64,000 nt of DNA, taken from the NCBI GenBank assembly GCA_039934415.1, contig JBDTME010000001.1, forward strand, positions 265,417 through 329,416, given 5' to 3'. Position numbers and translations under genes: made by a program. Positions 1-64,000 of this stretch are shown here, piece after piece. The stretch is from Patescibacteria group bacterium. Lineage in GTDB: Bacteria > Patescibacteriota > Microgenomatia > UBA1400 > PJMF01. Under the pieces are notes generated by a model that was not told where the DNA came from, did not search any database, and saw only the letters and a list, made by a program, of their open reading frames with translations. How positions within the stretch are numbered: the stretch's first letter is position 1; each line of letters starts with the position of its first letter.

Positions 1-1
1 T

Positions 2-1009
2 TTAGAAGCTCATCAAATAGTAAATTCCAGAATGAGTTTGAGGTAAATTTGATGAGAGTGTTGCAAGTGGATTTATCTTTTGCAAAGATGAACTTAACAG
101 GCTTTCAAAAAAACCTCGTTCTGTGTACTCTACGACTGTTGGGTCTTTGATATCTGCTAACGTCTTTGCACGATTAATAGCAGTATCTACAGTTCCCAAT
201 TCATTAACTAAACCATTTTCTTTTGCTTGTTTTCCGGTATAAATACGACCGTCTGCAATTTGGCGAACTTTTGCTTCATCCATGTTTCGCCCATCAGCAA
301 TAGCATGCACAAATTGATCATATGCTTCATTAATCATTGATTGAAATATTTGTTTTTCTGAATCAGTCATAGGTCTTTGCGGCGAACCAATGTCTTTAAA
401 TTCACCAGATTTTATCGTGCGCATCTGCACACCTAATTTATTTAACAAATCATTGTATTGAGGAAATTGGGCGATGACACCTATGGAACCTGTTATCGTA
501 GCCGGGTTTGCAATGATCTCTGTAGCACCCGCCGAAATATAGTATCCGCCTGAAGCTGCCATATCACCGAAACTTACTATCACAGGTTTTTTGGCTTTCA
601 GTTCTTTGACTTTTCGATAGATCTCGTCAGATGCGACGACACCACCGCCTGGACTATTTACTTTAAGCACAACAGCCTTTATCTCGTCGTCATTCATGAC
701 GTGATCAAGCAAAGGGATTACTTTTTTAGCAGAAATGACTCCAGATGAGAAAGCTAACGGGTCATTATTCGTATCTTCTGCCACGATATCGCCTGATAAA
801 GGAATGATCGCTACTTTTTCACTTCCCCCTGATGTAACGGTTCGGGTAGGGTAAGTAGGCAACTCCTTAGATGTTGAAGTTCCAATCACCACCAAAGCAA
901 TAAGTGCTATTGCAAACAGTGAACCAATCACACTGGTGACAACAATCCAGATTTTGGCAAGAAGTTTTAAAAATTTAGTGATGTAACTCATGAGTGAATA
1001 ATACCACAT
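2..1009 (-). CDS. sppA: signal peptide peptidase SppA (36K type)
   Basis: 335-aa ORF with an N-terminal TM helix, then a ClpP/crotonase-like core with PVIVSFGDMAASGGYYIS and TGSIGV segments typical of SppA. Confidence 0.8.
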   Translation of the reverse strand: MWYYSLMSYITKFLKLLAKIWIVVTSVIGSLFAIALIALVVIGTSTSKELPTYPTRTVTSGGSEKVAIIPLSGDIVAEDTNNDPLAFSSGVISAKKVIPLLDHVMNDDEIKAVVLKVNSPGGGVVASDEIYRKVKELKAKKPVIVSFGDMAASGGYYISAGATEIIANPATITGSIGVIAQFPQYNDLLNKLGVQMRTIKSGEFKDIGSPQRPMTDSEKQIFQSMINEAYDQFVHAIADGRNMDEAKVRQIADGRIYTGKQAKENGLVNELGTVDTAINRAKTLADIKDPTVVEYTERGFFESLLSSSLQKINPLATLSSNLPQTHSGIYYLMSF

Positions 1010-1073
1010 ATATTAAAAGAACTACTTTTTTTTACTTCCTTATACGCTTAAAAACCTTTATAGTAATACTCAT

Positions 1074-2828
1074 ATGATACTTCTCATCGCGTTTGCTTTC
1101 ATCGCCGGGGTCGTCACTATTCTTTCTCCATGCATCCTGCCGATACTGCCGATTGTTTTATCTGGTTCTTTAACTGGTGGAAAAAGAAAACCGCTTGGCA
1201 TTGTGACAGGGTTTGTAGGAAGTTTCACTTTTTTTACTCTTTTTTTATCTGCACTCGTTAAAGCATTTCATATTTCTCCAGATGTGTTGAGAGTTTTTTC
1301 GATCGTTGTGATTTTTCTGTTTGGTTTGAGTATCATCATTCCAAAAGTACAAGAGTACCTGGAAATACTTTTTTCCAAGGTCAGCAATGCGCTCAGTCCA
1401 AAACAACAAAAGGACGGTTTTTTGGCGGGAGTTGTTGTCGGATTAAGTTTAGGTTTACTCTGGACACCATGCGTTGGTCCGATCCTGGCATCGGTGATTA
1501 CATTGGCTTTGACTGGTTCGGTAACCACAACCGCTTTTTTCATTACACTATCTTACTCACTAGGAACTGCTCTGCCGATGTTACTCATCACATATACTGG
1601 CAGAGGTTTGTTCCAAAAAGTTCCTTGGCTGCTTTCAAACACGAAACGCATCCAGCAAGGATTTGGCGTCATCATGATGCTGACTGCTTTTGCACTTATG
1701 TTTAATCTTGACCGTAAGTTTCAAGTTTGGGTACTTCAAACATTCCCTAACTACGGAACAGGACTGACAACCTTTGAACAAAATGATGCAGTGCGTTCAC
1801 AGCTTCAAAAATTGCAACCTGAATCGTCAAATAGTGAAATTCAGAATGCCAATGGGAAACCAAGTTTTGAAATGCTATCTGATTTAGGCAAAGCTCCAGA
1901 GTTTATACCTGGTGGTCAGTGGTTCAATTTAGCCGATGGCAAAACAAGTTTAAGCATGAAGGAACTACGAGGGAAAGTTGTGCTTGTCGATTTCTGGACA
2001 TACAGTTGTATTAACTGCATACGGACTCTGCCTTATTTGAAGGATTGGAATCAAAAATATGCTGACAAAGGTTTGGTCATCGTTGGTGTCCACTCACCTG
2101 AGTTTGAGTTTGAGAAGAATGCGAAAAACGTTGGACAAGCAATCAAGGATTTTGGAATTCTGTATCCTGTTGTGCAGGATAATAACTTTGAAACCTGGCA
2201 AGCCTTCGGTGGCAATACTTGGCCAAGACATTACTTGATTGATAAAGATGGTGTCATTCGAGAGTTTCATTCAGGAGAAGGGAAGTATGCAGAGACAGAA
2301 GCTGCAATTCAAGAGCTAATTAAAGCAATGGGCACAGATGTGAGTGATGTGCCAATCAATAAACAAACATATGATATTAATACACAATCACCTGAAACAT
2401 ATATCGGCCTTGCTCGTATGGAAGGTCTTGCTTCACCAGAAGAAGTAAAGCAAGATGAAGCAGTAAACTTCACAGCACCGGATCGTCTACGTTTAAATGA
2501 ATTTAGTTTAAAAGGAAGTTGGACAGTAGCTGAAGAACTTGCTTCACCAGCAACAGGGTCAGAACTTCAGTATCACTTCAAAGCGCAGAACGTATTCTTA
2601 GTCATGAAGCCTCACACTGCGGGTACGTCGGGTAAGGTAGAAGTGTACTTAGATAACCAGTTGTTAAAAACTACATTAATTCCCACCGATGTTGATAAAA
2701 ATGGCACGATTACAATTGATCAGGATCGCCTGTATACACTGATAAAATTGGATGGTGCTGAAGAACACACAGTTAAGCTAAAGTTCTTAGACAACAATGT
2801 TGAAGTATTTGCTTTTACTTTTGGGTAA
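1074..2828 (+). CDS. CcdA/DsbD-type thiol-disulfide transporter fused to a TlpA/ResA-like thioredoxin domain with an extra C-terminal domain
   Basis: The polytopic N-terminal half carries the two CcdA cysteines (LSPCILP and WTPCVGP). The periplasmic half carries the redoxin motif DFWTYSCINCIRTLP (CxxC). About 180 further residues have no recognisable family. Confidence 0.75.
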   Translation: MILLIAFAFIAGVVTILSPCILPILPIVLSGSLTGGKRKPLGIVTGFVGSFTFFTLFLSALVKAFHISPDVLRVFSIVVIFLFGLSIIIPKVQEYLEILFSKVSNALSPKQQKDGFLAGVVVGLSLGLLWTPCVGPILASVITLALTGSVTTTAFFITLSYSLGTALPMLLITYTGRGLFQKVPWLLSNTKRIQQGFGVIMMLTAFALMFNLDRKFQVWVLQTFPNYGTGLTTFEQNDAVRSQLQKLQPESSNSEIQNANGKPSFEMLSDLGKAPEFIPGGQWFNLADGKTSLSMKELRGKVVLVDFWTYSCINCIRTLPYLKDWNQKYADKGLVIVGVHSPEFEFEKNAKNVGQAIKDFGILYPVVQDNNFETWQAFGGNTWPRHYLIDKDGVIREFHSGEGKYAETEAAIQELIKAMGTDVSDVPINKQTYDINTQSPETYIGLARMEGLASPEEVKQDEAVNFTAPDRLRLNEFSLKGSWTVAEELASPATGSELQYHFKAQNVFLVMKPHTAGTSGKVEVYLDNQLLKTTLIPTDVDKNGTITIDQDRLYTLIKLDGAEEHTVKLKFLDNNVEVFAFTFG

Positions 2829-2830
2829 GA

Positions 2831-3280
2831 TTATTCAGCCCGCTCGAGCTCTGGTTTGTTTCTCAAATAACTGCTTAACCGTTCAATGATCCTATCACTC
2901 CACAACTTTCTGGACCGATTCTGTTCTTCTTCACGGCCAGGGATGTTAGTGATTTTCAAGTCAATATATTGATCTCCCAAAATTAGTGTGGTGGTAGCAA
3001 AGTGTCCTTCAGGCCAAATTTCTCGCAAATCTCTGTCATCAAAACGCCACAAAAAGATGAGATGTGTTGATGAAGTTCCAGGTGTATCTATTTCACCAAG
3101 CTGTCCCACGATCTGTTGTCCGTCGACAATCCAACGAAACTCATAGCCCTTGTGTGGATGCATTCCTAACTTACTATCAATGCTAAGCGCACTTTCTAAA
3201 TTATGCTCATTGAGCAACGCGTGCCAAATCTGCTCTTCTGTGCCTACATCATGAAAAATGTGATGAAAATCTTGCGCCAT
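2831..3280 (-). CDS. SRPBCC/AHSA1-like small protein (start trimmed to MAQDF...)
   Basis: The track ORF 2831-3469 overlaps the upstream DUF4349 gene, so the internal Met at about 3280 gives a roughly 149-aa product. Its pattern GMHPHKGYEFRWIVDG...THLIFLW resembles Activator-of-Hsp90-ATPase-like SRPBCC proteins. Confidence 0.4.
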   Translation of the reverse strand: MAQDFHHIFHDVGTEEQIWHALLNEHNLESALSIDSKLGMHPHKGYEFRWIVDGQQIVGQLGEIDTPGTSSTHLIFLWRFDDRDLREIWPEGHFATTTLILGDQYIDLKITNIPGREEEQNRSRKLWSDRIIERLSSYLRNKPELERAE

Positions 3281-3315
3281 AAAACCTCTCAGAATTAAAA
3301 GGATTATACATCCCT

Positions 3316-4206
3316 TTAATTCATTTTTTTTCTTACCACCAAGATGATCGCTCCAATGATCAACAGTATCGGACTGTAGACGCCCACCCAGATTCCAGCT
3401 GAACCTACTTGTCGTAAGTTTGCCACCAAAGACCTCACTGCAGTTTTGAAGATTACACTTGGTCTCCATGGTTCATTTGGACTATATGGAAGAGCTAACT
3501 CATCTGTTGAAAGATAAATCGTGATTAAACTACTTTGTGATGTTTTTTCTAAGTATTGAAGTTGACCTTTCAAAGAGTCGATTTGATCTTGAACTTGTAA
3601 GATCGACTGTTGGACTCTCAAAATATCATCAACAGTATTCGCTTTATCTAGCATTGCTTCGAAGGTTGCTTTGGTTTTGGTCAAAGTATTGAGGCGAGCT
3701 TGTGTATCAGTAAATTGGTCAGTGACATCAAAACCTGTCACATTCTCAGATACGACTCGTACTGACAATCCGCGTAAGAATTGTAGAGCGTTTTCTAATT
3801 TATCAGCAGGTACTCTGATGGAGACATTGCCGCTTCCACCTTCTTCTGGAGTTAGCACTGAAGAGTTCACCATGAAACCACCAGCGTTTGTTGCAAATTG
3901 AGTGATCTGATCAATTGAACTACGAACATCTTTCACAAGCAAAGACAGATCAGAGTTTTTCACGACTTTTCTATCGCTCGCTGTCATGTCTACGCTTTGC
4001 GCTGACTGAACAATGGGTGGTGCGTACTTCATAGTTGAAGGAGCTGCAAATGAGTCAGACATGGCAACTCCGGCAGACTCCATCCTGTTGGAGGACACAT
4101 TTACAGGTAAGACTTTACTAGTATCTTTCAGTAGGAAAAACAGAACAATAACTACTAAAGCCACCACTAATTTGTGGTGTTTTAACCAGGAAATGACGTT
4201 TTGCAT
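3316..4206 (-). CDS. DUF4349 domain membrane-anchored protein
   Basis: An N-terminal TM helix is followed by the long DUF4349-like segment VSIRVPADKLENALQFLRGLS...DVTDQFTDTQARLNTL...ILRVQQSILQVQDQIDSLKGQLQYLEKTSQSSLITIYL, then a C-terminal TM helix. Confidence 0.6.
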   Translation of the reverse strand: MQNVISWLKHHKLVVALVVIVLFFLLKDTSKVLPVNVSSNRMESAGVAMSDSFAAPSTMKYAPPIVQSAQSVDMTASDRKVVKNSDLSLLVKDVRSSIDQITQFATNAGGFMVNSSVLTPEEGGSGNVSIRVPADKLENALQFLRGLSVRVVSENVTGFDVTDQFTDTQARLNTLTKTKATFEAMLDKANTVDDILRVQQSILQVQDQIDSLKGQLQYLEKTSQSSLITIYLSTDELALPYSPNEPWRPSVIFKTAVRSLVANLRQVGSAGIWVGVYSPILLIIGAIILVVRKKMN

Positions 4207-4363
4207 ATGAACCTCATTATTTTACTTTGTAATTTAAAATCAACTCAAGACTATGCTCGTTCCATTGCTTTCATCACGTAAACTTCCCTTTACATTGATT
4301 CTATTCTCAAGACTGAAATACTTCAAGAGACCGATAAATCAATGCTATAATTAGGAATAAGAA

Positions 4364-4437
4364 GCCACGGTACCAGAGCGGTTAATGGCCAGGTCTGCAA
4401 AACCTCGGATTCAGGGGTTCAAATCCCCTCCGTGGCT
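4364..4437 (+). tRNA. tRNA-Cys (anticodon GCA)
   Basis: Hand fold: acceptor GCCACGG pairs with CCGTGGC, the D-loop AGCGGTTAA matches tRNA-Cys, the anticodon loop is CTGCAAA, the T-arm is AGGGG-TTCAAAT-CCCCT and the discriminator is T. No CCA is encoded. It is not in the ORF track, and track ORF 4385 starts inside it. Confidence 0.7.
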
Positions 4438-4465
4438 CAAAAAAATTAAATCAACCGGAGCAATA

Positions 4466-5227
4466 AATATGCCAGAAAAAGGAAGATCCAATAACGGTAA
4501 AGATACTAAGGAATACGCTAGACTCTCGAAACAGCGTGAACTTTACACACAATCGTATGGGACTGAGATTGATCTATTTACCACTGTTATCATTGACCGT
4601 GTAGAAGAAGGTTTTGAAGATTACGTACTTTCAAGAGAAGATAAAGACGCAATCAAGTCTTTAATTGTTGCATGGGTGCAAGAGAATAGAAAAGGTTCAA
4701 GCTTGAAAAAATATAGTCAAGACGACTACAAGTCCACAGAACTGAGAGATGAGTTACGAGGTGAATTGCAGCCTTTTTTTCCTGGAAAAGATGCTTCTTT
4801 TTTTTCTAAGGTGATAAGTGAAATCATGACAAAATATGAAAAATTGGCTACCTTGGAAGAACAAATTGAGACCTCTCCAGTAGTTCAAAAGAAACCAAAT
4901 AAATTCGTTCAGGAAATTAATATAGATGAAAAAATTGATGCAGAAGAAATCTATAAGCTTTTTCTGGCGTTCAAGGCAAGACTGCTTGATCCAAACCGTG
5001 GTGCAGGCGATGCTGCAAGTTCACAAGAGAAAAAAAGACTAGAAAGTCTATTAGCCTCGCAAAGAACAGGTCTTGACGCTCTGTCAACTTTATTTGAAGA
5101 TAATAACGCTACATGGTCGAGCGCGGCAGCTGGTAGCAAAGCCACAATAGGCATCATGCAAAGACTACTAGCAAGTTTTAGACAAGAACTCAAAAGAGTG
5201 AAGAAATCGTCTGATGACAATCTTTAG
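4466..5227 (+). CDS. hypothetical charged/coiled-coil protein
   Basis: The track ORF 4385-5227 starts inside tRNA-Cys, so the internal Met at 4466 (MPEKGRSNNG...) is more plausible. No recognisable domain. Confidence 0.45.
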   Translation, partial: NMPEKGRSNNGKDTKEYARLSKQRELYTQSYGTEIDLFTTVIIDRVEEGFEDYVLSREDKDAIKSLIVAWVQENRKGSSLKKYSQDDYKSTELRDELRGELQPFFPGKDASFFSKVISEIMTKYEKLATLEEQIETSPVVQKKPNKFVQEINIDEKIDAEEIYKLFLAFKARLLDPNRGAGDAASSQEKKRLESLLASQRTGLDALSTLFEDNNATWSSAAAGSKATIGIMQRLLASFRQELKRVKKSSDDNL

Positions 5228-5462
5228 CTAATAAAATTTCGGACATTTGAGAAAAAATATTGGAATTTATCCTTCATTTTCATCGGGAGCTTCCTGCTAC
5301 CAAGCAAAATCGTTAATACTCGTCTCTATAGTTTCACGCAATACAGCCTGATTTGCATCACCAGGTGAAACAAATGATTTCGACAACCATTTTTGTGTTT
5401 CTAGACTATCTGTGTTTCCTCTCAACCGAGACTTCTCGCCCGTCTGGTGATAAAATAGCTTT

Positions 5463-6644
5463 GTGAAAACTACCAGCCCGACCTACTATATCCATACCTT
5501 TGGTTGCCAATCCAACAAAAGCGATTCTGAACGTATTGCTGGAGATTATGAGGCTCGAGGGTATAAAGAGTCTCTTACTTGGCAAAAAGCCGATGAAATC
5601 GTCGTTAATACCTGTGCAATTCGAAAAAGAGCCGAAGACCGAGCCGTTGGGTTTTTACTCAACGTAGTCAAACATTTCGAGGATAGAAAACAAAAGAAAC
5701 CAAAACTTATTCTGACTGGCTGCATGACTCATCACGGCCACTCCACATTGTATGAGTTGATGCCGATGATCGATGAGATTCTCCCCATCAATGAAGTAGG
5801 ATTTAATCAGGCAGCAATTCGTAAAGATTCACCTCAAACAAATGGAACAAAACATGCTTGGGTACCGATCTCCGCAGGGTGCAACTCATTCTGTACTTTC
5901 TGTATTGTCCCTTACTCTCGCGGTCGTGAACAATCTCGCTCGTTTGAATCAATTATGGAGGAAGTTGAGCACCTAGTCGATCAAGGCTATGAAGAAATCA
6001 CTTTACTCGGACAAAACGTTAACTCTTGGGGTTTGGAAAAAATTGGAGTTGGTCTGCGAAAAATGATGTTGTCGAGTGAAACCTTCTCTCTTAAAGATAT
6101 TCCTTCAAACGTCTCACAATATGAGAAACCAAATGGAGTTCCGCCGTTCGTCCGTTTGTTACAAGCCGTATCAGCACTCCCACAAATCAAAATCGTTCGA
6201 TTTATCTCAGCTAATCCATGGGATTTCCATGATGAGCTTATTGAAGAAATCGGTCGCAATAAAAAGCTTGATCGCTACATTCATTTGCCAATCCAATCTG
6301 GCAGCAACTCGATGTTAAAGAAAATGAATCGTGGATATACTCGTGAAAACTATCTAGAGCTTGTTCGTAAATTAAAATCAGTCGATTCGGAAATAGTGTT
6401 AGGTACCGACATTATAGTAGGATTTCCTGGTGAAACCTCAGAAGAGTTTGAACAAACAGTTGATCTTGCAAAACAAGTAAACTGGAAAGCTGGCTTTGTA
6501 GCTCAGTACTCTCCTCGTCCAGGCACTGCAGCCTGGAAACTCTATCAGGATGACATCTCTCCACAAATTAAAAAACAACGCTGGGAAATTCTTGATCAAA
6601 TCATAAATAAAGATAATTTATCGATCAGACCAAAGATTGTATGA
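5463..6644 (+). CDS. miaB: MiaB-like tRNA methylthiotransferase (radical SAM MTTase) lacking a TRAM domain
   Basis: GTG start. It has the MTTase N-domain HTFGCQSN and the radical SAM motif SAGCNSFCTFCIVPYSRGRE. The protein ends shortly after the radical SAM core with no C-terminal TRAM. Confidence 0.8.
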   Translation: MKTTSPTYYIHTFGCQSNKSDSERIAGDYEARGYKESLTWQKADEIVVNTCAIRKRAEDRAVGFLLNVVKHFEDRKQKKPKLILTGCMTHHGHSTLYELMPMIDEILPINEVGFNQAAIRKDSPQTNGTKHAWVPISAGCNSFCTFCIVPYSRGREQSRSFESIMEEVEHLVDQGYEEITLLGQNVNSWGLEKIGVGLRKMMLSSETFSLKDIPSNVSQYEKPNGVPPFVRLLQAVSALPQIKIVRFISANPWDFHDELIEEIGRNKKLDRYIHLPIQSGSNSMLKKMNRGYTRENYLELVRKLKSVDSEIVLGTDIIVGFPGETSEEFEQTVDLAKQVNWKAGFVAQYSPRPGTAAWKLYQDDISPQIKKQRWEILDQIINKDNLSIRPKIV

Positions 6645-7585
6645 TCTTCATCGTTGGCCCAACAGCGACTGGCAAAACAAAACTCGCCCTCAATCTTGCG
6701 CAAACGCTCAATGCAGACATTTTATCCGCTGACTCAAGACAGCTCTATCAAGGCTTGGAAGTTACCACAGGCGTAGATCTCCCAACTAATTTCAGTGAAT
6801 CCCAAGAGACGCTTGGAGAATATCAATTTTTCACAAACGGACAAATCAATCTGTATGGAGTTAGTTTCTTAAAACAAAATGAAGAATGGTCCATTGCCCA
6901 CTTTCGCGATTACGCTGAACTTGTCTGGCAAAAAACAGTTACTGACAAAAAGCAGTTAATTATTGTGGGAGGCTCAGGGCTGTATCACCACTCTCTTTTT
7001 CTCGACAAATCAACGCTCCAAGTAGAACCTTCAAAAAAATTACGAGAGGAACTTCAAAACTCAACAATTGAAGAGCTCCAAACAAGATTAATTGGCCAAT
7101 ATCCTCAAGTGAGAACGTTGCTCAATGATTCAGATTGGCAAAATCCTCGCCGATTAATGAGATGGATTGAGAAAACGAGTGCAAAAGAGAGTCCGACTCA
7201 ATCTGGAACACCATCAATATTTGGAAGTGAAACTGATCACACCTGGATTGGTCTGAGTTGTAATAAAGAAATACTAGAAAAAAGGATTTGGGACCGTGTA
7301 GAACGTAGAATCGAAACCGGAGCAATTCGAGAAGTGGAGCTACTGCTTGCAAATAACGAGGGAGAAAAATTGCCAAGTCTATCTACTCTAGGCGTAAAAG
7401 ACATTGCCATGTACATTAACAATCAAATTTCGAAAGAAGAGTTACTCACTTTATGGAGTCGACACGAGTTTCAGTACGCCAAACGGCAAATTACTTGGTT
7501 TAAAAAACGTGAGTATATAAATTGGATTGATATGGAAGAGATGTTCACTTCTCAAATGATTAATGATATCCTCAATGAAGTTTAA
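6641..7585 (+). CDS. miaA: tRNA dimethylallyltransferase
   Basis: P-loop IFIVGPTATGKTKLA followed by LSADSRQLYQGLEVTTG. It overlaps miaB by 4 nt (ATGA). Confidence 0.85.
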   Translation: MIFIVGPTATGKTKLALNLAQTLNADILSADSRQLYQGLEVTTGVDLPTNFSESQETLGEYQFFTNGQINLYGVSFLKQNEEWSIAHFRDYAELVWQKTVTDKKQLIIVGGSGLYHHSLFLDKSTLQVEPSKKLREELQNSTIEELQTRLIGQYPQVRTLLNDSDWQNPRRLMRWIEKTSAKESPTQSGTPSIFGSETDHTWIGLSCNKEILEKRIWDRVERRIETGAIREVELLLANNEGEKLPSLSTLGVKDIAMYINNQISKEELLTLWSRHEFQYAKRQITWFKKREYINWIDMEEMFTSQMINDILNEV

Positions 7586-7600
7586 TTTTTTTTACATCAC

Positions 7601-8593
7601 ATGCAAGACAAAACAATTCACATCTCCGTTCGAACTATTTTCATCTTTCTGGGAAGCCTAGCCGTTTTCTATCTATTATTCCGGATTAAAGATATTGCCA
7701 TTTCATTATTCTTATCTCTGATTATCATGTCCGCTATGAATCCGGGTGTGAATAAACTGGAACAAAAAAAAATCCCTAGACCTATTGGAATTGCATTCCT
7801 GTATCTGTGTGTCTTTGGTGTACTTTTCTTGATGTTTACGCTCATCGTGCCGCCTTTGGCAAAAGAACTGAGCATGATGGTCAAGTACCTTCAACCAGCG
7901 AACCTACCAAAAGAACTCGTTGAATTCAAATTCACCATCCAAGACCTCGGCTCAATTTTAGGTCAAGTTGGGACTTCTCTTAACTCTGTTATTTCCGTTA
8001 TTACTACCACTTTTTCAAGTATTTTCTTCTTATTCACATTGCTCGTAATGAGTTTCTACTTGCTCATGGCTCGAAAAACTTTGCATAGACAATTTTTCTG
8101 GCTCCCTCACTCCAAAAAGTTTGAAGAGCTTTCAGAAGAATTCGTCGACACAGTAGAAGTTCAATTAGGTGGTTGGGTACGAGGAGAGTTGGTGCTGATG
8201 TTTAGTATTGGAATAGCAACTTTCGTAGTTTTGACTTTGCTTGCTATTCCATATGCCTTACCACTGGCAGTTTTGGCAGGTTTCTTGGAATTGCTCCCCA
8301 ACATTGGACCCACGATTTCTGCTATTCCAGCAATTTTAATTGCTTTCATTCTCGTTTCACCTACCATGGCTGTCATCGTATTGGCCATGTACGTAATAAT
8401 TCAACAAATTGAGAATAATGTCCTGGTTCCTAAGATTATGAAAGCAGCCGTGAATATCGAACCACTGACAAGTATCATTATGATTTTGATTGGGGTTAAG
8501 TTAGCAGGGGCAGCAGGTGCATTACTAGCTATTCCACTGTATATAACTGTTCGCAGCGTTGTACAAATTTATCTTCGTGAAACACATCGTTAA
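7601..8593 (+). CDS. AI-2E family transporter (PerM/UPF0118)
   Basis: Polytopic 330-aa membrane protein with a C-terminal conserved region of the AI-2E family (IQQIENNVLVPKIM...PLTSIIMILIG). Confidence 0.75.
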   Translation: MQDKTIHISVRTIFIFLGSLAVFYLLFRIKDIAISLFLSLIIMSAMNPGVNKLEQKKIPRPIGIAFLYLCVFGVLFLMFTLIVPPLAKELSMMVKYLQPANLPKELVEFKFTIQDLGSILGQVGTSLNSVISVITTTFSSIFFLFTLLVMSFYLLMARKTLHRQFFWLPHSKKFEELSEEFVDTVEVQLGGWVRGELVLMFSIGIATFVVLTLLAIPYALPLAVLAGFLELLPNIGPTISAIPAILIAFILVSPTMAVIVLAMYVIIQQIENNVLVPKIMKAAVNIEPLTSIIMILIGVKLAGAAGALLAIPLYITVRSVVQIYLRETHR

Positions 8594-8596
8594 TCA

Positions 8597-8627
8597 AAAA
8601 CACTCCGCATAGCGAAGTGTTTTTTTC
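8597..8627. terminator. bidirectional intrinsic terminator between the AI-2E gene (+) and rnpB (-)
   Basis: The perfect hairpin AAAAACACTCCGC-ATAG-CGAAGTGTTTTT has U-runs on both strands. Confidence 0.6.
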
Positions 8628-8940
8628 TCTGATCATAAGCCGGATTTTGTTTATGTGATCATTTCTCTAATGCCTGCAGCTTTATCACCATGATAGGGAA
8701 CACACCATTGAGGTGAAGGTCGTCAGTTGCAGCGGGGAGGATTGCCAATCTCACCAAAGGTGAAACTACCCAGAAGCTTGGTCGTTGCACTCGGCGCCAC
8801 CCGATTCGTCACTGTTGCTCTAACTCTCAACCTGATCGCTTGCGCTTTCAAGCAGGTTCCGTTTTCACGAAACACCCTGTGTTCAGCTGTCCGGACTTTC
8901 CTCCCTGGCTTGCGCCAAGGTAATCACTTGACCAGATCAG
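8628..8940 (-). ncRNA. rnpB: RNase P RNA (bacterial type A-like, compact)
   Basis: The minus strand carries the P4 5' strand AGGGAGGAAAGTCCGGACAGC, the internal GCGCAAGCGATCAGGT...GTGCAACG region (compare E. coli GCGCAAGCGGGAUCAGGUAAG...CAGUGCAAC) and the P4 3' strand ACAAAATCCGGCTTATGATCAG. It is not in the ORF track, and track ORF 8727-8987 is antisense to it. Confidence 0.75.
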
Positions 8941-8942
8941 TT

Positions 8943-8972
8943 ATTATACCAAATCTAAGGCTAACTTGTCAG
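8943..8972 (-). promoter_or_regulatory. sigma70-like promoter of rnpB
   Basis: On the minus strand CTGACA is followed by an 18-nt spacer and a perfect TATAAT. The putative transcription start lies about 7 nt downstream at the CTGATCTGG helix. Confidence 0.5.
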
Positions 8973-9021
8973 TCAAGGATTGGATAGGGTACAATGGCTG
9001 TAATACTAAAAAGGACTTCAC

Positions 9022-9720
9022 ATGGATAACTCTGTTTTCTCCAACTATCTTTCGAGTCTCTATGTAACTAGCTTAGCTCAAACCTATGCTTTTTTACCAA
9101 AAATGATTGGCGCATTATTAGTTTTGCTCATCGGTAGCCTTATTGCCAAATGGATCAAAAAACTGTTGGAAAAATCGTTGGAATTCCTTCATATCTCAAA
9201 GCTAATTAAAAATACGCCACTTGAAGCTTTCTTCCAGAATGCTGAAATTGGCCCAAAGATTGAACACGTCATCGGTACAGTGGGTTACTGGCTTTTTATG
9301 CTGTTGGTGATTCAAACGGCAGTCTCTATTTTAGGACTTCAGTCATTAGCCGTTATCCTTGATCAAGTACTTTCATATATTCCACGTATCTTCTCAGCAA
9401 TTGTCATCTTATTCTTTGGTGTACTGATTGCTGGGGTACTAGAGAGCCTGGTAAAAGGTTCAATTCGTAGTATTGATGGTCATCATGCTCGTTTACTTGG
9501 AAAAATTGCGAGTTATCTGACTTTGACTATTTTCTTGCTTGTCTCTGTTTCGGAGCTTGGGATTGCTCAACAATTCATTATCATTCTCTTTATTGGACTC
9601 GTAACCACAGTTACAATTTCACTTGGTCTCGCCATTGGTTTGGGCAGCAAAGAGGTTGTGCAAAAAATCGCAGACGATTGGTATAAAAACCTCAAAAAAG
9701 AGCTCAAACCAAAAGACTGA
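9022..9720 (+). CDS. membrane protein with conserved-TM-helix repeats (MscS-associated TM_helix-like)
   Basis: 232 aa with repeated hydrophobic helix followed by K/R-rich segments (IGALLVLLIGSLIAKWIKK, FSAIVILFFGVLIAGVLESLVKG). Confidence 0.45.
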   Translation: MDNSVFSNYLSSLYVTSLAQTYAFLPKMIGALLVLLIGSLIAKWIKKLLEKSLEFLHISKLIKNTPLEAFFQNAEIGPKIEHVIGTVGYWLFMLLVIQTAVSILGLQSLAVILDQVLSYIPRIFSAIVILFFGVLIAGVLESLVKGSIRSIDGHHARLLGKIASYLTLTIFLLVSVSELGIAQQFIIILFIGLVTTVTISLGLAIGLGSKEVVQKIADDWYKNLKKELKPKD

Positions 9721-9766
9721 GCCTCGTGTCACCTTCTTGTAAGGTTTGTCAGCTTTAATAGTTTGC

Positions 9767-11281
9767 ATGCTGGCAAAAATCTTTTCAGTTACTCATCTTG
9801 CCCTAGAAACGTTAACAGTAGAAGTTGAGGTTAATGCTGGTCGAGGTAAACCAAACATATATATTGTCGGTTTGCCAAGCAAAGCTGTTCAAGAATCGGA
9901 GCAGCGAGTAAAAACAGCACTGCAAAACTGTGGCCTTAAGTTCCCAGCCAAAAAAATTACAATCAATTTAGCGCCTGCAGATATTATTAAAGAAGGTCCT
10001 CTCTTTGATCTTCCTATCGCCATCGGCATTCTAAATGCGTTCGGATACATTGAACTCGGAGATAATATTCCCATGTTTCTCGGCGAGCTTTCTCTTGATG
10101 GCAGAGTTCGCAGAGTCAAAGGTGTACTCCCCGCTGTTCTTCACGCGCGTGCTCACGGTTTTTCTCATATTGTCATTCCCAAAGAAAACGAATCAGAGGT
10201 TAATATCATTTCTGGTATTATCATTCATCCTATTCAACACATCTCACAACTTATAGAACACTATGAAATGAAAGCACAATTACCATGTATCATTCCTCAG
10301 GCATTTGGCCATGGAACGTCACAAGTTCATACCACAGACTTTGCAGATATTGCAGGTCAGCAAACTGCCAAAAGAGCTTTGGAAATTGCTGCAGCGGGTG
10401 CTCACAATGTCTTGATGAACGGCAGCCCAGGCAGCGGTAAATCCATGTTGGCTAAAGCAGTAGTTTCAATTCTCCCACCACTCACTGAGGAAGAAGCTAT
10501 CGAGGTGACAACAATTTATTCCGTTACAGGCATGACACTAGAAGGTCTGATCTCACGACGACCTTTTAGAGCACCACATCATACAATTTCAGAAGTTGGT
10601 TTAATTGGCGGAAGTAGCAAGTTGAAACCTGGAGAGATCTCACTTGCTCATCGAGGAGTGTTATTCATGGATGAATTCCCTGAGTTCACGCAAAATAGTC
10701 TCGAAAGTCTACGACAGCCAATGGAAGATCATACTATTAGTATTACTCGAGCATCTGGATCTACCAGCTATCCCGCCCACTTCACGCTCGTCGCGGCTGC
10801 AAATCCTTGCCCCTGTGGGTACTTACTATCGAAAAAAAAAGAGTGCCAATGCCAACCTCACTCGATTGAACACTACAAAAGAAAATTATCAGGTCCAATT
10901 CTAGATCGGATTGATCTGCACGTTAATGTTCAGGAAGTAGAATCGACAACATTGTTCACACATCAAAGTAAAAATTTAGAACATTCAGAGGCCATATTGG
11001 AAAGAGTATTGTTGGCTCGCGAAATTCAACGACAACGATTTAAAAACTCTTCGTTTCTAACAAATGGTGAACTTGACTCAAAGGCTGTCAAACAATTTTG
11101 CGTGCTCACACCTGAAGCAAGAGCATTGCTGGAACATGCCATGATAAAATTAAAACTGTCGGCGCGGAGTTTTTTTAAATTGATTAAAATTGCACAAACG
11201 ATCGCTGATTTAGAGGCTGCACCCAACATCCAAAAACAGCACTTATCGGAGGCTATCCAATATCGGCCCAACGCATTCTGA
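9767..11281 (+). CDS. comM: YifB/ComM family Mg-chelatase-like AAA+ ATPase
   Basis: Lon-like N-domain (LETLTVEVEVNAGRGKPNIYIVGLP), Walker A VLMNGSPGSGKSMLAK and a ChlI-type C-terminus. The start was moved to the ATG at 9767, although the track TTG at 9746 is possible. Confidence 0.85.
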   Translation: MLAKIFSVTHLALETLTVEVEVNAGRGKPNIYIVGLPSKAVQESEQRVKTALQNCGLKFPAKKITINLAPADIIKEGPLFDLPIAIGILNAFGYIELGDNIPMFLGELSLDGRVRRVKGVLPAVLHARAHGFSHIVIPKENESEVNIISGIIIHPIQHISQLIEHYEMKAQLPCIIPQAFGHGTSQVHTTDFADIAGQQTAKRALEIAAAGAHNVLMNGSPGSGKSMLAKAVVSILPPLTEEEAIEVTTIYSVTGMTLEGLISRRPFRAPHHTISEVGLIGGSSKLKPGEISLAHRGVLFMDEFPEFTQNSLESLRQPMEDHTISITRASGSTSYPAHFTLVAAANPCPCGYLLSKKKECQCQPHSIEHYKRKLSGPILDRIDLHVNVQEVESTTLFTHQSKNLEHSEAILERVLLAREIQRQRFKNSSFLTNGELDSKAVKQFCVLTPEARALLEHAMIKLKLSARSFFKLIKIAQTIADLEAAPNIQKQHLSEAIQYRPNAF

Positions 11282-11355
11282 TATTCAAGGTAAGTAAAAA
11301 TTGGAAAAAAAACGCTGAGTGGTATATGCTACTATCCATCAATTGAAAGGAACGT

Positions 11356-12078
11356 ATGAAAGGTATCATTCTCGCCGGAGGAAGCGGCACTCGTCTTCGT
11401 CCACTCACCAAGGTCACCAGCAAACAACTCTTGCCGATCTACAATAAACCGATGATTTTCTATCCATTAGAAACATTAATGACAGCAGGGATTACAGACA
11501 TTCTAATCATAGTCGCCCCTGAAAGAGCAGGTGATTTCCTTAACTTGTTGGGCAGTGGAAAAGAGTTTGGATGCAAATTTACATATGAAATTCAAGACAA
11601 ACCAGAAGGTCTTTCGCAAGCTTTTATTATCGGAAAAAATTTCATTGGTAATGATTCAGTTTGCTTAATTTTAGGAGACAATTTATACGAAGATAATTTC
11701 TCGGAGGCGATTAATTCGTTTAAGTCTGGTGCTCGGATTTTTGCAAAAGAAGTCTCCGATCCTGAACGCTATGGAGTAGTTGATTTTGACGAAAATCACA
11801 AAGCGATTTCTATTGTTGAGAAACCAACCGAACCTAAATCTAACTTTGCAGTAACAGGATGTTATATCTACGACAATACCGTCATTGAAAAAGTGAATAA
11901 TCTGAAGCCATCTCCTCGAGGTGAATTAGAGATTACCGACTTAAACATGGTGTATCTCAATGAAGGAACTCTCGATGTTGCTTTTGTAAAAGGCAAATGG
12001 ATGGACACTGGTACATTTGAATCAATGTATGAAGCCATCACATTTGCGAGGGAAAGAGAGTTAGCCAAGAAAGTGTAG
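11356..12078 (+). CDS. rmlA: glucose-1-phosphate thymidylyltransferase, short form
   Basis: N-terminus MKGIILAGGSGTRLRPLT...KQLLPIYNKPMIFYPLETL typical of RmlA/RfbA. Confidence 0.8.
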   Translation: MKGIILAGGSGTRLRPLTKVTSKQLLPIYNKPMIFYPLETLMTAGITDILIIVAPERAGDFLNLLGSGKEFGCKFTYEIQDKPEGLSQAFIIGKNFIGNDSVCLILGDNLYEDNFSEAINSFKSGARIFAKEVSDPERYGVVDFDENHKAISIVEKPTEPKSNFAVTGCYIYDNTVIEKVNNLKPSPRGELEITDLNMVYLNEGTLDVAFVKGKWMDTGTFESMYEAITFARERELAKKV

Positions 12079-12105
12079 TCCTCTTTTTCATGCTACAATA
12101 ATTTC

Positions 12106-12930
12106 ATGCGGAAAACATTTTGCATCGTTTTGTGTTTGATTACTATGGTCTTCGTACAGAGTCCAGGGTTAGTAATTGCCCAAGTGAATCCAGAGATAAC
12201 AGTAATTCCCCAACAAATAGATCCTAATAAGCTTCCCAGTTTGCAACAAACGTATTTTGCACAACTAGAGGAGTACCGCAATCAAGAACAAAAGTACCTC
12301 GTTGCCAAAAATCAGTATCATCAACTTAATACATTAGCTTCCCAAGAAGTTGCTGTTGCTGAAACAAGACAGTTACTGTCTTTACGTGCGAACGTATTTC
12401 TTACGTATATTGAAATATTGGATGAGTTATTAAATCAAGGTAAAGGTATACCATTAGAAAATAAAAATCCAGAACGAGTCTTTTTATCACTTCTTACTGA
12501 CAAAGTACAAATCCACAAAAGTGCAGTTGAATCGGCACAAAACCGGTTTGCAATCGACCAAGAATCTATTAATTTCGCACCAACCTACAAATTACTTGAA
12601 TCTCACACATACTACATCTTGAGTCTAATCAAACTGGGGGATATGCAAGTAGCCTATGACAAATTGCTTATCGCCCGAGATGTAGTCAAATCATACGTTC
12701 AGGATCAGACTCTAAGTACAGCAGTACGTGCCGAGAAAGACCGCGGATTTGACGAAATTGAACGGAATATCAAAGTAATGGATAAAACCTTTACTCCAAT
12801 CAAAACAAAAGTATACTCTTCATCCGAGAATAAAAATTTGTCTGCATACTCACAACTTTCGTCAGAACTAAGCCCAGTGTATGCCCAAATAAACCAGGTC
12901 ATCCAGTTTCTAGAAGAAGTCAGGAAATAA
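12106..12930 (+). CDS. hypothetical secreted helical protein
   Basis: N-terminal signal peptide (MRKTFCIVLCLITMVFVQSPGLVIA). No family recognised. Confidence 0.45.
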   Translation: MRKTFCIVLCLITMVFVQSPGLVIAQVNPEITVIPQQIDPNKLPSLQQTYFAQLEEYRNQEQKYLVAKNQYHQLNTLASQEVAVAETRQLLSLRANVFLTYIEILDELLNQGKGIPLENKNPERVFLSLLTDKVQIHKSAVESAQNRFAIDQESINFAPTYKLLESHTYYILSLIKLGDMQVAYDKLLIARDVVKSYVQDQTLSTAVRAEKDRGFDEIERNIKVMDKTFTPIKTKVYSSSENKNLSAYSQLSSELSPVYAQINQVIQFLEEVRK

Positions 12931-12935
12931 TTATT

Positions 12936-13304
12936 ATGACAGATCAATATTTCATCGAAAATCAAACTGTCTTCGCTGAAGAAGAGCCGTATCACATTGC
13001 AAATCAGAAGAAAAAGAAATTGGACGAGACACTGGCTGTGAAGAAACCTCGAAAATTACTATATTTAGGTGGCGCCTTTGCCCTAGTTTTTTTCCTTTTG
13101 ATCGGAGTTGCTGCCACCTTGATGAAACAACAATCGACACCTTCTGTTCTGGTCGTTACGCCTACTGCCACTCCTCTACCCCAAAGCACGTCTCAAATTG
13201 ACCAAGTTATGTCAGAACTTAGGATGACAGTTGATAATGCTGATCCTTCCAAAACAACACTACCTTTTCCTCCGGTGGCTGACCAAATTCACATCAACCA
13301 ATAG
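12936..13304 (+). CDS. small single-pass membrane protein
   Basis: 122 aa with one TM helix (LLYLGGAFALVFFLLIGVAATLM) and a P/T-rich tail. It lies directly downstream of 12106-12930. Confidence 0.4.
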   Translation: MTDQYFIENQTVFAEEEPYHIANQKKKKLDETLAVKKPRKLLYLGGAFALVFFLLIGVAATLMKQQSTPSVLVVTPTATPLPQSTSQIDQVMSELRMTVDNADPSKTTLPFPPVADQIHINQ

Positions 13305-13392
13305 GCGTCATTTAGCTTGATACAAGAGATTTTTTTGTGATTAACGTTTTTTTTGGTACAATACCCCTTAATACTGCTATTTACTATCTCCT

Positions 13393-13716
13393 ATGACAGT
13401 CCAACAACTCACCCAACAATATGAAGAAATTGGCATACTTTTAAATGAAAAATGGCCAATTGACGATAAAAATAAACGAATCTTTGCCAGAACGATGAAG
13501 ATTGTCGAGGAGTTTGGGGAGTTGGCAGACGAGATTCTAACGAGCATGAACTTACAGAGAAATACAAAAATTGAGAATTTTTCCAGATTAAACGTAGAAG
13601 ACGAGTTCGCAGATGTCCTGGGCTCTCTCATTTTACTCGCCATTGAACTTGATATTGACGTTGAGACAGTGATGAAACGAAAAATTGAATTGACACGAAA
13701 GAGATTTGGCAAGTAA
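13393..13716 (+). CDS. MazG-like nucleotide pyrophosphohydrolase (small all-alpha NTP-PPase)
   Basis: 107 aa with EEFGELADEIL and EDEFADVLGSLILLAIELDIDVE motifs characteristic of MazG-type NTP pyrophosphatases. Confidence 0.6.
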   Translation: MTVQQLTQQYEEIGILLNEKWPIDDKNKRIFARTMKIVEEFGELADEILTSMNLQRNTKIENFSRLNVEDEFADVLGSLILLAIELDIDVETVMKRKIELTRKRFGK

Positions 13717-13722
13717 TCTGCC

Positions 13723-14466
13723 TTATTTTTTGGCGAACTGGGTTTTCTCTTTATTGACCATTGTACCCACACTGTCGCCCATTACTGCTTTCTCCAAATT
13801 ATTTCCCTCAAACAACTTGAAGACCATAATTGCCATGTTATTTTCATTACACATTGCTAAAGCTGCGGTATCCATTACTTGAATATCAGACATCTCGATC
13901 GCATCTTTGAAGTTTAAGACTTCGTAGCGCTTGGCATCTGGATATTTAACAGGATCTCGATCATAGACTCCATCTACTTTTGTTGCCTTCATCACGACAT
14001 CACAGTGTAACTCCAGGGCATGTAGTGAAGCACCAGTATCGGTCGTGACGTAAGGATTACCAGTACCTGCACCAATTATGACCACGCGACCTTTTTCCAT
14101 GTGACGAATCGCTTTTCTTCGCACAAATGGTTCGGCTACAGAAGTCATGGATAATGCTGATTGAACTCGAGTTGGAATCCCAAGCTTTTCCAATGCATCT
14201 TGAAGAGCTAACGCATTCATGACAGTAGCTAACATCCCCATATAGTCAGCTGTAGCCCGTTCGATGCCATTCTTGGATCCAGATATGCCTCTGAAAATAT
14301 TCCCTCCGCCGATGACAACGGCAACTTGCACTCCTTTGGCGTACACTGCTCGAATTTGTTGCGCAACCAATTCAGCCGCATCAGGATCGATACCGTACTC
14401 GCGTTTTCCCAACATTGACTCACCACCCACTTTGAGAAGAATTCGATTGAAACGAGTACCTGACAT
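13723..14466 (-). CDS. pyrH: UMP kinase
   Basis: ILLKVGGESM, VVIGGGNIFRG and TGNPYVTTDT motifs of the amino-acid-kinase family, UMPK type. Confidence 0.9.
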   Translation of the reverse strand: MSGTRFNRILLKVGGESMLGKREYGIDPDAAELVAQQIRAVYAKGVQVAVVIGGGNIFRGISGSKNGIERATADYMGMLATVMNALALQDALEKLGIPTRVQSALSMTSVAEPFVRRKAIRHMEKGRVVIIGAGTGNPYVTTDTGASLHALELHCDVVMKATKVDGVYDRDPVKYPDAKRYEVLNFKDAIEMSDIQVMDTAALAMCNENNMAIMVFKLFEGNNLEKAVMGDSVGTMVNKEKTQFAKK

Positions 14467-14613
14467 ATACGCCTTCTTTCTTTTGATAAAGTGTACCCAA
14501 AAAGAACTGATAAATCAAATAGATCTCACTATTGTTTCTACGATTGATCAGAAACTTAATTATAAAATTGTTCTAGAAAAAAGTACAGCCGGGGCTTTTA
14601 AAGCCACTATTAC

Positions 14614-16113
14614 CTATACCTTTTCCGTAACCCGATATTCAATGTACTTTCCCAGCATCAGACGAGTGTGTGCATCTATACCAGGAAGAGCAGAGAAAAA
14701 GAAACCTAGGAATGGCAACATAAGGAACTCTAATGGTTGGGTAATGATGGAGTACAGCTTTCCCAAGAAACTTGTATGAGGTCTTGGTGGTCGATTTCGA
14801 GCATCAATCATGAAAATAATGACCATCGAAACCAGCGATAATGTAAGTAAAGTGGATGTAACCTGAGGCAGAGTCGTCCCTAAAATGGTCCGATTGAACT
14901 GCTCGTTCAAGAGTGGCGGTAAGAAAGCAGAAACAGTAATTGCAAACCAGTTCACGGGCCAAAGAAAATGATCTTCCATTGTCTTCAACACTCTAATTGT
15001 TTTATCCCAAAAGGGAATTCCATCAGCCAGAATGTACTGCTTAATAATATATGCATCATCGCTGACACCCCAAGCCCATCTTTTGAGCTGTTCATATTGA
15101 TTTACCATCGTTGCCCACCAACCGTGGGATTCAGCTGCATCGGCAAATACAGTTAGGAATAAAGGTTCTACCTCCACTTTCCCTTTAGTAGCAAAGTAAG
15201 CTTTGAAAAAGAGCCGGTAATCCTCTGGAATCACATTGGTATCCCAGTACCCAATATTATGAATTAGACGCAATGAAGTCGAGTATGTAGAGAAATTAAT
15301 CAGTCTATCTTGTCTCATTAAAATGAACATCTGATTCACTGAAAAAACAGATGCCATGACACGAACAGGTGCAGGAACTCGCCAAATATTATTGTAAAAC
15401 GAAATGCTCGCCTGCCAAATTCGAAAGTATTTATGAGGATGTGTTAAGAATTTATATGTTAAACACGCAAAATAGGATCGATGGAACAACGCATCAGCAT
15501 CTTCACTCGAGATAGTTAAGTTATCTATCAATAAACCTTCCTTATCCACCAACAGCTTTTTAGCTTGTTTGGCTCCCCAACTCGTGTTCGAAGACTTCCC
15601 TTTCACTTCACCTTCAATGTCAGGATGGTAGGTATCCCAGAGATGACCAAATAATTTGCCGTACTTAGCCTGTAATTCTTTCGCTTTCTGTTGAGCTGCT
15701 TCTCCTTCGCGTTCCTCAAACGACAACATGATGTGTAAGTGGTCGAGCGGATACGTCTGTTGAGATAAATGATGAAGTGAACGTTCTAGAATTTCCCGAG
15801 GCTCTTTGTAGGTAGGAATCACGATAATGTGATGAATATTTTGCCAATCCGGCAAGGATTGAACGTCTTTCATCCAATCATGTTTTGAAGCGGCTTTGAT
15901 TCGCACATTCGCTACCACGGCAAGCACAGCGAGCGTGACAGAACGGTATAGCCAATACACTGAGAAACCAATCACGTAATAGGCAACAAACTCGGGAATG
16001 ATAAAAGATCCCCAAAAAGGAAACAAAATGAGCGACCAAGACACAAAACCTGGCAAGATTTCTAAAAATCTCTGGGTTTTGACTGGATGACGGCGAACGT
16101 ATCGTTTAAACAT
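14614..16113 (-). CDS. processive family-2 glycosyltransferase (membrane-integrated, QxxRW type)
   Basis: N-terminal TM helices, GT-A core IVIPTYKEP, a Q-L-K-R-W motif (QYEQLKRWAWG) and C-terminal TM helices. Confidence 0.65.
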   Translation of the reverse strand: MFKRYVRRHPVKTQRFLEILPGFVSWSLILFPFWGSFIIPEFVAYYVIGFSVYWLYRSVTLAVLAVVANVRIKAASKHDWMKDVQSLPDWQNIHHIIVIPTYKEPREILERSLHHLSQQTYPLDHLHIMLSFEEREGEAAQQKAKELQAKYGKLFGHLWDTYHPDIEGEVKGKSSNTSWGAKQAKKLLVDKEGLLIDNLTISSEDADALFHRSYFACLTYKFLTHPHKYFRIWQASISFYNNIWRVPAPVRVMASVFSVNQMFILMRQDRLINFSTYSTSLRLIHNIGYWDTNVIPEDYRLFFKAYFATKGKVEVEPLFLTVFADAAESHGWWATMVNQYEQLKRWAWGVSDDAYIIKQYILADGIPFWDKTIRVLKTMEDHFLWPVNWFAITVSAFLPPLLNEQFNRTILGTTLPQVTSTLLTLSLVSMVIIFMIDARNRPPRPHTSFLGKLYSIITQPLEFLMLPFLGFFFSALPGIDAHTRLMLGKYIEYRVTEKV

Positions 16114-16137
16114 ACTAGGTACAAAATTGATTTTAAA

Positions 16138-16998
16138 CTATATTTTAAAGAGTCGCTCTGCATTCTCAGCAAAACTCGTTCGATCTACTTTCAGTTCACT
16201 CTCAATATATTCTACAGTTTTTGCAAGCATCCAGGGCTCACAAGTTTTCCCCCGAAATTCCTGAGGGGGTAAAAAAGGAGCATCTGTCTCGACAAGTCTC
16301 TTATTCATAGGCACGATGGCAAAAATATCTCTAATCTGTTGTGCCTTAGGATAAGTGATGTTACCATCAAACCCCATATAGCCACCCATTTCAATCGCCA
16401 CTTTAACATATGAAATCGGCCCAGATACACAATGCAAAGTGAATTTTGAAATGTTATGTTTTTGCATCACTTCCAACGCATCCCAGTACGCATTATTCGC
16501 AATCTTTTCTTCACTAATTGCTTTATCACGAACATGCAGAATAAGTGGCAAATCTTTTTTTTGTGCCAATTCAACGTGTTTTTCAAACGCTTTTTTTTGT
16601 ATATCAATAACCACCGATCGTTCTTCTCCATCAGCTGGGAGCCGAAAATAATCTAAACCAGTTTCGCCAATCGCAACCACTTTTTTATCATCTAAGATCA
16701 AATTGAGCTCTTCAATGTCTGTCTCCATATCTTCAAATAAAGAATCAAAAGAAGCAACTTTATGTTGTTCAGCATCTTGAAAACTCTCGTGGTAAATGGT
16801 GGGATGACAACCAACGCTCGCAAACAAACCTTCAGTTTTGGAAGCGATTTGAGTCGCGACAGTTGAGGAAAGAAAATCAGTGCCGACAACTATCGACTTG
16901 GTAATGCCGTTTTTCTGTGCTGTTTCCCAGTGTTCTGACCAATCATTACTATTAAATAGTGTTTCAAGATTGTAGTGAACGTGCGTATCAATAATCAT
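16138..16998 (-). CDS. tatD: TatD family metal-dependent hydrolase/DNase
   Basis: MIIDTHVHYN N-terminus and TIM-barrel metal ligands of the TatD family. It lies directly downstream of metG, as in many bacteria. Confidence 0.8.
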   Translation of the reverse strand: MIIDTHVHYNLETLFNSNDWSEHWETAQKNGITKSIVVGTDFLSSTVATQIASKTEGLFASVGCHPTIYHESFQDAEQHKVASFDSLFEDMETDIEELNLILDDKKVVAIGETGLDYFRLPADGEERSVVIDIQKKAFEKHVELAQKKDLPLILHVRDKAISEEKIANNAYWDALEVMQKHNISKFTLHCVSGPISYVKVAIEMGGYMGFDGNITYPKAQQIRDIFAIVPMNKRLVETDAPFLPPQEFRGKTCEPWMLAKTVEYIESELKVDRTSFAENAERLFKI

Positions 16999-17005
16999 GC
17001 AAACC

Positions 17006-18424
17006 TCACTGTAATCGGGGGAAAAGTGGTTCCATTGCTGTAATCTTTTCTTGACTGAAACGATTTAAAATCTGTTTGGCTGTTTTGGGCATGAATGGCT
17101 CAAGGTGAAAAGCGATATAACAAATCTGCTCGACGGCTGCTTCTAAAATTTCCCGCAACTCTTCACCTTCTTTTTTCCAAGGCTGAGAGTCTGCTAGTGA
17201 TTTATCGAGCTGAGCTACCAACTCCATCACAATTTCCATCGCTTTATCAAGTTCAGATGCTACCATGAATTTGTTATAGGCATCAGAGAATTTTAAAGTG
17301 ATCGGGGGAAACTGTAACTGAGATTTTTCACACAGCTTTGCGACGCGTGAACACAAATTACCTAGTCCATTGGCAAGATCTGCCGTATAAATCTCGGCAA
17401 ACTTTTCATAACTGAAGTCACCATCTGCATGGGTCGGAATATACTTAAGTAAATAATATCGGATTGTTTCTATCTCGTATTTTTTCACTAATTCGAATGG
17501 ATCAATAACATTCCCTAATGATTTGCTCATTTTTTGACCGTTGGCAGTAATGTACCCATGAACAGACACCGATTTTGGTGTGGGCAGACCAGCTGATAAC
17601 AGCATCCCAATCCAATATACGGAATGAAATCGATTGATCCCTTTACCAATTACATGGACATCTGCAGGCCAGTACTTTTCAAATAAAGCCTGATCGTATC
17701 CCCAACCAACTCCTGTCAAATAAATCGACAAAGCATCGAACCAGACATACATTACCTGGTCAGAATCATCAGGTACTGGTACGCCAATGCCTCGACCACG
17801 CACATTTGAACGGGATACACTAAAATCTTTTAGACCAGAACGGACAAATCCCAACATCTCCTGCTTGAACTGATCAGACACAATCTGAAGTTTGTCGGAA
17901 ACAATCAGTTGCTCTATTTGATTCTGATATTTGGATAATTTAAAAAACCAATTTTCCTCTTCGACTGTTTCAGGCACTGTTAAATGTTCCGGACATTTTC
18001 CATCGACTAATTCATCTTGAGTATAGAACTGCTCACATCCGAGACAGTACAACCCCGTATATGTTTTCTTATACATGTCATGCTTACATAACTCCCACAG
18101 CTTCTGAACACCTGGCCAGTGCTTTTCTTTATCACTACCTCGTCGAAACGAATCAACCTCAACTCCAAACTCAGCAAAAGCATCTTCAAAAATTTTCGAG
18201 TACTCATCGAGCCACGCTTGAGGTTCTTTGCCAGCTTTTTCTGCTGCTTGTACATTTTTGAGACTGTTCTCATCTGCACCGCAAGTAAAAAAAACATCCT
18301 GACCGAGCAACTTGTGATAACGCACAATCGTATCAGCCTGAAACCATTCCAACACATGACCTAAATGTGGCTTAGCATTGACGTATGGGATTGCTGCGGT
18401 GAGGTAAAAAGTGTTATCTGACAT
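17006..18424 (-). CDS. metG: methionyl-tRNA synthetase (short, catalytic core form)
   Basis: Class I HIGH-type motif PHLGHVLE and KMSKS motif seen in translation. Confidence 0.9.
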   Translation of the reverse strand: MSDNTFYLTAAIPYVNAKPHLGHVLEWFQADTIVRYHKLLGQDVFFTCGADENSLKNVQAAEKAGKEPQAWLDEYSKIFEDAFAEFGVEVDSFRRGSDKEKHWPGVQKLWELCKHDMYKKTYTGLYCLGCEQFYTQDELVDGKCPEHLTVPETVEEENWFFKLSKYQNQIEQLIVSDKLQIVSDQFKQEMLGFVRSGLKDFSVSRSNVRGRGIGVPVPDDSDQVMYVWFDALSIYLTGVGWGYDQALFEKYWPADVHVIGKGINRFHSVYWIGMLLSAGLPTPKSVSVHGYITANGQKMSKSLGNVIDPFELVKKYEIETIRYYLLKYIPTHADGDFSYEKFAEIYTADLANGLGNLCSRVAKLCEKSQLQFPPITLKFSDAYNKFMVASELDKAMEIVMELVAQLDKSLADSQPWKKEGEELREILEAAVEQICYIAFHLEPFMPKTAKQILNRFSQEKITAMEPLFPRLQ

Positions 18425-18446
18425 GAAGGAATTATAGCTTAGGACG

Positions 18447-18797
18447 TCAATTCGAGGTAGAGGGATGCCAAATTAAGCCAGCACATATAAGTTGCATAGC
18501 GAATACTCTATCTAAATCACTAACTACTAAGGCTTCTGCAACGAGAGTAGACATTATTTCTATGGAAATGTACTGATCAAGAATCAAGGTCAATTCTAAG
18601 CTTTCATTTCTCTCGTCTTCTTCTTTAGTCAGTACGATATACGCATTAAATTTGTCCAAAAAGACACCATACTCATGGAACAACTTGTATGAAATGTGTG
18701 TTCTATAATTGGCAAGCTGTTCAGATTCGAATTGAGTACTTGCAGGTTTTATGCGAAGAGAGACAGCAAATGATTTACTTGATTTGTTTTCTATCAC
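18447..18797 (-). CDS. hypothetical protein
   Basis: 116-aa ORF starting at the stop of the upstream TrpR-like gene. No recognisable domain. Confidence 0.35.
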   Translation of the reverse strand: MIENKSSKSFAVSLRIKPASTQFESEQLANYRTHISYKLFHEYGVFLDKFNAYIVLTKEEDERNESLELTLILDQYISIEIMSTLVAEALVVSDLDRVFAMQLICAGLIWHPSTSN

Positions 18798-19213
18798 TAC
18801 AGAGGTTGGCTAATTTTAAATAACTTGAAAAAATTTTTACTCGTCTGATCTGCCCATTTTTCAGTGCTTATTTTTTTGAGGGCAAGTTTTAGTCCTTCTG
18901 ATTTCATCATTTCAGCTACAGATGAAATGGTTGCGCTGGAAACTCCAAATTCTTTTCGAATAGCATCATAGGATTTACCTGACTGCAACTCGAGAGCGAT
19001 GGCTAGACGTTTGGCAAAAGTGAGTCGTTCTGAGTCAGAGAGGAAGTCGAGTAAAAAAGTCTGAGACTCTTGAACACTTCTTAGGTCGGTAATGACTTGG
19101 AAAAATGTCTGAACTATTTCATCTGCAGAATTTTGAGATAAAACAGATGGACTGTTTTTTTTCTTCTTCACTTCTGTTGATTTTTCAGTTGATTTCTTGG
19201 TGGTTTTTTTCAC
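18797..19213 (-). CDS. TrpR/YerC/YecD-like DNA-binding protein
   Basis: K-rich N-terminus, then LSDSERLTFAKRLAIALELQSGKSYDAIRKEFGVSSATISSVA, matching the Trp-repressor-like helix-turn-helix fold. Confidence 0.5.
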   Translation of the reverse strand: MKKTTKKSTEKSTEVKKKKNSPSVLSQNSADEIVQTFFQVITDLRSVQESQTFLLDFLSDSERLTFAKRLAIALELQSGKSYDAIRKEFGVSSATISSVAEMMKSEGLKLALKKISTEKWADQTSKNFFKLFKISQPL

Positions 19214-19225
19214 AGCCGGGTTATA

Positions 19226-19642
19226 TCACCTTTCCCTCAAGACTGTCAAGATAGTCTCGAGGAAAGCAAACGGGAAAATGATGTATATGAAAGCACCAAT
19301 ATTAAGTACGTGTTGAAACTGCAACCAGACTAAAATTGTCAGGCAACTTGCCCACATCACGGCCCGACGAACATTAAGTGTCACAAATAACAAACCACAG
19401 CTTGAACAAATAAAGAAAGCCAAAATAACTGGTAAAAAACTGCTCGGAAAAAGGATGTCTCGGATTTCACCTGGGGAGACAGAGAAAAGAATCCAAATGA
19501 GCACTACAAAACAGAAAGCTGATGCAATACCCGCTGGCAAATAATCTGACCGAACAACTGGTTGTTTAATAGGACTAACGGTGTGCAAAGAGTGTAGTTG
19601 AGGCATGGCTGGATAAGGTATATAGAGTATACTATTTTTCAT
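19226..19642 (-). CDS. small polytopic membrane protein
   Basis: 138 aa with 3-4 hydrophobic helices. It is divergent from rmuC. Confidence 0.4.
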   Translation of the reverse strand: MKNSILYIPYPAMPQLHSLHTVSPIKQPVVRSDYLPAGIASAFCFVVLIWILFSVSPGEIRDILFPSSFLPVILAFFICSSCGLLFVTLNVRRAVMWASCLTILVWLQFQHVLNIGAFIYIIFPFAFLETILTVLRER

Positions 19643-20747
19643 GGATTTACTTTCACTCGCTATTATTATTGTCGTTTTGATCGCTGGCTTCGGTGCTCTA
19701 ATTTTTGTACTTAAAAAAACTTTGACGCCTCAAAATCAGGAGCAAAATTTAGAAGCGATGGTCAACAAAGTCTTCGGTCTGACTGCGAATCAGCTCGCTC
19801 AACAAAGTAAGCAATTATTGAGTGCAGAAAAAGAAGTGATTCAAACTGATTTGATGAATAAAGAACGTTCAATCCAGAAAATGGTCGAGCAAATTAAAAC
19901 AGAAATTGATGAGCGGCAAAAGGAGATTCGAGCACTAGAACAAGATCGGAATAAATCATATGCCTCAATCAAAGAATCGATAGAGCAGCACAGGGAAATT
20001 ACTAAGGAGTTAAAAACGACGACAGACTCTCTTGCGAAGGTATTGTCTAATAATCAACAACGTGGCGAGTGGGGCGAACGTATTATTGAAGATTTATTAC
20101 AGTCCTCCGGCTTTGTGGAAGGCGTTCATTATGTTCGTCAGGCAAAACTCGGCGCAGGTTCTGATCGACCAGATATTACATTGATGTTGCCGAATAAACG
20201 AGTCGTTCCCGTGGATGTAAAATTCCCATACTCTGAAATGCAAAAAATGGTCACGACTGATTCAAAACAACAAAAAGAAATTCATGAAAAACAGTTCGCC
20301 ATAGACGTCAAACAAAAGATTAAAAAGGTCGCGTTGTACATTCGTCCGGAAGACGACACTCTCGATTACGCCATTTTGTTCGTACCAAATGAGATGGTCT
20401 TTTCATTCATTAATCAAAAATATCCTGAACTCATTTCTGAAGCAATTCGGATGCGCGTGATGATCGTCTCACCATTCACATTTTTAATTGTGGCGCGAAC
20501 AATCATGGAAAGTTATCGCAACTTCATGATGGAGAGTAATCTGCGTTCCATTGTCAAACAAATCGGTGAGTTCGCCAAAGAATGGGAAATGTTTATCGAT
20601 GAATTTGACACTTTTGGTAAAAACATTGGAAAACTAGACGAAAGCTATCACAAAATTCGAGATACCAGACACAAACAAATGAGTAGAAAAATCGAACACA
20701 TCGAGAAGTTTAAACATGGTGATGAGAAGGCTTCATTGAATCAGTGA
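19641..20747 (+). CDS. rmuC: DNA recombination protein RmuC
   Basis: N-terminal TM helix, coiled coil and RmuC C-domain motifs RPDITLMLPNKRVVPVDVKFPY and DYAILFVPNEMVF. Confidence 0.8.
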   Translation: MDLLSLAIIIVVLIAGFGALIFVLKKTLTPQNQEQNLEAMVNKVFGLTANQLAQQSKQLLSAEKEVIQTDLMNKERSIQKMVEQIKTEIDERQKEIRALEQDRNKSYASIKESIEQHREITKELKTTTDSLAKVLSNNQQRGEWGERIIEDLLQSSGFVEGVHYVRQAKLGAGSDRPDITLMLPNKRVVPVDVKFPYSEMQKMVTTDSKQQKEIHEKQFAIDVKQKIKKVALYIRPEDDTLDYAILFVPNEMVFSFINQKYPELISEAIRMRVMIVSPFTFLIVARTIMESYRNFMMESNLRSIVKQIGEFAKEWEMFIDEFDTFGKNIGKLDESYHKIRDTRHKQMSRKIEHIEKFKHGDEKASLNQ

Positions 20748-20775
20748 TTTCTATTTTTTCGTGAAAGTGAAAGTA

Positions 20776-20822
20776 AAAAACGGTTGACCAATTGGGGAAT
20801 CAGTCAACCGTTTTGGGTTTTT
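20776..20822 (+). terminator. intrinsic terminator of rmuC
   Basis: AAACGGTTGAC-N10-GTCAACCGTTT hairpin followed by TTGGGTTTTT. Confidence 0.6.
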
Positions 20823-21170
20823 GCGGGGCTACTGTGGGCGCCCCGCGGTATGTGAGGCCCGCCCTCCGAGTATGCGGAGGGCGGGTAAAAGAAAAAAGAA
20901 AATCCTTTCTCCAACCTTACAATAACCTGGAATTTATCACTTTCGCTGGAAGTTGCAAGAAGGAATCTGAAGAAAATAATGGGGATGAAAGAAATTTCCT
21001 TCATCCCCGAAGTTATATTGTCTGCTCTGTTCTCCCTGTTGCAGGGGGACAGAACTAAAAGCCGACCTCTGAATCAAGCCAGAGTCAGTGGATGATTTTT
21101 GTGGGTCGACTTGACTAGAGTATTTTACTGTCTTTACCTGATAGATCAAGATGAAAGAAAGACTGAAGAA

Positions 21171-22430
21171 TTAGTTGTTAACACCAGGTGTTGCCGAGGG
21201 AGTAGCTTTTATATCACCGGATTGGGTTGCATTGAGTATTTCAGCTGGGGATGTGGTCGGTGTGACTGTCAACGTTGGAGTCGGTGTTGGTTCTGGTTTT
21301 TTATTTTTTACTTCTCGATCAAAGAAGGCTATAGCTCGTTCTTTGACGGTATCTGTAACTGGGATGAGTAAATGATCTGCACCGGGATAAGTGAAGTACT
21401 CGATTTGATCCTTTTTGCCTTTACCGGCGAAGTAGGAATAGAAATCATCACTCCATTTTTGCGGGACCTCTTTATCAGCAGTTCCTTGATGGAGTTGAAT
21501 CTTTGCCGTAACATGTTCTAGATTATTGCCAATACTAAATTGATCAATGTTGTAATCCTGTTCGAATTTGGCAATAACTGCCCGTAATCCTTTTCCTTTG
21601 TCATCATCTTCATCAGTAAAATAAAGTACAGAGTACGGGAAAAACTTGGTAACTGGAGCGAGAAGCACTGTTGGCACTGGCCGACCAGTGATTTCTAAAA
21701 ATGAGAGTGAAATCTGTCCTCCATTACTGTGCCCCCATAGCCCAACTCTTTTCGCATCAATTGTAGCAAGTGATTTATTTTGAAAAGCAAGTGTCCTCTG
21801 ATCAAGGTGATCTACAGTTGCAAATAAATCCATCACATTCATTGGTTTGATAAATCTTTCTGCTAGAGTCTCCACGGGCGGTTGATCACTTTCACCATAC
21901 CCTAAAAAATCTGGAGCCAGCGTAATGTAGCCGGCTTTGGCTAAGGCAGCAGCAGTTGGAGACGAGCCTTTACCAATTGAGTATTCTTCGGGAGCGACAT
22001 AACCACGCATTAATAAGATGATTGGTCGTGCTTCAGCAGGATTATCATTGGTTGGAATATTGAGTTGTCCTGAAATTTTACGACCTTCTGATTCAAAGTG
22101 AAAAACGTAGGCAGTAAACTCCGGGGTTCTAGTTAATATACGATCAACGATGATCTCAGACGCTACTCCACCACGCTTCTCTAGTTCTGAAAAAGAATAT
22201 TTTAATAGCGGAAATGTTTTTTCTTCTGAAGTGCCTTTGACATCGAGTTGAGCGATTTTGGTAGCAAATTGTTTGCTTGTCAGTAACTTACCGGACAAAA
22301 AACCAACAGAGAAAAGAGCGACAGCTCCTATAGAGAAAGCAAAGAAAGTCCTGGAAAAATGAGGGCGAAAGCGTTCTTGAACGGGCTGGTGTTTGGGCAG
22401 AATCTCTAGCATTGAGCCTGTATTATACAA
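21171..22430 (-). CDS. membrane-anchored alpha/beta hydrolase (dienelactone hydrolase/S9-like) with a Pro/Thr-rich tail
   Basis: N-terminal TM helix, nucleophile elbow GHSNGG and a C-terminal KKPEPTPTPTLTVTPTTSP linker. Confidence 0.65.
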   Translation of the reverse strand: MYNTGSMLEILPKHQPVQERFRPHFSRTFFAFSIGAVALFSVGFLSGKLLTSKQFATKIAQLDVKGTSEEKTFPLLKYSFSELEKRGGVASEIIVDRILTRTPEFTAYVFHFESEGRKISGQLNIPTNDNPAEARPIILLMRGYVAPEEYSIGKGSSPTAAALAKAGYITLAPDFLGYGESDQPPVETLAERFIKPMNVMDLFATVDHLDQRTLAFQNKSLATIDAKRVGLWGHSNGGQISLSFLEITGRPVPTVLLAPVTKFFPYSVLYFTDEDDDKGKGLRAVIAKFEQDYNIDQFSIGNNLEHVTAKIQLHQGTADKEVPQKWSDDFYSYFAGKGKKDQIEYFTYPGADHLLIPVTDTVKERAIAFFDREVKNKKPEPTPTPTLTVTPTTSPAEILNATQSGDIKATPSATPGVNN

Positions 22431-22537
22431 AAAATGGAGCTAAAAGTCAGCTATTCAAAACATCGCCCCCTGACAGATGAATTGATGCTTTTTGTACTTG
22501 TTAAATGTATTTTGAGTATGTTATTATGCTTGCCGCT

Positions 22538-23209
22538 ATGCGCGTAGACGTTTTGGTCTTTGACCATTCAAAATTCGCCTTCGCTGCCCTCAAAGCTTTT
22601 CTCATCCAATATGGGTATACAGTCGTTCTTGCTTCAAATCTTGCTGAAGCACAACGTAAAATGAACAATCGAGTATTCGACTTGGTCATTGTTCAAGAAA
22701 CCATCCGACAAGCAGAAATCTTGGAATTGAACTCATATTTAAAAGACGTCCATGCCACGTGTTATCTTCTAGTACTGATGAAAAATTTCAGTGTTAACCA
22801 ACGCATCGAAGTTTTGGAAGCAGGAGCAGATGATTGCTTGAGTCTCCCCTATCATCCCAAAGAATTGCTGCTCAAAATGGAAAAACTCCTCCAACATAAA
22901 CACGCCATTCGAGAAAATGTCATCAAAACTTCCAAGTATGAACTCAACGTCATATCCGGAGATTTACTTTGTCCTTGGGGAACTATTTGGCTCCGCAAAA
23001 AAGAGTTCATGATCATGTCGATGTTGCTACAACAAAAAAATCGTGTCGTATCAAAAGAACAATTGATTGAACGTATTTGGAGTCAAGAAGAAATACCACA
23101 ACTCTCAACCATCGACGTTCACATCCGCCGCATCCGCGAAAAAATTAAAGACGCCGAAAAAAACATCATCAAAACAGCACATGGAGTTGGGTATATGTTT
23201 TGCGAGTGA
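22538..23209 (+). CDS. atypical OmpR/PhoB-family response regulator (pseudo-receiver plus winged helix)
   Basis: The receiver-like domain aligns to OmpR, but all four phosphorylation residues are substituted: DD to DH, D55 to Q (FDLVIVQE), T83 to M and K105 to L. The C-terminal winged helix (TIDVHIRRIREKI...AHGVGYMF) is intact. The start is taken at MRVDVLVFD. Confidence 0.7.
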   Translation: MRVDVLVFDHSKFAFAALKAFLIQYGYTVVLASNLAEAQRKMNNRVFDLVIVQETIRQAEILELNSYLKDVHATCYLLVLMKNFSVNQRIEVLEAGADDCLSLPYHPKELLLKMEKLLQHKHAIRENVIKTSKYELNVISGDLLCPWGTIWLRKKEFMIMSMLLQQKNRVVSKEQLIERIWSQEEIPQLSTIDVHIRRIREKIKDAEKNIIKTAHGVGYMFCE

Positions 23210-23277
23210 AAATATTTGTCGGGGTGATGCACTTTCTTTCGAACCAATTTTACTTTGGCTAACAAATTTAATGCAAG
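23131..23277. repeat. copy A of a divergent duplicated segment of about 147 bp (3' end of the regulator gene plus downstream)
   Basis: It aligns at roughly 85% identity, by eye, with 27972-28118. Confidence 0.6.
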
Positions 23278-23303
23278 CCTACCAGAACTTAGAAAAGCAG
23301 TGA

Positions 23304-23529
23304 TCAGTCTTCGAAAACATCAAGAGATTTTATCCCTAATGCCTTCATGATCTTATTTAGCTTCTCAAATGAAGGATTTTCCTCACCTCTTTCGATTCGA
23401 GCATAGTAATTTACATTTATGCCTGAGGATCCAGCCACTTCAACCTGAGCGAGCTCAGCTTTTTTTTCTAGCCAATTTGAGCTTCGTACCCAATTCTTTT
23501 CTCACTTGATCGACTTTTGCGCTAGCCAT
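23304..23529 (-). pseudogene. XRE-family HTH regulator paralogue, frameshifted in a poly-A run
   Basis: Minus-strand translation gives MASAKVDQVRKELGTKLKLARKK and then an early stop. One extra A in an A8 run restores ELAQVEVAGSSGINVNYYARIERGEENPSFEKLNKIMKALGIKSLDV, which is about 75% similar to the intact XRE gene at 29061-29306. Confidence 0.55.
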
Positions 23530-23606
23530 ATATTGATAGTATAGCAGTTGTTTTCAACTTCAACGTTAAATGTACAAATGTTATTCGGTGTTGATTAGTG
23601 ACTTTG

Positions 23607-25640
23607 CTATTCCAGCATGTCAGGAAACATCGCATAGAGTCTCTCAAAGTTTTTGTCGGCGTAAGCTCCAACCATGACTCCAAACCATTTTCTCAAGTCC
23701 TGTTGTACAGTCTCAGAGAGAGTATCAAAAGGAATTGGGCCATCAAGCAACTCCCGTGGTAGAACGCCTCGCAACTGCCCAAATGGGGTAAAGCCTAATG
23801 GGCCATCATTTCCTTTTTGTTTTCCCACAAAACTAAAGGATTCTTCTTTTCCCGTTAGTTTCCCCGCAAAGCTAAGTAGATGTTTTCCAGATCTGATTTC
23901 AAGAATATATAATTGCCTGTTCTTAGGCCTATCTGCAGTGGTTTCATCTATTACAATGTTTACCATGGTATTGTTCGGCAACTTCTCTTTCTTTAAAATT
24001 AGAAAATCATCGATGACTAACGCATCTAGATTCATGCTTAAAAAACTTCTTATGGCGTCATCAGGGGTTTCAACAATTGGTTCACCTGCACCGTTGAATG
24101 AAGTATTTAAAAGTACGGGAACACCTGTCCGTTTGTAAAATGCTTCTACTACATTGTAGTATCGCTCATCTTGATCTTCTCTTATGGTCTGGATACGAGC
24201 CGTGCCGTCAATGTGTGTAACTGCAGGAATAATGTCCTGTTTGTCGGTCAAAACGTCGGCAACAATCAACATAAACGGACTGGGCACGTTTAAATCAAAA
24301 TATTCTGAAGCAAGTTGCTCCAAAATAACCGGAGCAAACGGACGATACCACTCCCTATGTTTGACCTCAAAGTTAATATAATCACGCATGTTTGGATCTC
24401 TTGGGTCAGCCAGAATACTACGGTGTCCTAATGCACGAGGGCCAATTTCGCTTCCTCCGTTATACCAACCGATGACTTCTCCACCTGCAATTCTCTTTGC
24501 TACTTCGCGATATAAATTTACCTCAGCGAATGGAATAGCAACAATTTGATCCTCATTGCGTGAAAGCGCTTCCAATACTTTTTCTTTACTATAGACAGGT
24601 CCCAAGTATGCCGTATCCATTTGAGTATCGACATCAAGTCCTCGATTTTTTATATCTACCATGAGCTTACCAATTGCTTGCCCATCGTCACCAGAAGCAG
24701 GGAAGACGTAAATGTCTTCAAATATTCCCGATTTTAAGATCTTTCCATTTACAACACTGTTGAGCGCCACACCACCTGCCAAGCATAAATGATCACTTCC
24801 TGTGAGGAGTTTTGCTCTTCGAGTGAGGCCCAACATGATTTCTTCTAAAATGTCTTGTCCAGCATAAGCCGTATCCATATCATCTTTTGATACATCTTCA
24901 CTTTTTTTCTTTAAACTGTGACCACGTAGCTGCATAAACTCGTCCCAGATCTCCTGGATTTCTGGTGGTTGTGGTTGCCATCCAAACTGTGTGGGACCAA
25001 AGGTGTTTCCAAAAATTGCGAGAATGAAATTGGGATCAATGTAATAACTCCCATCTGGATTGCTGTAGGCAAATTTCTTGAAAAACTCAAGATATTTTGA
25101 AGGCTCACCATAGGGAGCAAGCCCTATGGTTTTTCCTTCTTCGTGTAATTCTTGCATTCCAGATAATGCTCCTATTGCCGTATAAAAATGTCCGATTGAT
25201 TGAGGGGCAAATATTCCATCTGCAAGATATGGCGCCTCAATAAGCGATAATGAGTCATTACTTCCTTTCCATAATGATGTTGATGCTCGTTTTCCAAAAT
25301 CAGGACCTTGACCGTCAACAATCACAACCGCAGCGTCTTTGAAAGTTGAAGCATAAAACGCGCTTGCAGCATGGTAGAGATGATGGTTATCGTCCTCAAG
25401 GCCGTTGCTCTGATTCACAAAGTGATCATCAGGGCTGCCAAACACTACATCTGAAGCGTCAAAATAATTCTTTAGATGATCGTACGCGAGCCTTGAATTC
25501 CAACTGTGTTTGAAGCGATCTCCAACCCTTTCTGCGGCGAGATCAACAATCTGTCCATTGGACAAGAGCATGGCAACAGCCCCATCGTGCCAAGTTGTGG
25601 CGTGACTATGAATGATTGTTTTATTTTCTTGCTTACTCAT
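23607..25640 (-). CDS. NodU/CmcH/TobZ-family carbamoyltransferase
   Basis: Kae1/TsaD-like N-domain (IIHSHATTWHDGAVAML...) followed by a carbamoyltransferase C-domain. The start is taken at MSKQENK, whose ATG overlaps the upstream stop (ATGA). Confidence 0.75.
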   Translation of the reverse strand: MSKQENKTIIHSHATTWHDGAVAMLLSNGQIVDLAAERVGDRFKHSWNSRLAYDHLKNYFDASDVVFGSPDDHFVNQSNGLEDDNHHLYHAASAFYASTFKDAAVVIVDGQGPDFGKRASTSLWKGSNDSLSLIEAPYLADGIFAPQSIGHFYTAIGALSGMQELHEEGKTIGLAPYGEPSKYLEFFKKFAYSNPDGSYYIDPNFILAIFGNTFGPTQFGWQPQPPEIQEIWDEFMQLRGHSLKKKSEDVSKDDMDTAYAGQDILEEIMLGLTRRAKLLTGSDHLCLAGGVALNSVVNGKILKSGIFEDIYVFPASGDDGQAIGKLMVDIKNRGLDVDTQMDTAYLGPVYSKEKVLEALSRNEDQIVAIPFAEVNLYREVAKRIAGGEVIGWYNGGSEIGPRALGHRSILADPRDPNMRDYINFEVKHREWYRPFAPVILEQLASEYFDLNVPSPFMLIVADVLTDKQDIIPAVTHIDGTARIQTIREDQDERYYNVVEAFYKRTGVPVLLNTSFNGAGEPIVETPDDAIRSFLSMNLDALVIDDFLILKKEKLPNNTMVNIVIDETTADRPKNRQLYILEIRSGKHLLSFAGKLTGKEESFSFVGKQKGNDGPLGFTPFGQLRGVLPRELLDGPIPFDTLSETVQQDLRKWFGVMVGAYADKNFERLYAMFPDMLE

Positions 25641-26371
25641 ACAATTCCAAGTTCTTTCCGCATTCTTTTCATCTGTTCCAAATCTTCTTTTTTTAATTCC
25701 ATCTTTTGAAAAACGTTTTCCTTCAGACCCGTCGATTGCTCTCTCCCATCTGGAAAGAAAACTGCACTGCACCCTAGATATTTAAAGCCCGACTTCTCAA
25801 TACCTGATCGGTTCGCAAATACGGTTACCATCTGATTTTCAAGTGCTCTTGCTTTTGTAATCGTTCGCAAGAAGTCTACACTGACTGTTGCACTGACTAA
25901 CAAGAGATCTGCTTCCTGTGATAGTGCTTTTCGTGCCATCAGTGGATCGAGGACATCCAAACAGATACAGGCAACAAAAGAAAGGTTTTTATATCGCAGA
26001 ATATGAGCATGGCTACTACCAGGCCTGAAGGTTTTTTTCTCCTGTGAATACAACTTTCTCTTATCGCAAGCCCTGGTAATTATACCATTGCTAATATAGT
26101 ACGACCTATTTGCAACATAATTTCCCGACGAAATCGGGAGGCTACCAATGAAAGCTAGTTCATTTTTCTTCGAAAAATCCGTTAGTTTCTTGAGGAAGAG
26201 TGGTAGTTTTTTTTGCTCGAGTAGACTGTAATCAAAGTAACTTTGGAGAAAGAGCTCTGGCAAGACAATAAGGCAATTTCTTTCTCTTTTGAGCGAAGAA
26301 ATGACGAAATCGATATTTTCCTCAGCTGTTCTCTCCTGAGGAGAAAATTGGAAAAAACCAATGGAGATCAT
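25637..26371 (-). CDS. carbon-nitrogen hydrolase (nitrilase superfamily)
   Basis: 244 aa with Glu in LPELF, Lys in CDKRKLY and Cys in ACICLD in the expected order of the E-K-C triad. Confidence 0.7.
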   Translation of the reverse strand: MISIGFFQFSPQERTAEENIDFVISSLKRERNCLIVLPELFLQSYFDYSLLEQKKLPLFLKKLTDFSKKNELAFIGSLPISSGNYVANRSYYISNGIITRACDKRKLYSQEKKTFRPGSSHAHILRYKNLSFVACICLDVLDPLMARKALSQEADLLLVSATVSVDFLRTITKARALENQMVTVFANRSGIEKSGFKYLGCSAVFFPDGREQSTGLKENVFQKMELKKEDLEQMKRMRKELGIV

Positions 26372-26380
26372 AATGTCCTC

Positions 26381-27388
26381 TCAAAAATCCAAGCCCGAAA
26401 CGGCGCCAGCTTTTTTTGAAGACCAAGGGTGCTTAACCTCAGAAATCACAATAGAGTCTTGGATGAAACCTTCCCACTCTGGCGTGACCTGGCGACCAGT
26501 AACAACTACTTGTGTCGAGGACTCTCTTGCAAGAGCTAAAAGCTCTTGAACAGTTTCTAGCTCAAGGAGTGGGTAAGGAAGGTAAGACATAACTTCTTTT
26601 AAGGTATCGACAAACTCATCAAGAACAATGACGGTATATTCTCCCGTTGCTATCAGTTTCTTAGCCAATTCAACGCCCTCCACTGCCTTTTCTCGATGCT
26701 CTACCTCTTCTGTCACTCTATCCATATTAGGAGAACCTACAAATCCTGCTCCTGTTGGATGAAAAGAAAGTTGATTGGGGTTATACATCGCATCTGGAAA
26801 GTTATGCTCATTGATTGCCCAAGTCAGAGCTCCTGATTTCTTCTCTTTGAACCATTGAATAACTGCGCCTCTCCCTCCTTCTAAAACTGACTCCATGGCA
26901 ATCCCCAAAGCAGTCGTCGTCTTTCCTTTCCCAGATCCAGTAATTCCGATAACACCACTTTCACGAATTCTATTTCGTGTAAAACCAGAAATAAGGTCGT
27001 ATTCTTTTGGATCAGGATTTGCATCAACAGTCATAACATAGCTTTTTCCAAGCACAGATGGACTATTACGTATTGTCTTATTGACGTCAGAATTGCTATA
27101 CAAACTTACCACGAGATCAAATTTACCCTTTTGGCTCTGTTGTGCAGTTTCAAACTGTTCAATAGAAATAACATTGAGTAATTCTGGAGCTTCTAATTCT
27201 GTATGAAGTTGTTGAAAGATTCGCTGCCTATCTGGAGGAGCTATCACAAGAATGTTCCATCCTTTACCAATTGCTCGTACAAGACTTCCAAGCACTGCGT
27301 ACGAGGTATCTGAGCCAGTATAAGCGTACTCTAGCCTATTGGCCTTCTCCTGTTCTCTTTGTTCGGGTGTATATCTTCTCTCTGTCAT
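26381..27388 (-). CDS. two-domain protein: unknown N-terminal domain fused to a CobA/CobO/BtuR-like P-loop adenosyltransferase domain
   Basis: The C-terminal 185 aa carry GSGKGKTTTALGIAMESV...AVIQWFK, ...YTVIVLDEF, ...VVVTGRQVTPEW and ...KHPW, matching the ATP:corrinoid adenosyltransferase CobA family. The N-terminal 150 aa have no match. Confidence 0.6.
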   Translation of the reverse strand: MTERRYTPEQREQEKANRLEYAYTGSDTSYAVLGSLVRAIGKGWNILVIAPPDRQRIFQQLHTELEAPELLNVISIEQFETAQQSQKGKFDLVVSLYSNSDVNKTIRNSPSVLGKSYVMTVDANPDPKEYDLISGFTRNRIRESGVIGITGSGKGKTTTALGIAMESVLEGGRGAVIQWFKEKKSGALTWAINEHNFPDAMYNPNQLSFHPTGAGFVGSPNMDRVTEEVEHREKAVEGVELAKKLIATGEYTVIVLDEFVDTLKEVMSYLPYPLLELETVQELLALARESSTQVVVTGRQVTPEWEGFIQDSIVISEVKHPWSSKKAGAVSGLDF

Positions 27389-27520
27389 AATTACTGAGAT
27401 TGTATCAGAGGTTTAGTAGAGCGTGGTGCAAAACTAGAAATAGACTGAATTGACAAATAAAAACGCAGCTAGCAAGCTAAAAGCAGCGATACTACTAGCT
27501 TTTTGAAAGGCCAGCTGCAT

Positions 27521-27970
27521 ATGAAACTTGTACCAAATCTTCCAAAGAAAGTCCAGTTCCTGAATCAGATTTCATTGTCAGTGAATCAGTTTCTCCACAA
27601 GAGTGATCGGTTTGAAGGTGGCCGGATTGGATATGACAAAGAATTTCTGTTCAACTGGTTACTAATCAAAAAGATGATGCACTTCGATTATCGAACTATT
27701 GGAGAAATGGCAAGTGTTTCCCATTCTACGTTGATTCGAGCCAATCAATTTTTTCTTGATTCAAAGGTCTATTTCAAAATCTTTCATCATTTGCTCAAAG
27801 TAGCATACAAAAAAGGTTTGATTCAAGGGAAGAAAGTCTCGTTAGATAGTTCATTTGTGCAAACATTTTCAAAAAAACAAGAATATGGATCTAGGAAATG
27901 GAATGGCCACAAAGAAAAGTATGGCTTCAAACTGCACGTGCTCATTGATGCCAACACTTCATTTCCGATG
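27521..27970 (+). pseudogene. truncated IS4/IS5-family (DDE_Tnp_1) transposase, N-terminal fragment
   Basis: IS5-type N-domain (YDKEFLFNWLLIKKMMHFDYRTIGEMASVSHSTLIRANQFF) and the first catalytic block KYGFKLHVLIDANTSFP. The transposase then ends and the ORF reads out of frame into the duplicated regulator fragment. Confidence 0.6.
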
Positions 27971-27971
27971 G

Positions 27972-28118
27972 CATCCGCGAAAAAATCAAAGATGCCGAAA
28001 AAACCATCATCAAAACCGCTCATGGAGTTGGGTATATGTTTTGTGAGTGAAAATATTTGTCGGCCTGATGCACTTACTTTCGAACCGCTTTTACTCTGGT
28101 TGACTAATTTAATGCAAG
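27972..28118. repeat. copy B of the duplicated 3' segment of the regulator gene
   Basis: Roughly 85% identical by eye to 23131-23277. The regulator frame including its TGA is conserved but lacks the upstream gene body. Confidence 0.6.
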
Positions 28119-28159
28119 TATATGAAAGCTCTGAATAATTGCTGAATGAAACAATAAGC

Positions 28160-29023
28160 TCACTGATCTATTCTTACCACCACTTCATCGAACACGAAGT
28201 GCACAAATTGTTTGCCGAGCTCAGTCAGAACATATGGTTTCGTGTCTTCAAAAGCAGACTCCAGTGTGCGTGATAGATTGTGAGATCTACCTCTGGCTGC
28301 GCTAGCTTGCCTTATAAATCGCCCATCGCCATCAGTTTCACGAGCCTGTCTGATAACTCCTCCTGTACTTAGGTCACGTATAAGATAACGAAAAAGATCA
28401 GCTTCTGCTGAATCCTCCCGTGGCCTTTCTGTATGTGCCCGATCCCACATATCTCCTCTAGTAATTCCTGGATTACTATAAATGGCTTTAATTACAACAA
28501 AATGAGAATCATGGTAATCTTCAATCCATTTCAAAAAAAGTCTGATTAAATCATCTGGGAAAATGGGAGAGGCTCCAGCTTGCGTGATCAATTTTTTCAC
28601 AAGTTGACGTTTTTCTTCAGTTTCAGATTCGTCCCATTGTCGAAATGCAGATCTTACCAGTGAGAGATAGTCTTCTGATTGAATACGTTCATCAATCTGA
28701 TCTCCGAGTTGGTCAAATCTGGTAAAAATTTCTTGAAGTGTTTTTCCAAGTCGCTCGATTTTAACTTCATGACTTTGTATCCAAAAGCGTAAAAAGTCAT
28801 TGTTTTTATCTTGTTCATATTCACCACTCAGGCTAGCAATTGCACCTATAAAGCCACCAACCCACGGGATTGCCGATAATGTGGCAAGAGTAAAACGGAT
28901 ATATTTTTTCTTACTACCATGAATAAGCCAGTCCACTAAATTTGGTGTAACTGAAGGTTCAGATACTATTACTTCAGTCTCTGAAGTAATAGTATCACTT
29001 TGATTAATCAAGTCATTTACCAT
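28160..29023 (-). CDS. hypothetical protein (one TM-like segment)
   Basis: 287-aa ORF directly downstream of the XRE gene on the same strand. No family recognised. Confidence 0.45.
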   Translation of the reverse strand: MVNDLINQSDTITSETEVIVSEPSVTPNLVDWLIHGSKKKYIRFTLATLSAIPWVGGFIGAIASLSGEYEQDKNNDFLRFWIQSHEVKIERLGKTLQEIFTRFDQLGDQIDERIQSEDYLSLVRSAFRQWDESETEEKRQLVKKLITQAGASPIFPDDLIRLFLKWIEDYHDSHFVVIKAIYSNPGITRGDMWDRAHTERPREDSAEADLFRYLIRDLSTGGVIRQARETDGDGRFIRQASAARGRSHNLSRTLESAFEDTKPYVLTELGKQFVHFVFDEVVVRIDQ

Positions 29024-29060
29024 ATTATTCTGGATATTGAAGGAACCAAAACTATTTCTA

Positions 29061-29306
29061 TTAAGACTTTGAAGAAACGTCCAATGACTTTATCTCCAAT
29101 GCTTTCATAATTTTGGTGAGCTTTTCATATGAGGGGTTTTCTTCTCCTCTTTCGATACGAGCATAGTAATTGACATTCACACCTGAGGCTGAAGCAACTT
29201 CTGCCTGAGTAAGCTCTGCTTTTTCTCTGGCTGCTTTGAGTTTTGTACCTAGTTCTTTTCTGCCTTGGTTCACTTTTTTACTAGCCATATGTTGATAGTA
29301 TAACAT
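29061..29306 (-). CDS. XRE-family helix-turn-helix transcriptional regulator
   Basis: 81 aa with LTQAEVASASGVNVNYYARIERGEENPSYEKLTKIMKAL, a Cro/C1-type HTH. Confidence 0.75.
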   Translation of the reverse strand: MLYYQHMASKKVNQGRKELGTKLKAAREKAELTQAEVASASGVNVNYYARIERGEENPSYEKLTKIMKALEIKSLDVSSKS

Positions 29307-29321
29307 TTCTCTAAGTCATAA

Positions 29322-38035: not shown

Positions 38036-39193
38036 TTATTTCTTTTTCCAGACAATCTTACTATATGCAAAAAAGTTCCAAAACATGCCTAGTAAAATTC
38101 CAACGACTGCAAAAAAGAGTCCTGTATCAATCGGCAAACCAATAATAGGAACTGTAAATAAAACAAATAGGCCAAGGAAATTTTGGACTAAGAAGGCTAA
38201 TATTTGTTGAATTAAGATCGATCCCAACGAAGCCAGATTAAACTGAACAAATTTAAACGGGATTCTCGCTGCAGAAATTGCATTATCTGAAAAAGTCCAC
38301 AAATTACTTAGAATGAAGTTTGACAATACGGCCAACTCAACTGAAAAAAAGTAAGAAAGCTGATAGGCAAAAAACATTCGAAATAATTGCAAAGTGCCAA
38401 GCTGAATGACTGCACCGACTCCACCAACAATAACAAATTTAAAAATACGGTGATGCACGATCTCTTTAATTCTCACTCTAATAAGGTAGAGTAATGTATT
38501 CTTAATGTACTCAGCACCCAACTTTGACTCGCCTTCTTCTCTATCAACAAAATGAATTGGCACCTCGGCAACTTTAAAACCTTTCCGCTTGGCTTTGTGC
38601 AAAAATCCTATCTGAAATGTATACCCTGCAAATGAGTCACTCGTCATCTCATCTTTCACAGCATCATAAACTTTTTTCGTAATCGCTCGATACCCAGCAG
38701 ACCAATCTCGAATGGAAAAATCTGTCAAGATAAGTGGTATTAAAATGTTAGCACCCATACTCAACAATTTTCTGTGGAGCCCCCAGTTTTCAGGAATACT
38801 TCCACCTGGAATATATCGGGATCCCAAAACCATGTCATACCCTTGATCAATCTTTTTCAACAACTCCGGAATTTTTTTTGGATCATGAGATAAATCAGCA
38901 TCGAACTCAAAAACAACATCAGCTTTCATTGGGCCAAATGCTTCTGCCATTCCCTTCAAGTATGCCCCACCTAAACCAGATTTTTTGGGATTCGTGAGTA
39001 AATGGACGTACGACATTTTCTTACCCATTTCACTCACTACTTTACCTGTTCCATCAGGAGAAGAGTCATCAACAATCAAGACCGACATCTGCCAATCTTT
39101 TATCTTTTGCACTACCTCATCGACAGCGAAAAGCGTTTTTTCGATCGTCTTCGCTTCATTATATGTTGGAATGATAATAATCGCTTTTTTCAT
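38036..39193 (-). CDS. polyprenol-phosphate glycosyltransferase (GT2, DPM1-like) fused to a GtrA-like membrane domain
   Basis: IIIPTYNEAKTI...LIVDDSSPDGT GT-A core followed by four C-terminal TM helices of GtrA type. Confidence 0.75.
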   Translation of the reverse strand: MKKAIIIIPTYNEAKTIEKTLFAVDEVVQKIKDWQMSVLIVDDSSPDGTGKVVSEMGKKMSYVHLLTNPKKSGLGGAYLKGMAEAFGPMKADVVFEFDADLSHDPKKIPELLKKIDQGYDMVLGSRYIPGGSIPENWGLHRKLLSMGANILIPLILTDFSIRDWSAGYRAITKKVYDAVKDEMTSDSFAGYTFQIGFLHKAKRKGFKVAEVPIHFVDREEGESKLGAEYIKNTLLYLIRVRIKEIVHHRIFKFVIVGGVGAVIQLGTLQLFRMFFAYQLSYFFSVELAVLSNFILSNLWTFSDNAISAARIPFKFVQFNLASLGSILIQQILAFLVQNFLGLFVLFTVPIIGLPIDTGLFFAVVGILLGMFWNFFAYSKIVWKKK

Positions 39194-39200
39194 AAGACAG

Positions 39201-40172
39201 TTACTTCGTATTACCTTCCAGCTCTAATTCAGCTTCGACCATTAATCGGACTAATTGTTCAAAATTCGTCTTTGGTTGCCACCCTAGCTTTTCTCTCGCT
39301 TTAGTCGCATCACCTACTAACAAGTCGACTTCGGCTGGACGATCATACTTAGGATTGTGCTGATAAATTGACTCCCAATCGTTGATACCTGCAACTTCGC
39401 AAGCTAATTGCAAAAATTCACGGACTGAGTGCGTCTCACCTGTGGCGACCAAGTAATCATCTGGTGTGTCCGGCTGAAGCATCAACCACATAGCTTCTAC
39501 ATAATCCTTTGCAAAGCCCCAATCACGTTTTGAATCCAAATTACCCAACTCAACGTGTGTTTGCTTGCCCAACTTCACTCTAGCTACCGCATTTGCAATC
39601 TTACGCGTCACAAACTCCAAACCTCGACGAGGTGACTCATGATTGAACAAAATACCCGACACAGCATACATATTAAAAGACTCGCGGTAGTTCACCGTAA
39701 TCCAGTGACCATACACCTTTGCAACACCATATGGCGAACGTGGATAAAAAGGGGTCGATTCTTTTTGTGGAGTTTCCACAACTTTTCCAAACATCTCTGA
39801 ACTCGACGCTTGATAAAACCGTGCAGTTGGATGTGCTAACTTAACTGCCTCAAGCATCCGAACTACTCCTAATGCTGTAAACTCTCCAGTCAGTACTGGC
39901 TGCTCCCAACTCGCCTGCACAAAAGATTGCGCTGCCAAATTGTAAACTTCATCAGGCTTGATGGATTGAATCGCGTTCGTCAACGAATGTTGATCAATTA
40001 AATCACCAGAAACAATTTCAATATCATGAATAATGTGCTCGATGCGAGCAAAATTCTGTGTACTTGTTCTTCTACTCAAACCATAAACTTTATATCCCTT
40101 TTCCAATAACAACTCAGCAAGGTAAGAACCATCTTGACCAGTCACACCAGTAATAAACGCTTTTTTTTGCAT
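39201..40172 (-). CDS. gmd: GDP-mannose 4,6-dehydratase
   Basis: [36 protein letters not shown]-terminus and catalytic YAVAKV. Confidence 0.85.
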
Positions 40173-40199
40173 AAAAATCCAGCTATAAATTTCTAATTA

Positions 40200-41201
40200 T
40201 TAATTATTAACTTTTTCTCTCCACTCATTTAACACTCTTTCCAACGTTTGATCCAACGCAATACTCGGTATCCACCCTATCGCTTTAATTTTTTTTGTGT
40301 TTGCCACCGCCACCGGCACATCAACCGGTCGATACCGTGATTGATCGGTCTCTATCACAATAGGCACCTTTGCCAACGAACACATCTTGGCCAGGATCGC
40401 CTGCATTCTATATCCCTTACCACTCCCTACATTATAAACTTCACCCTTCTGTCCTTTTTCTAACAATAAAATGTAGGCTTTCACTATATCTTTGACGTCG
40501 GTAAAATCTCGAACTGCTTCCAAACTGCCTACTGAAATCTTATCTTGTTCTCCTTTTTCAATCTTGGCAATTTGACTTGCAAAGGAAGGGATCGCAAAAT
40601 CCGTCGTTTGTCGTTCGCCAATATGATTAAATGGCCTGACTCTAACGACATCAAGTTGATATGAAAAAACATACGACAAACCTAATAAGTCTTGAGCCAC
40701 TTTGGAAACAGCATAAGGATTTGTTGGATTGAGTGGGGCTTCTTCATCTATCTCGGGATACTGCAGTTCGTCCAAATGCGCATTCGATGAGAGCTGAATA
40801 TCTTCATACTTCGTCATGCCATACTCCATACCACTTCCCACCACCAAAACCCTGGCTTTAAGGGCATGTACTTTGATGGCTTCCAATAAATTGAGTTGCA
40901 AACCGATATTATTTTGAAAAATAGTAGCAGCTTTACCAAAGCTGGTGCCAGTCGTCGCGATGGATGCTAGGTGAAACACCCATGTTGGTTGAATGTTTTT
41001 GATAAGATCAAAAGTAGCGTCTTGGTTTGTTAAATCCACAGTCACAATCTGCTCAGCTGGTAGCAAAGTGTGAACAAAGGTTTCTGGAGATCCGTAACTC
41101 GTCACAAAGATCTTGGAAAAGCCCCGCGCCAGCAATTCCTCAACTAGATGTGATCCTGCAAATCCTGTCCCGCCAGTAATCAAGATTGTTTGGTCATTCA
41201 T
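40200..41201 (-). CDS. NAD-dependent epimerase/dehydratase (GDP-4-keto-6-deoxy-D-mannose reductase-like)
   Basis: ILITGGTGFAGSHL Rossmann motif and YAVSKV catalytic motif. It is adjacent to gmd. Confidence 0.6.
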   Translation of the reverse strand: MNDQTILITGGTGFAGSHLVEELLARGFSKIFVTSYGSPETFVHTLLPAEQIVTVDLTNQDATFDLIKNIQPTWVFHLASIATTGTSFGKAATIFQNNIGLQLNLLEAIKVHALKARVLVVGSGMEYGMTKYEDIQLSSNAHLDELQYPEIDEEAPLNPTNPYAVSKVAQDLLGLSYVFSYQLDVVRVRPFNHIGERQTTDFAIPSFASQIAKIEKGEQDKISVGSLEAVRDFTDVKDIVKAYILLLEKGQKGEVYNVGSGKGYRMQAILAKMCSLAKVPIVIETDQSRYRPVDVPVAVANTKKIKAIGWIPSIALDQTLERVLNEWREKVNN

Positions 41202-42481
41202 CGGCCGACTCCCCTGTACTCATAGCCCCAATCTTTAACAGTGTGAACTGCTAACTGGTTTCGCACATCAATCAGCCATTGTTTTTTATTTTCTCTCGTT
41301 TTTGAAAAATCAAATTGAGTGATCTGTGGCCACTCCACTAAAATGAAAATGACATCGGCATCTTTCACAGCCTCCTCAATAGTGGCACGCTGCACATAAC
41401 GCTTATCTTCGATGGGAAGTTGTTCTGCAGCCACCATTGGATCAAAGCCATTGACTGTGGCACCCTTATTCAACAAATGAGGGATCACTTTCATGGACGG
41501 AGCTTCACGAGTATCATCGGTATTTGGCTTAAATGATAACCCGAGTACGGCTACTGTTTTACCATCCCAACCACCAATCATCTGCTCGTATGAATCAAGC
41601 AAGTGATAGACACGATGCTCGTTGAACTCACTAATTTTGTTGAGTAAATTATTAGCTTCACCAACACTGCGTGAGTATGCTGCTAACTCTTTGACATCTT
41701 TTGGGAAACAAGATCCCCCATACCCTAAACCTGGATACCAATAATGGGAACCAATACGATCGTCACCACCAATACCTTTAATGACTTCCATCACGTCGGC
41801 GCCATTTTTTTCACATAAATCGGCAATTTGATTGATGAAAGTGATTCGAGTTGCCAAGAAAGAGTTCGCTGAGTACTTGGTCATTTGAGCGGACTCTGGT
41901 GACATACTAATGATAGGTGCGTGAAATGGGGCATGCAGTTCAGATAAGGTTGAAATGACTCTTTGTTCTTTGGCTCCCAATACGATGCGATCAGGATTGA
42001 ACGTATCTTCAACGGCTGAGCCTTCGCGTAGAAATTCCGGGACAGATGCAATGTAATATTTTTCTTTGGCGAGAGCGTCAATTTTTTGTTTAACTTTTCC
42101 ATTCGTTCCAGGAGGAACGGTACTTTTGATCACTACAATAGCATGCTCTTTCAGATGAGGAGCTAAACTTTCAGCTGCAGCAAATACAAATTTCAAATCG
42201 GCTTGACCATCAGGGGCCGAAGGAGTTCCAACACTAATGAACACAACATCAGAATCTGAGATGGCGTCACTGTATGAAGTCGTAAAACGAAGACGTTTTG
42301 TTTTGAGTTGCTCTTTGACTAAGTCATCAAGTTTTGGTTCAAAAAAAGGGACTTTACCTTTTTGTAACTTACTGATTTTTTTTTCATCGACGTCTAATCC
42401 ATAGACGGTGTGACCAAAAGAAGCAAATACACCGGCGGTTACTACTCCAACAAAACCGGTACCAATTACTGTGAGTGTCAT
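41198..42481 (-). CDS. nucleotide-sugar 6-dehydrogenase (UDP-glucose/GDP-mannose dehydrogenase family)
   Basis: LTVIGTGFVGVVTAGVFA N-terminus, catalytic GGSCFPKD and a UDPG_MGDP_dh C-domain. Confidence 0.8.
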   Translation of the reverse strand: MTLTVIGTGFVGVVTAGVFASFGHTVYGLDVDEKKISKLQKGKVPFFEPKLDDLVKEQLKTKRLRFTTSYSDAISDSDVVFISVGTPSAPDGQADLKFVFAAAESLAPHLKEHAIVVIKSTVPPGTNGKVKQKIDALAKEKYYIASVPEFLREGSAVEDTFNPDRIVLGAKEQRVISTLSELHAPFHAPIISMSPESAQMTKYSANSFLATRITFINQIADLCEKNGADVMEVIKGIGGDDRIGSHYWYPGLGYGGSCFPKDVKELAAYSRSVGEANNLLNKISEFNEHRVYHLLDSYEQMIGGWDGKTVAVLGLSFKPNTDDTREAPSMKVIPHLLNKGATVNGFDPMVAAEQLPIEDKRYVQRATIEEAVKDADVIFILVEWPQITQFDFSKTRENKKQWLIDVRNQLAVHTVKDWGYEYRGVGR

Positions 42482-42528
42482 AGTGGTTTATGGGCGTAAA
42501 TAAATACAACTTGAGTTATAATCTTACC

Positions 42529-43179
42529 ATGAAATTCACCATCCTGACACTCTTTCCTGAGTTTTTTAGCACTCCATTCAGCGAGTCCATCTTGAAACGC
42601 GCCCAGGCTAAAACAGATGAAAAAGAGCCTTCGATTGAGATTTCAACACTTAATATTAGGGATTTTGCCACAGATAAGCACAAAATGACAGATGATCATC
42701 CATATGGGGGTGGACCAGGCATGGTCATGAAAGTCGAACCAATTGATTTAGCCCTGCAGAATGTAAAAAAAAGCAGCAAGAAAACATTAACGATTCTCAC
42801 CTCAGCCAAGGGTCAAATGTTTACCCAACAAAAAGCAGTTGAGTACTCGAAATATGACGAACTGATTATTATTTGTGGACATTATGAAGGAGTGGACGAA
42901 CGCGTTGCTGAACATTTAATCGATGAAGAAATTCGGATTGGTGATTACGTAATGACCGGTGGTGAACCTGCTGCGATCGTAATCGTTGATGCCGTAACTC
43001 GATTGCTGCCTAATGTGTTAGGGAATGAGTTAAGTACCGTTCAAGAATCCCATTCTGAGCCAGGATATTTAGAACATCCTCAGTACACCCGCCCCGAAGA
43101 GTACAAAGGGTGGAAAGTACCCGAAATTTTACTCAGTGGCCATCACGCAAAAATTGAAGAGTGGAAGAAAGAAAAATAA
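42529..43179 (+). CDS. trmD: tRNA (guanine37-N1)-methyltransferase
   Basis: [13 protein letters not shown] and SPOUT knot motifs. The start is taken at the internal ATG at 42529. Confidence 0.85.
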
Positions 43180-43195
43180 AACTACAGTTGTACAC

Positions 43196-44023
43196 TCAAC
43201 TTTTCATTTTCTCTTTTAGTTTTGTCGTATCGAGAGCGGTGTTTTTCTGATACGGGCGATTGGTCCTTTTTAAGTACTCGTTTAAATCACCTGGTTTAAT
43301 CTCACCTTTTAGTCCGAATTGTTTTTGGATATCCATGGCAAATTGGTAATCTGTGGTGACTGGATCTGTAGTGGCGTGAAAGATTCCTTCTAAGGGGTTC
43401 TGGATTGCAAACTTCAAGGTGTCTGCAAATTGTTCAATCTTAGTCGCAGTAAAGGTGTGATTTATAAACATTGGAGGTAAAGTGCCTTCTTCTAAACCTT
43501 TTTTTATCCGGTGTAAGATATCGAGTTTGGGAAATTCATCCTGTCGATATGGTTGATCAATTCGGAAAATGGCTGCTGAGATCCCAGCACTTAAAACTGC
43601 TTCTTCGGCCCAAGCTTTCGTTCGTCCATACCACTCAATCGGATTCATCGAATCTTCTTCGGTATACAAACCTTCTTTCTTGCCATCAAAGACATAGGCA
43701 GTAGAAATATGAATCAATCGTTTGCCGGATTCTTTGACTGCCTGAACAATATGCTCAGTTCCCCCGACATTTACTTTGTAGACTATACCGTCTTTGTCAT
43801 CTTTTTCTTCATACGCCTTTGAAACATCCGTGAATGCTGCAAAATGGACAACAACTTCAGCGGGATGATCAACCACTGCGGCTTTAACACTATCAAGATT
43901 CGTAATGTCTACACCTGTAGCTAAATCTAAGTTGGTGAACTCAAATAACTCAGAATTCATTTCCACAAACTTTGAACCTACTAATCCGGATAATCCAGTA
44001 CCGAGTACAGAAGTTTTAGACAT
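43196..44023 (-). CDS. rmlD: dTDP-4-dehydrorhamnose reductase-like (RmlD family)
   Basis: VLGTGLSGLVGSKF Rossmann motif and YGRTK catalytic motif, RmlD-like length. Confidence 0.6.
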   Translation of the reverse strand: MSKTSVLGTGLSGLVGSKFVEMNSELFEFTNLDLATGVDITNLDSVKAAVVDHPAEVVVHFAAFTDVSKAYEEKDDKDGIVYKVNVGGTEHIVQAVKESGKRLIHISTAYVFDGKKEGLYTEEDSMNPIEWYGRTKAWAEEAVLSAGISAAIFRIDQPYRQDEFPKLDILHRIKKGLEEGTLPPMFINHTFTATKIEQFADTLKFAIQNPLEGIFHATTDPVTTDYQFAMDIQKQFGLKGEIKPGDLNEYLKRTNRPYQKNTALDTTKLKEKMKS

Positions 44024-44086
44024 AATAATTTCTCTTTCGATTAATGAGTGGAACAAGATTGAAACATGATTTACTGTTTACGTCTA

Positions 44087-44344
44087 TCACCAAGTCAGAA
44101 AAAATAGCATGCCACCAGCGAGAAGTGCAGTAAAAAAATATTCAATCACGATTCGTTTATTAATATGTTGCGCTTTAACGTGTGCGAATACACCCCAGCA
44201 AAAGTACGTGAATGACATGGAAAAAGAAGCGATTCGCAATCCATTCTTATCTGGCCACATCATTAGAAAAAATCCGACATGAAGCAGCAACAATAAAATG
44301 AGAAAAGTATAGGCAACTTTGTGTCTATTGAGTTCATCGAACAT
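44087..44344 (-). CDS. small polytopic membrane protein
   Basis: 85 aa with 2-3 hydrophobic helices. Confidence 0.35.
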   Translation of the reverse strand: MFDELNRHKVAYTFLILLLLLHVGFFLMMWPDKNGLRIASFSMSFTYFCWGVFAHVKAQHINKRIVIEYFFTALLAGGMLFFLTW

Positions 44345-44358
44345 GGCAGGCTCCGACT

Positions 44359-45318
44359 CTACTGAATATTTCCGCTCTTAAAGAACAAAATTAAAAAACT
44401 AACTGTTAAAAATAAAGCAATGTGAGCAAAGTTCTTGCCAACAAAACGGACAGTCTTTCGATCATTGATGATAATGAAGTCGTAGAAAAGCACACTGACG
44501 ACTAAGATAATTACTGCTAAAAATATGGCTTTTAAGACATACAACGGCGATAGGAGTCTAGATTCACTAGGTAAGTTTAGTCTTTGCAAAGAAAGTGCGA
44601 GCACAGAACTCCCATTTGACCCAGCAAGAGGAACCGGTGCAGCATCAACAGCGCCTGATATCTGAGGGACAGGGACTTGCTCAATCTCTATGTGCTGGCC
44701 ATTTTTATCAATTTTTGAATCCGCAATACCATTGAGTTGTGTACCGAACATTTGAACAACAAGTGTTGTCTGAGTACCGTTTAATGTTCCATTCACTACT
44801 GCAATCCCAATATCGTGATACTTCGGGTTAATAATATTCTCTTTGTGTGTCGGGGAGTTCATCCACGCTTTCATCATGTCATCAGACTGCATAAAATCGC
44901 GCGCTAAATTCTCACCTGCCACATAGTAGGTGTATTTCACTTCTTTGAGAAATTCCCAAGGACTTTTGCCACTTGGTGAGTAGTGCGCCCAATATTGATG
45001 CGCAAACATATCATTGGCTTTGGCTTCTGCAGCTTGAGAAAGTAATTCATTCGGAACTAAATCTGGTAATCCTAGTTTTTCGCGTTCTTTGTTCGTTCCA
45101 TCTATGACTTTTAATTGGGTAATGGTCGAAGAGTAGCCAAGCACACCTCCGCTATCTCTCATTGTGTTCAAGCGAGGTATGACTTGCTCAATGCCTAAGG
45201 ATGCGATTGTAATGATCAAAAACAGGACAAAGAAACCCTCAGGATGGATAATCCTAGGTCGATGATTGTTCGAGCTGCGAGGATGAAATAGGTGGACAAA
45301 GCTTTCCACGAGTGACAT
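44359..45318 (-). CDS. CAP/SCP/PR1-like extracellular domain protein with TM anchors
   Basis: N-terminal TM helix, CAP-like core (YWAHYSPSGKSPWEF...YYVAGENLA) and a C-terminal TM helix. Confidence 0.5.
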   Translation of the reverse strand: MSLVESFVHLFHPRSSNNHRPRIIHPEGFFVLFLIITIASLGIEQVIPRLNTMRDSGGVLGYSSTITQLKVIDGTNKEREKLGLPDLVPNELLSQAAEAKANDMFAHQYWAHYSPSGKSPWEFLKEVKYTYYVAGENLARDFMQSDDMMKAWMNSPTHKENIINPKYHDIGIAVVNGTLNGTQTTLVVQMFGTQLNGIADSKIDKNGQHIEIEQVPVPQISGAVDAAPVPLAGSNGSSVLALSLQRLNLPSESRLLSPLYVLKAIFLAVIILVVSVLFYDFIIINDRKTVRFVGKNFAHIALFLTVSFLILFFKSGNIQ

Positions 45319-45358
45319 ACAACTGATTATGGAGATTTTTTGTCAATCAGACAAGGGC

Positions 45359-46684
45359 TCACTCTTCTCTTTCTATTAAAGAGTAGTTAATAAATTGAGT
45401 TAGCAGTGACGCCAAGATCGCCACTATGAAGTACCATTTACATAACAGTGACAAGAAAGTGGGTTGATCGCAGTCACAATTTCTTAGGATGTAGAACAGA
45501 ATGGTAGAAATGACGACGACGCCAATCACGATCCCTTGCTTTACTTTATTCTCTGGGTCTCGTTTCATCACATAGATAAGGATTGATAACGCAATTTGAA
45601 TTACTAAGAAGATGAGTGGTAAAAATGGTTTCCAAGGAACACAGGCAGTTACACCTAACACTTCTGGATTCGAACCGTCACCATTTGAATCATTGAGCGT
45701 AGCTTCTGCAGTTGAGTCGGTCGTAGCACCCAACACCTGCTGTGCTGTGAAGCCAGTTGGAGCACCTACTGATGAACCTGGAGGAAGCAACGTCCCACCC
45801 GTTGAGTTTTCATTTGATCTCGGGCCAGGTGCACAACCGTTAATGCCTAAGACTTGAAAGAAGTATCTATTACCAGGACTTAATCCACTCACGACATACG
45901 TTGTGACGTTACCGACATTACTGTTACCGTACAAATACACACCTGATTGAATTCCAAAATTGACGGCATAGTGATCGGCACCTGCAACTGCTGTCCAGTT
46001 CAGAGTGACTTGACCACCTGCACCGGAAACGGCTGAAAGTAATACAGGAGCTGAAGAAGGAGCGGTATCGCTACACACTGGAGCTTTTGCTCCATTCGTG
46101 TCGCCACCACCAGAAGCAGCACTTAAACCAAGTACTTGAGCGTTGTTGACCGGAGGTACAGGAGAAAATACAAATCCAACGTCCAGATTAAACGTTGTGT
46201 GCGCACCCATGTACTCGTTGCCTGCCTGAGGGTCAAAGGTGGCTTTCAGGAAATAGAGTTCAGTTTGGGTTGGACCAATGAGTCCTAAATCAATTTGGCC
46301 TACATTATAAAAATCTTGCAACGTAGTACTACTTCCACCGTATACTACTGGACCACTTGGTGTTCCTTGATGAATTTCAAGATAAATTTTCCCGGCCAAA
46401 GCAACTAGTTGAGCATCAGTTGATATAACTTCAGTTGCTAACATTCCTAATTGGCCATTCTGATCGGTGGTATTTGTTGCAGTAATTTTTTGTGTTACTG
46501 AATATCCTGGCCAGATATTTGATTCATCGAATAGCGGGATGACATTTGGTGTAGCTGTACAAGTGCTGAGTGTACAAGAAACGGTAACATCGGTGCCTGC
46601 AGAAACTGGCTGCACTTTCCAAAACGATCCGAGCGCTACAAAAACGAACAGTGAGAAAATGAATCTTTTCATTCTAATCTCCAT
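45359..46684 (-). CDS. secreted surface protein with a fibronectin type III-like domain and a C-terminal TM anchor
   Basis: Signal peptide, an FN3-like block (VTLNWTAVAGADHYAVNFG...SGLSPGNRYFFQV) and a C-terminal helix. Confidence 0.5.
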   Translation of the reverse strand: MEIRMKRFIFSLFVFVALGSFWKVQPVSAGTDVTVSCTLSTCTATPNVIPLFDESNIWPGYSVTQKITATNTTDQNGQLGMLATEVISTDAQLVALAGKIYLEIHQGTPSGPVVYGGSSTTLQDFYNVGQIDLGLIGPTQTELYFLKATFDPQAGNEYMGAHTTFNLDVGFVFSPVPPVNNAQVLGLSAASGGGDTNGAKAPVCSDTAPSSAPVLLSAVSGAGGQVTLNWTAVAGADHYAVNFGIQSGVYLYGNSNVGNVTTYVVSGLSPGNRYFFQVLGINGCAPGPRSNENSTGGTLLPPGSSVGAPTGFTAQQVLGATTDSTAEATLNDSNGDGSNPEVLGVTACVPWKPFLPLIFLVIQIALSILIYVMKRDPENKVKQGIVIGVVVISTILFYILRNCDCDQPTFLSLLCKWYFIVAILASLLTQFINYSLIEREE

Positions 46685-48426
46685 TTTCCGTTCATCTGTG
46701 CATCAATGGTTTTGTCAGGTAAATTATTTGAGTGTAGTGTCATGTGAACTTTCAGGTTCTTGATACCAGTATGGGGATTTTCAGCACCTGAAGACATACT
46801 GCCTAAGAAAATGTCATTATAGAATTGAATGTTTTCCCCAATAGAAATCTGCTTTGTGAGTGCTTCACTCACCTCTTCACCATCTTGTTTGCGAGTGTAC
46901 TCGATTACCATATCAGCGGTTTGATAATTGGCACCTTCGAGGAGAGCGACTACTGCGTGGTGTCCATCTTGTTCATTGATGATGGCAAATGGTTCTAGTT
47001 GTGACTCGTCTAAAACGTTTGGTCGACCTGGACTTGGGATAGGATCTACCCAGTTATCTGCGCCGTCTGGACTCCGAGTAAGGGATTTATTTTCGCGAGT
47101 GTCTCCATACGTATGCGAGTCTTGCAACTGTCCTGAGCCACTCACTAGACCGTTGTATAAACTCACTGTATCACCTGAATCTGCTAAGTCGAAGTTGGCA
47201 TCACCGGCTCTATAGACAACGAGTCGTCCGTGAGAAGGAATGATTGTAGTACCTACGCCAACTGCAACATCAGGAAATGTATTGGCAGAGGAGATAACGA
47301 GTGGGAATTGGTTCGCAGCATCTGCATAAATTACCCAGTTGTTAATGTTCACGTCGGAGTCTGATCTATTATAAAGTTCTACCCACTCTCCGAAAGGTAG
47401 CGCTGCGTTATCAATACCTTGTGGGTTTGGTAGAATTTCATTGAGTACGATTTGTGCTGGTGCAGCAGGATTCAAGTCAAGTGTGATGTTACAGTAATTG
47501 CTGAAATCTGAAGTTCTCTCCCCTGAATCAATGACTCCGTTACTGTTATCGTCTTCAAAGGCTTTGACACGAGTCTTCCATAATCCTTCAATGCCTGGAG
47601 GGGCACCGAAACTTGAAAAAGGCGTGTATGTGTTTGTTTCGTAGAAGAATCCGATGGTCGAACCATTTGGGTATGTTACTTCGCGTTGATATTTAATATT
47701 TGTACCACTGACTGCAGACCAGTTATGGGAAACTGTTGGACTAGCAGGATTTCCGCCATCAGTCGTCGCACCACAAGCGAGATCGAGCGGGTTCTCATTA
47801 GGCGTTACTGATTGAGTTGGTATATTCCATCCCAAGTTATTGGGAGCTTGTAATGTTGATGAATCAACGGTGTAGTGACGAGAAGGAGTAGTAACAGGAG
47901 TAATATTCAAATGTGCAGAATCTCTTGCAGTGACCTCCCAGTAGTATTCACCATCACCGGTAGCACTTGTAACAAATTGTGGAACATTTAACCAACCAGA
48001 GGTTTCCACAACATTCGTAAAACCAGCGTCTGTAGCTACTCGAAACTGATATTGAAGCTGCCCAGTTGGACAAGTGGTATCACTAGCATCCCAAGTCATT
48101 AATGGATTACTCAGCCAAGCATTCCCCTGATGAATCACTGCATTGTCAGGTAAGCTCACCAACAACGGTGAACTCGGCTGCACCCAGCATCCTGTTGTAA
48201 ACTCTGAGCCACCGACGGTTGCTTCAGAATAAAAAGTTGCATTCGTCCAACCCGCTGGCAACAACGCAATCACCATCATCAAAAACAAAAATAACCCCTT
48301 GTTACTTTTTTGAATGACTGTCAAAAGAGGAAAGTTTTTCTTCACAGAAGGCACAAAATCAAACTCAGTCTGTCTGTAGGCAGATTGGAACAATTTCTGT
48401 GGCTGATTTAAGCTAATAATTCTCAT
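46669..48426 (-). CDS. large secreted protein with a lamin-tail domain (LTD)
   Basis: N-terminal anchor and an LTD signature IVLNEILPNPQG...EWVELYN...GDTVSLYNG. Confidence 0.55.
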   Translation of the reverse strand: MRIISLNQPQKLFQSAYRQTEFDFVPSVKKNFPLLTVIQKSNKGLFLFLMMVIALLPAGWTNATFYSEATVGGSEFTTGCWVQPSSPLLVSLPDNAVIHQGNAWLSNPLMTWDASDTTCPTGQLQYQFRVATDAGFTNVVETSGWLNVPQFVTSATGDGEYYWEVTARDSAHLNITPVTTPSRHYTVDSSTLQAPNNLGWNIPTQSVTPNENPLDLACGATTDGGNPASPTVSHNWSAVSGTNIKYQREVTYPNGSTIGFFYETNTYTPFSSFGAPPGIEGLWKTRVKAFEDDNSNGVIDSGERTSDFSNYCNITLDLNPAAPAQIVLNEILPNPQGIDNAALPFGEWVELYNRSDSDVNINNWVIYADAANQFPLVISSANTFPDVAVGVGTTIIPSHGRLVVYRAGDANFDLADSGDTVSLYNGLVSGSGQLQDSHTYGDTRENKSLTRSPDGADNWVDPIPSPGRPNVLDESQLEPFAIINEQDGHHAVVALLEGANYQTADMVIEYTRKQDGEEVSEALTKQISIGENIQFYNDIFLGSMSSGAENPHTGIKNLKVHMTLHSNNLPDKTIDAQMNGKWRLE

Positions 48427-49034
48427 GATGTAATAGTATCAGGCTCAACAGCCTCTTTCTTATGCTTTCTATTCGCTAACATCAACTTCACATGCTTTTT
48501 AATATTTTGAAATTCATCGTAAATAATAATTGTACCAGGGACAATAACCAAAATCACCACACCAGGTGGAGTCTTCGCAAAATCAATGACATAGCCAATG
48601 TATGGTATGCCAAATACGTACTTACCAACAATCGAGCCATAATCTGACTTGTCTTTATCATCAATCTGATTAAAATCACCCTTCGTCGTGATAAGTTTCT
48701 TTCCTTCAACCTCTTCAACTTCCAAGATGCGATGAGTAATCAGCGTTTCCGGCTTGGATGGAAACCCAAACGTCACTACATCGCCCTTACTATAGTTAGA
48801 ATCCTGCTTATCAAAAATTAACGAACCAGTCTTAATCTTCGGCTCCATCGAACCCGATTTCACAATCAACATCCTCCAACCAAACACCTCTTCTTTCCCT
48901 GATACATACACCAAAACACCCACCACCAAAACGAGGAATAAAAAGAAAGTTGTAAAAAAAGCCTTTATAAAAGCCAATGCTTTCATTTTTTTCTTTCTGG
49001 ACAAGCTAAAAACTTGATAAATTGCGTGAATCAT
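48423..49034 (-). CDS. sipW: signal peptidase I, SipW/archaeal type
   Basis: KSGSMEP Ser box, TM anchor and a short S26 core. Confidence 0.7.
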   Translation of the reverse strand: MIHAIYQVFSLSRKKKMKALAFIKAFFTTFFLFLVLVVGVLVYVSGKEEVFGWRMLIVKSGSMEPKIKTGSLIFDKQDSNYSKGDVVTFGFPSKPETLITHRILEVEEVEGKKLITTKGDFNQIDDKDKSDYGSIVGKYVFGIPYIGYVIDFAKTPPGVVILVIVPGTIIIYDEFQNIKKHVKLMLANRKHKKEAVEPDTITS

Positions 49035-49065
49035 CGCGACTCACGCAATCAACAAATCTTAAAGA

Positions 49066-49674
49066 TTATGGTGTCGTACCGTTAAATACGAAATCATAAG
49101 TCATGGTTTCTCCTTGAAGTTGATCAGTTGGATCAGCATCATTGATTAAATCCCATGTTGTGAACTTAAGGACTACTCCTTGAGTTGCACCCACACCAAG
49201 TGTGGTTCCAAGATTAATACCTGCTGGGTTTAACCCTTGCCAGGCTAACATAGTCATTGGTCCTGCAATTGAAGCAGAAAGTTCTCCTCCATCAACAACA
49301 CCATTGCTAATCGCATCATTCCAGAGAAATGCCTCTATTTTAATCTCATTTCGCAATGCTGTATTTGCTACAGTTGGAAAGTTATTGAGAGTTAACTTAA
49401 GAGGAACAGTACCATCGTTATAGACTTTTGCTAAATAGTCCTGACTCCACCCTGGATAAATATTTTCAAAATCCACAGTGTTATCAAGAGTTTGAGACAA
49501 ATTGCCTACATCGTTTGTACCTGTAACATCCTGGTACAACTTCAAAGAAGCTGTTCCAGTGCTAAAGGTATTTCCAGTCACGGTTGCGTTTGCAGTAAAA
49601 GCTGCCAAAGACGTTTGAACCATCAAAACAGCCAATAATGTTACTACCACCGTACTTTTTAAAATGTTTTTCAT
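49066..49674 (-). CDS. TasA/camelysin-like SipW-cognate secreted protein
   Basis: Signal peptide, then ANATVTGNTFSTGTASLKL matching the N-F-x-x-G-T-L-D-L motif of TasA/CalY-type proteins. The start is taken at the internal MKNILK. Confidence 0.55.
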   Translation of the reverse strand: MKNILKSTVVVTLLAVLMVQTSLAAFTANATVTGNTFSTGTASLKLYQDVTGTNDVGNLSQTLDNTVDFENIYPGWSQDYLAKVYNDGTVPLKLTLNNFPTVANTALRNEIKIEAFLWNDAISNGVVDGGELSASIAGPMTMLAWQGLNPAGINLGTTLGVGATQGVVLKFTTWDLINDADPTDQLQGETMTYDFVFNGTTP

Positions 49675-49919
49675 GTATGTTTCACCACCTTCCCAAAAGA
49701 CTATTTTTATAACATGGTCAGTTTGACCCAATCCGCACCAGTCACAAGTAACCACTGTGTCTACAGTCAAAGACGAGAGCACTGTAGTTACCTTTTTTGT
49801 GATTTGTGCAGAATTAGTTATAGAGTACTGAAAACACCGGTGTCAAGCGAATATTTTTTTTGCTGTTCGCATTTACTATGCATTCAGATGTATCTGCATA
49901 ATTTAAATTATGGTTAGCT

Positions 49920-50819
49920 CTAAAAAGTTGAAGCTTTAATTTCAAAGTCTTTAAATTCTATATCCATAAAGTCGCTACGAATGCCACCATAGCCTGCATT
50001 CAAAATAGGAATACCTGTAACACTATTTTTACTATCCAAATACTCAAACACTTGACTCCATTCACCTGAAGACGTGGTATCTAGGTAAAACCTTATTCTG
50101 ACAGTTGAGTCGGTTGTATTAACGAGTTCAGACTTTATTCTTAACCAGGTATTTAACGGTAAAAGATTTGGATTTGTATTTCGATCATATTTCCCCGGAA
50201 ATATCTGCTTCTCAGCTAGAGTAAAGTAAATTCCATTTTGTTTCTTTTTGATGATTGCATGTCCATCAACTCTCACACCTAAATAGTACAAATTATTACC
50301 ATCTTGATATCTGTTAAATAGCAAAACACCGTTGGATTGATTACGATTATCACTTGCAGATAAGTTGATCTTATTAATTTTAAAACTTACTTGCTGATAA
50401 AAGTCCTTGTACAATTTTAAATTCACCAAACGCAACATATTTTGAGGATGATAACCATCATCAGTGTCTTTGGGATTGTTCTTGGAATACAACAACCTCC
50501 ATTTATCATTCGTTGGCAGACTTCCTTGTACTGTCTTACAAATACCATTCACTCCATCAACCATACCACCTGAATTCACCCACCATAAAGAACTATAAAA
50601 ACCTTTAACACCTGATTCCTTAATTGAAACAACAGAGTCAAAGCAATCAAGTACTGGAACAGACGTAGGAGTAAATATCACCGATGTTGAGAGTGACAGA
50701 ACTTCAGGATTACTTTGCTTCTTAAGCCTACTAAAAAAATGATTAGCGATTATTACCGCTACTGTAAAAATGGATAAAAAAATTATGAATTTAATACTAA
50801 TTCGTTGAAACATTAACAT
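49920..50819 (-). CDS. membrane-anchored hypothetical protein, last gene of the EPS operon
   Basis: N-terminal TM helix and a predicted beta-rich ectodomain. No family recognised. Confidence 0.4.
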   Translation of the reverse strand: MLMFQRISIKFIIFLSIFTVAVIIANHFFSRLKKQSNPEVLSLSTSVIFTPTSVPVLDCFDSVVSIKESGVKGFYSSLWWVNSGGMVDGVNGICKTVQGSLPTNDKWRLLYSKNNPKDTDDGYHPQNMLRLVNLKLYKDFYQQVSFKINKINLSASDNRNQSNGVLLFNRYQDGNNLYYLGVRVDGHAIIKKKQNGIYFTLAEKQIFPGKYDRNTNPNLLPLNTWLRIKSELVNTTDSTVRIRFYLDTTSSGEWSQVFEYLDSKNSVTGIPILNAGYGGIRSDFMDIEFKDFEIKASTF

Positions 50820-52374
50820 TTTTAATAACTACCTCACTGTTATTTAGAGTTTTGTCCCAAGTTTGAAAACCAATTCCTCCAGTCAACAATGTATTACTCA
50901 CTTTTTTTGCTGAAATGATCTCCGTGCCATTAATGCTACATCCAACACGGTCTTTATTCACTGCCATCTTCAGGGATAGTTCATTCATATTTAGCAGAGA
51001 AATTCTTGTACGCGTCTTCGAGGAGTTTTTAGACTCAGCTAGCTTAATATCCTTTCCCTCGACTCTTTGCCTAATACTTGTATATTTTGAAGTAAAATTA
51101 CAACTTATATAGTTGTTTCCATCTCTGTAGCGAGAAATTAAACTAACGCTCTCTCCTTTCTTTAAATCCACAAACGCTGAGAATAAATAATCTGTCCAAG
51201 CAAGTGTTCCGTCAAGAAAAGTTGAACCACCACTTCGATCCACTGTTGATGCTATAAACAAACTATCATTTTCATGATACAGATCTCCTCTTGTTTTTAC
51301 CCAGCCCTTATTGCTTTTAAAATCATCCTCAAACGGTAATTGTTTTGAAACTCCTATTTCCATTTTGGTCAACAGGTCTTCTTGATTCCAATCAGGACCT
51401 ATCTCAATTCTTTTTACCACAGCAGAACCTGTTGATTCTTTTTCAGCATTAAAATAGTTTTGACTGAACACTTCGTTTTGTTTTAGTTGAACGAAAGACA
51501 TTTTAAAGTTCTTGTTCATAACCTTGGCAATATCGTCTATCGCACTAGGGTTATTTTTTTGTACTTGACCGTAATCTCCAAACGGATATGCAAAACTAGT
51601 AACTTTTGTTTTTAAAACATCTTGAATATCTTTCTTTACGCCTCCTAAATCGGTAGTTATTCTTTGTATATATTCGTCATGCGTTTCAAGTCGATTTTTT
51701 TCAGAAAGCCATAGCTTATTACTGTAAAAATAACCTTTTTCGTTCTGTTCGTTTATATTAAATAAATCGTGACCATTTTTTGAATGTGCTTGAATTTCCC
51801 ATCGTCCGCTCACTAGCATTTTACTTAATTCAACTTTATTCAAATAGTATCTACTTGATTCAAACAAGGAATGATTGCTGATAATAAACATTACTGCTTT
51901 GTATCCAAGAGCATCAAGAATGGGATCCACTGGGTAGTAACTATCTTTTCTTCCATCATCGAATGTCAAAAGAAAAGACTTTTCAGGTAACTCTTTACCA
52001 TTTTTTAAAAAGCCATACAAGTCTTCTAAAGTGATGGTTTCATATCCTTTACTCTTTAAATAGACCATTTGATTTCTAAAGTCATCAATGATGATATTTG
52101 ATGCATCACCTTTTGATATGACACCGTGATATACCAGTACAGGCAATGATTTTGCATAAACAACAGGGTCAGAATTCTTTAAGTACTTCTGATGTTCTGA
52201 AAGTTTAATTTTATAAGAGGGAAGCAGACTTTTGGTTATTAGATCGAGATTTAATTGTTTCAAAAAATCAATTTGATTTATGAAAAAAGCAATTAATATT
52301 ATTTGGGCGCAAACCACTAAAAACAGATAAAAGGACTTTTTTCTTTTGTTTTTTTTTAAATCTATTTTTTTCAC
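50797..52374 (-). CDS. polysaccharide deacetylase (NodB homology domain) with an N-terminal TM helix and a C-terminal extra domain
   Basis: NodB motif TFDDGRKDSYY and H-containing motifs. Confidence 0.6.
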   Translation of the reverse strand: MKKIDLKKNKRKKSFYLFLVVCAQIILIAFFINQIDFLKQLNLDLITKSLLPSYKIKLSEHQKYLKNSDPVVYAKSLPVLVYHGVISKGDASNIIIDDFRNQMVYLKSKGYETITLEDLYGFLKNGKELPEKSFLLTFDDGRKDSYYPVDPILDALGYKAVMFIISNHSLFESSRYYLNKVELSKMLVSGRWEIQAHSKNGHDLFNINEQNEKGYFYSNKLWLSEKNRLETHDEYIQRITTDLGGVKKDIQDVLKTKVTSFAYPFGDYGQVQKNNPSAIDDIAKVMNKNFKMSFVQLKQNEVFSQNYFNAEKESTGSAVVKRIEIGPDWNQEDLLTKMEIGVSKQLPFEDDFKSNKGWVKTRGDLYHENDSLFIASTVDRSGGSTFLDGTLAWTDYLFSAFVDLKKGESVSLISRYRDGNNYISCNFTSKYTSIRQRVEGKDIKLAESKNSSKTRTRISLLNMNELSLKMAVNKDRVGCSINGTEIISAKKVSNTLLTGGIGFQTWDKTLNNSEVVIKNVNVSTN

Positions 52375-52379
52375 GTTTT

Positions 52380-53672
52380 TTATCTAGTACCCCATTTAGA
52401 GTCTCTAAGTGTCAATATAGCCCAAGGTAATTGCCATATTAAAATGACAGAGTAAAACGCAGCGAATACTACTCCAAAAACCCATTTTCTGTCCCTCGTG
52501 TGTATGTAGTAATACAGACCATATACAATAGCCATTAAAATTAACCCGAATAAATATAGCCAGGGAATGGCATCATGTACAAATGGATACCAAATTAAGG
52601 CTCTAATTACAACAACTGGTGCTAGTAAAGGTAATATAACTCCCAAATAAAATGAAAAACTCATAAGTGGGTGTCTCCTCCAGATAAAACTTCCTGCCAT
52701 TAAACTCTCTCTCACCCATGATTTTTTCCATCTCAATTGCTGTTTCATAAATTTCGTGAAACTATTTGGCACTATGGTGTATGACTTTGCCTCTGGCGCA
52801 TATAATGCTTTGTGCCCTCTACGCAACACAAAATTAGTTAAACTTCTGTCATCTCCATAGGTACATTGGATCCCTAAAAATCTTTGGTTAAGCCATTTGT
52901 CTATGACTGGTAATAAATCCTGTCTTCTATACGCAGAACAACAACCAGAACAACAAGTAACACTGTCAAACATAGCCTCAGCAGCTTTGTACGCTTTAAA
53001 TGCTACAAAGTACCTTGCAGATTGCATCTTTGTAATAAAATTTTCATCAGCATTAGCAACAAAAGCGTGTCCTGCGACTGCAGCGACCTTATCATCAAGA
53101 AAGTATTTCACTAACTCCTTTGCTGTCCTTTTTTCAACAAAACTGTCAGAATCAATAAAAATAATGATGTCGTTCTTTGATCTATTTACGGCTTCACCCA
53201 TCCCTTCTCTTTTTCCCTTATTCACTTTCCAATTTACGATTTTTATCTTGACTTTCTTTCTCTTTGCAATTTTTTGAGCCTTTATCATTTCAGCCAGTGT
53301 ATTGTCAGTTGATGCATCATTTACAGCAATAATTTCAAACTTCTTTTTAGGATAATCAATCTGTGAAATCTTAAGAAGGGTCTTTCTTATATTTTCACCC
53401 TCATTGTAAGAAGGTATGCCAAAAGAAATTGTTGGTTGGAAATTTGCATCGAATTTTTCTAGATCTGGCTCGTAAAAATAAGATATGATAAATCTACTCA
53501 GAATATAAAAAGTAACAGCTAAACTGTAACTGCCAAAAAAAATGTTATTATCTATTTCTTGAATTGTTATAAACTTGATGAGAAAAACAATATAGATCGT
53601 GAAAAAGAGAACAATCCATGCGTTGATATTTCTTTCAGTATAAAATTTGTGAATTGCTTTTAATTTTTTCAC
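52380..53672 (-). CDS. processive GT2 polysaccharide synthase (NodC/IcaA/HasA-like)
   Basis: GIPSYNEGENI, AVNDASTDNT, D-x-D and QLRWKKSW (QxxRW) motifs with flanking TM helices. Confidence 0.7.
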   Translation of the reverse strand: MKKLKAIHKFYTERNINAWIVLFFTIYIVFLIKFITIQEIDNNIFFGSYSLAVTFYILSRFIISYFYEPDLEKFDANFQPTISFGIPSYNEGENIRKTLLKISQIDYPKKKFEIIAVNDASTDNTLAEMIKAQKIAKRKKVKIKIVNWKVNKGKREGMGEAVNRSKNDIIIFIDSDSFVEKRTAKELVKYFLDDKVAAVAGHAFVANADENFITKMQSARYFVAFKAYKAAEAMFDSVTCCSGCCSAYRRQDLLPVIDKWLNQRFLGIQCTYGDDRSLTNFVLRRGHKALYAPEAKSYTIVPNSFTKFMKQQLRWKKSWVRESLMAGSFIWRRHPLMSFSFYLGVILPLLAPVVVIRALIWYPFVHDAIPWLYLFGLILMAIVYGLYYYIHTRDRKWVFGVVFAAFYSVILIWQLPWAILTLRDSKWGTR

Positions 53673-54955
53673 TATCGCCCAATTCCAATGTAGAGAATGT
53701 CGGATTCAAGATATCCAATTTTACTCAGGCTGTTTCGTCCGTCGATTATTATTGACACACCAAATTTCTTCAATAAATCTGGTGTGAGTTGCTTAAATTC
53801 CTGATGTGATGTTGTTAATATAACTGCATCAGCACCTTTGAGGGCTTTTTCTATGGATTGAACATTCGATTTCTTTGGCAAATGCGGATCAAAAACTTGA
53901 ACTTTTTTCACACCAATCTCATTCAACTCTTTTATCACTTCGTACGAAGGACTCTCTCGATCATCACCTACATTAGCTTTATATGATAATCCTAAAACTG
54001 CCACTGTAGAGTCTTTGACGTGTATATTTTTTTGCTTTAGTGCTTCTTGTAATTTCGTCACAGTATATCTTGGCATTGCTTCATTCGTTTGACAAGCAAT
54101 TTCCAAAAAAGTGTGCTTAAAATTGTTTTTTCTGGCGTAGTCTATTAAGTAATAAGGATCGACTGGTATACAGTGACCACCTATCCCGCAACCAGGATAA
54201 TGTGCCATAAAGGCAAAGGGCTTAGTGGCAGCGCCATCAATTACATTAACTACATCAATACCCAATTTATCAAAAGACATAGCAAGCTCATTCACAAAAG
54301 CAATATTGACATTTCGAAAAGCATTTTCTACTACCTTGACGGACTCTGCCTCTTTCAGTGTTTGCATCAGCTTTACTTTTCCTGAAATAATCGATTTATA
54401 AAACTGAGCTGCTAAATTAGTACTATTCTTGTCAAAGCCACCCACAACTCTAGGAATATTAGAGACATTCCATTTAGCATCGCCAGGATTAATGCGTTCA
54501 GGACAATGTGCTACATAAAAATCTTCACCAACCTTCAAACCAGACTTTTCAAGAATTGGAATAATTATCTCTTCACAAACTCCGGGGTTAACAGTCGACT
54601 CCAAAATCACTAACTGACCTTTTTGTAAATTCGATGCAATGCTTTCAGCTGCAGCTTCCACAGGACCGTAGTCAGGCAGTCGATTGCTATGAATTGGAGT
54701 TGGTACGCAAATAATAATAATGGATGCTTTTTTTATTTTCTTGACATCTGCTGTGGCATGAACTTTCGCAACCAACATTAATTCTTCTACAAACTTTTCC
54801 TTAAAAGGAGATTCACTTTTATTGATTAGTTTTACTTTTTTTACATCCTTTTCAACACCAATAACTTCATACCCCTTTAGATTAGCCAAAAGTGCCAAAG
54901 GTAAACCAACATAACCTAAACCAATTACAGCAACGACTGGAAACTTTTGAAGCAT
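53672..54955 (-). CDS. nucleotide-sugar dehydrogenase (UDP-GlcNAc/ManNAc/Glc 6-dehydrogenase family)
   Basis: VAVIGLGYVGLPLA Rossmann N-terminus and catalytic GGHCIPVDP. The start is taken at the internal MLQKF rather than the track TTG at 55024. Confidence 0.7.
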   Translation of the reverse strand: MLQKFPVVAVIGLGYVGLPLALLANLKGYEVIGVEKDVKKVKLINKSESPFKEKFVEELMLVAKVHATADVKKIKKASIIIICVPTPIHSNRLPDYGPVEAAAESIASNLQKGQLVILESTVNPGVCEEIIIPILEKSGLKVGEDFYVAHCPERINPGDAKWNVSNIPRVVGGFDKNSTNLAAQFYKSIISGKVKLMQTLKEAESVKVVENAFRNVNIAFVNELAMSFDKLGIDVVNVIDGAATKPFAFMAHYPGCGIGGHCIPVDPYYLIDYARKNNFKHTFLEIACQTNEAMPRYTVTKLQEALKQKNIHVKDSTVAVLGLSYKANVGDDRESPSYEVIKELNEIGVKKVQVFDPHLPKKSNVQSIEKALKGADAVILTTSHQEFKQLTPDLLKKFGVSIIIDGRNSLSKIGYLESDILYIGIGR

Positions 54956-55153
54956 AGGGATTTTTGATGAAAAGTAAAAATTTTTACGAGATACATCAAT
55001 AACATATTTAAGAGAAGTACGCAAGAAAGGAGTTTCAAGGCATGAGGTAGCTCAGAAGGATCCCAGTTTAACCCGAAATGCACTTAAGAGCCACCTCAGC
55101 CCCGTTAGTGTAAAACGTCTGGTGAAAAAAATAAAGAGAGAAAAAGTGATTTT

Positions 55154-55921
55154 TTATTTTAGGAAATTTTCGATTAACGCACCAACGATGTAGGCTGCAC
55201 TTGCTGCTGTTGCACCAATTACCAACATCTCAAGACCATTTTTCCACCAGGTCCCTTTCGTAATGAAAGTTCGTAAACTCCCCACAAAAAATAACGTACC
55301 TGCAGTTGATAAGATCGATAACGGGAACTGATAAGATAAAGCTAGAGGGAATCCAGCAAATTCCACAAAGTACGGCATCAGAGGCAAAGAACCTGCCAGC
55401 ATGAACGCCAAGAAAGTCATTGCCCCAGTTTTCCAAATCTTCCCATCAAAGTTCGGCACTACACCCATTTCGTCAATAAACCCTAACTCTGTCCACAACT
55501 TAGGATACTTAGTGATCGTTGAAGCTAGTTTTTCTGCTTCGCCAATATCCACGCCTTTTTTTACAAAATACTCAATTAACTCAGTCTTTTCCTCATTCGG
55601 GATATTTCGGATTTCCCACTTCTCGATCTCAAACTGATGCTGCTTGTGACGACGTTCTGACCGCTCCCCCAAATAATCACCCATACCCATCGAAATGCCA
55701 TCAGCAATTAAATTCGCAATTCCCATAATCAAAATAATCGACGGCGACAACCCGGCACCCGCCACTCCAGCTACGACAGCAAATGTAGTCACAATCCCAT
55801 CATTTGCCCCAAATACAGCCGCTTTGAGCAAACCACTATCAAACACACCATGGATTTTCTCAGCTTGACCATCGTGATGGAGTTTTTTCGCTTCTTTGAT
55901 AGTGAGATTTACTGCAGACAT
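55154..55921 (-). CDS. VIT1/CCC1 family Fe/Mn transporter
   Basis: AAVFGANDGIVTTFAVVAG N-terminal signature, a cytoplasmic metal-binding loop and C-terminal TM helices. Confidence 0.75.
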   Translation of the reverse strand: MSAVNLTIKEAKKLHHDGQAEKIHGVFDSGLLKAAVFGANDGIVTTFAVVAGVAGAGLSPSIILIMGIANLIADGISMGMGDYLGERSERRHKQHQFEIEKWEIRNIPNEEKTELIEYFVKKGVDIGEAEKLASTITKYPKLWTELGFIDEMGVVPNFDGKIWKTGAMTFLAFMLAGSLPLMPYFVEFAGFPLALSYQFPLSILSTAGTLFFVGSLRTFITKGTWWKNGLEMLVIGATAASAAYIVGALIENFLK

Positions 55922-55941
55922 AAAATTTTAAATTTTGAGTT

Positions 55942-56976
55942 TTAAGCTTTCAATACTTGCTCAATCAATCGATTACAATAACCAAACTCATTATCATACC
56001 AGCTGACAACTTTGACGAGGTCTCCCCCAATCACTTGCGTTAGTGCTAAATCAACAATTGAGGATTCGCGTCGACCAACAATGTCAGATGAGACAATCGG
56101 TTCAGTAGTTACTGCTAACAATCCTTTCCAACGATCACTCTGCGAGGCTTCGGTCAACTTTTGATTGACCTCTTCTACAGTCGTCGGACGTTTCGTTACA
56201 AAAACCATATCGGAAATCGAACCGACCGAAACTGGTACGCGATACGAAATACCATCAAACAGACCTTTTAATTCTGGAATAGTTTCCGTCACTGCAATTG
56301 CTGCGCCAGTCGAAGTTGGAATAATATTTACGCCAGCGGTGCGAGCGCGGCGCAAATCTCGATGGGAGTTATCTTGAAGATTCTGATCGTCTGTATAGGC
56401 ATGAATCGTGGACATCAACGCCTTGGCAATCCCAAACTGCTCTTGCATCACCGCCGTCACTGGTGCGACACAGTTCGTCGTACACGATGCGTTGGACATC
56501 ACCTGTCCGGTAGTTTGATTCACACCCAACACGCCAGTCTGAATTCCATCTCCTTTAGCGGGAGCCGATAAAATCACTCGTTGTGCACCAGCTTGTAAGT
56601 GTAACCCTGCTTTTTCTTGAGTTAAAAAGATACCAGTTGACTCTATAATAGTGTTCACACCCATCGACGCCCAAGGCAGTTTTGCTGGATCACGCTGAGC
56701 CGTCACGGCAATTTTTCGATCACCAATGGTTAAATATCCCAACAAAGAATCTTCATCTGTTACATCTTTAGTCGTTTTTAACCGCTCGACTGTAACCTCT
56801 TGATCCCATACGCCATAATTTGAATCGTATTTTAAAAGATGAGCCCAATTCTCAATCTCCATCGAACCAGATGTATTCACCGCCTTCAGGTCCAACTCGT
56901 CTTTGTGAAACATCCACCAAACTCGAAAAGCTGTTCGACCAATCCGTCCAAAACCATTAATTGCAAAAGTCGTCAT
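55942..56976 (-). CDS. gap: glyceraldehyde-3-phosphate dehydrogenase
   Basis: INGFGRIGR and the active site SNASCTTNCVAPV. The start is taken at MTTFAING. Confidence 0.9.
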   Translation of the reverse strand: MTTFAINGFGRIGRTAFRVWWMFHKDELDLKAVNTSGSMEIENWAHLLKYDSNYGVWDQEVTVERLKTTKDVTDEDSLLGYLTIGDRKIAVTAQRDPAKLPWASMGVNTIIESTGIFLTQEKAGLHLQAGAQRVILSAPAKGDGIQTGVLGVNQTTGQVMSNASCTTNCVAPVTAVMQEQFGIAKALMSTIHAYTDDQNLQDNSHRDLRRARTAGVNIIPTSTGAAIAVTETIPELKGLFDGISYRVPVSVGSISDMVFVTKRPTTVEEVNQKLTEASQSDRWKGLLAVTTEPIVSSDIVGRRESSIVDLALTQVIGGDLVKVVSWYDNEFGYCNRLIEQVLKA

Positions 56977-57071
56977 AAAAACCTCCATATTCAGATAGAC
57001 CCAACATAGCAGATACGGCAAGGTTTGAAAAGGGAAGGAGAGGCAAGTCAAAAATTGTAGAGAAACTGAGC

Positions 57072-58094
57072 TTAGTGTTCCATTTCACTGTGCTCGAGTG
57101 CTTCGAGGAAAGGAAGAGTACCTTTGGCCAGATAGTCGAGCATGGCTCCACCACCAGTACAAACGTGAGTGAACGATTTGAGTTGATCAATCTTGAGTAA
57201 ACTGACCGCTGCTTCGGTGTCCCCACCTCCGATGATTTTAAATCCTCGAGTGCGTGCCACTACGTCAGCAATATAGGCTGTACCTTTGCGAGATTTAGGA
57301 TCTTCATACTTCCCCATTGGACCATTCCAGACAATCGTCTCAGCTTGCACAATAAATCGTTCAAACTGTTCACAAGTTTCATCTGCCAGATCTAAACCAT
57401 CTTTGCGTAGTTCACCAATAATCAATCGGCTATTCGGATTCTTCTCATAGGACATTTCTAGTGGAAGTTGACCTCCAACTAAAATTACATTTGCTCGTTC
57501 ACTAATTGGATTAATCAACGGAATCTTGGTTTCAGGCTTACCACCGCCCAAAATGACCACAAATGGCGATTTAGGCTTTTTAAGCAATTTCTTTAAGACG
57601 GTAATTTCTTTGTAAAACTGAATACCAGTTACAGTCGGCATTAACTCAGTTACTCGAGTTACTGAAGTGTGATCACGATGAGAATCAGCAAAAGCCTCAA
57701 ACACAAACAAGTCATAACCTTTCTTGAGTTCTTTGGCGAATTTATTATTTGGAGTTTCTTCTCGCTCATCAAAACGAAGATTCTCTCCAACCTCCAACCA
57801 TTTTTCCAAATCTTTAGCATTCAGTTTTTTAAATGCTTTGTCCTCGAGTAATCGCTGATACAACAGCTTGGCAATCGGCTTTAACGACAGTTTTTTAACA
57901 ACTTTTCCTTTAGGACGACCAAGATGCGCAATCACCTTGACGTGTTTGGCTTCATTTCTATACAAGTACACCAAAGTTGGAATGCCGTGCTCGAGACGAG
58001 TAGTATCCCATTTCCCTTTAAGTTCAGGCAAATCGAGATCCATTCGGACAAGTACATTGAGATCTTTAACAGGGGTTAAACGCAGAGTTTTCAT
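57072..58094 (-). CDS. pgk: phosphoglycerate kinase (compact)
   Basis: N-terminal RMDLDLP substrate-binding block and C-terminal GGGDTEAA, GGGAMLDYL. Confidence 0.85.
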   Translation of the reverse strand: MKTLRLTPVKDLNVLVRMDLDLPELKGKWDTTRLEHGIPTLVYLYRNEAKHVKVIAHLGRPKGKVVKKLSLKPIAKLLYQRLLEDKAFKKLNAKDLEKWLEVGENLRFDEREETPNNKFAKELKKGYDLFVFEAFADSHRDHTSVTRVTELMPTVTGIQFYKEITVLKKLLKKPKSPFVVILGGGKPETKIPLINPISERANVILVGGQLPLEMSYEKNPNSRLIIGELRKDGLDLADETCEQFERFIVQAETIVWNGPMGKYEDPKSRKGTAYIADVVARTRGFKIIGGGDTEAAVSLLKIDQLKSFTHVCTGGGAMLDYLAKGTLPFLEALEHSEMEH

Positions 58095-58183
58095 GAGGGA
58101 TATTATAGCATGAAATCTCTAGTACAGATAAACGGGTTCAGTCAGCGGCTGATTTTCTTCTGGGCATTAACGTGCAAAATATA

Positions 58184-58885
58184 TTACGCTTTCAACAACT
58201 CACCAAACTCATCAACATCTAAACTGGCGTGGCCAACCAAAAAACCTTCAATTTCTTCTTCGGCAATAAATTCATCTATGTTATCAGGATTGACACTGCC
58301 ACCATAAATAATTCGAGCACCACGAAACACCGCTTTCAACTCTCGCATCACTGGTAACACTTCACTCACATCCTGAGCAATCCCAGTACCAATGTGATCG
58401 ACTGGCTCATAGGCGACGACTAACTTGGAATACTTCCCTTTCTCAATAAAGTCAGCTTGTGCATCAATCTCATTTCGGTCAACACAGACAATAGGTGTAA
58501 TTCGTTCTTCTATACAACTTTCCACTTTTTTTGAAACTTCGAGTGAGGATTCCTTAAAGTACTTGCGGCGTTCAGAATGTCCTACAACAGCATACTTCAC
58601 ACCGAACCCAATAAGGTTATGTCCTGACACGGCTCCAGTATATGAACCAGCAGGAAAAGGACTAATATCTTGAACACCTAAAAAAGTGTGGCTATGAAGT
58701 GCTTTGTTTAACAATCGATCACTCACCTGAGAAAGAGAAGGCATCGGAGGACAGATCACAGTGTCATACTTCAGCTTGTCTAACGCAACCAAAATTTCCA
58801 ATTGCTTCTCAAATGTGTGCATCCACTCCTCGACTTCGGCACGATTTTTATTCGATTTCCAATTTGCAATCATCAGTTTATTCAT
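58184..58885 (-). CDS. tpiA: triosephosphate isomerase
   Basis: IANWKSN, catalytic AYEPVDHIGTG and GGS motifs. Confidence 0.9.
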   Translation of the reverse strand: MNKLMIANWKSNKNRAEVEEWMHTFEKQLEILVALDKLKYDTVICPPMPSLSQVSDRLLNKALHSHTFLGVQDISPFPAGSYTGAVSGHNLIGFGVKYAVVGHSERRKYFKESSLEVSKKVESCIEERITPIVCVDRNEIDAQADFIEKGKYSKLVVAYEPVDHIGTGIAQDVSEVLPVMRELKAVFRGARIIYGGSVNPDNIDEFIAEEEIEGFLVGHASLDVDEFGELLKA

Positions 58886-58950
58886 GAGAATAGTATATAG
58901 TATGTCATATTCAGGTCAAAGTCATAAAAAGGTACAATCACGAATCGCTC

Positions 58951-60975
58951 ATGAATACGCTACAAAACCAATCACCTACTATTGAAGATCAAGAGTTGCT
59001 CAAAGCGCTCAATCCAGACCAACTTGCTGCAGTCCAACATGAGGGCGGACCCGCAATGGTATTGGCTGGAGCTGGCAGTGGCAAGACGCGAGTATTAACA
59101 ACACGAGTCGCATGGCTGATGAAAAAACATCATCTTCCTCCAGAAGCAATTTTGTTAGTCACTTTTACAAATAAAGCGGCAGGTGAGATGAATGAACGTG
59201 TCGAGCGACAAACCGGATTCCGATTACCCTTTTCCGGCACTTTTCATAGAATTTCTGCTCGCATTCTTCGTGTTGATGGACACCACATTGGTCTAACAAG
59301 CAGCTTTATCATCTATGACTCAGATGACCAACAACAACTCATTAAAAGTATTTTGAAACAACTTGGCTACGATCACAAAGAGTTCAAGCCCGGTGCTATT
59401 ATCGGCATGATTTCCAATGCCAAAAACGAGATGATTTCACCCGACAAATATAAGAGCATGGCTCACGGCAAGTATCAAGAAGCCGCTGCTCGCGTATATA
59501 AGGTATATCAATTTGAGTTGAAGAAAAATAATGCTGTCGATTTTGACGATCTCTTATTAAAAACATTAGAACTGTTTCATACGCATCCTGAGGTCTTAGC
59601 GAAATATCAGCGCTTATTTGAACACGTACTCGTCGATGAGTATCAGGACACCAATAAAGCACAGTACTTGATGACAAAACTGTTGGCAGCTCCTCAAAAT
59701 AATTTATTTGTTGTCGGTGATGCCGCTCAAGCTATCTATAGCTGGCGGGGAGCCGATTACCGAAACTTGTCACAACTCAAAATTGATTTTCCTGATATTT
59801 CTGAGTATCGCCTGGAACAAAATTATCGATCAACGCAAACTATCTTGGATGCTGCTTCACGAGTGATCGAAAATAACACGACTCATCCAGTACTAGACCT
59901 CTGGACCGAAATGACCGGTGTCAGTCACCCTATTTTGATTTATGGGCTCAAGGATAATCAGGAAGAAGCACGAAAAGTAGCAGAAATCATTGGCAAACAA
60001 TATGCTCGCGAAGAGTACGATGAAGTCGCTATTCTCTATCGGACAAACGCACAAAGTCGAAGTTTTGAAGAAGCGTTTTTATCTCGGGGTATTCCGTATC
60101 GAATTGTCGGTGGCGTCAAATTCTATGCGCGCAAAGAAATTAAAGATTTGCTAAGTTATTTGAGACTCGTTTTAAATCCGAACGAAACAGTCAGTTTGGA
60201 ACGTGTCAGTAAAGTTGGTAAACGACGATATGAACAGTTCGATCGCTGGCGTGCTGGCTTATTACAGCTCGCAGTAACGTTAACACCTCTCGAGATGCTT
60301 GATCAAATTCTAGAAGCGACCAAGTATAAAGATTTTTTTGACGCCAATGACACAGAAGATATTTCTCGATTAGAAAATATTGAAGAGCTCCGTTCTGTCG
60401 CTGCTCAATTTCCTGATTTGGATCAATTCTTAGAGAATGTAGCACTCGTTGATAACTCGGCAACTTCCCAACGTGATTTGATTGATGTGGCGACCGGGAA
60501 TCCCAATGAACAGATGATTACCTTAATGAGTCTGCACTCTGCCAAAGGGTTGGAATACGAATCCGTTTTTCTTGTCGGCATGGAAGAAGGACTCTTCCCT
60601 CATTCACGCTCACTGATGGACCGTGATCAAATGGAAGAAGAGCGACGATTATGTTATGTGGGAATAACGCGTGCTAAAAATCGATTGTATTTGACGTATG
60701 CAGCTCAACGATTTTTCTATGGCAGTTTGTCGGCATCGACAACATCTCGATTTTTAAAAGAAATTCCAGAAGAGTTAGTCCAGGTTGAAATTGTTGAGTC
60801 GCGTAATTCATATCAATCTTCGTATGGCAGCATGAATCCAAACGTTGCTCGTCGCTATCAATTTAGTTCTAAACCTACTCCCCAAAAAGAAAAACGTCGC
60901 CTCGTTGTGGATGATGGAGAACTTGACGACATCTTGAGCGGAGATATTGATTTAGATGCTTGGTTGAAGAAGTAA
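58951..60975 (+). CDS. pcrA: UvrD/PcrA-type ATP-dependent DNA helicase
   Basis: LNPDQLAAV, Walker A AGAGSGKTRVLT and helicase motifs through VGITRAK. Confidence 0.85.
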   Translation: MNTLQNQSPTIEDQELLKALNPDQLAAVQHEGGPAMVLAGAGSGKTRVLTTRVAWLMKKHHLPPEAILLVTFTNKAAGEMNERVERQTGFRLPFSGTFHRISARILRVDGHHIGLTSSFIIYDSDDQQQLIKSILKQLGYDHKEFKPGAIIGMISNAKNEMISPDKYKSMAHGKYQEAAARVYKVYQFELKKNNAVDFDDLLLKTLELFHTHPEVLAKYQRLFEHVLVDEYQDTNKAQYLMTKLLAAPQNNLFVVGDAAQAIYSWRGADYRNLSQLKIDFPDISEYRLEQNYRSTQTILDAASRVIENNTTHPVLDLWTEMTGVSHPILIYGLKDNQEEARKVAEIIGKQYAREEYDEVAILYRTNAQSRSFEEAFLSRGIPYRIVGGVKFYARKEIKDLLSYLRLVLNPNETVSLERVSKVGKRRYEQFDRWRAGLLQLAVTLTPLEMLDQILEATKYKDFFDANDTEDISRLENIEELRSVAAQFPDLDQFLENVALVDNSATSQRDLIDVATGNPNEQMITLMSLHSAKGLEYESVFLVGMEEGLFPHSRSLMDRDQMEEERRLCYVGITRAKNRLYLTYAAQRFFYGSLSASTTSRFLKEIPEELVQVEIVESRNSYQSSYGSMNPNVARRYQFSSKPTPQKEKRRLVVDDGELDDILSGDIDLDAWLKK

Positions 60976-60989
60976 AAAGATTTACTCGA

Positions 60990-62114
60990 TCACTTCTCAC
61001 TTTCCTTTTTTAGGAGATCTAAGATTTTTTGCTTTTCTTTACCTTCCATCCATCTAGGTTGACCATAATTTTCGATCCAAATCGGGAAAAAGGCCACGTC
61101 GACCAGGTTTCTCCCTTGAAACGTATATTTTCCAACTATACCTTGACGTGTTTCAGTCGACCACATCTGATCAAACACAAAGTTACCGTGTGAGTACGTA
61201 ATCAGTTTTTCTTTGTACCATTCTACTGGTTCGATCCAGTGAGGATGATTACCCACCACTAAATCAGCACCCAGATCAATCACTCGATGCGCCAGCTCTT
61301 TTTGTCGGCCAGTTGGTTGATAGCGATACTCTTCGCCCCAATGAAATTGAACTATCACCACATCAGCATTTTGCTTGGCCGCAGCAATCTCTGTTTGCAT
61401 CCGTTGGTCATCCACGTCAGCGACAAAACCATACTTTTCGACATCGTTATACCCTAAGAAAGCAAATTTTACTCCTTTGACTATTTTGAACACCGGTTGC
61501 TGTATACCAGTCACCAGAAAGCCATTTTGATTTAACAACTGGTTGGTATCGATGACACCTTGCTTGCCAGCATTGCCAGCATGGTTATTGGCAAAGTTAA
61601 CGACATCAATGCCTGCAAATAGTAATCCCTGAACATTTTTTTGATCACCGCAAAATACCATGCCATCTGTTCTAATCGGGCAACTATCAACGAGTGGTGT
61701 TTCCAAATTAATCATCGTAATGTCTGCACTCTTTAACACTTCTGCTGTTTTTTCAAAAGGCCACTCAAAGTTATTTAGGCTGGTTGTTTTCTGGTTTACA
61801 GAACGCGCTGGCAATACATCACCAGTCATTAAAACAGTGACACAATCGCTACATTCAAAAGAAGAGAACGAGTTGTTTGCAAAAATTTGCGTGCGATCAA
61901 CTGGTGGGAGTTGTTGTGGCTGTAAAAGTTGAGTGCCAGTATTTCCAAACCAGTTTTGCACAAATGGATAATTGAGTGGAGCACCTGCAGAAATTGTTCC
62001 AGTTTTCCATTTTTTACTTAGTTGAAAAGCAAAACTTGACACAACAACAGCAATTGAAAAGATGAGCGTGATTTTGAAAAGTGTTTTATTCATCGAGACT
62101 ATGATATCAGACAT
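60990..62114 (-). CDS. CapA/PgsA-family metallophosphoesterase (poly-gamma-glutamate synthesis CapA-like)
   Basis: N-terminal TM helix and MTGDVLPAR, FANNHAGNAG, GNHPHW motifs. Confidence 0.65.
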   Translation of the reverse strand: MSDIIVSMNKTLFKITLIFSIAVVVSSFAFQLSKKWKTGTISAGAPLNYPFVQNWFGNTGTQLLQPQQLPPVDRTQIFANNSFSSFECSDCVTVLMTGDVLPARSVNQKTTSLNNFEWPFEKTAEVLKSADITMINLETPLVDSCPIRTDGMVFCGDQKNVQGLLFAGIDVVNFANNHAGNAGKQGVIDTNQLLNQNGFLVTGIQQPVFKIVKGVKFAFLGYNDVEKYGFVADVDDQRMQTEIAAAKQNADVVIVQFHWGEEYRYQPTGRQKELAHRVIDLGADLVVGNHPHWIEPVEWYKEKLITYSHGNFVFDQMWSTETRQGIVGKYTFQGRNLVDVAFFPIWIENYGQPRWMEGKEKQKILDLLKKESEK

Positions 62115-62166
62115 AGAGTCACTCTTGAGAATTGTTTTTTTAGGGTCAATTTTTGCCTAAAAATAT

Positions 62167-62190
62167 AATGTGTAACAAAATGTGTAACAA
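62167..62190. repeat. tandem direct repeat 2 x AATGTGTAACAA in a divergent promoter region
   Basis: Perfect 12-bp unit repeated head-to-tail immediately after a TATAAT hexamer. Confidence 0.5.
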
Positions 62191-62269
62191 TTGAGATTTG
62201 GTCTGAGTGTAGAGACAAAAACCACACTTTCCTCTACCTTTCAGTTCTTACTTCCGGTAAACTTGAGTT

Positions 62270-63559
62270 ATGAATATTGCAATTATCGGTGCTGGTTTTA
62301 CTGGTCTAGCTGCTGCTTGGGATCTACGAAAAGGTGGTCACACAGTTACTATTTTTGAAGCGAATGCTTTTCCTGGCGGCTTGGCTGCTGGTTTTCGACA
62401 AAAAGAATGGGAATGGTCAGTTGAACATCACTACCATCACATTTTTCGTAGTGATAAAGCAATTCAAGAGTTGATTCAGGAAATGGATTTAGAGGACTTA
62501 TTATTTTTCTCGGCGGTTAAAACGTCCACTCGATATGAAGGCCATCAATTTCGCCTCGACTCTCCAATGAGTCTGTTGTTAGCACCAGTTTTATCAGTCC
62601 AGTCAAAACTTCGTACTGCTGCCACTTTGGCCTTTTTAAAGTTGTGGCCATTTTGGAGATTTTTGGATTCAATGACTGCTCAAAAATTCATTATCAAAAC
62701 AATGGGTCAAGAGTCTTGGAAAATTTTGTGGGAACCACTGTTTATCGGGAAATTTGGCAAATACGCCTCCGATATCAATGCTGCGTGGTTTTGGTCCCGG
62801 ATTCACGTGCGTTCAGCGGAGTTAGGTTACTTTCGCGGAGGGTTTTTAAAACTGGCAGAAGGAATGACAGAATTACTAAAAAAAGAAGGTACGACTTTCC
62901 AGTTTGAGACACCTGTCAGCTCAATCGAACGCAACGAAAAAAAAGGTGTGATTGAGATCAGGACGACAGGAACAAGTAAAGTTTCTGTATTTGATCAGGT
63001 ACTAGTAACTAGCCCAGCACCGGTCTTTGCCAAAATTGTTCATGGGTTATCTGACGAATTTAAAAAGAAAATCACTTCTTTGAAAGGCTTAGCAGCTGTC
63101 ACGTTGGTCCTGGAACTGGATACACCTTTCTTCGCTGACAAATCATACTGGCTAAATATCAATGAACAAAACTGGCCGTTTTTAGCAGTTGTAGAACATA
63201 CTCAATTTACTGGCACACATCCCTATAATAACAAAACAATTCTGTTTGTCGGGAAATACCTAGAAAACACTACCCCTCAATACTCAATGAGTAAGGTAGA
63301 GTTATTGAAATTGTACCAACCATTCCTTGAAAAACTTTCTCCACACTTCGAACATCACATTACAAACTCTTGGCTGTTTCATGCACCATTTGCACAACCA
63401 ATCGTAGAAAAACAGCATCAGAAATTGGTTCCCTCTGTCAGCACTCCGATTGAAAACGTATACTGGAGTTCAATGCAACACGTCTATCCTTGGGACCGTG
63501 GTACTAACTACGCAGTCGCACTCGGTCGACGATCTGCTCAAAAAATGATGCACCTCTAA
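62270..63559 (+). CDS. FAD-dependent oxidoreductase (amine-oxidase/phytoene-desaturase-like fold)
   Basis: MNIAIIGAGFTGLAAAWDL...FEANAFPGGLA dinucleotide-binding signature. Confidence 0.6.
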   Translation: MNIAIIGAGFTGLAAAWDLRKGGHTVTIFEANAFPGGLAAGFRQKEWEWSVEHHYHHIFRSDKAIQELIQEMDLEDLLFFSAVKTSTRYEGHQFRLDSPMSLLLAPVLSVQSKLRTAATLAFLKLWPFWRFLDSMTAQKFIIKTMGQESWKILWEPLFIGKFGKYASDINAAWFWSRIHVRSAELGYFRGGFLKLAEGMTELLKKEGTTFQFETPVSSIERNEKKGVIEIRTTGTSKVSVFDQVLVTSPAPVFAKIVHGLSDEFKKKITSLKGLAAVTLVLELDTPFFADKSYWLNINEQNWPFLAVVEHTQFTGTHPYNNKTILFVGKYLENTTPQYSMSKVELLKLYQPFLEKLSPHFEHHITNSWLFHAPFAQPIVEKQHQKLVPSVSTPIENVYWSSMQHVYPWDRGTNYAVALGRRSAQKMMHL

Positions 63560-63560
63560 T

Positions 63561-64000
63561 ATGAATCGCACTCCTGTCCATCACACTCCTAAAGTTCCCA
63601 CTGGTCACACGCGTTTTAATTTTGGCCGACACGCCAAGAAACCAAATCAGCTATTCTTACGTGCAGTCGTGGACGGTGATTTCTTTGATAAAAACAGATG
63701 GCGATTCAGATCCTCTTTCTTCAAAAAATATCGCGAACAAATAATCGACTCGATCGTACTGTTCGTTACCTTCTTGTTCAGCGCCTGGCTCATGTTTTGG
63801 ACGTTTCAATATCATGATGGTCAGTTCGTCATGATAGGTAGAGTGTGGAGTGATTTTGCGGCTCATATTCCGCTCATTCGATCCTTTTCATTAGGACACA
63901 ACTTTCCGACTGAGTATCCTACCTTTCCAGGTGAACCTATTCGATATCACTACTTATTCTTCTTGATCGCGGGTGTGTTGGAAAAAATTGGGTTTAATAT
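63561..64000 (+). CDS. polytopic membrane protein, 5' partial (runs off the window), possibly a GT39/GT83-like glycosyltransferase
   Basis: ATG at 63561 one base after the upstream stop, open to the window end as read by hand. Hydrophobic helices and a YPTFPGEPIRYHY loop. Not in the track because no stop is present. Confidence 0.35.
   Translation, partial: MNRTPVHHTPKVPTGHTRFNFGRHAKKPNQLFLRAVVDGDFFDKNRWRFRSSFFKKYREQIIDSIVLFVTFLFSAWLMFWTFQYHDGQFVMIGRVWSDFAAHIPLIRSFSLGHNFPTEYPTFPGEPIRYHYLFFLIAGVLEKIGFN

Follow-up and report, generated by a model that had tools for sequence, protein, structure and literature searches.

What do a homologue of a corrinoid adenosyltransferase, a nitrilase-like hydrolase and a carbamoyltransferase accomplish when their genes lie back to back in a Patescibacteria group bacterium? 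Three such minus-strand genes (genes 1, 2 and 3 in the order of the operon; Table 1) were found within the 64,000-nt stretch of DNA analysed here, which we call the window. We conclude that they most likely constitute a mobile small-molecule carbamoylation cassette that is linked to a corrinoid adenosyltransferase homologue.

Table 1. Positions of the three genes, their domains and the surrounding elements in the window
Feature	Position	Strand	Remarks
Gene 1, tandem-domain CobA-type ATP:corrinoid adenosyltransferase homologue	26381-27388	-	335 aa
Gene 1, N-terminal domain	26969-27388	-	residues 1-140; degenerate CobA/RecA-like fold without P-loop
Gene 1, C-terminal catalytic CobA domain	26384-26968	-	residues 141-335
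Gene 2, nitrilase-superfamily amidase	25637-26371	-	244 aa
Gene 3, TobZ/NovN-class ATP-dependent carbamoyltransferase	23607-25640	-	677 aa from ATG
Gene 3, unique C-terminal extension	23610-23990	-	about residues 551-677
Upstream intergenic region	27389-27502	-	presumed operon promoter region
Frameshifted XRE pseudogene	23304-23529	-	diverged copy of 29061-29306
Truncated DDE transposase ORF, fused to a copied response-regulator 3' end	27503-28138	+	
Intact XRE-family regulator	29061-29306	-	Pfam HTH_3, E 6e-15
Replication-relaxation family protein of the island	30241-31203	-	Pfam Replic_Relax, E 1.3e-10
Large serine recombinase	31499-33079	+	Pfam Resolvase, Recombinase, Zn_ribbon_recom
tRNA-Pro, overlapped by the serine recombinase	33025-33098	-	

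Operon layout and mobile-element setting

The compact arrangement reported in the preliminary description agrees with the coordinates, and translational coupling holds: genes 1 and 2 are separated by 9 nt, and in an ATGA the start codon of gene 3 (25640-25638) lies on the TGA of gene 2 (25639-25637). The length given there for gene 1 is correct, whereas gene 3 encodes 677 rather than 678 residues from its ATG; extended to a GTG start, the reading frame has 721 aa. A TGATACAAT element lies in the upstream intergenic region just ahead of the gene 1 ATG. No riboswitch was found in this region, and a consensus scan revealed no promoter-like site in it and no minus-strand terminator-like site 3' of gene 3, while terminator-like matches on the minus strand within the operon did not exceed the shuffle expectation. 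The window as a whole showed neither a riboswitch nor a B12 gene or B12-dependent enzyme.

All mobile-element scars that had been noted around the operon were confirmed, namely the truncated transposase, the XRE copies and the direct repeats. In addition, the Replic_Relax gene and the serine recombinase border on tRNA-Pro. Of the 200 profile positions of DDE_Tnp_1, the transposase ORF matches only 7-51. There are two direct repeats, one between 23130-23294 and 27971-28135 (86%) and one between 23315-23549 and 29075-29308 (78%). The XRE pseudogene consists of two short ORFs split at a T-run that share 84% and 73% identity with the intact XRE gene (tblastn). The serine recombinase together with tRNA-Pro (31499-33098) is likely the end of the island; no att repeat was found there.

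Domain identities of the three proteins

The assignment of CobA, CN hydrolase and carbamoyltransferase domains in the preliminary description passed Pfam profile searches for all three proteins. Gene 3 matches Carbam_trans_N (PF02543; E 2e-32, 113.5 bits) and Carbam_trans_C (PF16861; E 8e-69, 231 bits) and thus combines a Kae1-like N-domain with a YrdC-like C-domain as in TobZ/NodU/CmcH class III. Profile positions 1-128 of the Pfam N-domain model find no match in its first 82 residues. Among PDB sequences it matches NovN (5e-80), GdmN (9e-72) and TobZ (5e-69), with which it shares the domain architecture, the His-His-Asp-Asp metal site (H86, H90, D109 and D318) and the GPRALG and RExxRP motifs, all of which are invariant. 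The spacing of H86, H90 and D109 by 4 and 19 residues equals that of the GdmN iron ligands H133, H137 and D156 (PMC9633730). In contrast to TobZ, NovN and GdmN, gene 3 is obligately paired with a CN hydrolase and here lies outside any antibiotic gene cluster. It also belongs to a separate small subfamily: identity is at least 47% within the group and drops to about 35-40% in comparisons with other carbamoyltransferase loci, with no sequenced neighbour in the range between 47 and 43%. The score against the NodU equivalog NF041651 (151.7 bits) is below its cut-off of 1000. The C-terminal extension of gene 3 is missing from every homologue, all of which cover about 80% of the query, and has no Pfam, PDB or locus match; codon usage in its frame looks like that of real genes. 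In position and size the extension matches the dimerisation domain of GdmN (PMC9633730); its sequence resembles neither the GdmN nor the NovN tail.

Gene 2 exceeds the cut-off of Pfam CN_hydrolase (PF00795; E 5e-16, 59 bits versus 23), the only Pfam family that it matches; a match to the amidohydrolase CbiZ was not found. Its Glu-Lys-Cys triad, located in LPELF, DKRKLY and CICLD, respectively, aligns with that of PH0642 (PDB 1j31). The fold signature and the triad are thus common to gene 2 and the Nit/omega-amidase/aliphatic-amidase branch (PH0642; Nesterenkonia amidase, PDB 3hkx), from which gene 2 differs as a small subfamily of its own that is defined by adjacency to a carbamoyltransferase. 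All ten NCBIfam matches are far under their thresholds. Compared with the equivalogs of the named nitrilase branches (omega-amidase YafV, Nit1, NadE glutaminase, N-carbamoylputrescine amidase and aliphatic amidase), gene 2 never reached a cut-off, the best score being 46.6 bits versus 249. The subfamily is tiny, with 23 representatives at E<1e-30 among 1.84 billion, every one of them stand-alone, and no fusion of hydrolase and carbamoyltransferase occurs among the closest 150 representatives.

In gene 1, CobA_CobO_BtuR (PF02572) matches residues 149-335 (E 1.5e-28) with 100.6 bits and hence above the cut-off of 25.7, whereas the scores against the NCBIfam equivalog TIGR00708 (cobA; 78 bits, cut-off 167.75) and PRK05986 (88 bits, cut-off 185) are below threshold. 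Residues 1-148 have no Pfam match even at E<=5, and the N-terminal domain had been regarded as unrecognisable. This view has to be revised: the domain is not foreign but a duplicate of the CobA/RecA-like fold that has degenerated and no longer carries a P-loop. Gene 1 has the three-dimensional fold of CobA and is a tandem, covalent pseudo-dimer with a predicted inactive N-terminal and active C-terminal copy. CobA forms homodimers whose subunits have one domain each; compared with Salmonella CobA (PDB 1g5r, 4hut), gene 1 carries two CobA-like domains per chain, and unlike CobA, BtuR and CobO it shares its operon with non-corrinoid enzymes. A precedent for the tandem architecture is the two-domain CobA model NCBIfam NF005647 (PRK07413), which represents a longer protein of 382 aa. 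The C-domain of gene 1 matches the second half of this model (positions 197-348), albeit weakly (31 bits, cut-off 426), and the N-domain does not match the first half. We found no functional study of NF005647 proteins in the literature.

The catalytic motifs of gene 1 are intact. Both the CobA-type P-loop (GxGKGKTT, of which GxGKGK is invariant across the family) and a Walker-B-like LDE are present, with G151, G153, K154, G155, K156, L256, D257 and E258 invariant in 29 members; further family invariants are W190, E194, F216, D223-R224, TGR, H320-P321 and GLD. In the alignment with CobA, W190, E194, F216 and R224 correspond to W69, E73, F91 and R98. Going by the title of Moore et al. 2012 (cited in PMC5282855), Phe91 and Trp93 of CobA are critical for four-coordinate cob(II)alamin. 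The equivalent of Salmonella W93 is Gly or Ser in the gene 1 family and hence unconserved, and position 217 is occupied by Phe, Tyr or Val across the family.

Occurrence of the pair and the trio in other genomes

The conserved core of the cassette is the pair of CN hydrolase and carbamoyltransferase. The two genes are adjacent in seven of eight CN-hydrolase loci (the window, L007, L016, L099, L100 of Conexibacter, L018 of Actinomadura and L182 on a Streptomyces plasmid), a raw co-occurrence fraction that, like the others, is ascertainment-biased because several loci were found via one partner. Only L101 among the examined loci has the hydrolase alone. At 158 loci with other carbamoyltransferases, neither partner was present in any. 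Gene ends overlap or almost touch in the window, L007, L016 and L099, and no further gene family is common to the pair loci. The window, L007 and L016 share the full order of CobA homologue, hydrolase and carbamoyltransferase with a spacing of 2-9 nt, and this order is kept even though the proteins are only 48-50% identical; as the same gene order is found in two other genomes, the arrangement goes beyond chance. In the Actinomycetota and in L099, however, the pair exists without any CobA gene. The proposal of a three-gene module therefore stands insofar as the trio recurs in other genomes, but the conserved unit is the pair. The third partner differs between lineages, and gene 1 is a lineage-specific one (in Patescibacteria and a Ktedonobacteraceae MAG) outside the core. 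Co-phylogeny of the three genes gave no clear outcome either way.

The wider surroundings of these loci vary. Downstream of the cassette, L016 carries CTP_transf_3 and HAD genes and L007 carries HIT, epimerase and aminotransferase genes, i.e. sugar-nucleotide genes. Contexts reminiscent of nitrogen metabolism were seen in L100 (allophanate hydrolase) and L101 (GS-III, Amt and PII). The Streptomyces plasmid that bears the pair in L182 is linear.

The tandem CobA architecture of gene 1 is common to about 45 clusters, most of which are stand-alone genes, and a paralogue (P0031) is encoded on the same 510-kb contig. Four of 13 distinct loci link the tandem CobA gene to a carbamoyltransferase, the linked copies being spread over four clades of the family tree. 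In the other nine it stands alone amid unrelated housekeeping genes, so that the linkage could be neutral. L017, to which L010 is identical, has the CobA gene in divergent orientation to a carbamoyltransferase gene that is paired with one for a B12-binding radical-SAM protein. In L011 the CobA homologue and, after it, an ECF S-component-like gene belong to an operon that begins with an AdoCbl-II riboswitch (44 bits). The mostly stand-alone, housekeeping-like occurrence of the tandem family together with this riboswitch operon makes an ordinary role in corrinoid salvage plausible. The preliminary description had denied the genes any housekeeping rationale. The trio occupies no conserved syntenic housekeeping locus and differs in context. 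The plausible salvage role of the tandem CobA family, however, would partly place the fusion in an ordinary pathway, a point that the preliminary description had named as an objection to its own reading.

Discussion

Our best explanation, to which we give about an even chance of being correct, is a horizontally mobile, co-transcribed three-enzyme cassette consisting of the pair core and a corrinoid adenosyltransferase homologue. It relies on the mechanism described for this class of carbamoyltransferases (PMC9633730). If gene 3 works like TobZ and GdmN, its YrdC-like domain would use ATP to form carbamoyl-AMP, and the carbamoyl group would be transferred at the Kae1-like iron site to a hydroxyl or amino group of a small molecule or sugar; going by family membership, carbamoyl phosphate and ATP are the expected substrates of gene 3. 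Gene 2 most likely serves one of two purposes: it may de-acylate or de-carbamoylate the acceptor of gene 3, or it may feed the adenylating domain with ammonia or carbamate in a manner similar to glutamine-dependent NAD synthetase. The modification/demodification pair of the preliminary description is a possible reading. For the second case NadE is a possible mechanistic analogy. Like genes 2 and 3, it combines a nitrilase-superfamily hydrolase with an ATP-dependent adenylate-forming enzyme, whereas genes 2 and 3 encode separate polypeptides and the synthetase fold is unlike. The putative function of gene 1 is most likely the adenosylation of a salvaged corrinoid with ATP, and it may act in the same pathway as the pair. 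No pathway logic joins adenosylcobalamin to carbamoylation, which counts against this explanation. So do the stand-alone CobA homologues, the unconserved W93 position, the scores below the NCBIfam cut-offs, the window's lack of a riboswitch before the operon and of B12-dependent enzymes, and the lack of a fusion of hydrolase and carbamoyltransferase among the 150 closest representatives.

A less probable but serious alternative is that two unrelated functions came to share one operon by hitch-hiking on the cassette, with gene 1 acting as a second adenosyltransferase for B12 salvage and the pair decorating a surface glycan or small molecule. This would agree with the stand-alone occurrence of most tandem CobA family members, the paralogue P0031 on the same contig, the independence of the pair from CobA in Actinomycetota and L099, and the sugar-nucleotide genes that follow the cassette in L016 and L007. 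However, the tight spacing and an order kept at this level of protein divergence speak against mere hitch-hiking, as do a linkage that recurs in four separate clades and, arranged differently, in another phylum, and the absence of either partner from the control loci.

In archaeal corrinoid salvage, CobA acts before CbiZ. An analogous salvage or remodelling route appears improbable; here an incoming corrinoid would be adenosylated by gene 1 and cleaved at one of its amide bonds by the amidase, and a hydroxyl group of the corrinoid or of its nucleotide loop would be modified by the carbamoyltransferase. The order of adenosyltransferase and amidohydrolase mirrors that of CobA and CbiZ, and the riboswitch-linked homologue, the B12-binding radical-SAM gene following the carbamoyltransferase in L017 and the nucleotidyltransferase and phosphatase downstream in L016 would fit as well. 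Yet gene 2 gave no match to CbiZ, genes for CbiB, CobS, CobU and CobT-like proteins as well as CobY are missing from all loci examined, and the pair occurs in Actinomycetota without any corrinoid gene. To our knowledge, no carbamoylated corrinoid has been described.

We consider it slightly less probable still that the operon is a self-sufficient carbamoyl-donor module for cells without carbamoyl-phosphate synthetase, where the amidase would free ammonia or carbamate, the CobA-like protein would be a recruited ATP-dependent activator or kinase, and the carbamoyltransferase would use the product. In NAD synthetase a nitrilase-like glutaminase feeds an adenylating domain; with this precedent, the presence of NadE among the NCBIfam matches of gene 2, the translational coupling and the lineage-dependent third partner are in line with such a module. 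On the other hand, gene 1 has kept CobA-specific motifs including the F91 equivalent, and its riboswitch-linked homologue points to corrinoids. Furthermore, actinomycetes generally make carbamoyl phosphate and nevertheless keep the amidase.

Least probable of all is a role in anti-phage defence or conflict through the modification and de-modification of a macromolecule, as hinted at in the preliminary description: Kae1-fold enzymes can act on tRNA, the cassette is carried by an integrated element in this genome and by a linear plasmid in Streptomyces, and a STAND-type defence-like protein adjoins the pair in Actinomadura, but a conserved nuclease, sensor or toxin partner is absent and the contexts of L100 and L101 suggest nitrogen metabolism instead. 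The hint also failed in searches of PADLOC-DB v2, in which neither the three proteins, the flanking 287-aa ORF and the transposase ORF nor conserved neighbours at other loci had a match, and no phage or viral (IMG/VR) copies of gene 1 or of the gene 3 subfamily were found.

Overall, a mobile cassette built around the hydrolase-carbamoyltransferase pair accounts best for the genes of this bacterium, and enzymatic modification, as suggested at the outset, remains the best general reading of their function, with a small molecule or glycan as the probable target.

Operon layout and domain composition

The three genes of the cassette lie on a 510-kb contig of a Patescibacteria MAG. The gap between gene 1 (tandem CobA) and gene 2 (CN hydrolase) measures 9 nt, and the TGA of gene 2 and the ATG of gene 3 (carbamoyltransferase) overlap as ATGA. 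The element TGATACAAT is located 5' of gene 1. A consensus scan listed no promoter-like site in the stretch separating gene 1 from the transposase ORF, and within the operon it gave few minus-strand terminator-like sites, their count not exceeding shuffle expectation; a riboswitch was looked for upstream of the operon and none was found. Pfam assigns residues 149-335 of gene 1 to CobA_CobO_BtuR, gene 2 to CN_hydrolase and gene 3 to Carbam_trans_N plus Carbam_trans_C. By these matches, all three proteins are members of known superfamilies; NCBIfam equivalog thresholds are reached by none of them. The preliminary description proved reliable in what it observed: the ORF coordinates bear out the coupled minus-strand layout, Pfam matches each of its domain calls, and the mobile setting is treated below. 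Its interpretation is supported in part.

Coordinates of features in the window and in homologous loci (L numbers) of other genomes or contigs
Feature	Location	Strand	Description
Gene 1	window 26381-27388	-	335 aa ORF
Gene 2	window 25637-26371	-	244 aa ORF
Gene 3	window 23607-25640	-	677 aa counted from ATG; GTG-initiated alternative, 721 aa
Gene 3 C-terminal extension	window 23610-23990		~125 aa
Direct repeat 1	window 23130-23294 vs 27971-28135		86% identity
Direct repeat 2	window 23315-23549 vs 29075-29308		78% identity
Proximal XRE copy	window 23304-23529		pseudogene, frameshift at T-run
287-aa ORF	window 28160-29023		no significant Pfam or PADLOC match
Overlapping ORFs, 218 and 163 aa	window 29339-29995 / 29462-29953	opposite	locally GC-richer, no Pfam match
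Large serine recombinase and tRNA-Pro(GGG)	window 31499-33098	opposite	overlap ~55 nt
Low-GC stretch	window 49000-55000		GC 0.33-0.35 vs ~0.40 elsewhere
Actinomycete cassette version	L018 9507-12541; L182 11869-14911		158-aa gene directly upstream of carbamoyltransferase, CN hydrolase convergent
Trypsin-STAND and Trypco2 genes	L018 12633-17929		adjoin pair
158-aa protein homologue	L022 2940-3398		before a more distant carbamoyltransferase
YunG-like small proteins	L019 7591-7983; L020 2665-3027	-; +	conserved NCGLASLYL...H motif, 48% mutual identity
Carbamoyltransferase	L007 5014-6684		public gene call begins 5206 (492 aa)
B12-binding radical-SAM gene	L017 4707-6035		10 nt downstream of carbamoyltransferase
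AdoCbl-II riboswitch	L011 6416-6495	+	44.1 bits (gathering score 36.5)
Riboswitch-headed operon	L011 6416-11753		three genes
LOOT RNA	L015 20290-20413		Rfam RF03000, 94 bits

The hydrolase-carbamoyltransferase pair

The conserved core of the cassette is the pair of hydrolase and carbamoyltransferase. The two behave as a unit and neighbour each other in seven loci (the window, L007, L016, L099, Conexibacter L100, Actinomadura L018 and the Streptomyces linear plasmid L182), and the hydrolase occurs without the carbamoyltransferase only in L101, where GS-III, Amt and PII genes adjoin. Where the locus is Patescibacteria-like, their genes overlap or are separated by ~10 nt, which suggests stoichiometric co-production. 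Members of the carbamoyltransferase subfamily share at least 47% identity and come from Patescibacteria-like contigs, a Ktedonobacteraceae MAG, Actinomycetota and Bradyrhizobium. The hydrolase subfamily is very small, with 23 representatives among 1.84 billion at E<1e-30, and every one is a stand-alone protein; a Rosetta-stone fusion of the two enzymes was sought among the best 150 representatives and none was found. Neither this hydrolase nor a tandem CobA is present in any of 158 loci of other carbamoyltransferases (30-46% identity). For L007, tblastn similarity is continuous from position 5014, giving a ~35-nt overlap with the 3' end of the hydrolase gene; the called carbamoyltransferase start is probably too far downstream.

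The catalytic residues of both enzymes look intact in the alignments. The Glu-Lys-Cys triad of gene 2 aligns with that of PH0642, and the invariant positions of gene 3 include H86, H90, D109, D318 and the motifs GPRALG and RExxRP, which match the Fe ligands and YrdC-like site in GdmN/TobZ (PMC9633730). The C-terminal extension of gene 3 is found in the window copy and in no homologue. Non-coding read-through is unlikely because in-frame codon usage of the tail is gene-like, and a fused YunG-like or other neighbouring gene was rejected for lack of similarity. Placed like the dimerisation domain of GdmN, the tail is not similar to that domain in sequence; it adjoins a recombination junction and has no detectable relatives.

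The cassette loci share no additional gene family, and the third partner differs by lineage. The window, L007 and L016 have a tandem CobA, as does L017 in divergent orientation. In L099 it is a 382-aa protein encoded upstream, which we considered as a divergent CobA and rejected. In actinomycetes it is a hypothetical protein of 158 aa, whose Actinomadura and Streptomyces linear plasmid versions are 67% identical; a homologue was also seen in L022. In the hydrolase-less loci L019 and L020, a YunG-like protein adjoins the subfamily carbamoyltransferase and may be its alternative partner.

The tandem CobA family

The C-domain of gene 1 retains the CobA-specific P-loop and, in the alignment, counterparts of CobA W69, E73, F91 and R98, together with the LDE, TGR, KH and GxD(Y/F) motifs. 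The catalytic motifs of gene 1, like those of the pair, are intact. CobA is a homodimer in which the partner subunit caps each active site, and we therefore read the gene 1 protein as a covalent pseudo-dimer with a single active site. The equivalent of CobA W93 is not conserved; Moore et al. 2012 (cited in PMC5282855) call Phe91 and Trp93 of CobA critical in their title. NCBIfam PRK07413 (382 positions) models a longer CobA protein, the second half of which the gene 1 C-domain matches weakly.

The strongest evidence for corrinoid handling by the family is L011, where an AdoCbl-II riboswitch heads an operon whose three genes encode a protein of 1135 aa that Pfam does not match, a tandem-CobA homologue and an ECF S-component-like protein of 234 aa. 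The arrangement resembles an operon for B12 uptake and adenosylation; the 'Methanosarcinales' label of the record is automatic and may be wrong. A paralogue of gene 1, P0031 (40% identity), belongs to the same 510-kb contig, although its position there was sought and not located, and falls into a different clade. The window gene is therefore an extra, island-borne copy. We found no literature on B12 adenosylation in Patescibacteria.

Linkage of the tandem CobA gene to the pair

The tandem CobA gene adjoins the carbamoyltransferase in 4 of 13 distinct CobA loci, a fraction that rests on small numbers and is biased because several loci were found via one of the partners. Three of these occurrences have the order CobA-hydrolase-carbamoyltransferase; in the fourth, L017 (identical to L010) from the Ktedonobacteraceae MAG, the CobA gene is divergent from the carbamoyltransferase and a B12-binding radical-SAM gene, with MetE next door. 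The linked copies belong to four different clades of the family tree and the flanking gene contexts differ in every linked locus, which together favour selection for the linkage. That a housekeeping B12 gene hitch-hikes neutrally beside the pair would be the main alternative, and we consider it doubtful. In most loci the gene does stand alone amid unrelated genes (L001/L015, L003, L005, L009, L012, L013, L014; a LOOT RNA was also noted on the L015 contig), and a co-phylogeny comparison of the three genes gave no clear agreement or disagreement. No description of the tandem-CobA family, of the pair or of their linkage was found in the literature.

Mobile setting

The cassette is flanked by diverged direct repeats consisting of a duplicated response-regulator 3' end and XRE gene. 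A truncated DDE transposase ORF adjoins it, fused in frame with the distal copy of the response-regulator 3' end (27971-28135). At 78-86% identity the duplications are old and not a recent target-site duplication. Farther along follow an intact XRE gene and a Replic_Relax gene, and then a large serine recombinase whose ORF overlaps tRNA-Pro. The repeats, transposase and recombinase genes therefore support mobility and the earlier designation of a mobile island. An att-type repeat of tRNA-Pro that would delimit the island was searched for elsewhere in the window and none was found. The 287-, 218- and 163-aa ORFs may be island cargo. Separately, the low-GC stretch, which carries minus-strand genes including one for a polysaccharide-deacetylase-domain protein, may be a second acquired region.

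Discussion

By homology, gene 3 would form carbamoyl-AMP and use it to carbamoylate an acceptor at OH or NH2, gene 2 may process the same acceptor or, by analogy with NadE, supply ammonia or carbamate, and gene 1 would adenosylate a corrinoid. That all three genes serve one pathway is possible, at slightly less than even odds. Hints at the acceptor from gene contexts are mixed: sugar-nucleotide genes lie downstream in L016 and L007, the Actinomadura neighbourhood is NRPS-like, and allophanate hydrolase or nitrogen-assimilation genes occur in L100 and L101. Should the recurrent linkage be functional, the pair might act on or need a corrinoid handled by the tandem CobA, in a B12-linked route of carbamoylation or remodelling; or else the CobA fold might have been repurposed and serve the pair by adenosylating or activating some non-corrinoid substrate. 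We regard this reading, in either form, as unlikely. Corrinoid remodelling analogous to the succession of CobA and CbiZ is very improbable, and a donor module independent of carbamoyl phosphate about equally so. A defence role, at which the preliminary description had hinted, is the least supported alternative and was rejected: PADLOC gave no matches, no relatives of gene 1 turned up among phages or viruses (including IMG/VR), and the gene 3 subfamily has none in phages or IMG/VR, viral carbamoyltransferases being only distantly related. In Actinomadura, the pair has as neighbours a Trypco2 gene and one for a trypsin-STAND protein of 1666 aa (PADLOC STAND_TPR, E 1e-76); as a single case, this is no evidence for defence.

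The pair of a rare amidase and a TobZ-type carbamoyltransferase, spread among Patescibacteria, a Ktedonobacteraceae MAG and Actinomycetota (including a plasmid), is a clean target for substrate discovery, and the NadE-like idea of a nitrilase-fold partner feeding an adenylating carbamoyltransferase is directly testable in vitro. A functional linkage would connect the chemistry of vitamin B12 with ATP-dependent carbamoylation, a connection for which we found no published precedent. A B12-linked carbamoylation or remodelling route, if true, would be a previously unknown one on a mobile cassette of ultra-small Patescibacteria. The family of covalent pseudo-dimeric CobA proteins, one of them in an uptake-type operon under riboswitch control, suggests both salvage and adenosylation of corrinoids by Patescibacteria-like organisms.
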